64,000 nucleotides of DNA. Source: Methanotrichaceae archaeon. Lineage in GTDB: Archaea > Halobacteriota > Methanosarcinia > Methanotrichales > Methanotrichaceae. The number at the start of each line of letters is the position of its first letter. Position 1 is the first letter of the stretch. The DNA lies in NCBI GenBank assembly GCA_963813075.1, contig CAWEXU010000031.1, forward strand, positions 192,001 to 256,000, read 5' to 3'. The translations under genes were made by a program, and so were the position numbers. The notes under the pieces were generated by a model. The model saw nothing but the letters and a program-made list of their open reading frames with translations, searched no databases and had not been told where the DNA came from. Positions 1 to 64,000 of this stretch are shown in pieces.

Positions 1-31
1 AATTTAGCGGGCTAATTCCAGGTGAAAGAAT

Positions 32-286
32 ATGGATACAATCGACCATAACATCATTAAGGCAATTGCCAGCCTCAAGGTTCCTTATCCCAAAGCAGAT
101 AGGATCCTCTCCATGGTGAATATCGATCCAGAGGAGCTTGGCGCCCGGCTGGGCGGACTGGAGATGCAGGGCTTAGTCAAAACCATGAGCGAGGCGGATA
201 TGGAGGGCTCCAGCCTCCCTAACGGCATAACGGCGGCAGGGCTGACAAGTCTTGGCAAGAGGGCTTTGTCAGGGCCGAGATGGTAG
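32..286 (+). CDS. small hypothetical protein, probable winged-helix fold
   Basis: 84-aa ORF with GGTGA RBS; pattern 'ELGARLGGLEMQGLV...LTSLGKRAL' typical of wHTH. Confidence 0.6.
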   Translation: MDTIDHNIIKAIASLKVPYPKADRILSMVNIDPEELGARLGGLEMQGLVKTMSEADMEGSSLPNGITAAGLTSLGKRALSGPRW

Positions 287-295
287 GGTCAATTT

Positions 296-346
296 CGGTT
301 CGATCTCGGCGAATTTTGATCTTATCAACTTCATCCTCTGGCCCAT
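296..346 (-). pseudogene. N-terminal remnant of HepT/DUF86 (HEPN) toxin
   Basis: ATG at 346 gives MGQRMKLIRSKFAEIE, like the start of methanogen DUF86 proteins; lies just downstream of an MNT gene; similarity is lost where the convergent gene ends. Confidence 0.5.
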
Positions 347-383
347 CTCTCTTGCCGTCGCCTGCTTTATGCCAGGACCATAG

Positions 384-809
384 TCACGTAATGGATTCTA
401 TCCCCAGATAGTCGTAATACCTGCGCCGGAAGGATTCAAACTCCTTGATCGTCTCATAGGCCTTGTCGTACATGAATGTGGATCCATCCTCGTACATAAC
501 CTTGCCCTTCAAGACCTCCATGCGCAGGGGAAGAGCAAGCTGCTGGAAGATTTTGATGTCATAGATGTCGTCGAATAGATCCGATAGGACATTGAGGCGG
601 AACTGGGAGCTGTCAGCATCATCAGCATCATAGTATACACTGATGTCGATATCTGAATCCGATTTCATCCTGCCCGAGCTGGCTGAGCCATAAAGAATGA
701 TGAATCTAACTCTATCGCCGCCAAAAGATAGAATCTTCTGGACGGCCCGCTCGATCTTTGCCGCCAGTTTGGGCGGCATGATCGCTTCCCCTTCAGTCTC
801 TTGTGGCAT
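384..809 (-). CDS. minimal nucleotidyltransferase (MntA-type antitoxin)
   Basis: LYGS...SDIDI motif; 'LPLRMEVLKGKVMY' C-terminal pattern. Confidence 0.85.
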   Translation of the reverse strand: MPQETEGEAIMPPKLAAKIERAVQKILSFGGDRVRFIILYGSASSGRMKSDSDIDISVYYDADDADSSQFRLNVLSDLFDDIYDIKIFQQLALPLRMEVLKGKVMYEDGSTFMYDKAYETIKEFESFRRRYYDYLGIESIT

Positions 810-829
810 TTATCGGAGCAGCGCGGTAA

Positions 830-984
830 TCAGAGATTGCCCTTGAGAAGCTGGTAGACGAAGTAGACCAGGACTACGAATATAGCCACTCTGCCAGGTA
901 CCAGATGGTTCTCCAGAGGGCGATGACGATGATGAATGCCAGGACCAGAATGACCAGGTTCTTGATGGTATTTTCATTTGTCAT
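830..984 (-). CDS. small two-helix membrane protein (~50 aa, one frameshift), absent from ORF track
   Basis: MTNENTIKNLVILVLAFIIVIALWRTIWYL continues in another frame as RVAIFVVLVYFVYQLLKGNL*. Confidence 0.5.
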
Positions 985-1007
985 ATACACTGAATATGTC
1001 GTATTCT

Positions 1008-1159
1008 GATAAAGCTGTTTCGAGAGAAATGGCAAAAGGACGTCAGGGCTGGAGTTATTTCCATTGATCTACCACACCTTCAAATCGATCCCCTCGATCC
1101 TCAACCTCTCTCCCTCCGAGTGCACCACTACGCCGGAGTGCACCCTTTTGCCATCATGC
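1008..1159. repeat. diverged direct repeat of 4382-4529 (3' end and downstream flank of the Fe-S protein gene)
   Basis: shared gataaagctgtttcgag..aaatggcaaaaggacg and gatctaccacaccttcaaatcgatcccctcgatcctcaacctctc. Confidence 0.95.
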
Positions 1160-1487
1160 CCAAATATCATTCCGATCTTGGGAATCACCTGATATGATAA
1201 TCTGTTAGCATCCTGATATGTATAGGGCTAGGCGAGGGATTAGCCTTATTTTCATAGTATCCGGAATGAATGGGTTCATAGAATACGTTTTTCCAGGAGA
1301 AGAGGTCCGGAGATATATTAATTGCTGGAAATAAATCAGAATTTGATACTGTAGCGTATTGCACAATATAATAATATAATTATAATTTTATGCATCAAAA
1401 GGCTTGTTTCAAAGCCCAAGATTGGCATGTGAGGGGGCATTTAATGAGCGATAAAGTTATATTTAATGATATAACTGAGGAACCGAT

Positions 1488-2186
1488 ATGAATCCTCTTA
1501 TAGATTTGGCTCCAAAATTAATTGATTTATGGAATTTTTATTCGGATATTTATGTGGGTAAGGAAAATAAAATTTTTGATAATTCTTTAACCGTACTATC
1601 TGAAAGGCATGATATTAATAAGGAAGATTTGAAAACGATTTTGGAAAACATTGATAAAGACAAAATTGACGAGGATCAGAAAGATATTATGGACGAATTT
1701 TATACAATATTTTATGAACATATATTGAATGATTCGGAATTTCGAAATAAATTAATTGCAACGAGATTAAGGCACTATGAGTCCTCCCTTGAAGAAATAA
1801 AAGAACTTCTTGATTCTATCAAAGGTGTAAAAAACCATAATGATAAAACCGATTATGTAGATATGATAAAATCTGAATTAGAATATTGTATTGATTTATT
1901 AGAACAACCCCATGTTAAGACATTGCCTACAGATTGTTGGATATCAGTTAATAATAGTGGTCTATTAACGCTTTTTAATAAAGATACAGAATTAAAATCA
2001 ATTCGTGAAATTTATAATAAAATTCAAGATTTTAATGAACGGTCAAAAATACAAAAATTCATCGGATACCCTTGGAAGCGGTTAGAGTATGAAGATGGAA
2101 TGCGATTATCTAAAATGCAAGTGAAACAATTCTTGGAAATACGTAGTTGGCTATTGGCTGAATTAAAAAAATATACGAGTTCGTAA
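1488..2186 (+). CDS. hypothetical protein
   Basis: 232-aa AT-rich ORF with GAGG RBS; no family recognised. Confidence 0.7.
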   Translation: MNPLIDLAPKLIDLWNFYSDIYVGKENKIFDNSLTVLSERHDINKEDLKTILENIDKDKIDEDQKDIMDEFYTIFYEHILNDSEFRNKLIATRLRHYESSLEEIKELLDSIKGVKNHNDKTDYVDMIKSELEYCIDLLEQPHVKTLPTDCWISVNNSGLLTLFNKDTELKSIREIYNKIQDFNERSKIQKFIGYPWKRLEYEDGMRLSKMQVKQFLEIRSWLLAELKKYTSS

Positions 2187-2302
2187 ATGTTAATATATGT
2201 CATATATTATGCTGCACTCTGATGAATTTAAAGTTATTATCGATCAAAATCCGAGCATGGTGTGATATTCTCTGAATCGGTATCTAGCGTTATTAAATTT
2301 AG

Positions 2303-3162
2303 TTAATTCTTTTTGTATTTACGATAATATTTCCGACGCGGGCGATAATATGCAGGCACTTTATTATTTAGATAAGACAACCGGAGAGAAGCAACTTGTA
2401 TGAATAAGGAAGCAATTATAGCGATTATTGCAAACCGCTCCATACAGTCCTTTTCATACCATCTATTTACATGTAGTGATACAACCTTTGGACTAGAATA
2501 CCACTTGTTTCCTAATTTATAAAATAATGTTAGATATATGTTATGATCTCCTCCGGGTGCATTTGGATCTATTGTGAAATTGATACTATAAGGAACCCAA
2601 CCTTCGTTCTCTGTTGTGACTTCACCCCAGTTAGTAAAACCGTTAATATCATACAGGTTAAAATAAATATTAGGCACATTCATATCAATTGAGGAGTTTT
2701 CGGGCCTGCTAGTTATATATGGCCTGTGAATCGTAATTGTACCGTTTAAAGGATTAAAGGTATATTTATACTCTAGCGACTGTAATGTTACTCTATTGTC
2801 CTTAACGATATACTCGGGAATATTAACCCGTAACTTTCCGAAAGTTGCATCGCCTGCGCCAGATATATATAATTTCATTGAATATTCATCATTGTTATTA
2901 ACGTGGCTATTACTTGCTTGAACTTCAATATCATAGGATGGTTCACCTTTAAAAGATGAATCACTAATATCAGTATTCGAAATCGAGTATGTTCCATCAT
3001 CATTAAGAGATAGACTAGAATGGTCGTATTTTCGCTAGTAGATGATGTTGACAATGTCATAAATAATATTAGGACAATCCATATTCTTGACATTTGGCAC
3101 ATTATTGATTCTTTAATTTTATAATCACCCCTGTTATCAATATCTTTTTTGTCTTCATCCAT
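2303..3162 (-). CDS. secreted/membrane-anchored hypothetical protein (one gene split by a frameshift near 3030)
   Basis: signal-like IWIVLILFMTLS; the alternative frame DHSSLSLNDDGTYSISN...EYS runs into MKLYISG; C-terminal TM segment plus basic tail. Confidence 0.55.
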
Positions 3163-3501
3163 ATTTCCTTGATTGCTGAATCAATTTATAATTCTTTCTC
3201 TGCTACGCATCTTCCAAATACTACCACAGAATAGGGAAGAGAGGGAAAATATACTCAACGATATCCAATTCAACATGCTAATCGATGCCCTAATATCATC
3301 CCCATAGTCATGCAGTTTATTAGACCGTTCTAAAAGATAAAGCAAGACCGATATTCAAATATACCTGTTATGATAAACCAAGATTCTAGATTCAACTAAT
3401 AAAAATAAAGATATCTCACCATCTTAAAACCATTTGCTTAATTTTAATTACCAAAAAGCTTTTAATTGAGAACTTTATTAATGAGTAACAGGTGAAAAAA
3501 T

Positions 3502-3942
3502 ATGCGAATAGCAATCTTGGCTGCAATTTTGATAATTAGTACCCAATTTATACCTGTGACTGCGCTCACGGATAACGAAAAGAATAATGTTGAGGCAGTT
3601 GGAACAAGCCTACTTATGAAATCTGAATTTATTTCTTATGGACTTGTTGAAATTGACTATGGAAATACGATGAAAATATGGTTTATATCAAGTGACGATG
3701 ATCAATCTACTGTCGCGAGTTCCCTGGGCATGGTCGTCGGAGTCTATTTAGGTGCCTGCAAAATGTTTCCAGAGATATCTGACTTGAAGTTAATGGTGGG
3801 GACAAAGAATAATGTAGCTGGTGAGTTGTATGCCGAAAGAGCTTGGGCTGATGGAGTTAGAATGAATCCAGATGGGTCATACAACTCTGATGATGTAGCG
3901 GTTCTCGGTTTAAAGGTGCTAGGAACATATAAAGATAGATAA
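3502..3942 (+). CDS. secreted hypothetical protein
   Basis: signal peptide MRIAILAAILIIS; GGTGA RBS. Confidence 0.7.
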   Translation: MRIAILAAILIISTQFIPVTALTDNEKNNVEAVGTSLLMKSEFISYGLVEIDYGNTMKIWFISSDDDQSTVASSLGMVVGVYLGACKMFPEISDLKLMVGTKNNVAGELYAERAWADGVRMNPDGSYNSDDVAVLGLKVLGTYKDR

Positions 3943-3968
3943 TAACAACCATATATGCAAACATCCAA

Positions 3969-4094
3969 CTCTTGGTCCTTTGCATATCTCATGCCCAAAT
4001 CTCGAACGTCCTCCACATCAAAGCCCAGGGAGCGAATAGCTTCGAGACTCGATCTGGGCATATCGGCATCGAGTAGAAATTTAGGCTTTTGCAT
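3969..4094 (-). pseudogene. truncated DUF5615/PIN-like toxin
   Basis: KFLLDADMPRS...GFDVEDVRDLG...KDQE, after which the family pattern ends (~42 aa); overlaps DUF433 partner. Confidence 0.75.
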
Positions 4095-4320
4095 ATGCAG
4101 TGATCTCTTCTCCGGCTACAACTTTGGCCGCATATGCCAGGGCAGCAAGAACATCTTCTTTTTGCAGGTCGTATTCCCTGACAATCTCTTCAATTGCCAT
4201 GCCGCCAGCAAGTGAGCCGAGAATTATATCCAATGGAACCCGGGTGCCCTTTATGATCGGTTTTCCATGCCTCACCGACGGATCAATTACTATTCTATCC
4301 TCGTACATTTTGCGCCTCAA
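4081..4320 (-). CDS. DUF433 antitoxin-like protein
   Basis: RIVIDPSVRHGKPIIKGTRVP...EDVLAALAYA. Confidence 0.9.
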   Translation of the reverse strand: MRRKMYEDRIVIDPSVRHGKPIIKGTRVPLDIILGSLAGGMAIEEIVREYDLQKEDVLAALAYAAKVVAGEEITAYAKA

Positions 4321-4381
4321 CTATAATAACAGACTTCTCGGCATAAATCCATTATCATTGCTTCCTGAAATTATGATTTCG

Positions 4382-4529
4382 GATAAAGCTGTTTCGAGGA
4401 AATGGCAAAAGGACGCCCAGACAGGGACAATTCCAATGATCTACCACACCTTCAAATCGATCCCCTCGATCCTCAACCTCTCCCCCTCCGAGTGCACCAC
4501 CACTCCGCTATGCACCTTCTGCATCATGC
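4382..4529. repeat. second copy of the direct repeat (functional gene end)
   Basis: see 1008-1159. Confidence 0.95.
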
Positions 4530-5116
4530 AGTGCTCGGGCAGAAATCGCACCGTCTCCCCCACCTCCGGCCTCCTGCCCCGGAATACTGTGCCCTCAAAG
4601 GCTAGAACCATGACATATGCCAATGTCCTCGGGCGCAGGCAATCCCTGCAGCAGATGCACCGGCCCCACCAGATGGACGGTGACGACCCCCTGGCTGGAT
4701 TTGAGAACTTTAGCAAAATGAGTGATGGGGCAGCCCAGCGGCCGGTAGCGGAAGACGTCACCCTCTTCCAGCCTGGCCGCAGGATTAAAGGGATGCAGAT
4801 CCTCCCGGCAGGAAGGCTCTCCAGGCAGGGGGGCGAGGGAGAAATCCGCACGCAGGCCATCCAGAACGCCAATGATATCATTCTCTTTCTCTGCGGTGAT
4901 CAGCTTGTCCTCTTCTCTGACTATCTCTTTATCCTTGCTTGATATGTCCAGCAGCTTCTCTATCTCCTCTGTCCGGCCCCGGAACCTCTCCTGCTTGAGA
5001 ATGGGACATCTCTCCAGGCCTGCCACATCCACCAGCTTTCTGGCAAACTCCCGGCAGCTGGAAAATCCGCACTCTCCGCAGTTGTACCCTGGCAGGAGCT
5101 TCTCAATTTTTTTCAT
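4441..5116 (-). CDS. Fe-S cluster-binding protein (frameshift near 4610)
   Basis: [18 protein letters not shown]...CP N-terminal Fe-S domain; C-terminus [14 protein letters not shown] in second frame. Confidence 0.8.
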
Positions 5117-5849
5117 GCTTTTGAAATCCTCTTATCTCCGGCATTCAGCTCACTCGCCAGTGTACTCCATGAACCCATCCAGATGGCGGAGCATTCCCCG
5201 GTGGTGCTCCTTGGAGACCCGCAATTCGCCCGGTGCATAATGTGCAGATGGCCAGCGGCGGGTTGTGCCGCAATGCCATCTCCCCGGAGATCTCCGGCCA
5301 GCCTGAGATCAATTCGGCGATCTCGGCTGAGCCCTTGCCGGTCAGGCCGTTGGCCTCGATTATCCGGCAACCGGGATTGGCCTCCAGGATGCGCTCTCTG
5401 AACACCTCCCTCTCCGCCTGGGATACGAGGTCTCCTTTGGTCATGACCGCAGCATCGGCGGTGGTGAGGAGCGGCCCCACCTTCAGCGGACTGTTGGGGC
5501 CGGTGGTAACATCGATCACGCAGATGGCTAAAGCTTGATCCGGATAAGGAGCACAGCGCAGGCACAGGCCGGCAGTCTCATTGAGCAGAATCCCCGCCCC
5601 CTGCTCTTTGGCCCAGTCGAGCATCTCGTCTACATTGTATATGGCATAGTGATCGGGACACATGTCCTTTGACAGGCCCACAGCCACGGGCAGGCCGAGG
5701 CGCTTGAAGCGAATGTCGTCCTCGGTCCACATGCAGTCGATCTTCACCAGCGCAGGAGAGGCCCCTGCCCGGATCAGGTCCTTTACCGCATGCATGAGAA
5801 CGGACGTCTTGCCTGAGCCCGGCGTTCCCGCCACCACCACCATCTTCAA
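5113..5849 (-). CDS. HypB/UreG-like (G3E) GTPase (frameshift near 3' end)
   Basis: GTPGSGKT Walker [19 protein letters not shown]-terminal CTLC. Confidence 0.85.
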
Positions 5850-6688
5850 GCTACTACCTCACCCTGACGGATGGTCTCCCGCAGGCTGGTGAGCCAGCCG
5901 TCCACCCTCTCGATATCCTTGAAGATCCTCTGCTCCTGCTCATTGGTGCTGATGACCTTGGTCATGCCGCCGTTCTTCATCACAATCCTGCGGGTGGCCA
6001 TCAGGGCCAGCATAGGATCGTGAGTTACCACCACCACGATCTTCCCCTCGCCGGATAGGAGCCGCAGAGCCTCTTGCTTCTTTATTCCCGCGTTCTCGAT
6101 CTCGTCTATCAATACTATTGGCGAGTCGCTGATAACCGCTATGTCCGCCACCATCAGAGCCCGGGACTGGCCGCCGCTCAGAATGGTAAGCTGCATCTGG
6201 GGGCTTATGGGCTCACCGGTCAGGGTATTGGCCAGCTCGATGACCTTGTCCGCCAGAAGAGGGTCCTTGCCCCGGGACTTGGCATGCATCCGCAAGAACT
6301 CTCCCACCTGCATGTCTGCCAGGAAATGCATATTCTGGGAGAGCTGGGCCACCAGCTTCTTTCTCGGGTCGTAGCGCTGCTCGTTTTTCGGCTCCTGGCC
6401 GTTGATCAGAATGCTCCTGCCGGAGGGGGTGTCTCCCAGGGCAAACTGCTCTATATCGGCGATAAGAGTGCTCTTTCCTGAGCCGGTAGGTCCCACGATT
6501 CCTATTATCTCTCCCCGGGAGATCTCTATCTCGGGCACAAGGTCCTGGTGGCCGCTCTTGTCCACTCCACCCTGAACGGTGAGGGTCAGGGGGCTTTCTT
6601 CTGCAGGTTCAAGCTCCAAAGGCTTGACATTCAGGTTAACAGTCGGGCTAATAGTATGGCTAATTGTCTGGCTAACAATCTGGCTCAT
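5846..6688 (-). CDS. stand-alone ABC-type ATPase
   Basis: [22 protein letters not shown]; no permease adjacent. Confidence 0.9.
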
Positions 6689-7908
6689 GATCCTTCCTCC
6701 AAAAATAAGACTGCATCCTCCCAGGAGGAGACTGCAACATCCGGCTGCAACATATAGCGGGAATAATCCTCTTTCATCCTGGCAATGCCGCCGCCGGTTA
6801 TATTGAGAAGTATGATTTCATTCGAGGAGACGCTTCTTTTCTCTACCGCTTTTTTCAGCGCTGCCACCGCAACTGCCGGAGCGTTGAGGATATCGATCTC
6901 CTCAGACTGCTCGAACAGGTCCCTGGCTTCGCTGGCCTCTCGGTCGGTGATTCCGTAAACCATGCCGTTTGTGGCCTTCAGGGCATCTTTGACTCCGCCG
7001 GGCATATCAAGAGGCGGCTTGCGGTTGAACAGGACATCATCGAACATATCATCCTGGTATGGCTCGGGCTCCAGATCCTTCCAGGCATAGTAGATGGGAG
7101 CATTGGGGATATTCTGGGCCAGATGAAGCCTGGGCAATGGAAGTTCCGGGTGGAAGCGGCCGTCATCCCTCAGCCGCAGGCTGGCCTCCCAGGCGGATAT
7201 GCCTCCGGTGCCGCTTCCTACCGCCTGGAAATAGTGGTCGGGCGTTCGGCCCAAAGCTGCCGCGGCATCCAGCATCACCGTTCCCATGCCATCCCTGCGG
7301 GCGATGTTCCTCGCACCGCCCTCGGGAGTGAAGCCCTTTCGGGATTGCACCTTCTCCGCTATCTGAATGGCATCAAGGTAGTCCCCTTTGACTGCGATCA
7401 GGGTTATCCTGCCCGGTGGTACAATCGTCCACATTCTTTCCAGGGCCTTTTCCGGGACGAATAAGACCAGCTGCTGCCCGGTCAGTGAAGCGATATGGGC
7501 AAATGCGCGAGCTGTGTTTCCTGCTGAGGCCACGACCAGTGATGACCTTTCCCCCTTCTCCAGGAGCATCTGCATAGTGGGTGGGGCTTCCAGGTCCTTG
7601 AAGCTGCAGGTGGGCATCCTGGCATCCTTTTCAGGCCAGTAGCCATTAAAGCTGATGTAGAGATTCTCCAGCTCCAGCTCCCGAGCCAGCCCCAGGCTTT
7701 TATAGGTCACTGGCCCCCCTGTTGCCTTTTCTATGATCCCATTCACAGGAAGCCAGTCGATGAACCGCCAGATACCGGGAAGATCCCTTATCTGCAGCTG
7801 CCTGGACCTGTACTCCGCCCGCAACAGCGAGCTGTCACGGGGGCAGCTCAGGGAATATAAAGGCAGCACCGATCCATCGCTCACGCATCTGAGCACATAT
7901 TCTCCCAT
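6685..7908 (-). CDS. cysteate synthase (threonine synthase-like, coenzyme M biosynthesis)
   Basis: [19 protein letters not shown] lysine, [34 protein letters not shown]. Confidence 0.9.
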
Positions 7909-8121
7909 AATAGGTACCTCTTCTAAAGGGAATATAACATTTTCTGTTTATGGCTAAATTTTATCCTTCTTGTACACGAATTAAATCCTGCAGACACGTT
8001 TAGGTTAAACCAGTGGAGATAACGCTATCATAGCACTGTATCATCGTTCTTCCTTTTAATGCAACCATAAATCTGAAGTATCCCAAAAGTACAAATATAC
8101 CCATGTGCATATCCTAATAGT

Positions 8122-8637
8122 ATGCCAAATGTGGAAAGGGTGATGAGAGCGGCCTTCCAGTCAGATGAGAGCCTGCGTGATACCTTAAAAGAGGTTATCG
8201 GGGAGCTGGGGCTCTCTGCCCGGGAGTTCTCTCGGATCTCAGAGATCCCTCAGAGCACTCTTTATAAGATCCTCTCCGGCCACAGAGAGCCGAATATCAC
8301 CACTTTGCGCCAGATCGTGAAGACCATCCGCCAGCTTGAGGGCTCTGGAGGGGACTTCATCGCCATCATCGCCGCCCGGCCGGTACTGGACAAGATCAGC
8401 GAGAAGAAGATGAAGATAGGAGACCGGATGCTGACCCTGAGAGAGTATTCGGCAACCAATATTGAGGAAGCGATAATCGCCGCGGTGAGGGCGGAGAGGG
8501 ATGGAGCCTCGGCTCTGGTCTGCGCTCCCATCGTCAGCCCCACAGTGGAAAAGCTGCTCACCATCCCTGTAGCCACCATAATACCGCAAGAGAGCGTCGT
8601 CCGGGCGATTGAGGTCGCCGCCAGGAAGATCGAATAA
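8122..8637 (+). CDS. XRE-family HTH transcriptional regulator
   Basis: IPQSTLYKILSGHREPNITTL HTH; C-terminal LVCAPIVS domain; divergent from cysteate synthase operon. Confidence 0.85.
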   Translation: MPNVERVMRAAFQSDESLRDTLKEVIGELGLSAREFSRISEIPQSTLYKILSGHREPNITTLRQIVKTIRQLEGSGGDFIAIIAARPVLDKISEKKMKIGDRMLTLREYSATNIEEAIIAAVRAERDGASALVCAPIVSPTVEKLLTIPVATIIPQESVVRAIEVAARKIE

Positions 8638-8659
8638 AATAGGATATGCCAGGATTGAA

Positions 8660-9264
8660 ATGAGGAACAAGTCCCTGCCATAGCGGCAATACTGATCGCT
8701 TTCTGCCTGCTCTTCGGCCTTGTAGCCGTCTGCAGCTCCCAGAATGCCCCTGAATTCCAGAGCGTGAGCGGCGAATTCGCCAGGGACTGGATTGAGAGCT
8801 TCAAAGCCGAGAATCCTCCGCCTGTGCAGGAGAACGAAAATAGCGGAGGCGAGAATAACAGCAGCAATCTATGGAGCTGGGGAGGAGCGCCCAGGGGGAG
8901 CAGGATCGAAGGCAGTAAGCTGATTACTGATCCCAACTATCTTCAAGGAAAGTTGAATCTGTCCACCGACTGGCTGGGCGATGCTTATACCGATCCAGAT
9001 ACCGGATTGCCTTTATTGGAATATCTGGACCCATTCACCGGAAGGAAGACCTACACCTACCTCAATCCGGACACCCAGCTTCCGATATTCACCTACTATA
9101 GCGATCAGGATGATAAAACAGGAAGGACTGCATATTCCTATATCGATCCCCGGACAGGGAAAGCGGTCTATTCCTATGAGCGGCCCCTGGATATAATCAA
9201 CGACCTTATCGGCGGCCTGGCGGATCAAATAACCAGTCCGGGCCAGCCGTGGGTCAGACTGTAG
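8660..9264 (+). CDS. secreted protein, LWSWG/YxDPxTG-repeat family (frameshift in signal peptide)
   Basis: ATG 8660; hydrophobic AIAAILIAFCLLFGLVAVC in frame with the tracked ORF; paralog of 10412 and 11029. Confidence 0.7.
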
Positions 9265-9415
9265 ATGGAGAGTTTTTATCCCGAATTTATTTTTATATTA
9301 GACCTGAAGGCAGACAACAATGATGCATTTAGCGGGATGTAAATATTATAAAATTAATTAAAAAAATATATTCTCCAAATGATTGGAGCATTCTCTATTA
9401 ACTTTCAGCTTCTTC

Positions 9416-10075
9416 CTAATACATCCTCTCCACATGCAGAGATTCGATCAAATCATTATCTTCCTTTGCTTCTCTGAAATCAATACCGTATATGAAGCTC
9501 TTTGAGACATTTTGATTATAGAAGGAATCGAAGTACGGCTCATAGGAATAGGCAAAAGCTTGAATGTTCCGGTTGTACATAGAAGAGAAACCAACAGCTC
9601 TTCTCGCTCTATTGCCATCTATCTCCACGGTGGACTTTATAGAGGTGTCAACTTCAAATCCGCTTAGAGTTGAATCCATCAACTCGTCCAACATTTCATC
9701 GTTTGTGGTTGAAGCTCGGTCAAGATCCATGATCCACAAGAAGGCTATCTCATGGTCCATGCTATCTATCAGTGCCATGGCCCACATCTCCATGCCTTCG
9801 ATTGACATGCCAAAGAAATCTTCGCTATTTTCCTCATCAAAATGAAATTCCTCTGAGGATAGCTTTTCAGTTGAGTTGAATTCCACTTTCCAGGGGCCGA
9901 GAATCTCCATGGTGGGGAACAATTCCTCTTCAGGCTCTATAGAGGCATTATTTGCTATTGCCATCGTTGCATTGCTCTCCGACGGAATAGCTACGCCAAC
10001 CTGGCCTGCACCCATTGGCAAAGCTGCCATAGCCAGAAGCGACATCATTAAAAGATTGACAATTGTCTTAGTCAT
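9416..10075 (-). CDS. secreted acidic hypothetical protein
   Basis: signal peptide MTKTIVNLLMMSLLAMAALPMGAG; start uncertain. Confidence 0.65.
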   Translation of the reverse strand: MTKTIVNLLMMSLLAMAALPMGAGQVGVAIPSESNATMAIANNASIEPEEELFPTMEILGPWKVEFNSTEKLSSEEFHFDEENSEDFFGMSIEGMEMWAMALIDSMDHEIAFLWIMDLDRASTTNDEMLDELMDSTLSGFEVDTSIKSTVEIDGNRARRAVGFSSMYNRNIQAFAYSYEPYFDSFYNQNVSKSFIYGIDFREAKEDNDLIESLHVERMY

Positions 10076-10363
10076 CATCACAATAACCTTCCATACCTTT
10101 ACTATAACGTTTGAACTTTCGAAGATAAATAGATTTTGTCTGTCTTTCATTTGTTATGAATCAAAGAACGCTTTTTGCTTTTTTATTAAAAATAAGAAAA
10201 TAAAGATAATGGAGGATCTCGTGGCCGCGAAATTCTGCGCAAAACAACTGAAGATCTGCCTTTGACTCTGGATGATTAATGGTTTGCATGCGCCGCTGCC
10301 CGGTGGCATGGCCTAGAAGCCTTTGATCATGGCCAAGAGCCTTTGATAAATTCTTCAGCCATT

Positions 10364-10379
10364 CGAAAGCCTTTTATTG
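10364..10379 (+). promoter_or_regulatory. BRE/TATA-like element duplicated at 10981
   Basis: cgaaagccttttattg, 48 nt upstream of ATG in both copies. Confidence 0.6.
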
Positions 10380-10411
10380 CCCTGAGCCACTTCAAAACCA
10401 GTGGGGTCAGT

Positions 10412-10969
10412 ATGAAAACTGCATTTGCAGCAGCGATGGCATTACTAATGGCAATGGCATGCTTCTTGTCCGGGAGCGCTCTAGCTCAGGATAAGAACGG
10501 ATATCAGAACGTCGGTGGAGATTACGGCAGGAATGTCTTGACTAACATAGTGGCACCTGATGCTCAGCAAGCAGCAAAAGCCGAGGGCAACCAAAGCCTC
10601 TGGAGCTGGGGAAAAGCACCCAAGGGCAGCCTGATCGTGGATGGAAATATAGTCGGCGATCCCAGGTATACTTTGAAGAACCTGAGCGTTATACGCGATT
10701 GGCTGGGCGATTCGTTTGTAGATCCATATAGTGATACCCCGGCATATTCTTATATCGACCCGACCACAGGGGAGAAGGTCAAAACCTATGTAGATCCAAT
10801 AACCGGGCAACACTACTATACATATACAGATGCCAGTACCGGAAAGCTGGTTTACGTCTACTTCAATCCGGAGACTGGCGAGCCGATATACGCCAGCTTC
10901 ACCCCCGTCTCCGGACAGTATATCGAAGAAGAGCAGTACACATTGCCACCAATCTTAAGATCAAATTGA
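10412..10969 (+). CDS. secreted protein, LWSWG/YxDPxTG-repeat family
   Basis: MKTAFAAAMALL signal; LWSWGKAPKGS; YIDPTTG, YVDPITG, YFNPETG; ends YTLPPILRSN. Confidence 0.8.
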   Translation: MKTAFAAAMALLMAMACFLSGSALAQDKNGYQNVGGDYGRNVLTNIVAPDAQQAAKAEGNQSLWSWGKAPKGSLIVDGNIVGDPRYTLKNLSVIRDWLGDSFVDPYSDTPAYSYIDPTTGEKVKTYVDPITGQHYYTYTDASTGKLVYVYFNPETGEPIYASFTPVSGQYIEEEQYTLPPILRSN

Positions 10970-10980
10970 ACAATGATCTG

Positions 10981-10996
10981 CGAAAGCCTTTTATTG
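10981..10996 (+). promoter_or_regulatory. BRE/TATA-like element, copy 2
   Basis: identical 16-mer at identical spacing to ATG 11029. Confidence 0.6.
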
Positions 10997-11028
10997 TCCG
11001 GAATCAATCCCGGCTTGGTGGGTTCAGT

Positions 11029-11520
11029 ATGAAGACTGCATTAGCAGTAATGGTCATAGCATTAGCTTGTCTTTTGCTATGGGATTGCTCAGCTCAGAGC
11101 ATGAGCAGCTATCAGGGTTTGAGCGGAGATTCCGGCAGAGCTATACTGGCAAGCCTGAAGGCCAATGACACCCAATCTAACGAAAGGGACAATAATACAA
11201 ATACCAGCGAGAATGACACCCTGTGGAGCTGGGGAAGCAAACCCAAGGGAAGCGTTATTGTCGATGGACAGCTACTGACAGATCCGTTTAACAGCTGGAA
11301 GGATTTCAATGTGACAGAGAGCGGGATAGCTCCGATTGGAGTCGACCCATTCATGGGTTATCCGATCTATGCCTACGAGATCCCAGGCACAGGGGAGACA
11401 AAGTACTTCTACCTGGATCCTTTAACCCGTGAGCCATTCTATCTGGACGGATATGCAGGGGTTGTTGCCCCAGTTGCAGTGGAAAGCAGCAGCTACGTAT
11501 TGCCACCGGTGTTAAGATAG
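11029..11520 (+). CDS. secreted protein, LWSWG/YxDPxTG-repeat family
   Basis: MKTALAVMVIAL signal; LWSWGSKPKGS; ends YVLPPVLR. Confidence 0.8.
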   Translation: MKTALAVMVIALACLLLWDCSAQSMSSYQGLSGDSGRAILASLKANDTQSNERDNNTNTSENDTLWSWGSKPKGSVIVDGQLLTDPFNSWKDFNVTESGIAPIGVDPFMGYPIYAYEIPGTGETKYFYLDPLTREPFYLDGYAGVVAPVAVESSSYVLPPVLR

Positions 11521-11597
11521 GTGCTTTTCAGATTGGATATTATTGGCAGGCAAAGGCTGCCATTAATGAGTGTAATCAAATAGAGGAGTGATTAAAT

Positions 11598-12077
11598 ATG
11601 AAGAATAAAATGATGTATATTGCAGTATTTCTGTGTCTGGCAGGCCTCGCAGTGGCCGCAGAATATAACGATTGGCAAAATGGAGCCATTGATGGCTTCA
11701 AAAAGGGCTTTGAGATGGGTCAGGCATACCAGCTGGCTCTGGATGGAAAGGATATCTCCGGCTTCAATGCCAAGGTTGACGAATACAACACCTGGGTGAG
11801 AGCTAACTTCGGAGAAGACCCGCAGATGCTGATGCAGAAGATGACCGCTCCAATTGACCTGAGCAAACCAGTTATTGTTACCAACAACACCACCGCCTCA
11901 AAGGGCATAGTCCATGAGATAGATGGAGCAACTGGCGAGAAGGCAATTAAAACCAATGACATGAACCTGCTCTCTGATGCGGATATCGCTAAATTGAACG
12001 AGCAATCCGAAAGTGGAAGGGACGCCGGCGATTATCTGGGTGGAAGGGCCGTCGGTGAATATCTGGGCGGGATCTGA
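11598..12077 (+). CDS. secreted hypothetical protein
   Basis: GAGGAGTG RBS, signal peptide, repeated C-terminal G(D/E)YLGG. Confidence 0.75.
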   Translation: MKNKMMYIAVFLCLAGLAVAAEYNDWQNGAIDGFKKGFEMGQAYQLALDGKDISGFNAKVDEYNTWVRANFGEDPQMLMQKMTAPIDLSKPVIVTNNTTASKGIVHEIDGATGEKAIKTNDMNLLSDADIAKLNEQSESGRDAGDYLGGRAVGEYLGGI

Positions 12078-12204
12078 AGCTTCCGCCATTATACCTTTTT
12101 CTATTCTCTTTTGCAGCCACTCGCTAAGAAAGGCCCCAAGCGATACGGATATATTTTTTAATGCGTAGTACTTAATGAACATAAATTGAAATATCTGGTA
12201 GCTG

Positions 12205-12810
12205 ATGAATATGGATAAAAACATTAAAAACGTTTTTCTGGATTTGAAGGCAGTTCATGATGATCTGCAGATGATCTCTACGGATATCATAGTGATAGCT
12301 GATTGGGTGCCATTGAAGTGCAGATACGGCTGCAGCAACTATGGAAAACACCTGAGCTGCCCGCCCTTTTCCCCAACCCCCGAGGAAATGAGGAGGGTCC
12401 TATCTGAATACAGGCATGCAGCACTTGCCCGCTTTGAGGCCAGGCCGGATCAGAAGCTCTCTGTGAAAGCGGCCAGACAGGCCCTTGGCAATACCATAAC
12501 CAAGATTCAAAAGACCATATTCGATCTGGAGAGATCAGCATTCCTCGGTGGTTGCTACAAGGCCTTTGGGCTGAATGCTATGCCCTGCGCTCTTTGTGAT
12601 AGCTGCATCATTGAGGAGATGCAGAAGAAAGATCTGCCGATTTACGACCTTGACCGGGTACGGTGCAAAAATAAGGAGATCATGCGCCCCTCAATGGAGG
12701 CCTGCGGTATTGATGTCTTCAAGACTCTGCAGAATGCCGGCCATGATCCCAGGGTGCTCAGAGGAAGCACTGAAAAGATAGAGCTGTTCGGCCTGATACT
12801 GCTGGATTAG
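12205..12810 (+). CDS. DUF2284 predicted metal-binding protein
   Basis: KCRYGC..YGKHLSCPP, CALCDSC, RPSMEACGIDVFKT. Confidence 0.85.
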   Translation: MNMDKNIKNVFLDLKAVHDDLQMISTDIIVIADWVPLKCRYGCSNYGKHLSCPPFSPTPEEMRRVLSEYRHAALARFEARPDQKLSVKAARQALGNTITKIQKTIFDLERSAFLGGCYKAFGLNAMPCALCDSCIIEEMQKKDLPIYDLDRVRCKNKEIMRPSMEACGIDVFKTLQNAGHDPRVLRGSTEKIELFGLILLD

Positions 12811-12880
12811 GAGAATGGATTAGGAGAATGGATTAGGAGAATGGATTAGGAGAATGGATTAGGAGAATGGATTAGGAAGA
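12803..12880. repeat. 13-bp tandem repeat (tggattaggagaa) x5 plus one variant
   Basis: read directly; the first unit contains the DUF2284 stop codon. Confidence 0.95.
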
Positions 12881-12945
12881 TGGCATCTTGAGACGGGATT
12901 AAAAGACTGCAATCCTCATATACTTGCAGCTCTAACAGCAGGCAG

Positions 12946-13218
12946 ATGCAATGGGAACTGGTTGGCTGGTGTGCGGCTCTGTTGACGATGTTCGGATTCG
13001 TCCCCCAGATCCTCAAAATCTATCGCACTGAATCGGTCTCAGATGTCAGCCTGGTCATGCTGCTGCAGTTCTCGCTGGGCATGTTTCTCTGGCTGCTCTA
13101 TGGCCTTTATATCCAGGACCGCATACTGATCGTCTCCAATACCATCTCCTTTCTCACATTGACCGTGGCCACCGGGATGTATATGAAGTACAGGAAAAAT
13201 GGCGCCAGCCCTCTGTAG
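12946..13218 (+). CDS. SemiSWEET / PQ-loop transporter
   Basis: FVPQILKIYRTESVSDVS, three TM helices. Confidence 0.9.
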   Translation: MQWELVGWCAALLTMFGFVPQILKIYRTESVSDVSLVMLLQFSLGMFLWLLYGLYIQDRILIVSNTISFLTLTVATGMYMKYRKNGASPL

Positions 13219-13274
13219 TACCCACAGGATACAGGCAGGTTGACTGATATTACCCACCGATCACTATTGTCCTG

Positions 13275-13577
13275 TCAGTCTTTATCCAGCTCAATTATCT
13301 TATTTTTGATCCTCTCTTGCAGCCTTTCCAGAGATGCTTTCGTGCTCAGGCGATTGTCGCAGGGAGATGTATCCTTGGGGTTGCAGCCAGCCATTAGATC
13401 CATTACTCTGTCAGCCAGATCAAAGGCCTCCAGCTCCTCCAGATGCTGCAATAAATTACTGGTGCTGGAGTTGAAATCACGGCATTTTCCCGTCTGTGAG
13501 ATAGCAGCCTCATGCAACTTATAGAGCAGAGAGAGCTCCTTTTGGATCTGCAACCAGTCATCCCTGTTCATCGCCAT
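13275..13577 (-). CDS. hypothetical protein
   Basis: 100-aa helical ORF with plausible composition. Confidence 0.55.
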   Translation of the reverse strand: MAMNRDDWLQIQKELSLLYKLHEAAISQTGKCRDFNSSTSNLLQHLEELEAFDLADRVMDLMAGCNPKDTSPCDNRLSTKASLERLQERIKNKIIELDKD

Positions 13578-13838
13578 CTGGGAAAGCTATCCATCATTCA
13601 GAAATATTAAGGCGATGCTCTCAGAACAGAGGTTATGGGCTAATGGCCTGGATCCAGGATATGACCAGAGCCTGGCGTCACAGTAAGCGATTTCATTGAT
13701 CTGGTAGGGTGGCCCTTACTGGCCAATCAACTTCGCCTCTGAGATTGCTCTTACATAATAGATACAAAATTTTCACACATAATATGCGAATCCGATATCT
13801 TCTTATAACTAAAGGATAATTGACCCAAAGGTGGTTCT

Positions 13839-14558
13839 ATGCACATTCCTGATGGCTATCTGGGGCCTTATACATACGGTGCATTATGGATAATAATGAT
13901 CCCCATATGGATCTACGCCGGAAGGCGGCTGAGCAATGAGCTAAGATCAAGGCAGGTTCCCCTGCTTGCTCTCTCCGCTGCTTTTTCCTTTGTGATCATG
14001 ATGTTCAATGTTCCCATACCCGGTGGCAGCACCGGACACGCAGTGGGTGCAGCGATAATAGGAATAGTCCTTGGACCCTGGGCAGCGGTAATATCAGTGA
14101 CGGTGGCCCTGGTTTTGCAGGCTTTGATATTCGGAGATGGGGGAATCACCGCCATTGCAGCCAACTGCTTCAACATGGCGGTAGTGATGCCCTTTGCCGC
14201 TTATTATATCTACCGGATAGTGAGCGGAAACACTGATATCACATCCTCAAGGAGGGTCATTGCCGCAGCAATAGCGGGATATGTTTCCCTCACCCTGGCG
14301 GCAGCTCTGACAGGCATAATGTTTGGAATTCAGCCCCTCCTCCATCAAACGGCAGAAGGAGTTCCCATTTACATGCCTTATTCCCTGAATTTCACCCTGC
14401 CTGCTATGCTGATCGAGCATGCTCTCGGATTTTCCATTCTTGAGGCTCTGGTCACGGGATTAATATTTGCTTATATTCAAAAGACCGATGCCACCCTGCT
14501 TTATGGAGAGGTGTCAGCCAGAGAGAGAATAAAAATGGGAAGAGCAGGAACCGTATGA
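13839..14558 (+). CDS. cbiM: Ni/Co ECF transporter S component CbiM/NikM
   Basis: MHIPDGYL N-terminus, GGSTGHAVG. Confidence 0.95.
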   Translation: MHIPDGYLGPYTYGALWIIMIPIWIYAGRRLSNELRSRQVPLLALSAAFSFVIMMFNVPIPGGSTGHAVGAAIIGIVLGPWAAVISVTVALVLQALIFGDGGITAIAANCFNMAVVMPFAAYYIYRIVSGNTDITSSRRVIAAAIAGYVSLTLAAALTGIMFGIQPLLHQTAEGVPIYMPYSLNFTLPAMLIEHALGFSILEALVTGLIFAYIQKTDATLLYGEVSARERIKMGRAGTV

Positions 14559-14611
14559 GAAGGGAGCTTGGACATCATAAGGAAAAAGCAGGATCAGAGT
14601 GAGGAAAGAGC

Positions 14612-14926
14612 ATGGACAAGACTACAAGAAATCTGGCAATCGGCCTGATAGCGCTCATCATTCTCGCGCCGCTCGGCCTACTGGCAGTGGGTGAGACCTT
14701 TGGCGAATGGAGTAATGAGGAGCTGGAGGAGAAGATAGGCTTTGTTCCACCGGGCCTTGAAGAGCTCTCCTCAATCTGGAGCGCGCCAATGCCAGACTAT
14801 GCCCTGCCCGGTATTGGAGACTCAATGACAGCAGCGTCTATTGCCTACATTCTCTCCGCGATAGTCGGAGTTATCATTGGAGGCGGCCTGCTGTACCTTC
14901 TGGGAAAGAGGATCGCAAAGGATTAG
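14612..14926 (+). CDS. NikN-like PDGLE-domain membrane subunit
   Basis: LAPLGLL..GEW...APMPDYALPG. Confidence 0.85.
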   Translation: MDKTTRNLAIGLIALIILAPLGLLAVGETFGEWSNEELEEKIGFVPPGLEELSSIWSAPMPDYALPGIGDSMTAASIAYILSAIVGVIIGGGLLYLLGKRIAKD

Positions 14927-14930
14927 TGAT

Positions 14931-15869
14931 ATGATACCGGAGTGGATGAGAGAGGTAGATACTGGCCCCCACCAGTTTCCAGAAACAGCCCAGGGCAAAA
15001 AGGGGTTTGTGGGAAAGACGATAGACGGGATATTCAGTTTCATGGAGGAGGCATTCGTCTCTGAGGCCAGCTCCCGCCTGCCCGGCGTCCTGCAGAGCCT
15101 GGACCCAAGGGCGAAGTTGATCTCGATTCTGGTCATAGTATTCGCAACCAGCCTGATTGGAGATCTTAGGGTCCTGGTATTCATCTATCTCCTCACCCTG
15201 GTCTTCGCATATCTGAGCAAAATAGATGTAGTCTTTTTCATCAAGAGGGTGTGGCTGTTCATACCCGTTTTCGCCGGGATAATTGCTCTACCCATGATCT
15301 TCAATATCTTCATTCCTGGAGATCCTCTCATTCACCTGGCATACCTTGGGCCGGGAGCTCACCTGGGGCCGTTCTCCCTTCCTGATGCGATCTATATAAC
15401 CCGCCAGGGAACTATTGCCGCGGTGATATTCACCATGAGGGTGGCAGCATGCGTCTCGGCAGTGGTATTGCTATTCGTCACCACCCCCAAGCAGGTCCTG
15501 TTCAAGTCCTTAAGATCGGTGGGCGTGCCAAAGCTGTATGTCCTCACCCTGGAGATGGCCTATCGCTACATCTTTCTCCTGATGGAGCTGGTGCGAGAGA
15601 TGTACATCGCCAAAAAGGCGAGGACCATCCGGGCCGGGGGCCTTTTTGACGAGCAGAAGTGGGTGGGGGGGAGGATGGGATATACCCTGATCCGGTCACT
15701 GGACATGAGCGAGAAGGTCCATATGGCCATGACCTCCCGCGGTTTTAACGGCGAGGTTCATATCATGCAGGAGTTCAAATTCAGGAGTCGGGACTATCTC
15801 GCCGGGGCAACAGCTATATCTCTTAGCATTCTGCTCCTTTTAGTCTCTCAGAATATCATCCGGATATAG
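14931..15869 (+). CDS. cbiQ: ECF T component CbiQ/NikQ
   Basis: LQSLDPRAK, YRYIFLL, AMTSRGF; ATG at 14931. Confidence 0.92.
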   Translation: MIPEWMREVDTGPHQFPETAQGKKGFVGKTIDGIFSFMEEAFVSEASSRLPGVLQSLDPRAKLISILVIVFATSLIGDLRVLVFIYLLTLVFAYLSKIDVVFFIKRVWLFIPVFAGIIALPMIFNIFIPGDPLIHLAYLGPGAHLGPFSLPDAIYITRQGTIAAVIFTMRVAACVSAVVLLFVTTPKQVLFKSLRSVGVPKLYVLTLEMAYRYIFLLMELVREMYIAKKARTIRAGGLFDEQKWVGGRMGYTLIRSLDMSEKVHMAMTSRGFNGEVHIMQEFKFRSRDYLAGATAISLSILLLLVSQNIIRI

Positions 15870-15873
15870 GAGC

Positions 15874-16719
15874 ATGGAAGAGAAGATGGATACCATATTC
15901 GACCTCAGGAATGTATCTTACTCCTACCTGGGAAAGATCGAAGCCCTGAGAGATATCACGATCAATATCAATAGGGGAGAGCAGGTCACAATCATAGGCT
16001 CAAACGGCAGCGGCAAGTCGACGCTTCTTGCCGTCTTGAACGGCCTGGTGTACCCCTCATCCGGCGACTTTTTTGCCTTCGGCCATCCGGTAACCGAGGA
16101 GGTCTTTGACTCCATAAAGGAGAATGAGTTCAGGAGCTACTTCCGGACGAAGGTTGGTTTTGTCTTCCAGAACTCCGACATCCAGCTCTTCTCCTCTACG
16201 GTCTTCGAGGAGATTGCCTTCGGCCCGTTGCAGCTTAATTTACCCATAGAGGAGGTCAAAGCCAGGGTTGAGGATATCATGGAGATGATGCAGATCGCAA
16301 AGCTCCGGGACAGAGCCCCTCATACCCTGAGCGGAGGGGAGAAGAAGAAGGTCTGCATTGCCACCGTCCTGGTGAACAATCCCGATGTGCTGCTATTGGA
16401 CGAGCCATCCGCGGGCCTTGACCCCAGGACCCAGCTCTGGCTGGTGGAGCTGCTTCATGAGCTATCTCATGCCGGAAAGACCATTATCACTGCTACTCAC
16501 GACCTGGAGATCATGGAATTGATCAGCAAGAGGTCCATTGTGATGGGCGAGGACCACAGGGTCAAGCTGGATGACACTCCAAAGAAAGTTCTATCCAATT
16601 TCGAGCTTCTCATGGAATCCAATCTGGTGCATGAGCACATGCATATCCACGGCAAGCTGGTGCACGAGCACCTGCACGATCATGAGACGGGGCATACGCA
16701 TGTTCATCTTAAGAGCTAA
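15874..16719 (+). CDS. cbiO: ECF ATPase CbiO/NikO with His-rich tail
   Basis: GSNGSGKS, LSGGEKK, LLLDEP; HEHMHIH...HTHVH tail. Confidence 0.92.
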   Translation: MEEKMDTIFDLRNVSYSYLGKIEALRDITININRGEQVTIIGSNGSGKSTLLAVLNGLVYPSSGDFFAFGHPVTEEVFDSIKENEFRSYFRTKVGFVFQNSDIQLFSSTVFEEIAFGPLQLNLPIEEVKARVEDIMEMMQIAKLRDRAPHTLSGGEKKKVCIATVLVNNPDVLLLDEPSAGLDPRTQLWLVELLHELSHAGKTIITATHDLEIMELISKRSIVMGEDHRVKLDDTPKKVLSNFELLMESNLVHEHMHIHGKLVHEHLHDHETGHTHVHLKS

Positions 16720-16797
16720 ATGCACTTTTATAAAAATTATTTCAATCCCAAAGCCTAGCGATCAAGATTTAAATAGGAAGAGATAAGGAGTATATTC

Positions 16798-16971
16798 ATG
16801 TGCGAGGTTTTGGAGCGGAAAGACCAGAAGCATGCACTTGACTACAACCGGGAGGAGCCCGAGGACATAACCAAATCGCTCATGATCCTCTCAGAGAGAT
16901 CTCTGCATGATTTCTTAGCGAGCGAACCTGATATCTATACAGTTGATGATTTAAAAGTCCGATATAGATGA
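16798..16971 (+). CDS. putative antitoxin (57 aa, absent from ORF track)
   Basis: AAGGAG RBS; ends LSERSLHDFLASEPDIYTVDDLKVRYR; ATGA overlap with mazF-like gene. Confidence 0.7.
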   Translation: MCEVLERKDQKHALDYNREEPEDITKSLMILSERSLHDFLASEPDIYTVDDLKVRYR

Positions 16972-17218
16972 AAGGAGATATAGTACTCGTTCCTTTTCCA
17001 AATTCCGACCTGACTCCAGGAAAGCTGCGGCCAGCTTTGGTCCTCTACGAAGATGATATCGAGAATGAGACCACGATTGCCTAAACTCAGTCATAAAGCT
17101 GAATAAAATAGCCACCATAAAAGACTATTATATTTCAGGCCTGCTCGGGTCTGCAAACGAAGCCCTGCAGGCCGAAGTAGATAAGGCCATTGACGCCTGC
17201 ATGAAATTCAGGCGATAA
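16968..17218 (+). pseudogene. PemK/MazF toxin with internal deletion
   Basis: MKGDIVLVPFPNSDLTPGKLRPALVL...TTIA* joined out of frame to NSVIKLNKIATIK...GLLG...EVDKAI*. Confidence 0.8.
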
Positions 17219-17282
17219 ACATAGAGCAATTGCGCAACAAAAAATAAGCAAGAATAAGCAGGCAGGGATACTGTCTCAAATG

Positions 17283-17684
17283 CTATGAAAAACGAGTTTT
17301 GGTAGCGTGCCATAATTGCTGTAAATCAAGAGCTTCGCTGGCCATGCGAAGAATTTTGTGCTTTCTGAGACCAGAGGTGCCTTCTTTGGTTAGGATATCC
17401 ATATCGTTTCGATCATGAACCGTTAGATGGACTGGGACAGATTTTATCTGCGAGAGTCTTTTTCCAGGAGGCTCGGAGGCGGATGCTGCATGGAAAGTGA
17501 TCTGACCTTCATGAAGCTTCTCACCGAAAGTCTCATTGAGAAAATCCCAGATCAGATTCACCAGAGATCGACATGTAGCCCTCGGAAAATCATAGTCGGT
17601 TTCAAGTGTTTGGAACAACCTTTGTTGAGCGCTTCTGACCCAGGGGCCTTTGTAAACCAGATCTGTCTCATCTACTTGCACCAT
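17283..17684 (-). pseudogene. DUF1670-like fragment (mobile-element-associated)
   Basis: EGQITFHAASASEPPGKRL..VPVHLTV..D...GLRKHKILRMASEA, ending before the expected HTH part. Confidence 0.6.
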
Positions 17685-17875
17685 CTGTCCCACCAATGCT
17701 TGAATTTGTAGGCAAAGATACTTTAATGTAGGGGACATTTGGACGAATAGTAAATACCGAGTGCATACTATGTGGCTGCTGCGTTGATGCCTGTCCGAGC
17801 CAGGCAATTAGTTTTTCATTTTAAAGCAGGATGATAAGCCCTGGAACATCCAAAAATTATAATTAAAAACAATTG

Positions 17876-18061
17876 CTACCTTATACGAAGAATGGAGATG
17901 AGAATCGTATTGGTGATCATGCAAATTAGCCCTGCAGTTAGGCCTACGCCAATTGGTGAATGGCCAAAGAAAAAAAAGTATTTTGAAAGAATCAAACCAG
18001 CGGCCATGGCTGCTACAAACACAAAGGCCTTTCGAAATGTCATATTGTCCATATCATGCAA
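17876..18061 (-). CDS. small membrane protein
   Basis: 61 aa, two hydrophobic segments. Confidence 0.5.
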   Translation of the reverse strand: MHDMDNMTFRKAFVFVAAMAAGLILSKYFFFFGHSPIGVGLTAGLICMITNTILISILRIR

Positions 18062-18084
18062 AATGCATCATCCCATTTAAGCTT

Positions 18085-19143
18085 TTATCTTCCATTGACA
18101 AAAATAAGAGGATATTCATCCTGTCCACCATCAAATGTATATGGTTCATCTCCAATGCCATCGCCGTTCAGGTCCTTTCCTTTATAGTCAGACCAGTAAT
18201 TGCCGACATAGCCTTTTATGGTTTTATTGCCTTCTTTAAATGTTATTGATTCTGCAGAGCGCCATAGATTGAAAGACCCCTGAGTGCGGGCATCCTTGGA
18301 TTGCGCATTTTTGCTGTTTTTGAACTTGTTAAGGTAGATGGTGTTATTGCTGGAATCCTGCAGGTATATGCCGATATCGCCGCTCTCCTCAACGGTATTG
18401 CCCTTGATTGTGCTGCCATTGCTGAACTTCAGAAGACCGATTCCCTGAGTGCTAACCTTTTGAACTGTATTGTCCACTATGTCATTTCCTACGGCGGAGA
18501 GAAGTCCAATGCCGTTTGTGCTGCCCTTAACTCGATTTCCCTCCACTAAATTGCCGCTAGATGTATCCAGAAATATGCCAATAAATCCATTCTCTATAGC
18601 ATTGTCTCTGATGGTATTGTTATAGCATTGAATTAATTGTATGCCATCTCCTCCACCCTGTGAGAATGATCCACTCAAGAGGCCGGATAAGCCGTCACAT
18701 GCCACCAGAATACTATTATTTTGGATCAGATTGCCATGAGCCTTATTTAGAATGATGCCTGCCATACATCCTTGCACATCATTATTAGATACAACGCTGA
18801 AATTTGAATTAACAGATATTGCAAACAAGTCGCCACTGCGGATCTTGAACCCGCTTAATTCAGAGCGATCTGCAAGCAAACTGGCCATTTCAATCGATGG
18901 CAGCCCTTTTCCAGTGTCCAGGCCGGTGATCACGAGGGGTTTATTGATCTCTATGTATTCTTCGTAGTCTCCGCTTTCAACCTCAATAATGTCGCCGGAG
19001 CTTGCTTGATCGATTGCTTCTTGAATGCTCTCACCTTCTTCTACGGTGATTTTCGCATTCAGTGCATTTACTGGAATTATAAGGCAGATAAAGCAAACAA
19101 AAATTATAATAAGTAATAATTTCATCAAGGAGCAGTTGGGCAT
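18085..19143 (-). CDS. secreted parallel beta-helix (NosD/CASH) surface protein
   Basis: SIQEAIDQASSGDIIEVESGDY, GIxL..S..N repeats, GNYWSDY..D.NGDGIGD..Y..D.YPL. Confidence 0.9.
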   Translation of the reverse strand: MPNCSLMKLLLIIIFVCFICLIIPVNALNAKITVEEGESIQEAIDQASSGDIIEVESGDYEEYIEINKPLVITGLDTGKGLPSIEMASLLADRSELSGFKIRSGDLFAISVNSNFSVVSNNDVQGCMAGIILNKAHGNLIQNNSILVACDGLSGLLSGSFSQGGGDGIQLIQCYNNTIRDNAIENGFIGIFLDTSSGNLVEGNRVKGSTNGIGLLSAVGNDIVDNTVQKVSTQGIGLLKFSNGSTIKGNTVEESGDIGIYLQDSSNNTIYLNKFKNSKNAQSKDARTQGSFNLWRSAESITFKEGNKTIKGYVGNYWSDYKGKDLNGDGIGDEPYTFDGGQDEYPLIFVNGR

Positions 19144-19232
19144 AATCTCACCAATAAGCTACTCTATAATTAAAAGTATAAAAGTGTTGGCTAATTTTTT
19201 TAGGTGAGGATAAAATCAAAGAAAAAAGAAAA

Positions 19233-20729
19233 TTACTGAGGCAGCAGTACTGTTGCTGCCTGCAGTGCCCAGTTGATGAACTGATCCGGGAAGACACCGA
19301 TATAGAAGACTGCGAGCATGGTCAAGACCAGTGCCGCCATATATCCCTTCGACTCGGCGATCTTCGGCCCGGCGGGCTCCTTCAGATACATGTAGCTGAT
19401 GATCCTCAGGTAGTACACCAGGGACAGAGCGCTGTTCAGGATGGCGAGAACTGCCAGCCAGATCAGGCCGGAGTATATGGCCGAGCTGAAGAGCACGAAC
19501 TTGCCGATATATCCTGCCGTGGGCGGAATCCCCGCCAGGGCGAACATGAAGACCAGCATGCAAAACGCTGTTACCGGCGCTCTGCTTGCCAGGCCCGCAT
19601 AGTTGGATATATCATCCGGGTCCTCTGCATCGCTTTTTGAGACCATCGAGGCCACCTGAGCTGAGCCGATGAAAGCTCCGGTCTTCATCAGAGCATGACC
19701 GAGGATTAAGAGCAGTGCTCCTGCGATTCCCAGCTGGTCAGCGGGGATCATTCCCAGGTTCAAGACATTGACCGGGGCATCACCGTAGGCAGCACCGACC
19801 ACCACAAATGCGATGGCGATGTATCCCGCCTGAGCGATTGAGGAGTATGCCAGTATACGCCGGACGTTGTTCTGCCAGCAGGCGGCCAGGTTTCCAAGAG
19901 TCATGGTTACGGCTGCCAGTATGGCGAAAGCCAGATACCACTCCATCCTCATGGCCACCATGGCGATCAGGAGAACCCTGAAAGCAGCGGCAAATCCCAT
20001 CTTCTTGGAGCCGGCAGCAAGCAGTGCCGAGACCAGGGGCGGTGCTCCCTCGTAGGTATCAGGAGCCCACATATGGAATGGCACCAGCGCCATCTTGAAG
20101 GCAAACCCGGCAATGACGAATAGCAGGGCCACCAACGTCGCTGCACCGAAGGATTCTATAGATGCTGCAGCCACGTCCGCCAGCTTGGTCGATCCGGTCA
20201 TGCCATAGAGCAATGAGAAGCCGAAGAGCATGAACGCCGAGGAGACAGAGCCATAGATGAAATACTTCATGGCCGCCTCCAGGTTCTTCTTCGTCTTGTC
20301 AAACGCCGCCATGGCGTAGGTGGACAGGCTTGCCAGCTCGAAGCCCACAAACAGAGTCACCAGATCTACGGAGCTTGAGACTATCATCATGCCCACAGTG
20401 GCAAAGAGCAGCAGAGCGAAAAACTCGTCTGAGCCCTTTCCGGTGTACTTGGATAGCGATGCTATCACTACCAGCAAGGACACTATCAGGAAGACCGCCT
20501 TGAAGAACTGGGACAGGGCGTCTACCGATATGGTATCAAAGAAGAACAGGGTGGGGGCAATAAAGAGATTGCTTGCCACCAGCCCCAGGGCTGCAACCAG
20601 CCCGGCCAGGCTCAGATAGCCCGGGAGCTTTCCACTGTTCTTCATCAGGGACCCCAGCAGCAGAATGAGCACCGCCAGTGCCGTCAATAACGCCTCTCCC
20701 CAGAGGGGTGCGTAGTGAGAAAAGTCCAC
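19233..20729 (-). CDS. fpoN: Fpo complex subunit N
   Basis: EAAMKYF, FKMALVPFHMWAPDTYEGAP. Confidence 0.95.
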   Translation of the reverse strand: MDFSHYAPLWGEALLTALAVLILLLGSLMKNSGKLPGYLSLAGLVAALGLVASNLFIAPTLFFFDTISVDALSQFFKAVFLIVSLLVVIASLSKYTGKGSDEFFALLLFATVGMMIVSSSVDLVTLFVGFELASLSTYAMAAFDKTKKNLEAAMKYFIYGSVSSAFMLFGFSLLYGMTGSTKLADVAAASIESFGAATLVALLFVIAGFAFKMALVPFHMWAPDTYEGAPPLVSALLAAGSKKMGFAAAFRVLLIAMVAMRMEWYLAFAILAAVTMTLGNLAACWQNNVRRILAYSSIAQAGYIAIAFVVVGAAYGDAPVNVLNLGMIPADQLGIAGALLLILGHALMKTGAFIGSAQVASMVSKSDAEDPDDISNYAGLASRAPVTAFCMLVFMFALAGIPPTAGYIGKFVLFSSAIYSGLIWLAVLAILNSALSLVYYLRIISYMYLKEPAGPKIAESKGYMAALVLTMLAVFYIGVFPDQFINWALQAATVLLPQ

Positions 20730-20730
20730 T

Positions 20731-22233
20731 TCAAATCACCCCCATTTCAGATAAGGTTACAACCGGCTGCAATAGCTGGTTTGCTGCTGTGCCCATCATG
20801 TCGGTCATAAGACCGGGCTGCAGGCCGAAGAGCAGAGTGAGCAGAATGATCATGCTCATAGCGAACAGCTCATAGGCATGCGGATCATGTACATCCATAT
20901 ACTTCCTCAGAATCGGTCCGAACATGGCCTTCTGCATGGCCCAGAGATGATAGGCCGCAGTGATCACTATGCTCAGGAAGACCACTATCATGGTGTAGGT
21001 GGGAAGAGTGGCATAAGCTCCGGTGAGTGTCATGAACTCAGCCACAAATCCGCTCATGCCCGGCAGGCCCAAGGAGGCCATAAAGCCGGCCATCATGATA
21101 ACGGCAAACTTGGGCATCCGATCAGCCAGTCCACCCAGGTCTGCAATGATTCTGGTGCCGACAACGTGCTGAATGGTACCGGCGGACATGAAGAGGACGC
21201 ACGTGATTATGCCGTGGGAGAACTGCTGGAACATGGCTCCCTGGATGGATAATGGCACCAGGGCCACTGCTCCTAAAGTTACGAATCCCATGTGGCTGAC
21301 TGAGGAGTAGGCCACCAGCTTCTTGATGTCCTTTTGCGCCAGGGCCAGGAATGCTCCGTAGACGATGGAGATCACCGCAATGATGGCGATGATGGTCACG
21401 AAGATCTTGTCAACGCTGGGCAGCATGGGCACTATGATCCTGAAAAGACCGTACCCGCCCATCTTCAGCAGCAGTGCAGCAAGCACCACCGACCCTGCGG
21501 TCGGAGCCTCGACGTGGGCATCCGGCAGCCAGGTATGGAAGGGGAAGGCGGGCATCTTAACCAGGAACCCGAGCAGCAGTCCTGCGAAGATGATGTTCAG
21601 CAGGGCTGGCGGGAATATATCCGGGTTCTGGGTGGCCTTCAGGAGGGTCAGCATATCAAAGGTCCTCGATCCATCCGGCAGCTGGTAGGTGAAGTACAGA
21701 GCGAATATCGCCAGGAGCATCACCAGGCTGGCCACGTGGGTGTAGATGAAGAACTTGATTGCTGCATAGTCCTTTCTCGGTCCGCCCCATGATCCGATCA
21801 GGAAGAACATGGGTATGAGCACTATCTCCCAGAAGATGTAGAACAGGAAGAAGTCCAGTGCGGTAAACACTCCCAGCACTCCCACTTCATTTAAGAGAAG
21901 AAGGGCGAAGTACTGATTGGGCTTCTTTGTCTCTCCCCAGGAGTATATTATCACCAGTACGGTGACAATGGTGGAGAGGAGGACCAACGGGAATCCTATG
22001 CCATCGACGCCTAAAGTATACTTGACTCCGATGGAGGGAACCCAGTCGTAGCTCTCCACGAACTGCATCATAGTTGAGCTCTTATCGAACTCCATGTACA
22101 TCTGCAGGGATAACACCAGAGGTGCAAGGGAGGCGATCAGAGCCACGAATTTGGCCTTGGTGCCCACAAAGAAGGATACTATCGCTCCCAGCAAGGGAAG
22201 GAGTATCATCAACGAGAGCGCGTTTGAGATCAT
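20731..22233 (-). CDS. fpoM: Fpo complex subunit M
   Basis: FPFHTWLPDAHVEAPT, KLVAYSSVSHMG. Confidence 0.95.
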   Translation of the reverse strand: MISNALSLMILLPLLGAIVSFFVGTKAKFVALIASLAPLVLSLQMYMEFDKSSTMMQFVESYDWVPSIGVKYTLGVDGIGFPLVLLSTIVTVLVIIYSWGETKKPNQYFALLLLNEVGVLGVFTALDFFLFYIFWEIVLIPMFFLIGSWGGPRKDYAAIKFFIYTHVASLVMLLAIFALYFTYQLPDGSRTFDMLTLLKATQNPDIFPPALLNIIFAGLLLGFLVKMPAFPFHTWLPDAHVEAPTAGSVVLAALLLKMGGYGLFRIIVPMLPSVDKIFVTIIAIIAVISIVYGAFLALAQKDIKKLVAYSSVSHMGFVTLGAVALVPLSIQGAMFQQFSHGIITCVLFMSAGTIQHVVGTRIIADLGGLADRMPKFAVIMMAGFMASLGLPGMSGFVAEFMTLTGAYATLPTYTMIVVFLSIVITAAYHLWAMQKAMFGPILRKYMDVHDPHAYELFAMSMIILLTLLFGLQPGLMTDMMGTAANQLLQPVVTLSEMGVI

Positions 22234-24302
22234 ATCAGGCCCACCTCCATTAATAGCCTGATAGCAGCAATTGCAATCACCAGCACCACTATCCCTAGCA
22301 TTAAAGCTGTGACGTAGTTTTGCACCACGCCCGTCTGAACCTTTCTCACGTGACCTGCAAAGCCCATGACCCAGGCGCTAAGCCAGTTAAGCCAGCCGTC
22401 AACGATCTTGATGTCGATCGTATTGCTGATCAGAGCCGTGCCGTAGACTATGCCTTCAGATATCCAGCCGGTCATGATCTCATGCTGGTAGTAGCCTTTG
22501 AGCAGCATCTTTCTGATTGGATCTTTGTCGCCTGTCACCTGGCTGGGGTCAAACTTCTTGACGCGGTCCCAGTAGAACAGGGCTGCAATCAGAATGCCGC
22601 CTATGGCTATGAAGATCGGCAATATCTGAATGTACCAGGGCTCTCCGTGAGCTTCTTCGCCACCAGCTTCTCCTTCGCCAGCAGCACCGTGGCCTTCTTC
22701 AGCCTCGGCAGACGCATGCTCGCCTTCGGCAGGAGCACCGTGCTCTCCCAAAACCTCATGGCCTCCAATAAGGGCCAATTCGGCGAAGTTTACATCGACA
22801 CCAAACTTCTCCTCGTATTGCCCGAAATTGTCCCCAACATAATTATAGAAGCCTTCTTGGGCGACAAAGCCGAATGCCAGGGCAAATACCGCCAGAATCA
22901 CCAGCGGCCCGAGCATGACCCAGGGCGACTCGTGCTTTCCGTAGTTGGACCTCTCTTTGCCCGTGAATACAGAGAACCACATTCTAAAGGTGTATATGGC
23001 GGTGAGAACTGCTGCCAGCACCAGGAAGATGTAAGGCAGGAAGTTGATCGCCACACCGTACTCATAAGCGATCACTATGATCTCATCCTTGGAGAAGAAT
23101 CCCGTGAATAAGGGGAATCCGGCCAGGGATAGTGAGCCTATGAGCATGGTGTACATGGTCCACCTCATATACTTCCCGACGCCTCCCATCTCACGCATAT
23201 CGTTGGTATTGACGGCGTGAATCACAGAGCCGGCACAGAGGAAGAGCAGGGCCTTGAAGAATGAGTGGCCTATGAGGTGGAATATAGAAACTCCCACTGA
23301 AAAAGCTCCTACTGCTGCGCCTACTCCAAGACCGGCCATCATGAATCCGAGCTGAGAGACGGTCGAGAATGCCAGCACTCTCTTGATATCAAATGCAGTC
23401 AGTCCCATGGTTGCTGCAAATAATGCAGTGAATGCTCCGACAGCCGCTACCGCGGTAAGGCCGTGGGGGGCAGCATAGAATAATGGGAACATTCGGGCTA
23501 CGAGATAGACGCCGGCGGTAACCATCGTCGCCGCATGGATCATGGCGGAGACGGTAGTTGGACCCTCCATGGCATCAGGAAGCCAGACATGCAGGGGGAA
23601 CTGACCTGACTTGCCCACTGCACCTCCCAAAAAGCCAAGGGCAATGAGGGTCAACTGATCAGGTGGTATCAGGGCGAGATTGGCATAAATCACCGGGAAC
23701 TGCAGGAGATATTCTCCCGGGTTGAGGGTGAGGTTCAGGCTGGCCAGATTATTGTAAAGCAGGATTATGGCCGCCAGGAACATGACGTCGCCCACACGGG
23801 TGGTAAGGAATGCCTTCTTGGCTGCAGCTGCGGCAGAAGGCTTGCGGTACCAGAATCCTATCAGGAGATAGGAGCACAGACCCACCAGCTCCCAGAATAT
23901 GAAGAGCTGAAGGATATTATCGGCATAAATCAGGCCCAGCATGGAAGCAGTGAAGAGGGCAGCTTCAGCAAAGTACCTGTTAGCACCCGGATCACCGTTC
24001 ATGTATCCATTGGCATAGGTGTGGATCAGCATAACCACAAATGTGACCATGAGAAGCATCACCAGAGCCAGAGGATCTATCAGTATGCCCACATTGAAAT
24101 CGCCAAACCAGCGCATCGACTGATGGACAATTCCAAGGGGATAGATCTCCTGAAATATTCCCAGAGATATAACCAGGCCGCCTAAAGTTGCCAAAACGGT
24201 GAGGAACCCGCCCCCTCTGGGCAGGCGCGACCCTATGAATAGGCACAGCACAAATGCCAGTACAGGCAGCCCAACAATCAGGTAAGCTAAATCGGAATAC
24301 AA
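22230..24302 (-). CDS. fpoL: Fpo complex subunit L
   Basis: GKSGQFPLHVWLPDAMEGPT, HAATMVTAG. Confidence 0.95.
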   Translation of the reverse strand: MYSDLAYLIVGLPVLAFVLCLFIGSRLPRGGGFLTVLATLGGLVISLGIFQEIYPLGIVHQSMRWFGDFNVGILIDPLALVMLLMVTFVVMLIHTYANGYMNGDPGANRYFAEAALFTASMLGLIYADNILQLFIFWELVGLCSYLLIGFWYRKPSAAAAAKKAFLTTRVGDVMFLAAIILLYNNLASLNLTLNPGEYLLQFPVIYANLALIPPDQLTLIALGFLGGAVGKSGQFPLHVWLPDAMEGPTTVSAMIHAATMVTAGVYLVARMFPLFYAAPHGLTAVAAVGAFTALFAATMGLTAFDIKRVLAFSTVSQLGFMMAGLGVGAAVGAFSVGVSIFHLIGHSFFKALLFLCAGSVIHAVNTNDMREMGGVGKYMRWTMYTMLIGSLSLAGFPLFTGFFSKDEIIVIAYEYGVAINFLPYIFLVLAAVLTAIYTFRMWFSVFTGKERSNYGKHESPWVMLGPLVILAVFALAFGFVAQEGFYNYVGDNFGQYEEKFGVDVNFAELALIGGHEVLGEHGAPAEGEHASAEAEEGHGAAGEGEAGGEEAHGEPWYIQILPIFIAIGGILIAALFYWDRVKKFDPSQVTGDKDPIRKMLLKGYYQHEIMTGWISEGIVYGTALISNTIDIKIVDGWLNWLSAWVMGFAGHVRKVQTGVVQNYVTALMLGIVVLVIAIAAIRLLMEVGLI

Positions 24303-24305
24303 AGA

Positions 24306-24608
24306 CTACCACCTCATGGTGTTGATGTTGTCCAGGTCAATGGTTCCGTATAGCCTGTATAGTGCGATCAATATAGCAAATCCAACGCCTGCTTCAGCCG
24401 CTGCCAGCGCTATGGAGAACAGGGCGAATACCTGCCCGTTCATATTAGGCTGGTAGGCTGAGAAGGCAACAAGATTGATGTTGGCGCTATTGAGCAGCAA
24501 CTCGATGCACATCATCAGCTTGACTCCGTTCTTTTGTGTGACGAGGCCGTACAAGCCGATGGTGAACATGATGGATGCCAGCAATATGTAAAGCTCCAAC
24601 GGTATCAT
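24306..24608 (-). CDS. fpoK: Fpo complex subunit K
   Basis: [19 protein letters not shown]. Confidence 0.95.
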
Positions 24609-24646
24609 CGGTAAATTTCCCTCCTTGTCATTCTCTGTCGCCCTCC

Positions 24647-24910
24647 CTAGGCGTCCTCCTTTCTTGCCACCCAGATCGCTCCGACCAGGGCTGCGGTCAG
24701 GACCAAAGCCAGAATCTCAAAGGAGAAGACATAGATGGTGAAGATCTCAAATCCTATGTCTCCAATGCCGCTCTCAGGCAGATTCTTTCCTTCTGCAGGA
24801 ACATAGCTGAGCGGGTGGTCTGTGGCCGGTCCCCAATCGGTAACTGAAAGCGAGGCCACCAGGGCAGCAAGGAAGGCCAGGGTCAGTATAATAAGCTTAA
24901 ATTTCGCCAT
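24647..24910 (-). CDS. fpoJ2: Fpo complex subunit J2
   Basis: [24 protein letters not shown] (NuoJ C-half). Confidence 0.85.
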
Positions 24911-25325
24911 GGGACTCCTCCATAATCGTCCTCCTGGTGAGCATCACAGCGAAGAGTATCAGAACTCCCACTGCACCAATGTAAACCAGGATCTGAGCCA
25001 CACCCACGAATGGGGCATTCATGAATATGTAAAGCGCTGCCACACCGGCAAAGGTTCCGAGCAAGTAAAGAGCGCTATGCACAATATTCTTGGCCAGGAC
25101 GGTCAGCGCCGACAAAAGGACTATGATTGCGGCTATGGCAAAGAATGCCAAAAGCTCTATGGCAAAGCGGATATCGTAGTCCAGCAGCCTGTCCAGTATC
25201 GTCTTGGACCAGGGGGACAGAAATACTATCACCGCCAGTCCGCCGAAGATGACTCCGAGGCCAAGCAAAAGCACCAGCAGCTCGAATATGCTGCGAATTA
25301 CATTTGTTTTGAGCTTTTCCGCCAT
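24897..25325 (-). CDS. fpoJ1: Fpo complex subunit J1
   Basis: HSALYL, AQILVYIGAVGVLILFAVMLT (NuoJ N-half). Confidence 0.88.
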   Translation of the reverse strand: MAEKLKTNVIRSIFELLVLLLGLGVIFGGLAVIVFLSPWSKTILDRLLDYDIRFAIELLAFFAIAAIIVLLSALTVLAKNIVHSALYLLGTFAGVAALYIFMNAPFVGVAQILVYIGAVGVLILFAVMLTRRTIMEESHGEI

Positions 25326-25909
25326 CAGGAAGCACCTCCTTCCTCAGGCTTTGCCTCTGCCTTCTTTTTCTTTTCTGCACCTGCTCCCTCTTTGGCCGGC
25401 TTCTTCTCGCCTGCGGCTGCACCCTCTTTTGCCGCAGCCTTCTTGGCAGCGGCCTTCTCAGCCGCTATCCTCTTAGCCTCGGCCTCCAGGTCTGCCACCT
25501 CTTTAGGTGTGAACCTCTTGGTCGCCAGGAAATCAGGACTCTTCACGATGTCCTTTCTTTCCCAGCCAGCCATAACGACCTTCTTTCCCATCTTCAGGCA
25601 TTCGACCGGGCACTCGTCCACGCAAAGTCCGCAGAACATGCATCTTCCGAAATCAATTTGCGGAAACTGCATCTTCTTGTTCTTGAGGGGACTTCCGAAC
25701 TTGAAGTGCACCATCTCAATGCAGCTGTTGGGACAGACTCTGGCGCATGTGCCGCAGCCAATGCATATGGTGGCATCCAGCTCATGAATCCCTCTCTCTG
25801 CATCAGGCAGCTCCATCATGAACTCGGGATAGAGTCTGGTGACTTCTATCTCCCGCGAGGCGGTCTTCAAAGGCCAGGTGAAGTTCTTTATCATCTTTCT
25901 CTTCAACAT
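25325..25909 (-). CDS. fpoI: Fpo complex subunit I with Lys/Ala-rich tail
   Basis: two CxxCxxCxxxCP motifs. Confidence 0.95.
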   Translation of the reverse strand: MLKRKMIKNFTWPLKTASREIEVTRLYPEFMMELPDAERGIHELDATICIGCGTCARVCPNSCIEMVHFKFGSPLKNKKMQFPQIDFGRCMFCGLCVDECPVECLKMGKKVVMAGWERKDIVKSPDFLATKRFTPKEVADLEAEAKRIAAEKAAAKKAAAKEGAAAGEKKPAKEGAGAEKKKKAEAKPEEGGAS

Positions 25910-25921
25910 CTCACAGCCACC

Positions 25922-26974
25922 TCATGCAAAGTATGTGCCCACTATTACTGCCCATGCCAGATTCACTATGGATAAAGGCAGCATCCATTTCCAGCCCAGG
26001 TCAGTCACCTGATCTATTCTCAAACGGAAGAGAGCAGCTCTTATCAATATTATGAACCAGATAACGATAATAACCTTCATGAGCAGCCAGATCAAAGGCG
26101 ATACCATGTCCAGAAGGGGTATGGGTATAATCGGTCCATGCCATCCGCCCAGGAACAGGAGCGAGACCAGAATGGATCCCAAGAGGAAGTTGTTGTACTC
26201 CTGGAAGTATATCAGACCCCATCTGATACCGCTGTACTCGGTGCTGTAGCCGCAGATGATCTCCTCTTCTGCCTCGCTCTGGTCGAATGGGACTCTTCCC
26301 AGGTCGGTTACCAGGGCGATCATGAAGATGACAAATCCCAGAGGCTGGGCAAATGCATACCAGACGGTCTGGCTCTCCACGATCTCCACCAGGTTGAGGC
26401 TATGGGCCATGATAGCCACCGATATGACGCAAACGCCCATCGGAACCTCATAGGCAATCATCCTGGCAATGCCTCGGAAAGCTCCGAGGATGGAGTACTT
26501 ATTGTTCGAGCTGTACCCGGCCATGAAAACGGCGATGGACATGATGCTAAGAGCTGCTTCCACATAAAAAGCGCTGATATCCATATTGGCGACTACCAGG
26601 GGGTAGTTTTTGCCGCCTATATGCAGTGCTCCAAATGGTATGGCTGCAGCCACCAGCATGGTGCCGGCAGAAGCAATGATAGGAGCCCAGACATAGACCC
26701 CCTTATCGACTCCTGCTGGTATGACATCCTCTTTGGTGAACAGCTTTATGGCATCAGCACCCAGCTGAAGTATACCCCATCTGCCACCCACCCGGTTGGG
26801 GCCAAACCGGTTGCAGAAATCGCTCATTACCTTTCTGTCTGCCCAGATTACCAGCATGGCGCCCACATTGATCACGGCAGAAAGCACCGCTGCGCCGATT
26901 ATGCCTATGATCAGGGCGAATATCGCCGGCTCCTGGGCGGCAAATTGAGTGATGGTATCTATTATTCCGTCCAA
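25922..26974 (-). CDS. fpoH: Fpo complex subunit H
   Basis: GPNRVG, ADAIKLFTKE, RVPFD..EAEEE. Confidence 0.95.
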   Translation of the reverse strand: MDGIIDTITQFAAQEPAIFALIIGIIGAAVLSAVINVGAMLVIWADRKVMSDFCNRFGPNRVGGRWGILQLGADAIKLFTKEDVIPAGVDKGVYVWAPIIASAGTMLVAAAIPFGALHIGGKNYPLVVANMDISAFYVEAALSIMSIAVFMAGYSSNNKYSILGAFRGIARMIAYEVPMGVCVISVAIMAHSLNLVEIVESQTVWYAFAQPLGFVIFMIALVTDLGRVPFDQSEAEEEIICGYSTEYSGIRWGLIYFQEYNNFLLGSILVSLLFLGGWHGPIIPIPLLDMVSPLIWLLMKVIIVIWFIILIRAALFRLRIDQVTDLGWKWMLPLSIVNLAWAVIVGTYFA

Positions 26975-26986
26975 ATCCTCTCCCTC

Positions 26987-28700
26987 CTACCTGTCAGATT
27001 CAGATGGGCAGCCGTCCATGCTTCCGGCAATTGCCACCGCATCCGCTATGTATACTCCCTCAAGAAGCGGAGTCAAAGTCTGGAATGTAGCATAGAAAGG
27101 CCCTCTTACCTTCACCCGGTATGGCTTGTCGCCCCCATCGCTGATGACATACATTCCCATCTCGCCACGTGGGTCCTCGACCCGATAGTAGGCCTCGCCT
27201 GCGGGAACCTTCTTGGGAATCTTGGCTTCGGTCTTTATCGGTCCGGAGGGAATTTTATCCAGACATTGCTCTATGATGTGAATGCTCTCCAGCATCTCTC
27301 TTAGAGTGCAATCGATTCTGTCTGCCGAATCACCACGGGTTCCTGTGACCACCTTGAAGTCAAGCTCCGGATAGACCAGGATGGGATCCTCCACTCTCAT
27401 GTCATAAGAAACACCCGCAGCCCTCAGCACCCTTCCTGCGCAGCCAATGCGCCTGGCAGTCTCGGGCGATATGGAGCCGATGTTCTCCATCCTGGCATGG
27501 TAGATGGGATCCTGAGCGAAGAGCTCAATGAACTCCTCGATCCTGGATTTCATGTAGGGCAGGACCTTTCGGCACTGCTCGTCAAAGCCTTCGGGAAGGT
27601 CGTTTCTTACCCCTCCAAAGCGGACGAATGTGTGAGTCAGCCTGGCTCCGGTGACGCTCTCGATCAAAGAGATGATCTTCTCTCTGTCCATGATCATGTA
27701 CTGCCAGGGAGCAAAGCCTACGCCAGCGATCAGAGTGAGGAACTCGCCGGTGCCTATCAGGTGGCTCTGGATTCTGGAGAGCTCCTCCAAGATGACCCGG
27801 ATGTATTGCGCCCTCAGGGGAACCTCAAGGCCCAAAATCCTTTCCACCGCTCCACAGTAGCACTCGTTGTTGCTCAGGGAGGCGACGTAGCACATCCTGT
27901 CGGTATAGGTTATCCCCTGGAGCCAGGTTCTGTTCTCCATGATCTTTTCGATGCCCTTGTGGATATAGCCGATATCGAGGAAGGCCTTCTTTACCCTCTC
28001 TCCTTCAACCAGTATATCGAGCAGAAAAGGACCGGGAACCATGGCATGCTGGGGACCCAAGATGCATGATCATCTCCGAATCGGATTTGATATGGGCCTC
28101 CTCTCTCTCCCGGAATGTGGGATATTTGGGCCTCTCGGTTACCACTGTCCCCGCCTCGATCTCGGCAGGAGTGGGCGGGAAGTAGTATTCGGTATAGCCC
28201 TCCGGAGTGGTGATCTGCACCGCCCTCTCTCCAGTGGTCAGGTCAGGATAGCCCTTGAAATCCTTTCTCCAGGGCCAGGACCCAACTAATGGATCGGACA
28301 GGAGAAGTGGATACAGCTCTGGGTGGCCTTCGAAGTTGATGCCAAGCATCTCCCAGATCTCTCTCTCGTACCAGTTGGCATTCCAGTACATGTTGACCAG
28401 GGAAGGAACGGATGGATTGTCACGTGGCGTTTTGACCTTCAGCATGGCCACCACTTTATGGGCTCCATAGCTGGCCATGATCTCGACGACTTCCATCTCA
28501 TTTCTGGCGATCCAGTCGACTCCTGCTGAACCTGCATAGTGGTCGAAACCGAGCTTATCGGTCATGTACTTGCATACATCCAGGATCTTCTTGGAGTCGA
28601 TTGTGGCCCATAGCCTGCTGTCCGACTCCACTCTGCCGTCTGAGACCGCTCCAGGAAAGGCGGACTGGATCGAGCTTAAGACCTCGCTTGCATTTGTCAA
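26987..28700 (-). CDS. fpoCD: Fpo subunits C and D, apparently one fused ORF with a frameshift near 28055
   Basis: ANWYEREIWEMLGI (C) runs to MIMHLG, then PQHAMVPG...GYIHKGIEK (D) in the next frame. Confidence 0.85.
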
Positions 28701-28714
28701 GAAAAGATCCCTCC

Positions 28715-29287
28715 TTAATAGTCTCGCAGGTCCTTGCGCTGCTTGATCTTTTCCTGGAGATTCATGAGCCCCTCAAGGAACTGCTCAGGGCGTGGCGGAC
28801 ATCCGGGGATGTAGACATCAATGGGGAAATGGTCACCTGTGTTCTGCACGATGTTGTAGGAATCGTAGAACGGCCCACCGGATATGGCACACTCGCCTAT
28901 GGCTATGCACCATTTGGGCTCAGGCATATTCTCCCACAGGTTCTTGAATACCGGCAGGTACTTCCGGGTCAAGTAACCGGAGATGATCATCACGTCCGTT
29001 TGGCGAGGGGTGTTTCTGGGGATGCATCCAAATCGGTCGCTGTCATAGGGTGCAGCTCCGAAGACGAACATCTCCACACCACAGCAGCCCATGGGCTGCA
29101 TTAAAAAGTATACCGAGTTCTTTCTGCCCCAGTTGAAGATATTCTTGATGGGCCCCATCTGGATGATCTCATGGATCTTCTCAGTGGTGGTGAACCAGAC
29201 CTCAGTTACAGGCTGGCCGAATATGGTCCACTTCTCAATCTCCTCATCGATACATACAGGCACGGGTATGACATCGCTTATACCCAA
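28715..29287 (-). CDS. fpoB: Fpo complex subunit B
   Basis: GCCGVEM, GECAISGG, YIPGCPPRPE. Confidence 0.95.
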   Translation of the reverse strand: MGISDVIPVPVCIDEEIEKWTIFGQPVTEVWFTTTEKIHEIIQMGPIKNIFNWGRKNSVYFLMQPMGCCGVEMFVFGAAPYDSDRFGCIPRNTPRQTDVMIISGYLTRKYLPVFKNLWENMPEPKWCIAIGECAISGGPFYDSYNIVQNTGDHFPIDVYIPGCPPRPEQFLEGLMNLQEKIKQRKDLRDY

Positions 29288-29682
29288 CGCAAAGCCTCCT
29301 TCTTGATTGCATAAATCAGTCCAACCAGCAATACAATGATGAATAGGAGCATCTCGAAGACGGCAATATTCATAGATCCGAAGACCATGAACTTTTGCAT
29401 GGCTTCGTTCGCGTAGACATAGATCCAGGGGTATAAGAATAAAACCTCAACATCGAATATCACAAAAACGATAGCGAAAAGGTAATATTGAACACTATAC
29501 TGGATCTTGGCGTCGCGGATTGGTTTTAGCCCTCCTTCGTATATCGATAGCTTTTGACGGCTAGGTCTATTCGGCGCTATGATTTTTATAGCTGCCAGAG
29601 CCGCAATGGGCACTATGGCTCCCATTATCAAAAATATAATAAGTGGTATATAATAAACCACTGCCATCGGTTCGCCGGCCAT
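29278..29682 (-). CDS. fpoA: Fpo complex subunit A
   Basis: YEGG, YYLFAIVFVIFDVEVLFLYPW. Confidence 0.95.
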   Translation of the reverse strand: MAGEPMAVVYYIPLIIFLIMGAIVPIAALAAIKIIAPNRPSRQKLSIYEGGLKPIRDAKIQYSVQYYLFAIVFVIFDVEVLFLYPWIYVYANEAMQKFMVFGSMNIAVFEMLLFIIVLLVGLIYAIKKEALRWV

Positions 29683-29815
29683 TGTTTATCCTCCGTAAAA
29701 GCTAAACATAAGGCCTGGTATAAAAGGTTTATGAGAAAAAATTTCGCGTTGCATAAGTTCAATCACAATTTTCCTGGACTATTTGACAGATATTATCATA
29801 ATTAAGGTGAATAAA

Positions 29816-30751
29816 ATGGACACGGTACATCAGCTGGAGATCAAGCCGGGGATGAGCATAGATCTTCTGGTCAGGGGATGGAGTCAATGCGGCTTTGGGG
29901 CGAGAAGGCTGTCCCAGGCAGCGGACATATACGAAAGGATGCTTTCTGGAGATTTTACAAAATTTCTCACTCTTTCCGGAGCGATGGTCCCGGCGGGGAT
30001 GAGGCATGTGGTCTCAGATCTGATTCGGGGCGGCCACGTGGATGTGCTGGTGACAACCGGAGCAAACCTGGTGCATGATATAATAGAGTCCTTCAGCTGC
30101 CACTCCCTCGGATGTGCCGAATCGGATGACTCCTCACTCCGAGCTTTGGGGGTGAGCCGGATCTATGATGTATTCATCAGGGACGAGGATTTCGTGGCCT
30201 TCGAGGAGCTGATGCAGAGCATTCTCCCGGAAAGCGCTGAAGCTATCTCCGGCAGAGAGCTATTGAAGATCCTGGGCAGCCGGATAAGTGATGAGCGGTC
30301 CATATTGCGCTCGGCATACGACATGAATGTGCCCGTATTCTGTCCCGCTCTGCCCGACTCCATGATCGGCCTGCAGGCCTGGATGTTCAGCCAGACGAAA
30401 AAGCTCTCTGTGGACGCTTTGCCGATATCAGAGGAGATCGTCGACATCTGCTACAACAGCCAGAGGTCGGGGATAGTGATCGTGGGAGGAGGGGTCCCCA
30501 AAAATTTCACCCTGCAGTCCATGCTCGTCACTCCCAATACCTTTGATCTCGCGATTCAGCTGACCACGGATACCCCGGAGAACGGAGGCCTGTCCGGAGC
30601 AACGCTGTCCGAGGCCATCTCCTGGGGCAAGATATCGGAGAGTGCGAGCTATGTGACGGTTTACGGGGACGCGACCATTACCCTGCCTTTGATGGTGGGG
30701 GCGGCGCTGGAGAGGCTGAAAAATAAGGAGAATGCGGGAATTGAGCAATGA
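29816..30751 (+). CDS. dys: deoxyhypusine synthase
   Basis: SGAMVPAG, TTGANLVHD, GGGVPKN, GGLSGATLSEAISWGK. Confidence 0.95.
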   Translation: MDTVHQLEIKPGMSIDLLVRGWSQCGFGARRLSQAADIYERMLSGDFTKFLTLSGAMVPAGMRHVVSDLIRGGHVDVLVTTGANLVHDIIESFSCHSLGCAESDDSSLRALGVSRIYDVFIRDEDFVAFEELMQSILPESAEAISGRELLKILGSRISDERSILRSAYDMNVPVFCPALPDSMIGLQAWMFSQTKKLSVDALPISEEIVDICYNSQRSGIVIVGGGVPKNFTLQSMLVTPNTFDLAIQLTTDTPENGGLSGATLSEAISWGKISESASYVTVYGDATITLPLMVGAALERLKNKENAGIEQ

Positions 30752-31501
30752 TCTGATCGATCCGAGCAATCTGCTCTTAACGGAGCTGGAGGCCCTGCAG
30801 ATCGATGCCCTGAAGGAGGCGCAAAGCAGGGGGATGAAGATCCTGTACATCAGCTGCGTCGGCTCCCACATGTGGGGGATGGAAAACGAGGAGAGCGATA
30901 TAGACCTGGTGATGATCTACGTCGTCCCCACCAGGAGAATCCTGCGAGGGGAGAAGTTCCCGGCCACCATCCGCCAGGAGATGGCCGCGAGAGAGGGAGG
31001 GATCTATGATACCCTGGGCTGGGAGATCGGCCACCTCATCGACCTGCTGATCAAAGGAAACGTCAATGCCATCTGGTATGCCACCAGCCCCCTGGTCAGT
31101 TTTGCCCTCTCCCGTTCAGGAGGAGCTATCGGCTCTCGTGCAGGCCAACCTCTGCCGGGAGAGCTATCATTCCATAAAAGGGATGGCGGAAAGCCAGATC
31201 AAATCCGAGACCGGGCAGCTTAAAATGACTGGTGCCGGGTTGGTCAAAAGGCCGGGCAAAGGATACCGCACCGCTCTGAGGACCATCAACTTCGGAATCA
31301 AGGCTCCTGAGAGAGGCCCGGATTAGCTTTGAGCCGGTAATGCATGATCCACTTTCTGAAGAGGTAAAAGAGGGGATGGATCAGCTGGATGAGGCATACA
31401 GGCAAAGCATGCTGCCCGATCTGCCCGACGAGGATCAATTCCGCGATTTTCTCCTGCGGCGGCGGTTGGAAGAGATGAATGAAGATGCCGGAAAGGAATG
31501 A
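30732..31501 (+). CDS. Pol-beta-family nucleotidyltransferase (YcgL/RlaP-like), two frameshifts
   Basis: VGSHMWG...SDIDL, WEIG...KGN; last frame ends LPDLPDEDQFRDFLLRRRLE. Confidence 0.7.
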
Positions 31502-31983
31502 AGATGCAGGATAGGATTGAAGAGATAAGGGAGTTCTTCTCCCAGTATGAAGCCAACTTCAATGATGCTCTGAGGGGGGATCAGGAGGGAGAGGACAAAG
31601 TTGTCGATCCGGGACAGCTGGCGAAGAGAACCGCGAAATTTTTCAGCGACTGCTTCATCGGCGCCAATCCCAGAGGGGTGGCCTGCGCAAAGAATGACGA
31701 CGAGTTCATCTCGCAGATTCAGCGAGGATATGATTTTTACCGGAGCCTTGGCACTCTGAGCATGAAAATCTCCGGCCTGAAGATAGTTTTGCTGGATGAT
31801 TATCATGCCCAGGCAATTGTTGCCTGGCGTTCGACCTACTCAAAAAAGGACGAAGAGGGAAATGGTGTGGTGATCGATTTTGAGGTGATATATCTGCTCC
31901 AGACCATCGCCAATGGGCCGAAGATCTTTGCCTATATAACAGGAGATGAACAAAGTGCTCTGCGACAGAGAGGTCTGCTGTAA
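31498..31983 (+). CDS. hypothetical protein, probable NTF2-like fold
   Basis: FFSQYEANFN, FIGANPRGV, IFAYITGDEQ. Confidence 0.65.
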   Translation: MKMQDRIEEIREFFSQYEANFNDALRGDQEGEDKVVDPGQLAKRTAKFFSDCFIGANPRGVACAKNDDEFISQIQRGYDFYRSLGTLSMKISGLKIVLLDDYHAQAIVAWRSTYSKKDEEGNGVVIDFEVIYLLQTIANGPKIFAYITGDEQSALRQRGLL

Positions 31984-32065
31984 ACAGCGATCTGGTCAAA
32001 TGCCCGTGAATATGTCAAGCGCAGAGATATAATTATATATTTTAAAATATGATAGGGGAACTGAT

Positions 32066-32623
32066 ATGGAGATCGTTGTAGGAATCAGCGGGGCATCGGG
32101 AGTGCAGTATGGAATCCGCCTTCTGGAAGCCTTAAAGGAGAAAGGGTGCGTCACCCATTTGATAATCACCGATTCGGCCCGAAAGATCATAGAGATAGAG
32201 ACCAACAAGCGGCCTGAAGAGGTAGAGAGGCTGGCGGACCATGTTTATGCCCCCAAAGACTTCTCCGCCCCGGTGGCCAGCGGATCGCATCTGTTCGACG
32301 CCCTGGTGGTCATCCCCTGCAGCATGGGGACCCTCTCCGGTATTGCCTGCGGCTCCTCGGATACTCTCATCACCCGCTGCGCTGACGTATGCCTGAAGGA
32401 GAAAAGGAGGCTAATTCTGGTCCCCAGGGAGACTCCCCTGAGCCTGATTCAGCTCCGCAATATGGTCAATGCCGGCGAGGCGGGAGCGGTGATATTGCCT
32501 GCCTGCCCTGCCTTCTACTCCAGGCCCCGGAATCTGGCGGATCTGGTGGATGTGCTGGTGGGAAGGGTGCTGGATCTGCTGGGCTTGGAGAATGATCTTT
32601 ATAATAGATGGGAAGGGATATGA
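32066..32623 (+). CDS. ubiX: flavin prenyltransferase
   Basis: VGISGASG, ASGS, PCSMGTL, VPRETP, PAFY. Confidence 0.95.
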   Translation: MEIVVGISGASGVQYGIRLLEALKEKGCVTHLIITDSARKIIEIETNKRPEEVERLADHVYAPKDFSAPVASGSHLFDALVVIPCSMGTLSGIACGSSDTLITRCADVCLKEKRRLILVPRETPLSLIQLRNMVNAGEAGAVILPACPAFYSRPRNLADLVDVLVGRVLDLLGLENDLYNRWEGI

Positions 32624-32673
32624 AGGAAATGCTTATAACCGTGCGAATCAGTGCGAGTAAAAGGTGAAATTAG

Positions 32674-32893
32674 ATGAAGTGCGCCCTCTGTCTTGTTGAC
32701 AAGGAGACGGTTCCTGTCAAGCTCAACTTAGCCACCATTCACGGCCCCAAGGATGAGATTGTTCAATATCTGCAAAGAATGCCTGGACCTGGCCCATCAG
32801 GCCTATCTGGATAAGGACTTCCTGATCGTAAAAGGCGGGACAAATGCAGCGCCCCATGGCGCACATGCAGATGCGCACGGCGCGCATCATTAG
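32674..32893 (+). CDS. small CxxC...CxxC zinc-finger protein with His-rich tail (frameshift; absent from ORF track)
   Basis: GGTGA RBS; MKCALC...HGPK | MRLFNICKECLDL...PHGAHADAHGAHH*. Confidence 0.65.
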
Positions 32894-32902
32894 CTAATTT
32901 TT

Positions 32903-34210
32903 TTATAACCCTTTTCTCTCCTGGTCAGAGCTGATATAGCGCATGCTGAGCAGTGCCGCTGCGGCTCCCAGGCCCCCCAGGCCAAGGCCGATGGCCATAA
33001 CTCGGGTCTCCAGCTGGGCCAGCATGAGAAAATTGAATAATATCCCCAGGACCGGAAGGACGGCCAGCTTCCCTAGGGATATCGGCACCCGGAAGGGGCG
33101 AGCGATCTGGGGCTTTTTGTATCGCAGGGAGATCAGCCCGGCATTGATCACAATAAAGGTCACAAAGACGGTGAAGTTGCTGACATTGGCCACCAATGCG
33201 ATATCCCCAAGGAAGACAAAAGAGATGGCGATGATCATGGAGAGTATTGTGGCCATCCAGGGGGTATGGGTCCGGGAATGGACCGAGGCCAGGATTGAAG
33301 GAAGGGATCCGGAACTGGCCATGCCGTAGATGATCCGGGATGAGGCTAAGAGCATGAGCAGAACGGTGTTGGTGGTGGCGAAGAGAGCCATGACCGATAT
33401 GGCTGCAGAGGCATTAGGCCCCAGAGCATAACGGGCGATGTCCGAGAAGGGGGCAGAGGAGCGGCTCAGCTCCTCCCAGCCCAGGACGCTCACCGAGGAG
33501 ATGGCCACCAGTATATAGAGCACAATGCTCACGGATATTGCCAGCATCAGCCCACGAGGTATATTTATCTCCGGATCATGTGCCTCCTCGGATAGCTTCA
33601 CTATCTCCTCAAAGCCGATGAAGGCAAAGAATATCAGGGCGGAGGCCTGCAGTATGCCTGAGCTGCCCAGCGGGCTCAGCTCCAGCAGGTCCACTCTTCC
33701 CAGGTAGGGAATGCCCATCACTATCACCAATACCAGTCCCAGAGCCTCTAATGCCGTCAGGACCACGGCCAGCCGGGTGGAATGGGTGATGCCGAAGAAT
33801 AAGACTAGAGAGAGAGCTGCCAGGAGGGTTATGGCGGAAGGCAGGATGGGTGCGCCGGTTAGTGCCTGGAAGTAGCCGGCAAATCCCAGAGATACTGTGG
33901 CCGCTCCCACCACCCCGCTGAAGATGATCATCCAGCCCACGAGGAAAGCCAAAAACCGTCCAAAGGCCTGTGAGGTGTATTCGTATTCAGCGGCAGCTTT
34001 GGGAAACATGCTGGACAGCTCGGCATAAGATAAGCCGGTCAATAGAGCGATCAATGCCGATAGAGCAAAGGATATCCAGACCGCATTGCCCGCCAGGCCC
34101 GCTGCCTCGCCGATCAGAGCATAGATTCCCGCCCCCAAAATTATGCCAACCCCGGATACCGTGACCTCAAACAGGCCCAGGGTGCGCTTCAAGCCAATCT
34201 TCTTTGCCAC
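32903..34210 (-). CDS. APC-family amino acid permease
   Basis: GIILGAGIY, YAELSSMFP, FFAFIGFE. Confidence 0.93.
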   Translation of the reverse strand: MAKKIGLKRTLGLFEVTVSGVGIILGAGIYALIGEAAGLAGNAVWISFALSALIALLTGLSYAELSSMFPKAAAEYEYTSQAFGRFLAFLVGWMIIFSGVVGAATVSLGFAGYFQALTGAPILPSAITLLAALSLVLFFGITHSTRLAVVLTALEALGLVLVIVMGIPYLGRVDLLELSPLGSSGILQASALIFFAFIGFEEIVKLSEEAHDPEINIPRGLMLAISVSIVLYILVAISSVSVLGWEELSRSSAPFSDIARYALGPNASAAISVMALFATTNTVLLMLLASSRIIYGMASSGSLPSILASVHSRTHTPWMATILSMIIAISFVFLGDIALVANVSNFTVFVTFIVINAGLISLRYKKPQIARPFRVPISLGKLAVLPVLGILFNFLMLAQLETRVMAIGLGLGGLGAAAALLSMRYISSDQERKGL

Positions 34211-34293
34211 AGACTCAAGTTGTAAAATAGTCTATTTATGGCTTTTTGGCGACCGCCAAAGGCTATAAACTGGAAAAAAGAAGAATCTACAGA

Positions 34294-35326
34294 GATGAGC
34301 ATGAAACCTAGCGCCTCAACTTTGAATAAGAGAATGAAAGAGGATTTATTGAGGCGATTTGATCATGCCGACAGGCACAGCCGCGGAGCCCTGCGACTCC
34401 TGGCCGCCACATTCAAACGGATGTCTGAGACGGAAAGCTGGGATGCAGCAGCAGCTATCGCCTACTATTCTCTTTTCTCCCTCTTTCCAATCCTTATATT
34501 GCTGGTGATTTTAGGGAGCGTATTTCTGGAGACCGAAGAGAACTACAGTCAGCTTATAGATTTTATAGGTGAAATCCTCCCCCCGGCAGAGAGCCTGGCA
34601 AGAGAGAACATTCAGGTGATCCAGGAGCTGGGTGACAGGCTGAATATGCACCTGCCGCTCAATGAACTCTTGCGCGAGAACTTGAAGCAGATCATCCATC
34701 TGAGGCTGCCGGTGGGGCTGGCGGCAGCAGCAGGGCTTATATGGTCGGCGACAGGCGTCTTTGTGATTCTGTCCAAGAACATTGATCGCGCATGGAGCAA
34801 CTCAGAAGGGCGAAACCCCCTGGAATGGCGGCTGGTGGGAATTGCCATGGTCGGGAGCCTGCTGATCGGCCTGGTCATCCTTTCCATGGTGGCGGTATCC
34901 CTGTTCGGGCTGCTGGACTATGGCCTGGGGCTGTTGCTGGGCGAAGGCAGTGCTTATCATACCCCATTGGAGTCAAAGCTCCTTTACAGACTGTTTCCCG
35001 ATGTGGTGATCTTCATCACTTTTACCATTCTTTACTGGTGGTCCCCTAATGTTAAAGTCAGATGGTCTGACGCTGCTCTTGGGGCATCGGTGGCTGCTTT
35101 ATGCTGGGAGCTCTCCAAGATGGGCTTCGCCTGGTATCTGGAAAGCGGCCTATCCAATCATATGCTGGTCTACGGCTCTTTGGGCACTATAGTCATTTTG
35201 ATGCTATGGATCTATCTGAGCGGGCTGATCTGCCTCTTTGGAGCGAACCTCGTCGCCCAGATGGTGGGACGGAGGCAGACGGCCGCCCGTCGGGGGCAGA
35301 CGACAGCAGCACTGAAAGATAGCTAA
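34294..35326 (+). CDS. YihY/BrkB family membrane protein
   Basis: AAAIAYYSLFSLFP, VYGSLGTIVILMLWIY; start uncertain. Confidence 0.9.
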
Positions 35327-35420
35327 TTCTAGAGTTAAGGCTGCAAGAGCCTAAAGATGCCCGGTCAATAATGCCCGGTCAATAAATTATATATTTTAGA
35401 AAAACCATAGGATTGCTTAC

Positions 35421-36647
35421 ATGTCGGGGTCAAAGAGATTCAACTTATTGGCATCCGCTGTACTTCTCATCGTCTTTGCCGCCACAGTGTATGTCACAAA
35501 AGCATTCATTGCTCCTCTTCTTCTGAGCTTTTTCATCGCCTTTGTCCTGTTTCCCGTATACTCCCGCATTCACTGCTTCACCGGGAGGAAGAATTTATCA
35601 GCCTTCCTCTCTTTGCTCCTGGTCGTCCTGTTTTTCATGGTCTTTCTTTTAAGTGCCTTCAATGCCATTGCCACAGAGGCATCAGGCCTGTTTTCCTCTC
35701 AGGAGGATATCGTTCAGTCCCTTGACGTCTATATCACCCAGAAGACCGAGGAGTCCATTGACACATTGCATGTCGTCTTGAATAAATTCGTCTCTGAATC
35801 AACCGCAAATGAGACGATAGAACGATTGAGGGATTTGGTGAGGCCTTTCATCGAAGCCCCCAGGGACAGGATCGTCTCCAATGTCCTCCCTCAGATTGCA
35901 TCTGCAGCAACCTATGTAGCCGCCAGCTTCTTCACCGAGCTGCCTGTGCTCATGTCCCAGTTCTTTGTGGCCATAATGATCACCTATTATCTCCTTATCG
36001 GAGGGTCCAGTGCGGTAAAGGAATTCTTGCTCGTCCTTCCGGAGAGGGATATAATGAACTATTTTGTGGGCGAGCTGAATCGAATTTATAATAATCTTTT
36101 TAATGTTTACCTTCTGACCTCCCTGATAACCGGAGCGTTCGCTGCAATTGGATTTGCCCTGTTTGGGGTCTCATATCCATTCCTGTGGGGCCTGGCGACG
36201 GCCATATTTGCCCTCCTGCCCATGATCGGACCGCCGATCGTCTTTGTGCCCATATGCATCTATTTCCTCATGATCGGGAACTACTTAGCGGGCATTGGCC
36301 TGTTCATCTATAGCCTGATCTTCATCAACACCATTCCGGAAAACGTAATCCGTCCGAAGCTGGCCAGCCAGGGGGCAAAGATCCATCCCTCCATCACCCT
36401 CCTCGCTTTCGCCGCGCCCATCTTCGTGGTGGGATTTCTTGGATTCATAATAGGGCCGCTTCTTTACGGATTTCTTCTGGCGGCATTCAGGACCAGAGTC
36501 TATATGCTAAAGGAGGAGGGGGCAATAGACGAAAAGGAGCTTGCAGAGCTCTCAGAGGGAGCAAATCTGCCCCCTGGACCCAGATTTTGCGATCTGGGCT
36601 CGAAGGCCAGATCGGCTATGCTGTGGCTGAAGCGCCACCATCCTTGA
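35421..36647 (+). CDS. AI-2E family transporter
   Basis: LPMIGP, ENVIRPKL, IHP, GFIIGPL. Confidence 0.88.
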   Translation: MSGSKRFNLLASAVLLIVFAATVYVTKAFIAPLLLSFFIAFVLFPVYSRIHCFTGRKNLSAFLSLLLVVLFFMVFLLSAFNAIATEASGLFSSQEDIVQSLDVYITQKTEESIDTLHVVLNKFVSESTANETIERLRDLVRPFIEAPRDRIVSNVLPQIASAATYVAASFFTELPVLMSQFFVAIMITYYLLIGGSSAVKEFLLVLPERDIMNYFVGELNRIYNNLFNVYLLTSLITGAFAAIGFALFGVSYPFLWGLATAIFALLPMIGPPIVFVPICIYFLMIGNYLAGIGLFIYSLIFINTIPENVIRPKLASQGAKIHPSITLLAFAAPIFVVGFLGFIIGPLLYGFLLAAFRTRVYMLKEEGAIDEKELAELSEGANLPPGPRFCDLGSKARSAMLWLKRHHP

Positions 36648-36656
36648 GGCAACTGA

Positions 36657-37726
36657 ATGGAGAATGATCGTCATATCTGCGGAGCCATAGAAATTGGCTC
36701 TTCGCCGTAACAATACTTCTTGTATTCCTCTCCTCATACTTTCTCTGGCCGCTCTTAGACGGCATTGTCCTGGGGATAGTCTTCACCTATCTGGGCCGCC
36801 CGGTGAGAGATCTGTTCGGAAAGAATAGACAGATAGGCTCTCTGGCAGCGATCGTCTGCATCATCGTCCCATTATGCATTATATTCGCTGCCGGTGTCCT
36901 GGAGGCGGCAAACCAGCTTGCATGGCTAGAGAGCCATCGGGCAGCAATCTTGGCCACCGGCCAGGAGTTCATATCCAGCATTTATATTCCTCAATTCATC
37001 TTCGATGAGCTATCCCGAGGCGTGGACAATCTGATGGGAATAGGACTCTCTATGCTCACCAGCCTGCCGGTATTCGATCTGGGATCGACGCTGACCATGG
37101 GATTTCTGAACCTATTGATCGCTTTTTGTGTATGCTACTACCTGCTGGTGGATGGCGATAAACTCCTTGGGGCAGCGACTGACTTCATGAGGCAGAAGAA
37201 GGGGGATTTTGAGATTCGTTGCCTGGGCAGAATTGATGGCATCTTAAGCGGCATCTACACGGGCAGCATCACCACCGCCATGGTCTATGGGATCGCCTCC
37301 ATTCCCATATTCTATCTCTTCGAAATTCCCAGGCCCCTGGCCATGGCCAGCATAATCCTCCTGGCAGGGGTGGTCCCATTTTTAACCTGGCTCATCTTCC
37401 TCTTGACTGCCATATCCCGATATATTGAGATGGGACCGATGGAGGCGATCGTCTTCTTCATCGCCGCCTCCATCCTGGTGTTAGCAGTGGAGCTATTTGT
37501 GCGGCCCTATATCGTCTACGCCAGGTCGTCAATCCATCCCATGCTGGTCTTGCTAGCATTTTTGGGCGGAGGGCTTGTGGGCGGAGTCTTCGGATTCTTC
37601 CTCGCACCCACCATGCTGGGAGCGATCTCGGGAATCTATCAGATGCTTAAAGCAGAGCTTTTCGGGATGAAGAAAAAGCAGCAGGTACAGAAAACGGATG
37701 CTATAGTAGCCATTCAATCTAATTAA
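36657..37726 (+). CDS. AI-2E family transporter (frameshift near N-terminus)
   Basis: YYLLVDG, FVRPYI, IHPMLVLLAFLGGGLVGG. Confidence 0.85.
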
Positions 37727-38073
37727 TAAATTTTTAAATGCTTCATGCTAATATTATTATTTTTAATAATTTTACTCTCGTTATATATACCTCTATACAT
37801 TTCTGCCTCGTTAATGGACGAATACCGAAAACTATATATTCGTTAATCGCAGTATAGTGTATTGGCAAAAGTCAAATTCTATTTTTCCCTCCTACATCAC
37901 GACTTTTGCCTCCCTCCTAATTACCCCGGTCACTATCCCGAAGATTACCACATTGGCTCCCAAAAGTCCTCCCCGGTCATCCGGCAAGCCGCAATCATCA
38001 TCCATCATTTTTTGGTCACATGAACGCCAGGACAGCAATCCGTATATACCTTGCCGTTTTCAACTTAGTCTGA

Positions 38074-39090
38074 ATGTTGAGCGACCTGCGACTCTCCATT
38101 GTGGCAGAGCTGATAAAAGATCACGTCGCCCTGGACGGGATCGATAGATATTGCCAGGAGACGGGAGTGCAATGCTTTGATTTTATCCCCATCGAGCCGG
38201 AGAACTTCCGGGGGATGATACTGGCCATAGACGGGTCGAACGTCTCCGTCTGCGGCTGGTCTGTGGCCAGCATCAATCTGATCCGTTCCGGCTATGTGGT
38301 CTATCAGGGAAGAGAGTGGAAAAGGACGGTCATCACCTTTAATGATATCTTCTTTGCCGATCCGGCAATTTCCGCCGACCAGTTCGAGCCCTACCTGAAG
38401 CGGCTGGGCCAAAAGGAGATCCGCCTCACAGAAGAAGATCTGGAAAGGCTCTCCACCTACTTCCGGGAGCTTCAGGAGTACGTATCCCTCGACGACGCCA
38501 TAGCCGAGGCGAATCCCGGCGACATAATCCTCTATGACGGCAGCTTCGACGTCTTCGAGCCCCTGCGAGCAGCTCTTTCCAGTGTCATCCAGCGCGCGGA
38601 GGAGAAAGGGGTCGCCCTCCTGGCAGTGGCCAAGTCCAGTTCACTCTATTGGGGCGAGGGCATATCGCTTCCTTTTATGCACCACACAAACCAGGCAGGA
38701 AGCATGATCCTGCCCAACTCTCCCTGGTACCTGAACCTGAAGGACAAGAAAGTGAATCAGGGACCGGGCAAATGGGGTGGAGAGAGCTACATCGTCCGGT
38801 TCACCGGTCGGAGCGATCATGCCTTCCGGGTGGATGTCCCCGCATACCTGGCCGGCAGGATTGAGCCGATACTGGCAGGGATATCATCCTGTTCGACCTC
38901 CGCAGAGTGCCCGGGCTACCCTCATGCCCTCTTCCGGGCCCACCGGGACATAAAAATCACAGAGAATGAGGGAAGATCTTTTAAGATGAAGCTGATGGAG
39001 AAGCTCTGCCTGGAGGGCATGAGCCCAAAGCAGGTGAAAATGCTCATGCAGGACTATCATGATATCCTGGAGATGCGGCAGGGAATCTAG
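38074..39090 (+). CDS. nurA: NurA nuclease
   Basis: LAIDGS, LYDGS, VAKSS, GYPHALFRAH; operon context. Confidence 0.92.
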   Translation: MLSDLRLSIVAELIKDHVALDGIDRYCQETGVQCFDFIPIEPENFRGMILAIDGSNVSVCGWSVASINLIRSGYVVYQGREWKRTVITFNDIFFADPAISADQFEPYLKRLGQKEIRLTEEDLERLSTYFRELQEYVSLDDAIAEANPGDIILYDGSFDVFEPLRAALSSVIQRAEEKGVALLAVAKSSSLYWGEGISLPFMHHTNQAGSMILPNSPWYLNLKDKKVNQGPGKWGGESYIVRFTGRSDHAFRVDVPAYLAGRIEPILAGISSCSTSAECPGYPHALFRAHRDIKITENEGRSFKMKLMEKLCLEGMSPKQVKMLMQDYHDILEMRQGI

Positions 39091-39146
39091 GGAGCGTCGT
39101 ATTGCTGGAATAGAGTAGAAAATAAAAAGTATGAAAAAGGAGAAAG

Positions 39147-40748
39147 ATGGTGACGCCGAAGCTAGATATCGATAATATCCGAGGGGAGGCAGAGAAGCGA
39201 GATTCAGATCGATTGGTTATAGAGGACGAGAGTACCACCTACCGCATTCTCTCCAAGAGCGTCAGAGAGTATCATTTCATCGTCCCCTACGACTCAAACC
39301 TGGATCGGGTGGAGGTAGGTCAGATATTCTCCATCAAAGATCACGACCTCACCTTCCTGGCACGGGTTCTGAACATCGAGCACAGCTCCAACTATGACGG
39401 CCACTGGGACACCACCATGAGGGGCACCCAGTTCTATGACGACGACCAGATATTCAACCGGGTGATCGCTGAACCCCTGGGCTGTGTATCCTCAGAGGGG
39501 GCATTCAGAAAGGCCAGAACCCTGCCCACCAAGTTCTCGCCGGTAGAAAGGGCCGAGAAAGAGGAGTTCGGCTTTCTCAAGGCGGTGATGGGAGACATAG
39601 AGGTAGGATACCTGAGAAACGGCTCGGTGCTGGTCGAAGATATACCAGTCTCTTTGCACAGCCTGGCCATGGACCATCATATGGGGGTGTTCGCCACCAC
39701 CGGCATGGGCAAATCCAATTTTATGAAGGTCTTTGCCGCCTCATGCATGCGGCTGGCTGCTCGGGGCGAGTCGAAGTTCGGCCTGTTGATCGTTGATCCT
39801 CATGGAGAGTATCTGAAGGGAAAGGACCTGAACAAGGGACTGGTCCACCTCAAAAGATACCGAGAGGGCCTGGCCTGCTACTCCACAGATCAGAAGAAAT
39901 GCCTCTGATCCGGATGTAGAGGAGCTGGCGATAGCCGAGAGCGACATCCGTCCAGAGGATATAGCACTGCTGTACGATTGGTCGCCGCCCCAGAGGGATG
40001 CCCTGGATGCCATATCCCGAATACTGGACTCGGGCAACTGGCTGGAGGAGATTCAGCGTCCAGAGGGCCTGGCCAGGATGGTGCAGGAAGGCTTCAAGGA
40101 TACCACCATCATGGTTCTCGATCCGCAGGATCAAAAATGAGCTGGAGAGAAATAAATACATCAAGAAGAGGTCGAGCCTGGACAATATCCTCGCCCGGCT
40201 GCAAAAGGGCGAAGTCGTCCTGGTGGACATACCAAGGATGAGCGATCGCTCAGAGCTCTTCTTGCTCTCGGTTCTCTCCCGACATATCCTGGAGGAGTAT
40301 AAGAAAGACCCGGCAGGGGAGAGAAAGAACTGCCTGATCACCATCGAGGAGGCGCAAAGGGTTCTTGGGCGCAGGAAGCAATATCTCCCGCTTCGAGAGC
40401 ATTGCCAGAGAGGGCAGGAAGTTCGGGGTGGGTCTATGCGCCATCACCCAGCAGCCAAAGCTGATAGACAGGCAGCTTCTCTCTCAGTTCAATACCCTGG
40501 TGGTGATGGGCCTGGGAGACAGAAACGATCGCCAGCAATTGGAGGAGTCGGCCAAGCAGGACCTATCCTCCATGGACATAGAGATCCAGACCCTGGAGAA
40601 GGGCGAGGCGGTGGTCTCCACATTGAGCATCCCCTTCCCCGTCCCCGCCAGGATCCACCGCTTTGAGGATTACCTGCGCCGCTTGAACCAGGAGGAGAAA
40701 GAGGAAGGCCTCATAAAGAGAGGAGGCTTTAAGCCCTTCCTGGAATAA
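39147..40748 (+). CDS. herA: HerA helicase (several frameshifts)
   Basis: HMGVFATTGMGKS, IVDPHGEY, IEEAQ, IAREGRKFG, ITQQP. Confidence 0.92.
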
Positions 40749-40803
40749 TGAGGAGCGGATGAGGGAGCAATTAAGATGTGTTAGATAACGAGGAGCAAGA
40801 CCG

Positions 40804-41948
40804 ATGAAGATAATCCACCTCGCCGATTCTCATCTGGGATTCTCCAGCTACAGCCGCATGGACGAGCACGGCCAGAACAGGATAGAGGAGATGGTCTACT
40901 CCGGATTTGAAAAGGCAATCGAACTGATCATCAAGGCTCATCCCGATGCCGTGGTCCATGCAGGAGATGTCTTCCATCACGTCCGGCCCAAGATCAAGCC
41001 CTTGTTCATCTTCCAGAGGGGCCTGCAGCGACTGGTGGAGGCAGCGATTCCGGTGATCATAATCAGCGGCAACCACGATGCTCCCAAGAGCTTCAACCAG
41101 ACCAGCCCCTTCCGTCTATTCGAGGGCATCAGGGATGTGCATATCGCCCAGCGCTACCGGTATGAGCGCTTCGAGGTGGGCGACCACTCTTTCCATTGCA
41201 TTCCCTTCTGCCTTGAGCCCCAGGACTATCTGACCGAATTTGGGGAAATCAGGCGCTCGGGCAGGGACGTCCTGGTAATGCACGGCATGGTCGAGTCTCT
41301 GAAAAACCAGAAGATGAGAAGCGTAGGCGAGCACGAGCTGAATGACAGCCTGCTGAAAAGCGACTTCGACTATATCGCTCTGGGCCACTACCACGGCCAG
41401 GCCCAGATTGCCGCCAACGCCTACTACAGCGGCTCGGTGGAGTATTTCAACTTCGGAGAGGCCAGGGATGTGAAGGGCATGCTCTCGGTCGACCTGGAGA
41501 CCAGGGAAAGCATCCCCAGTAACCGTAAAGCCCAATTACATGATAGACCACCCGCCGATAGACTGCAGACGGCATGCGATCCGATGAGATAGCAGAGGTC
41601 ATCATGGAGCTGTGCCATGAGGAGGAGATTCTAGACCGGATGGTTCGCATTAATCTGAAAAACGTCAACCGGGTGGCCTACCGGAGCATAGATCAGGGGA
41701 GGCTCAATCGGCTGGGAGCATCGGCCATATACTTCAAGATCCGGCCGGATTTTTCCGATGAAGAGGACCGAATCGAGCGGCCGGTGGACCGGAGGATGCT
41801 CCACTTGGAGTTTGCCGGGTTCATGGAGGAGAGGCGTTCGGCAAATCTGATACCGGAAGCGATCAAGGACGAGGTCGTAAGCTACGGGACAGAGATCATG
41901 AAAAAGGCGGTACTGGCCAGGCAAAAAGAGACTACAGATGCATCTTAA
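40804..41948 (+). CDS. mre11: Mre11 nuclease (frameshifts in 3' part)
   Basis: HLADSHLG, AGDVF, SGNHD, ALGHYH. Confidence 0.92.
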
Positions 41949-44900
41949 CAAGCTTTTCATGCTTAACTTCAAGAAGTTCCGCCGGGCGGAGGTGGAGTTT
42001 CAGGATGGAGTCACCGGCATCTTGGGGAGCAACGGCGCTGGCAAGAGCACCATCGTTGAGGCCATAGCCTGGTCGCTTTATGGAAGCCGGGCTTCGAGCA
42101 TAAAGAGGGACTTCATCAGGAACTCCCGCGCCGGCGAGGCTGACTCGGTGGAGGTCAAGCTCTCCATGTCTCTTGGAAAGCGGGAGCTAGACATCTACCG
42201 CTCCATGAAAGGGAAGAATATGACTCCCGAGGCTTTTCTCTTCCTGGATGGGCAGAGGATCGCCGCCGGCACAAAGGAGGTCGACCAGAGACTGGAGGAT
42301 ATCCTGAAGATCAGCTATCAGGATTTCATGAAGACCTTCTACGCCCGGCAAAAGGACCTGGACAATCTGCTCAAAGAGGGGGGAATGGGCAAGAGGGAGT
42401 ATCTGCTCAAGCTCCTGGGTCTGGAGGACATAAAGGAGAGCGCCCTGGAGGAGATCAAATCCGATCGATCGAATCTTGAAGAGCAGAGGAGCAGGCTGGC
42501 TGGAGCCCTGGCGGAGATCGGAGAGGTCCAGGCGCGGCTGGAGGAGGCATCGCGGGAGATATCTTTTGCCAGAGAGGGGCTGGGGGAGGCGGAAAGATGT
42601 GAAGCCCAATTGCTGGGGGCGAGGGAGTTGCGATTCCTAGAGACTGGATGTTCTCAACCAGAAGATGAACTCTTATGGCATTCTGGCGGAGAGGGCCTCC
42701 CGGCTGCAGGAGGAGTACAGGAGCCTCGAGATCCTCATAGCCCGGGATGAGGGGCGACTGAAGGAGATCGAGGCATCAAAGAGGCGATTGGCTGAGATCG
42801 GCCCGGCTCTGGACAGGCTGGCCGGGGTCATCGCCAGGCTGGAGCTGCTTGAGCCCAGGAGGACTCTGTTCGAGGAGATCTCCAGGAAAATAGCAGTGGC
42901 AAAGGCACGCCTGGAGGGAGAGAGAGCTGCTCTGGAGAAGGATGAGAAAAGGCTGGTGCAGCTTGAAGGGGATAGGGCTCGGCTGGGCGAGCTTGAGCCC
43001 TGTGAAGAGGAATATAAAGAAGTTCAAATTCTCCTGGCCAGGCTGGAAGAGCTGCGAGAGAGGTATGCCAAAATCAGCCTGAGCCAGAAAGAGGATGCCA
43101 TCCGGCTGGAGGGAGCAAGGTCAAACCTGGTCCGAGCAGACAAATCCATCGAGGATCTGCAAAAAGCAGCTGCCAGGTACGAAGAGCTTCAGCCGGCAAT
43201 AGAAGAAGAGAAGAGGCTGAGAGTTGAGCAGGCAAAGCTATCCGGAGAGAAGGAACGGCAAAAGGAGCTGGACCTTCTGGAGAGCCAGAAAAAGGCCCTG
43301 GAAGACAGGATAGCAGCCCTGCAGGATGGCGGCAGCAAAAATCCAGGAGGATCTTGTGGGCCTGGGAGACCTGGAAGAGAGAGAGGAAGAGCTGCGCCAG
43401 CAGGACAGGGACCTTGACTCTCTCGGATCCGAATTGAACAATGCCCTGGCCGACCTCAGGGGGAGCCTGAAGGTTCAGGAGAATGCGTTTCTGGAAAATG
43501 AGAGGGCACTGAAAAAGGTCAGATCACTGGGAAGTGAGGGGCTCTGTCCCACCTGCGAGAGGCCAATAGAAGGCCAGAGGGATCTGCTCCTGGGAAAGTA
43601 CCAGTCCGCCCTGGCCCAGGCGAAAGAGGAGAGGGAGAAGCTGAAGGGAATGACGGCCTCCCTTACTGAGAAGATCGAGGGGGTGGCAGGCTCTCGCAGC
43701 CGGCTTGCCGGGGCCTTTGAGGATCTGAATGGCAAAAAAAGCCGGCGATCTGCTCTGCAGGCCGATATGAAAAATGCCAATTTGCAGATCAGAGAGACGA
43801 ATAAGGAAATTGAAGGGATTGAAAATCAGCTCCTCTCTTTTGCCGGTCTTGCTTTTGACGCCGCAAGACTCTCAGAGGTCGAGGCCGCTCTGGCAGATCT
43901 GGCTCCGCGGGTTTTAGAGTGGCAGAGCCTGGCCGGACGCAAGGAGGAACTGCCCAGAAGGATCACGGAAAGGGAGGCTCTGGTAAAGGAGATAGAGACC
44001 CTGGAGGAGAGAGGGCAGCATCTGGCAGAGCAGATTCGAGAGCTGGGCTACTCAGAGTCTCAATATATAGAGGCTAAGAGAAGGTGGGAGAGCACAAAGC
44101 CGCAGCATGAGCAGTTCATCACCCTCATGGAGAGGACCAAGGAGATTCCGGCTCTGGAGGAGAAGACCGCTTTCCAGAGAGGGGAGATAGAAAAAGCCTG
44201 CTGCTCTTTAGAGGAGCTGGAGAGATCGGGCAAGGACCTGGGCTTTGATCCAAAAGAGTACAGCACTTTACTGGCGGAGAGAAAGCATCTCGCCCAGGCG
44301 GAGGAAGAGGCCAACAAAATAAAAATCCGGCTGGCACTTGAGCCGGAGGTGAAAGGAAAGCTGGCCGAGTCTAGAGATGCCCTGGAAGCCAGGCAAGTGG
44401 ATATCGCTCAAATAAAGGCGGAGACGGAGTCATCTGGCCTACAGCCAGAAGGCCCATGAGAATGCAAAGCTCGACCTGGCCGAGGCGGAGAGGAATCTGG
44501 CCGCATCGCAAAAGACCCTCTCAGATTTGAGGGTTCGCCTTGGCGTCCTGGAGGCGGGACTGGCAAGGCTGAGAGAAGAGGAGAAGAGAAAGACTGAGCA
44601 CGAAAAGAGGCTGGAAGAGACCTCAAGGAAGCTGGAGGTGGTGGAGATGACCCGAGGTCTGGTCAACGACTTCATGGATCAGGTTCTGATCCGGGTGAAA
44701 AACGACATCGCCAAAGCGGCCAGCGAAATCTTAGAGGAGGTCTCGGGCAAGTACAGCCTGCTGAAGATCGACGACGACTTCAATATTCAGGTGGAGGACG
44801 GCGGCAACTTCTACCCCATCTCCCGCTACTCCGGCGGGGAGATCGATATGATCGCCGTATCGGTGCGGGTGGCCATAAGCGAGTACCTGATGCGCTTTGG

Positions 44901-45120
44901 CCCGGATGGTGAGAGCTACTCCTTCCTGATCCTGGACGAGGTCTTCGGCAGCCAGGATATCGAGCACCGGGAGAAGATGATCCAGATGCTCAGAAGCCTG
45001 GAAGAGCGTTTTCCCCAGATCATCACCATCAGCCACATCAGCGACGTGCAGGGGCAGTTTGACAATACACTGCTGGTGGTGGAGGACGAGCTGGGCAACA
45101 GCCGGGTGGAGGCAATTTGA
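41938..45120 (+). CDS. rad50: Rad50 ATPase (several frameshifts)
   Basis: GSNGAGKS, coiled coil with CPTC zinc hook, YSGGE, LILDE, ISH. Confidence 0.93.
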
Positions 45121-45239
45121 TTTGATCTATCAACGATCACCATCCAGCCGAAAGTACAGCGGTTCCTTAAGAAGAAAGCCGAATGCAGCGTCAGAATGAG
45201 TAATGGATATATTTGAGCTAAGATGTGAGTTTATAAAAG

Positions 45240-45413
45240 ATGGCTTCGTCAGTTGAAATCATAAAGAACAAGAGTTCCCGAAAGCTTGATGCCTTCATAG
45301 ACTCCTTGACCGACAAAGAGATTGATGAGTTGAACGCCGATGAAGGCGGTGATGAAGAGCCTATGCCTTTTGAGGAGTTTTGCAGGAAAGCAGGCATTAA
45401 ACTTCAAAAATAA
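45240..45413 (+). CDS. small acidic protein (57 aa), antitoxin-like; absent from ORF track
   Basis: MASSVEII...EEPMPFEEFCRKAGIKLQK; C-terminus resembles archaeal RelB-type antitoxins. Confidence 0.5.
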   Translation: MASSVEIIKNKSSRKLDAFIDSLTDKEIDELNADEGGDEEPMPFEEFCRKAGIKLQK

Positions 45414-45498
45414 TTAAGATAGCCCTATAATCGCCCTTCGCTAAATCATGTGGCTAACGTACTGTAGAAAATTTTCCTTTGTGCCTTTGCGCTTTGTG

Positions 45499-47083
45499 CC
45501 TAAACTCCGCCCTTTTTAATAACCATATTCGCCTCAACAGGCACGCTAATTTCCATCTTTTCCAAAATCGTCCTCTGTTTTTTAGAGACCTCTGTAAGCC
45601 TCCACTTTCCGCCGACTTTAACTGCTCGCAACTTTGACAATTCCATCAGAATCTCCTCGATAGAACTCTTATCGAGCAGCTTAGCCTCCCTTGCCCTCCG
45701 GAGCAAAATTGCTCTCAGTATCAGCGATATGAAGAAGATGAACAGCAAGCCTTGTAGCGTTTCGACCTTCTGTACTCTCAGAGGCATAACTTCAAGTTCA
45801 TTCTTCAGATCATCGAACTTCTTCTCGACTTCGTCTCTCTCCCGATAGAGAGAAAGGACCTCATCCCAGCTTCGTTTTGATGAAGAAAGTAGAATTGTCT
45901 TTCCAAATCGATTTACAGCCTGCGATATGGCGTTCACTCGTCTGCTAAGATGAATCGTCTTGCCTTCCAGAGTGTACTCAAAATATCTTTCAAAATTTCC
46001 TGCTGTCCTCTTGAATTGGTCGATTGGATTTCGGAACTCTTTTCCGTCAATGGTGCATTCGATATCGATTAATCGATTGTAGAACGAATTTGTTTCTAAT
46101 CCTTCTCGCTTCTTGTTAAACAGGACATATCCATAGGCATCGACGTCCCCAATTTGAATCTCACTTTCCAGGACATAGAAGATATCACCGCCAAATCTTT
46201 TAGCATTAGCCGGGCTCTCAATTTCTCTATTCGTCTCACTGATCAAGCCCTTGCCGACATTGACGCTAAACGGAAGAGGAATGATAAAATCGATGTTCGC
46301 GTCGTTCATTTCTTTTATATTATTCTCACTGTAGAATCCGCGATCCAAGATGAATAGACTCTTCGATATGCCAAGCGCTTTGACCTCAGCCACAAGGTTT
46401 TTCAGAGTCACAACATCGCTGATGCTGCCTGGAAACAGTTTGAAATATAAAGGTAGATGCCTATGCAATGAAAGAACCAGGCCGAGGTTCACTTGAGGCA
46501 GGTCAAGACCATCGCGATTATATCCCCACTCCAGCCAATCGATATTTCTGGAAGCAGATGAGAGCGATGTGATATCGAATATCAGCGTCTCATCCTCGCC
46601 GGCGATCAAAGAATTATAGAACGAATTCATGGACTTTTCTTTTGTGGCCAATCGTTCCAGGAAATTTGAAAGCCATTGGGAGCTGAATGATTCTTTGAGC
46701 GAGTACATCTCTGGCAGGAAAGAATCATCAAGAACGTTGTTTAAATTCTTAAGAGAGGTTTGATGAAGCAGCTTGCTCATTGCCATAGCTAAAATTATAT
46801 CGCCATCTTCGGCAAATGATTCTGAAAGCTTCTTTCTGAGCTGGATCTCACTGCTTACGGAATCCAGAAGATATGCCGGGCCTAATGATTTCGTTGTCTT
46901 GACATCTCGTTCTGCTGTTTTCGGGATGATCTGGCCTGTTGCCTCATCCCAAACGCCAAGGTATCGCCGTTTCTGCCGGGATTGTTTCTTTTCAGGATCC
47001 CAATAATTTTCGGCTTCGTAAGCATATGTCCGCCCGCGGATCTTCTGCTTAACCAGATATGTCATAGCTAAGAGTAATAACCA
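45499..47083 (-). mobile_element. IS1634-family insertion sequence
   Basis: transposase stop at terminal cctaaactcc; flanked by ttgcgc(c)tttgtg direct repeats. Confidence 0.85.
45500..47065 (-). CDS. IS1634-family DDE transposase
   Basis: FDITS, WGYNRD..DLPQVNLGL, PGSISDV, LDRGFYS, YRERDEVEKKF..LKN. Confidence 0.93.
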   Translation of the reverse strand: MTYLVKQKIRGRTYAYEAENYWDPEKKQSRQKRRYLGVWDEATGQIIPKTAERDVKTTKSLGPAYLLDSVSSEIQLRKKLSESFAEDGDIILAMAMSKLLHQTSLKNLNNVLDDSFLPEMYSLKESFSSQWLSNFLERLATKEKSMNSFYNSLIAGEDETLIFDITSLSSASRNIDWLEWGYNRDGLDLPQVNLGLVLSLHRHLPLYFKLFPGSISDVVTLKNLVAEVKALGISKSLFILDRGFYSENNIKEMNDANIDFIIPLPFSVNVGKGLISETNREIESPANAKRFGGDIFYVLESEIQIGDVDAYGYVLFNKKREGLETNSFYNRLIDIECTIDGKEFRNPIDQFKRTAGNFERYFEYTLEGKTIHLSRRVNAISQAVNRFGKTILLSSSKRSWDEVLSLYRERDEVEKKFDDLKNELEVMPLRVQKVETLQGLLFIFFISLILRAILLRRAREAKLLDKSSIEEILMELSKLRAVKVGGKWRLTEVSKKQRTILEKMEISVPVEANMVIKKGGV

Positions 47084-47213
47084 TTGCGCCTTTGTGGTGA
47101 GGCCTAAGAATCCCGATTTCACCAGAGAGACAAAATGGAGAAATAGTGGCCCCAGTTATGCCCATAGAACACAGCCTAGAACCGTTTGCCTGGATTTCTC
47201 CACCCAGCATACT

Positions 47214-48399
47214 TCAGCCTAAAGCATAGCGGAGCAGCCCGGCCAGCTTCAAGCCATCCCAGTCCAAATGAAGGAGCATCTTCATCATCAGACTGCTGGG
47301 CCGGTCGATATCCCCATGCTCTTCTATGGTCTTGATAAGCGCGGGCTTTCCGGCCAGGTAATTCACCAGCTCGTCGCATTCTTTGCCGCTCATTCGATTC
47401 AGCATCCGGTTTGCCCTCATGCCGATCTCCAGCTCCCGGCCCAATTTGGCCCGCCAGATCCGGTCGTACTCCTGCAGCCGCAAAACAGAGCCGTCGCCTT
47501 CCATTGCAGCTGCTGCCGCCACCCCGCCCGCGATTTTGGCCGCCACCAGTCCGGGATAGATCCCTCCTCCCGAGGTGGGCTTGACCTGGCCGGCAGCATC
47601 CCCCACCACTAAAAGGCCCTGGGCGACGGTCGTCGCGGGCGGCCCAAGCGGCAGGCCGCCCACGTTTATCGCTGTTGCCGATCCCGAGGATCCTCTTTCT
47701 AATTCTTTCCTGCCCGAGGAATCTCTTCAAATGCTCGCATCCCCTCTCCCTGGCGCACAGGCCTATGCGAGCACTCTCTTCGCCCGTGGGTATCACCCAG
47801 GCGAAAAGGCCCGGCGCGGCTCCCAGGTGCACCTCCACCGATTCGGGGTCCTCTACTGCAAAGGGAACCTCCACCTGCGCTCCGGACAAAACCACCTCCG
47901 GAGGCATGATCCCCGCCTGTCGGGCCAGCCTGCCTCTGACTCCTTCGGCAGAGATGACAATCGATGCCCGGATCGCTTCGCCTCCCCCAAGGGAGAGAAT
48001 GCTCTCTTCCCCCTCTCGTCTTATTCTTCTGACCGGCGAGCAGAGCCTCATCTCCGCCCCCTCTCGCAGGGCCTCGCAGGCTAGCGCCCGGTCAAAAAGC
48101 CTCCTGTCCACGACATAGGCCCTTGGAGCCTGGGCTTTGAAGTCCAATCGATTGCCGGCCGGGGAATAGATCGCCGCCCCTTTCATCCTTCCCAGGACAA
48201 ATGAGCCTTCTTTTAGCTCCGACTCCGCCATCGCCCCTAAACCGAGCAGGCCGGCGCACTCCACCGGCCAGCCCACCATTGGATGCTCCTCCAGGAGGAT
48301 CGTTTCTGCTCCCGATTTAGCGGCATATTTGGCGGCCATGGAGCCCGCCGGGCCGGCGCCGATGACGGCTACGTCAAAATGATCTTTCAGGGAATGCAT
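47214..48399 (-). CDS. geranylgeranyl reductase family flavoprotein (frameshift near 47665)
   Basis: VIGAGPAGS, CAG, FAWVIP, VGDAAGQVKPTSGGGI. Confidence 0.9.
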
Positions 48400-48875
48400 C
48401 TTTCCAGGTATTCTGCCAGACCTTCTATCGTCTCGATCTTTTCATCAATCTGGGTGCCCTCAGAGATGCGGTCGTACACCAGATCCCAGCAGGAATAGTC
48501 CCTCAGCCTGAGGACGGGCTCTCCTTTTGGCGTCCAGGCCATTTCTATCTCATAGCGCACCCACTGGCCGTTCTCCTTTATGACCTCAAAGTTCTGGCAG
48601 GCTCCGACAGCGCCGCCAGAGATGACCGGTTTTCCGCCATCCACCTGTTCATCGACCTGTACATTGATGAACAGCCTTATCCAGCTTTTGTATTTCGAGT
48701 AACGGCAGGCCCAGTCAGATAGACATACAGGACCCTCCCAGCCGGGGATCTCTCTCATGTTCTCCAGATTCCATTCCTCCAAATCGACCTCGTTCTGATT
48801 CATCTTGAGCTGATTCACCTCATCCGAGTTCACCTCATTCACATTGTCTGACCGGCATATGCCTCTTGCGGGCAA
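48387..48875 (-). CDS. hypothetical protein (start uncertain, low-complexity N-terminus)
   Basis: 162-aa Trp-rich ORF overlapping the GGR start. Confidence 0.6.
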   Translation of the reverse strand: MPARGICRSDNVNEVNSDEVNQLKMNQNEVDLEEWNLENMREIPGWEGPVCLSDWACRYSKYKSWIRLFINVQVDEQVDGGKPVISGGAVGACQNFEVIKENGQWVRYEIEMAWTPKGEPVLRLRDYSCWDLVYDRISEGTQIDEKIETIEGLAEYLERCIP

Positions 48876-48932
48876 GTCGAAGTAGGTGCCAGGTGCAAAA
48901 GCATTTGTACAATCCTGACATAATAATACTCT

Positions 48933-49781
48933 ATGGCCGAGGTAGTGGAGCTGATTGAGGAGACAGCAGGAAAGAAGGAAGATGGGGCAGAGGAGGAGGA
49001 TTCAACCCCTTCTGCACCTCCCAGGACCATATGGTCAGGCAGCCTGAGAATAGGTCTGGTCAACATTCCGGTCAAAGCCTTCTCCATGATCAGGAACACC
49101 CGCATCAGCTTTCGCATGCTTCACAAAGCTTGCAAGACCCCCATCTCCTTCAAGCGCTACTGCCAGGAGGGAGAGGAGGTAGCCCTCGCGGACATAGTCT
49201 ACGGTTATCCTCTGGGAAAGGATAAGTATGTAGTTCTGGAGAAAAAGGAGATCGATAAGGCGAAGCCCGAATCCAGGAACACCATAGCCCTCGACCGCTT
49301 CATCAGCTTCTTTGAGGTCGATCCACATTACTTTGAGAAGACATATCTGCTGCTGCCCGACCGCTCCGAGGAGGCCTACTCCCTTTTAAGAGCAGTGATG
49401 GAGAAAACGGGCAAAGCGGCCATCGGCAGGATCACCATGCACTCCCGGGAGAGGCCGGTCATAGTCCACTACTACCGGCAGGCAATCGCTGCCACCACCA
49501 TGAGGTACCCTGATGAGATCACAGATCCGGCGGGATATAGCGTACTGAAAGAGCTTCCCGAGCCGTCGGAAAAGGAGATGGAGCTTGCTATTGAGATCGT
49601 TCGCGGCCTGACTGGCGAGCTGGATTATGGCGCTTATGAGGATGAGTACAAGAAGAGAATCGAGGCCCTGGTCAGGTCCAAGGTGGAGGGCGTGGTGATT
49701 GTACCGGAGAAGAAGAGGGAGAAGCCCCCGGCCAGGAGTCTGATGGAGGCCCTGCGGGCGACGGCCGATTCGCTGAAATGA
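48933..49781 (+). CDS. ku: Ku protein (NHEJ)
   Basis: RTIWSGSLRIGLVNIPVK, YFEKTYLL, MRYPDEI, LMEALRAT. Confidence 0.95.
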   Translation: MAEVVELIEETAGKKEDGAEEEDSTPSAPPRTIWSGSLRIGLVNIPVKAFSMIRNTRISFRMLHKACKTPISFKRYCQEGEEVALADIVYGYPLGKDKYVVLEKKEIDKAKPESRNTIALDRFISFFEVDPHYFEKTYLLLPDRSEEAYSLLRAVMEKTGKAAIGRITMHSRERPVIVHYYRQAIAATTMRYPDEITDPAGYSVLKELPEPSEKEMELAIEIVRGLTGELDYGAYEDEYKKRIEALVRSKVEGVVIVPEKKREKPPARSLMEALRATADSLK

Positions 49782-50738
49782 ATCCGATCAAGCCGATGCT
49801 GGCTGTATCCGGCCAGCCCTTCAGCAGAGAGGGCTGGATCTTCGAGCCGAAGATCGACGGGACCCGCTGCATAGCCTCGGCCCAGAAAAGGGTCGTGCTC
49901 TCCAACCGCAGGCTAGCGGATATCAGCTATCGCTACCCTGAGCTGGTAAGTGCGCTGAGCAGCCTGAAGGAGGAGTGCGTCCTGGACGGCGAGATCACCG
50001 TCTTCAAGAAGGGCATTCCCAATTTTCGTTCTTTAGCGGAGCGAGACCATCAGAACGATAAGATCAAGATAGACTACCTCTCCCGTGCCATGCCGGCCAG
50101 CTATGTCATATTCGATATCCTCCATCTAAATGGGGAGAGCCTGATGCATCTTCCCCTCAAAGAGAGAAAGAGGATTTTGTTCGAGCAGTTGGAGGCGGAT
50201 CTGGAGGATAGCGAGACCGTGACCCTCATCGACTCCTTTCCTGAGAAGGGGGAGGATTATTTTCAGGCCGCTCTCAAAATGGGGAATTGAGGGAGTGGTC
50301 GGCAAGAGGCTGGAGTCGCTCTATCTGCCCGGCATCAGGAGCCAGGACTGGGTGAAGATCAAAAAGAGCCTCAAGCTGGATTTAGTTGTAGGCGGCTACA
50401 TTCCGGGAAAAGGGGATCGATTGCCTTTCTTTGGCGGACTTCTCCTCGGCGCCTACAGCCAGGGCAAACTGGTGTACATCAGCAGGGTTGGATCCGGCTT
50501 TACCGAAGAGGAGCTGCAGGATATCACCAGCCGCTTTTCGCCCACTGAAGAGTCCCCGTTCTCCGATCCGCCGGCAACGCCAGGAGTAGTATGGATCGAG
50601 CCGAAGATGGTGGTCCAGGTCACCGCTCTGGAGACAACACATGATGGCGGCCTGCGGGCCCCGGTATTCCTGCGCCTGAGGGATGACAAGGAGCCGGAGG
50701 AGTGCACATTGGATCAGATGGGAGCGGAATTAAAATAA
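49778..50738 (+). CDS. ATP-dependent DNA ligase, LigD ligase-domain type (frameshift near 50283)
   Basis: KPML, FEPKIDG, VLDGEI, FDIL, EGVVGK, WVKIK, RVGSGF, LRAPVF..LRDDK; ATGA overlap with ku. Confidence 0.92.
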
Positions 50739-50784
50739 CTTGTGAAGAAGATCCGAAGAAGACGCGCCTCTAAAGAGAAGCATA

Positions 50785-51155
50785 AAATCGAGTTCCGGGC
50801 GGGTTCAGCACCGATCCACAGCGCCCTTTTAGAAGGAGCCAATCACATTGTGATGGCCTGTCCGCGCCCCGAGCCCGACTCAAAGCCGGGCAATATAGCA
50901 ATTACCACACTGGACTTAACGCAGCGTCCCTTTTACGAGAACCCTAAAGCACCGCTTGATGCCGGGTTGATCAATTGCACTGCCACTGGCTTTGTGCCGC
51001 GCCCATTGAGCCAGGCGAGATTTCCAGATAAGCTGAATTAAGGCATACTACGCCAATTAAGGCGTGTATCTCTTTGACCCACTGGTCATCAGCTTTTCTG
51101 GTGCTTTTCGGATGCTGCCCCAATAACAGCACCGATAAGCTTTTTTCTCGTTCTT
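50785..51155 (-). ncRNA. candidate large structured non-coding RNA (~370 nt), family unassigned
   Basis: ten or more nested inverted repeats; several mismatches become G-U only on the minus strand; TATA upstream and T-rich tract downstream. Confidence 0.65.
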
Positions 51156-51179
51156 GCGGCTTTAGACGCGGCAATCTAT

Positions 51180-51187
51180 CTATATAA
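51180..51187 (-). promoter_or_regulatory. TATA box for candidate ncRNA
   Basis: minus strand TTATATAG about 25-30 nt upstream of the first helix. Confidence 0.5.
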
Positions 51188-51292
51188 TCGTTATAGTTAT
51201 TTGTAGTTTTCGGTTGAAATCGAATAAATTAAGTGGCCAGACGCAAAGCATGGAGCCAGTAAATATACGGCGAAATTATGCGGTGAAATACT

Positions 51293-52054
51293 GTGAAGAT
51301 AGTCTACAGCAGAGAAATGCAGGAGAGGTATCCTGCAAACCCGGTGGAGAATCCGGATAGAATCTCTCTCTCGGCCTCAGTTCTGCAGGAATTCGAATTC
51401 ATTGAGCCCATTCCGGCAAGCCTTGAGGACATCGCCAGAGTGCATGGACCGGAGCATATCGAACGGGTGAAGAGCAATGGACTGTACGATGCCGCCGCCC
51501 TTGCCGCGGGCAGTGCCATAGCGGCTGCCGAGCTGGCCCTTGCAGGAGAGCCAGCTTTTGCCCTCGCCCGCCCTCCAGGCCACCACGCATCAGCCAACCG
51601 GGCCTGGGGAATGTGCTTTTTCAATAACATGGCCATAGCGGTGCAGAAAGTCCGGCCGAAAGCGAAGCGCGTCCTGATAATCGACATCGATCTTCATTTT
51701 GGCGATGGCACAGTGAGCATCTTTCGGGGAGACAGCAATGTCCGGATCGTCAACCCCTGGTCGGTGGACGAGAACTTCGAGTACCTGAACATGGACCAGA
51801 GCCGCTATTTGGGGCAGATCAATGAGGCCTTCCAGGGTTTCGATTGCGATATCGTCGGGGTGTCGGCGGGCTTTGATACCTATATCGAGGATTGGGGCGG
51901 CCTCTTGAAGATCGAGGACTACAGAATGATCGGCAGGGCCATCCGGGAAGGATCAGAGGAGAAATGCGACGGGAAGAGGTTCGCCCTGCTGGAGGGCGGA
52001 TACCACCCGGGTCTTAAGTGGTGCATAAAGAGCTTCATCGAGGGATTCGGGTGA
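51293..52054 (+). CDS. histone deacetylase family protein
   Basis: RPPGHHA, GMCFFNN, DIDLHFGDG, SAGFD, LEGGY. Confidence 0.93.
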   Translation: MKIVYSREMQERYPANPVENPDRISLSASVLQEFEFIEPIPASLEDIARVHGPEHIERVKSNGLYDAAALAAGSAIAAAELALAGEPAFALARPPGHHASANRAWGMCFFNNMAIAVQKVRPKAKRVLIIDIDLHFGDGTVSIFRGDSNVRIVNPWSVDENFEYLNMDQSRYLGQINEAFQGFDCDIVGVSAGFDTYIEDWGGLLKIEDYRMIGRAIREGSEEKCDGKRFALLEGGYHPGLKWCIKSFIEGFG

Positions 52055-52086
52055 GCTGGCTGCAGCTAGCCAAAGAGAGCATCCGG

Positions 52087-52685
52087 CTAGATCACGGATA
52101 TTCCCACGGGAAATCCGCGCTCTTCCAGCTCCCTTCCCGCCATTACCCTCCTGTTGCCCTGCTGGTCAACGATGGTCAGGCTCTCCAGATGCCATTCGCC
52201 GGTCTGATTGGCTGGCAGGATAATGCTGGCATTATACCAGCCATCCTTAGCCGATCCCGCGGTGATGTTCGCCGCTGGTAAAAGGGCCACTGCCTCCACG
52301 CTGTCGGGCCCGGTGACTGAACCTGGCTTCGGCTCCATAAAATGCCTGGTCGTCTATGGCATGCAATGTGATATTGACCGGCTGGGAGGAGTTGGCCGGG
52401 ATCGATTGCGGCTCAATGGCAAATCCCGCCAGGCTGGGGGCCTGGTCGTCCGCCATCGGCCCGGAGAGACTGCGAGGCGGGCTCAGAGGATCAGGGGATC
52501 GCCTAGGCGAGAAAGTCCTGGCTGTTGCCACCGATCTGGATGGTCTTCTCGATCGAGAAGACGCCTATCAGGTCCTCCATGCTTCGGCCGTACTCAGTGG
52601 CTGCGCCAAGAGCGGGGATCGTTGGAACTATAGCGAGCAGTACGAATACGGAAATGAGTATGGGGAAGAGGGAAATTCTGTTCAC
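52087..52685 (-). CDS. secreted hypothetical protein (frameshifts)
   Basis: signal-like ISLFPILISVFVLLAIVP; consecutive ORFs in three frames. Confidence 0.55.
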
Positions 52686-52740
52686 GACTCGAATAATGCC
52701 ACCAGGAGAGAAATAGCTTTTCCCTGCAAAAGAGCACGTC

Positions 52741-53250
52741 TTATGCCTCACTCTCCACCACTTCTTCAACCATGACCTCGCCCTCCTCATTCACATAGAT
52801 CCGGGCATACCTCTCCAAAGCCCTCTTCTTGAAGAGCCCTGGAGCCTTACGCCGCAACTGCACCACTACATCCAGAGATGTGACAGGCAATCGTATCCCA
52901 CACTTATCAGCAGCAGCAAAGATCATCTTTGGCAGAAGGAATACGTCCGTCCCCGCCGCAGCCTCGAGAGTGATCGGGGCGCGAATCATCATCCACTGCT
53001 GAACAGTCCTCTCCGCCCGGTCGATGTTCTGGTGAGCCCTCTTCTCCAGGATGCTGATATTGGAACGGGTGGTCCCCAGCCGATCGGCCACATCCTGCTG
53101 AGAGAGGCCCTGATGGCGCATCTGCAGCACCTCAAGCTGCCTTTTGGTCAGAAATGAATGGGAGGGGTATTCAGCTTCATCTTCCGTCACTGCCCTTTCG
53201 GAATCATCCATTTTTCCCGCCCCTTCATCTCCTTCTTCTTCAAAAATCAT
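52741..53250 (-). CDS. tfx: Tfx-family DNA-binding protein
   Basis: LTKRQLEVL..R.QGLSQQDVADRLGTTRSNISILEKRA..NI..A..T. Confidence 0.88.
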   Translation of the reverse strand: MIFEEEGDEGAGKMDDSERAVTEDEAEYPSHSFLTKRQLEVLQMRHQGLSQQDVADRLGTTRSNISILEKRAHQNIDRAERTVQQWMMIRAPITLEAAAGTDVFLLPKMIFAAADKCGIRLPVTSLDVVVQLRRKAPGLFKKRALERYARIYVNEEGEVMVEEVVESEA

Positions 53251-53324
53251 CTTATCATCTCATAAAGAGAAGCTTAAAGAAGATAAAATCATTCTTTTAT
53301 CCTTCTCATCGATCTTCAAATCAT

Positions 53325-54066
53325 CTACCAGGGGGCTGAAATCGCCCGACCAATCTCCCCCATCACCTTCTGCGATCCGAATACTTCATCGGTCCGGCCC
53401 ACGGAGGTGAGCCTGCCCTCCTCTAGCACCGCCACCCTGTCTGCCAGCATCAGTGCCTCCTGCATATTGTGGGTTGCCAGGACAACTGTGGTCTTCTGTC
53501 CAGCCAGGCCCTGCAGTAGGCGGTCGATAGCCTCGACGCTCTTTGGGTCCAGGTTTGCGGTGGGCTCGTCCAATAGCAGCAGCTCCGGCTCCAGGATCAG
53601 AGCCCTGGGCCAGGGCGATCCTCTGCATCTCCCCTCCTGAGAGGGTGTTGGCATCCCTCTTCTCATAGCCGGAGAGTCCGACCGACGATAGTGCTTCCTG
53701 AACCATTCTCTTGTCCTTCTTCCCCCTCATCTTCAGGCCAAAGGAGACATTATGCTCCACATCCGCCCTGAACATCACCGGCTTTTGGAAGACCATAGCC
53801 ATGCGGCGGCGCACAGGAAGCTTTTCACTATCCGGGAGACTTGAGACCTCACGGCCTTCGATTGAAATTCGACCGGAGGTTGGGCCTTCCAGGAGGTTGA
53901 TCAGCCGAAGGAGAGTGGTCTTTCCCGAGCCCGTGGGGCCGATGAGGGCCAGGACCTCGCCCTTCATCACCCTCAGGTTGATATCCTTCAGGATCTCTGC
54001 CTGGCCGTAGCTCTTGGCAAGATCCTCTATCTCCAGGAATGCGCCTTCTCGGGCAATCTCGCTCAA
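53325..54066 (-). CDS. tupC: tungstate ABC transporter ATPase (frameshift)
   Basis: GPTGSGKT, VFQKP, LSGGE, LLLDEPTANLD. Confidence 0.82.
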
Positions 54067-54128
54067 TATATCACCTTAAATCCGTCACTTATCAACATCT
54101 CCCATCCAATCCGTCACCATCGAATCCA

Positions 54129-54812
54129 TCACCCTCTGATCCTTGTCAGGACGAGATTGATCACCAGGGAGATGGAGATGAGAATGATTCCCAGGGCTAT
54201 GGACAGCTCCAGGTTTCCCATTGAGGTCTCTAAAGCTATGGAGGTGGTCAGCACCCGGGTATAGCCGCGGATGTTCCCGCCAATCATCATCGCCACTCCC
54301 ACCTCGGATAGCGCCCGGCCAAAGCCCAGGAGCACAGCAGCCATGACCGCAGCCCGGGCCTCCCTGATCACAGTGGCTATGATCTGCATCTGGTTTGCTC
54401 CCAGCGATCGGGCAGTGTCCTTGATCAGGGGATTTACCTCGGCCAGAGCGGTGATGGTCAGGCCGATCATGATCGGGCAGACCAGAATTGACTGGCCCAG
54501 GATTATGCCATAAGGGGTGAACAGAAGCCCCAGGCCACCAAGGGGACCGGATCGGGAGATGAGGAGGAAGACGAGCAGGCCCACTGTCACCGTGGGCAGG
54601 CTGTAGAGGGTCTGAATCAGATTTATGAGCGCTCCCTTCCCCCAGAACTGGCGGAACTCGATCAGTCCTCCCAAAGGTATGCAGATGATCGAAGCCAGAA
54701 AGGCCGAGGATAAAGAGATGAAAAAAGATCTGGATGTGATCTCCACCACCTGGGGGTCAAGGGTGGCTATCAGCTCAATGGCCCTGAACAGGCCGTTCCA
54801 GATCTCTTCCAA
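54129..54812 (-). CDS. tupB: tungstate ABC transporter permease
   Basis: SRSGPLG..GLLFTP, FGRALSEVG..MMIGGNI.GYTRVLTT.IALET. Confidence 0.9.
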   Translation of the reverse strand: MEEIWNGLFRAIELIATLDPQVVEITSRSFFISLSSAFLASIICIPLGGLIEFRQFWGKGALINLIQTLYSLPTVTVGLLVFLLISRSGPLGGLGLLFTPYGIILGQSILVCPIMIGLTITALAEVNPLIKDTARSLGANQMQIIATVIREARAAVMAAVLLGFGRALSEVGVAMMIGGNIRGYTRVLTTSIALETSMGNLELSIALGIILISISLVINLVLTRIRG

Positions 54813-54914
54813 GTGCGAACACCGCTCGGCTTCTTCTTTTCTGCGATTGTTCTATTCGTCTTCTTTGCTATTTTCTGCTAATTTCTCTTCACTCAATACT
54901 CAATATCCATCCTG

Positions 54915-55865
54915 CTATGCTGCAGCAGCGCAGGCGGCAGCTGTGGGCACAGCGCACTCCTCTTCCGAGCAGCCAATCACATCGCAGTTGCCCCTGGCCG
55001 GGAAGAAGAGAGGCTTTCCGAACTTCTCAGTGCCGAAGCTGGCGATAAGATCCTGGCCCTCTTCAGAGACCAGATAGTCGATGAACTCATTGGCCAGAGC
55101 GCAATTGACCCCTGGATGCTCTTCCGGATTCACCACCATGCCCACGTAAACATTCAGGAGCTCGTCTCCTCCCTCAATCAGGCTGATCAGACTCAAGTTG
55201 CCCTGATAGGACATGAACGTGGACATATCGGTCAATGTGTAAGCCTGCAGTTCACTGGCCATGTTCAAGGTGGCCCCCATCCCCTGGCCGGCATCAATGT
55301 ACCAGGATTTGGTGCTGTTGGCCTCGCTATTATTATAGACATCACTGTAGTTGTAGCCGGCATTCTTCCACAGGAGCTTCTCCCGGGCATGAGTGCCTGA
55401 GTCATCCCCTCTGGAGACGAACTTCACCGAATCCGGGTCCACCATACCCCTGGCCATGATGGTCGCCAGGGCTCAAGATGCGTTCATGCCCCGGACCCCT
55501 GCCGGATCGTTCTCGGGTCCGACCAGATAGAAGTAGTTGTAGGCAATGCACCTTCTCTCCAGGCCATGCCCATCCTCGATGAACTTGAGCTCTCTTACCT
55601 TATCATGGACCAGGAGAACATCCACGTCTCCCCTCTCACCGTACTGGATGGCGATTCCCGTTCCCCCGGAGACCACGTCCAGGGATACATTATGAGATTG
55701 GTCGAACTCGTCCTTGATCAGGTCAAGAAGGCCCGTATCCTGCAGGCTGGTGGTGGTCGCCAACTTCAGCCTTTCCCCTTCTGCGGCAAGAGCGCTGCTG
55801 CAAAGGGCTGCTGCTAGCAGGAGCAGCAGAGATATTCTGAGAATATTTCCGGTCATGCTTATCAC
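54915..55865 (-). CDS. tupA: tungstate-binding protein (frameshift near 55473)
   Basis: LATTTSLQDTGLL, GTGIA, FVSRGDDSGTH, GQGMG. Confidence 0.9.
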
Positions 55866-55882
55866 AGCAGTTAAGCAGAAGG

Positions 55883-55908
55883 GCTAACCATAAATAGGTT
55901 ATGTTAGC
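55883..55908. promoter_or_regulatory. inverted repeat upstream of tupA, candidate operator
   Basis: gctaaccataa-atagg-ttatgttagc. Confidence 0.45.
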
Positions 55909-56084
55909 AAAATTCAACAGGAATGAGGTCATTAATGAAAGGCAAAGGTTTAGTTGATATATTATGGAATATACGTATATATGATAAGGATATTTATGTG
56001 ATATAGGCAAGGATAATTCGCAGAAAGAGTATCTACTGCCTAACTGGACCGAGAAGCGGGGCTTAAGATATTGCAGGTGTTAAT

Positions 56085-56694
56085 ATGATATATAGCAAAA
56101 ATAGCAAAATATTGCTTTGCGTGATGACGCTATTTTTCCTTGCGTTTCAGGCATACGCTGAATTGGAAAGCACAAACGATAAAAATTTAAATATGTCAAA
56201 TGAATCCAGCGGAGGCGAATTCGCTGAGGCATATGTGATCGAATTGAAGAAAAAACGGAGAATAATTCGCAATATTGAATGACAAAAACTCTGGAGTCAG
56301 GTGTAAGTTATTGCCTTGGCGAAGTATTGGTACACAGGACTCTACAGTCGGCTTGTAGTAATGTCTATAGCCCCAGGCGAGGATATTGGAAAGGACGACT
56401 CACTTGGCTGTAGATCAATTCATCAGAGTCGAGTCAGGTACTGGAAAGGCTATCTTGAATAGCACAGAGTACGACATTGCGTAGATGGATCTGCGTCTGA
56501 TTCCTGCAGGTATGATACATAATATCATCAATCCCTCTGATTCAGAGCCCTTGAAGCTTTATACCATCTACTCGCCACCAAATCATCCGCCAGGCACAAT
56601 CAACGTGGACAAAGCCGCGGCATTGGCCCATGAAAATTATGAAGTAGATGATGAAGTAGATGAAGAGGTAGATGAAGAGGCAAATGAAGATTAA
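56085..56694 (+). CDS. secreted cupin-domain protein with acidic tail (multiple frameshifts)
   Basis: VVMSIAPGEDIG..H..DQFIRVESGTG, IPAGMIHNIIN..PLKLYTIYSPPNHP. Confidence 0.7.
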
Positions 56695-56848
56695 CATTAG
56701 AGCGTATTGAAGTATCGTTTCCTGACCGGCATAATCGGTCAGAATAATTTTTTGCATATGGCTCGGGTTGAACGAGATTAGTATCAATTTCAAGCCCCTG
56801 ATAACCGAAAAGTTCCACAATCTTGATTAACTTGAAGAGACTAGCCCT

Positions 56849-57808
56849 GTGATGATGCTAAAGAACAGATCCATCCTCGTCACCGGAGGTGCAGGCTTCA
56901 TAGGCAGCCACCTGGTGGGAAGGCTGCTATTGGATAATGAGGTGACAGTGCTGGACAACTTCAGTTCAGGAAGAATGGAGTTCCTCGCGCCTTATCAGGA
57001 TATTCCGGGTTTTCACCTCCTGACTGGCGACCTCAAAAATTCCGAATTGCTGGATAAGGCGGTATCAGGAAAGGACTTCATCTTTCATTTGGCCGCCAAT
57101 CCGGATGTGAAACTTGGAGCGGAGGACACCCATGTTCACCTGGAGCAGAATGTTCTGGCCACCTATAATCTCCTGGAGGCGATGAGAAAGAATGGCGTCC
57201 GCAAGATGGCATTCACCTCCACCTCCACCGTCTACGGCGAGGCGGCGCTGGTTCCCACTCCCGAGAACTACGGGCCGCTTTTGCCCATATCTCTTTATGG
57301 GGCCTCCAAGCTCTGCTGCGAGGCGCTGATCTCTTCTTACTGCCATACCTTCGAGATGCAGTCCTGGATCTACCGCTTTGCCAATATCGTGGGCGAGCGG
57401 GGGACACATGGAGTCCTGGTGGACTTCATCAGAAAGCTGCGGGAAAATCCCGGGAAGCTGGAGATCTTGGGCTCAGGAAAGCAGCGCAAGTCCTACCTGG
57501 AGGTGAAAGATTGCGTCCGGGCCATGATTCATGCCGTGGAGCACTCCACGGACGAGGTCAATGTCTTCAACATAGGATCTGAGGACTCGATTGATGTCAC
57601 CGGGATTGCAGATATCGTGGCCAGACAGATGGGCCTCTACGGGGTCGAGTACAACTACACCGGCGGAGTCGATGGCCGGGGGTGGAAGGGAGACGTAAAG
57701 CTGATGCTCCTTTCCATTGAGAAGATCAAGAGGCTGGGCTGGAGCCCGGAATTGGGATCGGCCAGGGCCCTGGAAGTGGCAGTGAAGGCGCTTCTTGAGG
57801 ATTCTTAA
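56849..57808 (+). CDS. NAD-dependent epimerase/dehydratase (GalE-like)
   Basis: VTGGAGFIGSH, HLAA, STSTVYG, YGASK. Confidence 0.93.
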   Translation: MMMLKNRSILVTGGAGFIGSHLVGRLLLDNEVTVLDNFSSGRMEFLAPYQDIPGFHLLTGDLKNSELLDKAVSGKDFIFHLAANPDVKLGAEDTHVHLEQNVLATYNLLEAMRKNGVRKMAFTSTSTVYGEAALVPTPENYGPLLPISLYGASKLCCEALISSYCHTFEMQSWIYRFANIVGERGTHGVLVDFIRKLRENPGKLEILGSGKQRKSYLEVKDCVRAMIHAVEHSTDEVNVFNIGSEDSIDVTGIADIVARQMGLYGVEYNYTGGVDGRGWKGDVKLMLLSIEKIKRLGWSPELGSARALEVAVKALLEDS

Positions 57809-57930
57809 AGATTCTAAAGATACCAATAATAAAGACACATAAAATAAAGATACATAAAAAGTAACGAAAGAAAGATCAAAAGGAAAAAATTGGGCATCTT
57901 TCTTTTGCCCACTCATTTTTTGCCCCGGCC

Positions 57931-58957
57931 TTATGTCACATTGCTGACTGCCCAACTGGTTTCCTTCCACCAGTCGCCCTCCAGCAGGGTGGCATTGTAG
58001 CCCATAAGCCGGAGGCTGAAAAAGAGGCTGTAGGCCTCTGGCGTTCCATAGACAATGGCAGTCCCGGACTCATCCAGCCGGCGGCCAAAGAGGTCCTCCA
58101 GGGTACCGGCATCTTTAATCTTTGAATCCTTGTAGATCTTATCCAGGCTCAGGGGTATGGCCTCATTGGTGATCCTGTCCTTGCCGTATTCAGAAAAGTC
58201 CCGCGCATCCAGAATGCTGACATCGGCCATCTGGAGCATGCCATCAAGGCTCTCTGGGGTCACCAGGAGCCCTGGCACTATATGGCTGGTGTAGTTGGCG
58301 GGTTCAGGAGAGGGCGCGTTTGCGCTCAGGGACAATCCTGCGCTCAGGGCGGCATCAATTCCTCCGTCCAACAGGCTTACGTCCTCATGCCCGAGGTAGG
58401 AGAGGGCCCAGAAGACAAAAGGCGCACCATGATCGCTGGAATCGCCATAGATGAGGAGCCGGTCGCTGGCAGTTATGCCCGCCCGGCCTAAAGCGTCCTG
58501 GGCCAGGCTCGGATCCAGGACTCCATCCCTTTGCAGGTCTTTCCAGTAGAGGTTGCGAGCGTCCGGGATATGCCCCTCCTGATAATCTTGAGCAGAGCGC
58601 ACATCCAGAACAACTCGATCGCTTTCGATCGAATTCGCCTGGGTGAGGATGGAAGCGACAGGATAGTTCGCCGGCTCTTCAGCGGGCGTTGATATGGCGT
58701 TGGTCGGTGAATTTCCCGTGTTCTTGCTGGACGGGAGGGCTTGGGCTTTGCATGCCATTCTCATAGGACTCCTTCTGGGCATACCAGCCGTCCAGGTTCG
58801 TCCAGTCCGGGCAGGTGGGACAGAACTCCCCGGTCTCCGTGCCTGCCAGTGCAGTGCTAAATAACGTAATTATAGAAATGGCCGCCAGCAGGGATATGAA
58901 AAAAGCAGATCCTGCAGTCTTTCCTGGCTGCCTTTGACCAGATAAACTAAACCCCAT
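57931..58957 (-). CDS. exported tandem-rhodanese (sulfurtransferase-like) protein (frameshift)
   Basis: LDVRS..DYQEGHIPDA, LLDGG, ILDAR; N-terminal signal and CPTC. Confidence 0.8.
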
Positions 58958-59129
58958 CGAAATCACTCCCTGGGTACGGAGTTTTTCCACTATTTCAGGC
59001 TTACCTTACCTGAACGTTAACTTTAAATACACAATGTTGCTCATCATAGCTAAATAATATACTACAATGCACTAACTTGTACATTAAAAGAACGATATCA
59101 AGAAATCAGGATAAGTCATAATTCAGGAG

Positions 59130-59945
59130 TTGCCGAGAGTGAGAGGGACATCGATTCGCATGGAGAGGATATTCAACCGCAGTACCGGAAACGCAGTCAT
59201 AATACCCATGGACCACGGGGTGACCGTTGGACCGATCAAGGGCATCAAGAGCGTCAAGAACATCGCCGATGCCGTAGCTCGGGGAGGAGCGGATGCCGCG
59301 GTGGTGCACAAGGGAGCGGCCACCTTCGGCCATCGAGGCTACGGCCGGGATCTCGGCCTGATCATTCACCTTTCCGCCTCCACCGCCCTGGGACCGGATC
59401 CGAACAACAAGGTCCTGGTGGCCACGGTCGAAGAGGCCCTGAAGATCGGAGCGGATGCGGTGAGCATTCACGTCAATGTGGGGGCAGAGGATGAGAGCCG
59501 CATGCTCTCGACCTTAGGCGAGATATCCCGCCACTGCCAGGAATGGGGCATGCCTCTCCTGGCCATGATGTACCCCCGGGGGAAGAAGATCAAGGACGAG
59601 TACTCTGCAGAGAGCATCGCCCATGCCGCCCGGGTGGGGGCGGAGCTGGGGGCGGATATCGTCAAGACCAACTACTCCGGAGACCCGGAGAGCTTTGTCG
59701 AGGTGGTTGAGAGCTGCCCGGTTCCGGTGGTGATTGCAGGCGGTCCCAAGGTGGAGACGGAGCTGGACCTACTCCGCATGGTGGAGGGGGCGATCAATTC
59801 CGGAGCGCGGGGAGTGGCCATTGGCAGAAACGTCTTCCAGCATCAGGATCCTGAGCTGATCACGAGAAGGATCTGCGGAGTGGTGCACAAAGGGCTCAAG
59901 GCGGAAGAGGCGGCAGCTTTAGAAGGGCCTGCGAGGGGCTCTTAG
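59130..59945 (+). CDS. aroA': 2-amino-3,7-dideoxy-D-threo-hept-6-ulosonate synthase (MJ0400-type aldolase)
   Basis: [36 protein letters not shown]. Confidence 0.88.
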
Positions 59946-60173
59946 ATCTGATCGATTGGGGGGGCAGAAAGGGAAAAATTATCGCTCCCCTGAATTGTGT
60001 TGGCTGCAGGATAATTAGTGCTCTGTGGGTGACCGCGTGCTCCTCCGCCCGCAGGGCTGATAGGCCTGAAAGGCTAGAGCCTGCTGGGTCCGTCCATGGC
60101 AAAAGAGCTGATGACCTCAAGATTGAGATTCTAAGATAGAGTTATATCTCCCGACGTTGCATGAACTTCTAAT

Positions 60174-60416
60174 ATGTTCTGCGAATACATCCAGGCTGCC
60201 ATCTCTAAGGCGGTCTATGAAGTCATAGATGATGAAGAGCCTTATTACGGCGAAGTGCCAGAATTGAAAGGTGTTTGGGCAACCGGCAAAACCGAGGAAG
60301 ATTGCCAGGAAAATTTGAGGATGGCCATAGAAGACTGGATTGCGTTTAGTCTGCGATTCAATTTGCCTATCCCGGTTATTGAAGGCCAGACCATAAGAGC
60401 ACCAGTCGAGGCATGA
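60174..60416 (+). CDS. hicB: HicB-like antitoxin
   Basis: YYGEVPELKGVWATGKT.E.C..NL..AIEDW. Confidence 0.88.
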   Translation: MFCEYIQAAISKAVYEVIDDEEPYYGEVPELKGVWATGKTEEDCQENLRMAIEDWIAFSLRFNLPIPVIEGQTIRAPVEA

Positions 60417-60640
60417 GCACGTCAAGGTTATGTCCGGTTTCGTGGAATGAACTCATAAGAAAGTTGCATGCTCTCGGATTCGAAGGCCCTTATACCGGCA
60501 AAGGACCGCATCCCATAATGCGGAAAGGAATTATTAGAGTTATGGTCCCAAATCCACATCGAGCTGATGTTAGCGTCGACCTTATAAAGAAAATCCTCAG
60601 GCAAGGCGAGATCAGCAGAGAAGAATGGCTTTCTGCTTAG
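60413..60640 (+). CDS. hicA: HicA toxin
   Basis: LHALGF...GKGPH.IMRK....VPNPH...V....IKKILRQ. Confidence 0.88.
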   Translation: MSTSRLCPVSWNELIRKLHALGFEGPYTGKGPHPIMRKGIIRVMVPNPHRADVSVDLIKKILRQGEISREEWLSA

Positions 60641-60823
60641 CAAAAAGCGCAGGCTGCTGGCTCCGGCTCATACTATTCACATTTGCAGCTCGTCGATGTT
60701 TTGGCGAAAGCATATTGATAGCATGATGCCAAAGGTCCTTTAAGATCAGTTATGATTATCTGCTTCTTCCTCATTGAGCTTGCCCAACACAATTCTATGT
60801 CGGTGTCTCGTTCTGTAAAGCCG

Positions 60824-61021
60824 TCAAATATTCCGACGTTCAGCTTCCAATTGCAGTAAAATGTCGTCTTCCACAGGCTCAAGGTACAATTCAATCGCCT
60901 CTCGAATGTTCTTTATCGCCTCTTCTCGCGTGCTGCCCTCACTGATGCATCCGGGGAGGTCTGGCACGAGCACTGTGAATCCGGCTTCTTCGCTTGGTTC
61001 AAGGATCACTGCAAGTTTCAT
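60824..61021 (-). CDS. orphan short HicB-like antitoxin
   Basis: GFTVLVPDLPGCISEGSTREEAIKNIREAIELYLE. Confidence 0.85.
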   Translation of the reverse strand: MKLAVILEPSEEAGFTVLVPDLPGCISEGSTREEAIKNIREAIELYLEPVEDDILLQLEAERRNI

Positions 61022-61153
61022 GGTGTCTCTCCAATCTATTCTTTGTCCTGATAGATCTAATAGATTTCCTATGAGCGTCTCTATGAACTCTGTGTCTCTT
61101 TGGAGTGAATTTGCAGGTAGGCGCAGAAATCCAGAATTTTTTTATAAACTAGA

Positions 61154-62305
61154 TCACCTTCCGAAATAGGCTGCCACCTTTTTGAGCTCTTCTCGGATCT
61201 GGATTCCCTGGGGACACTTCTGCTCGCATTCTCCGCACTCCTCACACTGGGACGCCACTCCGGGGCTTCCTCCGAAAAAGCCTCCCAATGATATATTATA
61301 GTTGATGCCGGCCACGTCTGGTGCATCGAACATGCACCCTTGATTGTACATCTCAAAGCATTCCGGGATGCTGACGCCTGAAGGACAGGGCATGCAGTAT
61401 CTGCAACCGGTACAGGGAACCTTGATGCGCTTCTTGTACTCGATCTCTGCCTCTTTAAACAGATCCAGCTCCTCCCTGGATAAAGAGTCTGATAGACCGT
61501 TTTCGGCATAAGCCACATTCTGCCGAACCTGCTCCGGGCTGGACATGCCGGATAGAACCACTGTCACCTCAGGATGATTCCACACCCACCTCAGCGCCCA
61601 CTCTGTAGGGCTCCTCTGAACTTCAGCCTTCTTCCAGATGCTGTTTATGGATGGAATATCCTTGGTGAGCATGCCCCCTCGCAAGGGCTCCATGATCACA
61701 ATGCCAAGATTTCGGTCAGCTGCATATCTGAGCCCTTCAGTCCCTGCCTGATATTGCTCATCCATGAAGTTGTACTGGATCTGGCAGAATGTCCAGTCAT
61801 AATCGTCCACGATCTGCTTGAACAGGGGCAGTTCATCATGGAAGGAAAAGCCGGCATATTTGATTCTCCCATCGGCCAGGGCATCGTCCAGAAAGTCGGT
61901 TATGCCCAATTCCAGCAGCTTTTCCCAGAAGGGATTCATCAATCCATGCACCAGGTAAAAATCGATGTGATCGGTCTGGAGCCGCTTGAGCTGCTCGTTC
62001 AGATAGCGATCCATATCGGCCCGTGATTGGACCATCCAGATGGGGAGTTTGGTGGCGAGCTGAATCCTCTCCCGGTAGCCTCCCTGCAGAGCCCGGCCAA
62101 GGAAAGGCTCGCTCTCTCCGTTGTGGTAGGGATATGCGGTGTCGATGTAGTTCACGCCCTGATCGATGGCATATCTGAGCATTTCAGCCGCCTGGCTCTC
62201 GTCTATTTTGCCATCCGCGGTTACGGGCAGGCGCATGCATCCGAAGCCGAGTATGGAGAGATCGAGCCTGGCTTTCTTCATTCTTCTGTAGAGCATAGTT
62301 CCCAC
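61154..62305 (-). CDS. aldo/keto reductase with C-terminal 4Fe-4S domain
   Basis: LGFGCMRLP, YIDTAYPY, ATKLP, CTGCRYCMPCP, CEECGECEQKCP. Confidence 0.93.
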   Translation of the reverse strand: MGTMLYRRMKKARLDLSILGFGCMRLPVTADGKIDESQAAEMLRYAIDQGVNYIDTAYPYHNGESEPFLGRALQGGYRERIQLATKLPIWMVQSRADMDRYLNEQLKRLQTDHIDFYLVHGLMNPFWEKLLELGITDFLDDALADGRIKYAGFSFHDELPLFKQIVDDYDWTFCQIQYNFMDEQYQAGTEGLRYAADRNLGIVIMEPLRGGMLTKDIPSINSIWKKAEVQRSPTEWALRWVWNHPEVTVVLSGMSSPEQVRQNVAYAENGLSDSLSREELDLFKEAEIEYKKRIKVPCTGCRYCMPCPSGVSIPECFEMYNQGCMFDAPDVAGINYNISLGGFFGGSPGVASQCEECGECEQKCPQGIQIREELKKVAAYFGR

Positions 62306-62423
62306 TTCTTTCTGCTTGATCTAATATATTTCTCATTGGGTGGGGTAGTTCGTCCCCTCTCATGTCATCCAGTCATCCACTGGCCAGAAAAGTTAAAAAG
62401 ATGCAAGACCTTCCATTGGACTT

Positions 62424-63560
62424 ATGAGAAAGCGGCCGGGATCTGCCTTTGAAGCTACTGTTTTCGCAATATTTGCCCTTGCCCTTATATTCTTCGCCCT
62501 GCTACCCATTTTCCCGGCCGCTGCCGCCTTGAATTCTGGAGAGGGTGAGACGGGTGTTGCTCCGGCTATCGAGATCTCATCTATCCAGGGCCGGCTGGAT
62601 CTAGAAGAGCCCTTCCACAGTCGCCGTTGTCCTATTCAACAACGCCTCGGATCAGGGGGAGGTCTATGAGACGGACCTTGACCCGGCCAGCGGCCAGGAG
62701 CATTACAGCGGAGCTTGTAAGCGACGACGGCAGGATCCAGGTATTATCCGGGCCCCAGATGGCCGGCTCCCTCGGTCCGAAGGAGAACACCACGGTGGAG
62801 TTCATGGCCCTGGCGGAGGGGGCAGAGGTGGGCATTTATCCCGCCCGGCTGCGGCTGAACTACTCACACCTGGAAAGGGTTTCGACCTCCAGCCAGGATA
62901 TAGCGCCTGATATCATTTTCGTCTATGAAGAGGGATCTCAGTGAGCTGCCCCTGCCGGTCAAAGTGGTCCTCGGGCCGAAGATAAGGATCCTGGAGGTCA
63001 GGGGAAAGGCAAGGCCTGGGGAGGCGTCCGGCCTGGAGGTGGTGGTGGCCAACGAGGGAGACGAGACCGCCTTTGACCTCCGGCTGGAGGCAAGAGCCAT
63101 TCCCCCATTCCTCCGGGCAGGAGATGAATTAGGAGGATTAGGAGGATTAGGAGGATTAGGAGAATTAGGAGATGAATCGGGTGAAGGACCAAACCAGAAG
63201 GACCTCAAGAATATCGAGGCGGGATCTGAAGCATCCTTTGACCTCGTGCTCCTCACCGAGGCCAATGCCACACCCGGATACGCTCCCCTCCCCTGCAGCA
63301 TATCTTATCGGATCTTTTCTCCGGGGGAGGACAGGGACCTAATGAGCGGGGGAAGCGAGAGGAAGGAGGATATCGCCCTGCTGGTGATGATAGGAGAGGA
63401 CTCTTATCTTGAGGACTGGATGATCTTTTTTGCCGGTCTAGTCATCCTTCTCATCCTGGCGGCTGCATACATATATTTCAAGCATTTCAAGCGAAATGGA
63501 CCCGGCAGCCGCAGCATCTTCGGCAGAAAGAAAAAGCCCCCCAAGAGCCTGTTGGGCTGA
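62424..63560 (+). CDS. S-layer-like (COG1361-type) secreted protein with C-terminal anchor (frameshifts)
   Basis: signal peptide, GIYPARLRLNY, VVVANEG, C-terminal TM and basic tail. Confidence 0.7.
63128..63172. repeat. 9-bp in-frame tandem repeat (attaggagr) x5
   Basis: encodes LGGLGGLGGLGELGD. Confidence 0.9.
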
Positions 63561-63588
63561 AATACGGTGCAGTAATAAGGGAATAAAA

Positions 63589-63613
63589 CGCAGAGGCGCA
63601 GAGCGCGCAGAGG
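63589..63613. repeat. REP-like short repeat (cgcagag units)
   Basis: cgcagaggcgcagagcgcgcagagg between convergent genes. Confidence 0.5.
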
Positions 63614-63685
63614 ACGACAGCCCCAGGGGCTTTTCGAGGTTGAATGGAAAGGAGAAAAGAAGATGAGCGTCTCTGTGGATAAAGT

Positions 63686-64000
63686 CTAATCCGCAGATGT
63701 CAGTCGCATGAACCTCTCCTGCGCCTTTTCCAGGATCTCCTCCTCTCCCAGGGATGATGCCGTTTTGCATCAGCACCCTTCCATTGACGATGGTGGTGTC
63801 CACCCCTCCGGCCATGCTGTAGACCAGGTGGGATAGGATGCTCGACTGGGGGATAAACCAGGGCTTTTTCAGGTCGATCAGGGCCAGGTCGGCATTGGCA
63901 CCGGCGAATATTCCGTTGTTCATTCCGAATGCCCGGTAGGCGTTCTTCGTGGCGAACTGCCAGATCTGCTCAGCCGAGAAGGCGGCAGGAGTGTGGTAGG
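63686..64000 (-). CDS. amidohydrolase (MTA/SAH/5'-deoxyadenosine deaminase-like), 3' part only
   Basis: ATKNA, ADLALIDL, SHLVYS, VDTTIVNGRVLM; runs off the window end. Confidence 0.8.

Follow-up and report, generated by a model that had tools for sequence, protein, structure and literature searches.

In the window (the whole stretch of 64,000 nucleotides of Methanotrichaceae DNA that was analysed), a ku gene (48933-49781, plus strand) is followed by an ATP-dependent ligase gene (49778-50738, plus strand) and then by a gene of the histone deacetylase family (51293-52054, plus strand). Between the ligase stop (50738) and the deacetylase start (51293) lies a gap of 550 bp, which contains a large structured non-coding RNA of 387 nt on the minus strand (51172-50786, ends inferred), on which ku and the ligase gene converge and from which the deacetylase gene diverges; all three genes are neighbours and not part of the element. 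The initial annotation had described the gap as tiled by inverted repeats, which are present, and had read it as an independently transcribed large non-coding RNA, a reading now upheld by covariation, a conserved promoter of the RNA's own and cover in RNA libraries, from which the strand and ends of the transcript can be proposed. The RNA is real and represents an uncatalogued class of large archaeal RNA. A 99-aa plus-strand open reading frame in the gap (50742-51041) is not credible as a protein gene because homologs differ by many indels of any length. The ligase gene itself is split by one extra base compared with the related genome G035 (window 50283-50295), a base that is missing from an RNA contig; further window genes are apparently frameshifted (47176-48399/47214-47663 and 53325-54066), and assembly indel errors are therefore likely.

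Over the extent first proposed (50785-51155), the minus strand folds at -156.6 kcal/mol (z -6.08, with none of 100 shuffles equally good) and the plus strand at z -3.41. The closing helix P1, which pairs 51172-51163 with 51005-50996, is conserved (96% paired in 29 homologs), so that the RNA begins further out; the folded RNA stands with a revised 5' end, and the extended minus-strand unit 51172-50786 (387 nt) folds with z -7.29. The orientation, originally argued from mismatches that become G-U pairs on the minus strand, is favoured by 726 G-U/U-G as against 106 A-C/C-A cells in the paired columns of 96 homologs, counted in an alignment fitted to the model. Helices 51089-101/51024-36, 51045-69, 51075-88, 51103-17/51127-40, 51016-20/51146-50 and 50898-903/50973-78 with its inner arms, together with the hairpin at 50838-57, all form part of the fold of the window copy. 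Two other hairpins named at the outset exist as repeats but are weaker alternatives to helices that use the same bases (50873-91, 79% vs 97% paired; 51000-17, 70% vs 96% paired). An 11-nt inverted repeat (50765-50775 / 51160-51170) joins the 5' end of the RNA to sequence just beyond its 3' end, probably by chance because downstream flanks vary among homologs.

The RNA is composed of three domains in a row, all on the minus strand. Domain 1 (50996-51172), a multi-helix region closed by P1, varies freely among homologs, most of which are about 300 to 520 nt long, and in the window copy is without about 75 nt of its closest relatives. Domains 2 (50882-50993) and 3 (50786-50880) are long stems, each ending in a linker-free four-helix junction. 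The perfect junction of domain 2 (about 50970-50907) bears arm B (50940-50927) and arm C (50926-50908), with loops of fixed length and T-loop-like pentamers in most homologs; that of domain 3 (about 50861-50808) bears arm B (50837-50824) and arm C (50823-50809), the latter with the loop UGGAU. In a plain MAFFT alignment of 29 copies, pairing is kept in 89.7% of cells and 47 of 106 pairs have changed on both sides, compared with a mean of 20.7 pairs in shuffles and 36-42% pairing when partners are slid. Two short helices are poor in this alignment (38% and 65%), in a region which is badly aligned or misregistered. Across 96 copies both-side changes are found in 51 of 57 pairs, although the alignment is model-fitted and hence leaning. 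Covariation among homologs, named as a check in the initial annotation, is thus present, and judging from these alignments compensatory selection acts on the structure. Pseudoknots and kissing loops were sought among 96 sequences covering the 3' half and among full-length members of two subfamilies (63 and 48), in alignments that are small and gapped in domain 1, and none with covariation was found.

The two junctions share the same majority base at 24 of 28 positions and differ by transitions at the remaining four. With a profile of domain 3, 82/95 domain-2 junctions and 0/475 shuffles reach 5 bits or more, and both junctions occur in 106 of 122 metagenome loci (seven others are cut by a contig end, two are without domain 3 and seven without a domain-2 match). 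From their sequences, domains 2 and 3 are homologous four-way junction modules; neither this homology nor the multi-copy nature of the RNA was part of the initial account. The junction helices conserve the sequence itself beyond its pairing, which would be the behaviour of recognition surfaces. Linker-free four-helix junctions with conserved guanines also recall the NiCo (czcD) riboswitch, which binds four Co2+ at a four-way junction (10.1101/2025.08.02.668262). An RNA whose junctions bind Ni, Co or Fe in the same manner would buffer metals in a metal-hungry methanogen, but this is improbable: the NiCo model RF02683 matches none of the five host-genome copies at E up to 10, the G-A pairs which NiCo has at two junction helix ends are replaced here by standard or G-U pairs, and the RNA has no expression platform and a random gene orientation, and is not cis-regulatory.

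The arm loops vary little in length. In domain 2 the arm-B loop is 8 nt long in 91/94 copies and the arm-C loop 10 nt in 78/95 (the window copy, at 9 nt, is off pattern), and in domain 3 the arm-B loop is 8 nt long in 71/95. A U-R-x-R-A pentamer is found in 77/94 domain-2 arm-B loops (shuffle mean 15) and the stricter UGxRA in 42/95 domain-2 arm-C loops (shuffle mean 7) and 36/94 arm-B loops, while 57 of the 77 copies with standard loop lengths carry the pentamer in register in both domain-2 loops; the pentamers are short A-rich patterns, and the counts are inflated by the kinship of the copies, which letter shuffles ignore. T-loop folds are predicted for the loops of arms B and C. In both arm-C loops, 95-97% of copies have G as the second base, and the domain-3 arm-C loop begins with UGG in 80/95 copies and with UGGA in 65/95, the base after UGG being mostly A. 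UGG is complementary to the CCA end of tRNA, which the antiterminator bulge of the T-box recognises in this way.

The loop pattern raises the possibility of a free-standing tRNA clamp, in which the paired T-loops of domain 2 would stack on the tRNA elbow and the UGG loop of domain 3 would pair with the CCA end. An abundant RNA of this kind might store, shield or sense uncharged tRNA in trans in slow-growing acetoclastic methanogens and, if real, would be a T-box-like recogniser freed from its leader, in archaea. In PMC7583486 and PMC4919913, the T-box T-loop consensus is given as UGxRA and AGAGA, and T-boxes, RNase P and the L1 stalk are described as gripping the elbow of tRNA through interdigitated T-loops. 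The RNA resembles the T-box, the RNase P specificity domain and the L1 stalk as described there in its two neighbouring loops with T-loop-like pentamers, with one loop that starts with UGG, and the family is a candidate for the new tRNA-binding RNAs for which PMC4919913 names the double T-loop as a search target. However, the clamp is rather unlikely. Unlike a T-box, the RNA shows no leader position, AGAGA loop, specifier or expression platform and has no Rfam match; AGAGA, the partner loop in T-boxes, occurs in 0 of six loop sets. Unlike in the T-box, RNase P or the L1 stalk, the T-loop-like loops here are borne by two hairpins that belong to a four-way junction. Nor is the RNA placed as a T-box leader would be, since the nearest downstream gene lies on the same strand in 43 cases and on the opposite strand in 53, and in the window the RNA is convergent on the ligase gene.

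Upstream of the RNA lies a conserved promoter block of 44 bp on the minus strand. Its left edge is a BRE-like element, CCGAAAA (51207-51213), next to the likely TATA box TACAAATA (51198-51205), whose role is suggested by its position in the usual archaeal promoter layout and where other copies show TATAAGTA or TATATGTA. Between this box and the RNA start is a conserved, near-palindromic block (51176-51200) containing TTATATAG. The initial annotation had taken TTATATAG (51187-51180) for the promoter box, but it is unlikely to be the TATA box: in a second promoter class, TTATATAG is missing and a canonical TATA box stands at the position of TACAAATA, so that the box at 51205-51198, behind CCGAAAA, is the likelier one. 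The near-palindrome (51200-51176), which the second class does not have, may serve as an operator, and the transcript would then start near 51176-51172. Identity within the block is 82% over 44 bp among 74 copies, a figure inflated by their selection for a clear promoter, as against 28% over the adjoining 44 bp on the upstream side. In the genome, nothing but copies of the RNA family scores with a profile of the block, on which ground the palindrome was rejected as the mark of a wider regulon. In nearly every copy, the conserved upstream block and a T-rich tail frame an RNA that starts with GCCGC or a near variant of it; in the window, the T-rich tract after the 3' end (50772-50786, minus strand) is a likely terminator.

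Parts of the stretch are contained in 24 RNA runs from 11 studies, eight of which were compared. In four of these, summed contig depth over 50753-51157 reaches 225-629, 1,182-6,761, 21-368 and 21,000-969,000, with at most 10 for ku, the ligase gene and the deacetylase gene, although the depths sum contigs of several organisms or strains as well as paralogs and the runs were chosen for containing the stretch. In the four further runs, cover lies between 50785 and 51183, with none on 51184-51280 or 50722-50784; the missing contig cover on the promoter and below 50785 gives a weak hint on the limits of the transcript, as metatranscriptome contigs give neither strand nor ends. One RNA contig of 457 nt matches 50798-51133 with 7 differences and continues for a further 121 nt with domain 1 in its longer form, which brings it close to the length of the RNA in near relatives (462 nt); the shortened domain 1 of the window itself is in none of the contigs listed. 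The RNA appears very abundant in libraries from sludge, digester, sediment and compost, and is likely made in large amounts.

Searches of the window against Rfam 15 at the gathering threshold gave 0 matches. At the RNA locus, with E up to 10, only three sub-threshold matches at chance level (E 6-9) were obtained, and in 20 homolog loci, with E up to 1, two flanking tRNAs and no other match, in line with the first impression that RNase P, SRP, tRNA and intron signatures are absent from the RNA. A replacement of RNase P or SRP RNA (RF00373, RF01857) was rejected, as both genes lie elsewhere in one copy each in 5/5 genomes. The initial annotation had also called the RNA ribozyme-like, for which no evidence was found. 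A new ribozyme that cleaves itself, splices or acts on another RNA would suit the size, complexity and conserved junction bases, and RNase P has a tRNA-binding domain which the T-loop-like loops bring to mind. However, this too has a low probability: no Rfam ribozyme or intron matches, RNase P and SRP RNAs exist separately in all five genomes tested, no conserved pseudoknotted core was found, and any cleavage must be incomplete because the 457-nt contig spans nearly the whole RNA of a close relative. No description of the RNA was found in a literature search whose scope excluded motif-survey supplements and most subscription journals. The RNA belongs to no catalogued family, and its architecture was not found in the catalogues or literature searched.

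The host genome has five copies (that of the window, three on contig C30 and one on C4), which fall into four lineages of a tree of 94 copies containing at least three old subfamilies and recent within-genome duplications. Matches were found by blastn in 80 of 105 Methanotrichaceae genomes and, using a covariance model of the 3' 187 positions, in 83 of 105 (1-12 matches each, 363 in total). In a pattern scan, the hosts among the matches listed were Methanothrix, Methanosaeta, Methanotrichaceae, and unclassified Methanosarcinales and archaea; of 16 matches labelled as bacterial one passed the model, a 2.7-kb contig in a Patescibacteria bin that is probably misbinned. Beyond the family, the retrained model R2 matched 0/77 other genomes of the class, model R1 gave a single partial match (E 0.04) in a 151-genome sample of the phylum, and blastn gave one weak match (E 3e-4) in 196 other class genomes; these searches score 17-25 candidates per genome and mean 'not found' rather than 'absent'. 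Within the family, seven genomes of one genus (91-99% complete) have no match, so that the RNA seems dispensable, and a deeper search of nine distinct negative or control genomes returned weak matches only, one of them in apparent coding DNA. No match was found in a plasmid and a phage collection or, with two stricter patterns, in viral contigs, and two IMG/VR contigs bear the RNA beside an integrase and host-type genes. One copy in G035 (L074:2750-3290, minus strand) is degenerate, with an intact promoter and eroded junctions, and is likely a decaying paralog.

Dispersal of the copies, whose flanks differ, had been foreseen as a sign of a MITE if accompanied by target-site duplications; the dispersal was found and the duplications were not. 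Flanking direct repeats of 5, 6 and 8 bp occur at 38, 13 and 1 of 74 copies, as against null values of 38.4, 15.0 and 1.0, and terminal inverted matches extend to 7 bp at most, with 0/74 at 10 bp or more. A non-autonomous element of MITE-like or retroposed type, with a structure that furthers its own propagation, would account for two host-genome copies with 97.5% identity over a stretch that begins 11 bp ahead of the promoter block and stops 2 bp past the RNA end, and for the tyrosine integrases near some copies and on the two IMG/VR contigs. However, the promoter lies outside the transcript and yet travels along, which opposes an RNA intermediate and suggests spread by duplication or conversion at the DNA level. 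Loci are also old and stable: 21 of 30 loci in one genus and three of 20 further loci have a copy upstream of hsp20, and an apparent empty site proved to be an imprecise deletion that left 40 nt of the RNA, in two close genomes. As the structure is, in addition, under compensatory selection, a MITE is largely refuted and a mobile element of any such kind is very unlikely. The hsp20 gene downstream of the RNA copy retains its own promoter-like block, and a strongly conserved promoter block with an imperfect palindrome, about 75 bp upstream of hsp20, is found across the genus (L279-L308); it is possibly a heat-shock repressor site. A 540-aa transposase-like open reading frame is present in the window (45500-47122, minus strand), a close relative of which adjoins RNA copies in three other genomes.

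The speculation that the RNA might be linked to Ku, raised from adjacency in the initial annotation, did not hold. The identities of Ku and the ligase are confirmed, and a copy of the RNA also lies 1-3 kb from ku in G012 and G014, perhaps as a result of their shared location in variable regions. However, the adjacency is not conserved: the window's locus is alone among 126 compared in having the ligase gene beside the RNA, and in the closest relatives the RNA stays beside the deacetylase gene (the same neighbour in four of them) with ku and the ligase gene elsewhere and no RNA adjoining. About 31 kb separate ku from the orthologous RNA in G035, and the 9 kb examined after the ligase gene there contain no RNA. 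Ku is found in 55 of 105 genomes, and each of the two occurs without the other: G070, G071, G079 and G088 (93-99% complete) have 3-10 RNA matches and no Ku, while G013, G017 and G027 have Ku and no RNA match. It is therefore extremely unlikely that the RNA is a partner of Ku or of end-joining repair.

Other neighbours vary as well, which together with the random orientation of downstream genes argues that the RNA is neither a leader nor a terminator and acts in trans. Linkage to tRNA genes is at the expected level (4/87 vs 3.9% expected). A DUF1699 gene lies upstream of 15 of about 100 copies, but was rejected as a dedicated partner because it is present in all 105 genomes, including RNA-negative ones, and near no copy in the host genome. 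DUF1699 genes are multi-copy throughout the family (1-20 per genome in 105/105), and in many of its genomes ku lies about 2 kb from one of them (G073:C56, G076:C10, G084:C10, G054:C46, G077:C1, G067:C15, G075:C1 and others). A recurring cluster (L264:421-4047; L102, L104, L107, L075) combines the chromatin protein MC1, DUF1699 and the large RNA, often with the small RNA described below, a TPR protein, a short tyrosine integrase or toxin-antitoxin genes, and both G079 and G014 contain internal duplications of cassettes about 1.6 kb long.

There are few classes of large structured RNA, and time and again they have proved to carry out basic tasks. The present RNA is archaeal and chromosomal, with up to a dozen diverged copies per genome, and lends itself to direct tests through its twin junctions, its loops of fixed length and its short natural forms of about 320 nt. 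The number of matches per genome (1-12), the old subfamilies with recent duplications, and the imprecise loss of one copy point to a dispensable, dosage-like RNA. The reading preferred here, at a probability of roughly 0.45 and hence tentative, is that a stand-alone, multi-copy RNA works as a two-headed sponge or scaffold. The two four-way-junction heads are predicted to fold into compact modules locked by T-loops, which would bind and hold back an abundant cellular partner; the RNA would act in trans, and copy number and the two promoter classes would set its dose. Candidate partners are tRNA, possibly, as the sole one to which the sequence points and with the clamp as the boldest specific form of this reading, and a protein by analogy with CsrB and RsmX-Y-Z. 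These are RNAs that sequester a bacterial protein through many short GGA loops. The RNA is like them in being multi-copy and trans-acting, with repeated modules and a conserved promoter of its own that includes a palindrome, and unlike them in having two large junction modules instead of many GGA loops.

The features on which the sponge or scaffold is based in part fit self-assembly equally well, and the main rival, possible although unlikely, is a homo- or hetero-oligomer made of RNA alone, as with ROOL, GOLLD and OLE, in which the heads would dock on other copies to build a particle or cage. As an RNA-only cage, it would be an RNA of the ROOL and GOLLD kind. In PMC12286853, ROOL is described as being as abundant as 16S rRNA and non-essential in one strain, and GOLLD as having a conserved 3' region and a variable 5' region. 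The RNA parallels these in its size, its ornate structure, its apparent abundance and dispensability and the lack of a protein gene linked to it, and its repeated modules with A-rich loops would suit A-minor docking; as with ROOL, GOLLD and OLE, several hundred nucleotides of complex covarying structure go with an unclear function. However, PMC12286853 assigns pseudoknots or kissing loops to both ROOL and GOLLD, whereas covarying ones were not found in the small alignments here, and linkage to tRNA genes and matches in the phage collection are likewise missing. Compared with ROOL, GOLLD and OLE, the RNA differs in being archaeal, chromosomal, shorter, present as several paralogs per genome and not near tRNA genes. 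The Rfam models of ROOL, GOLLD and OLE gave no match in the window, at the locus or in the 20 homolog loci.

A second multi-copy family, of small RNA-like elements, was also observed. The window copy (37864-37918, plus strand) has a promoter-like box near 37832, and members are hairpins of 55-70 nt with the anti-Shine-Dalgarno motif CCCUCC in the loop and tail and a BRE/TATA-like block of their own. No Rfam match was found in loci containing the small RNA. Eleven profile matches are present in the host genome, and the small RNA lies just 3' of 20 of 74 copies of the large RNA; it is likely a family of translation-blocking or sponge sRNAs.
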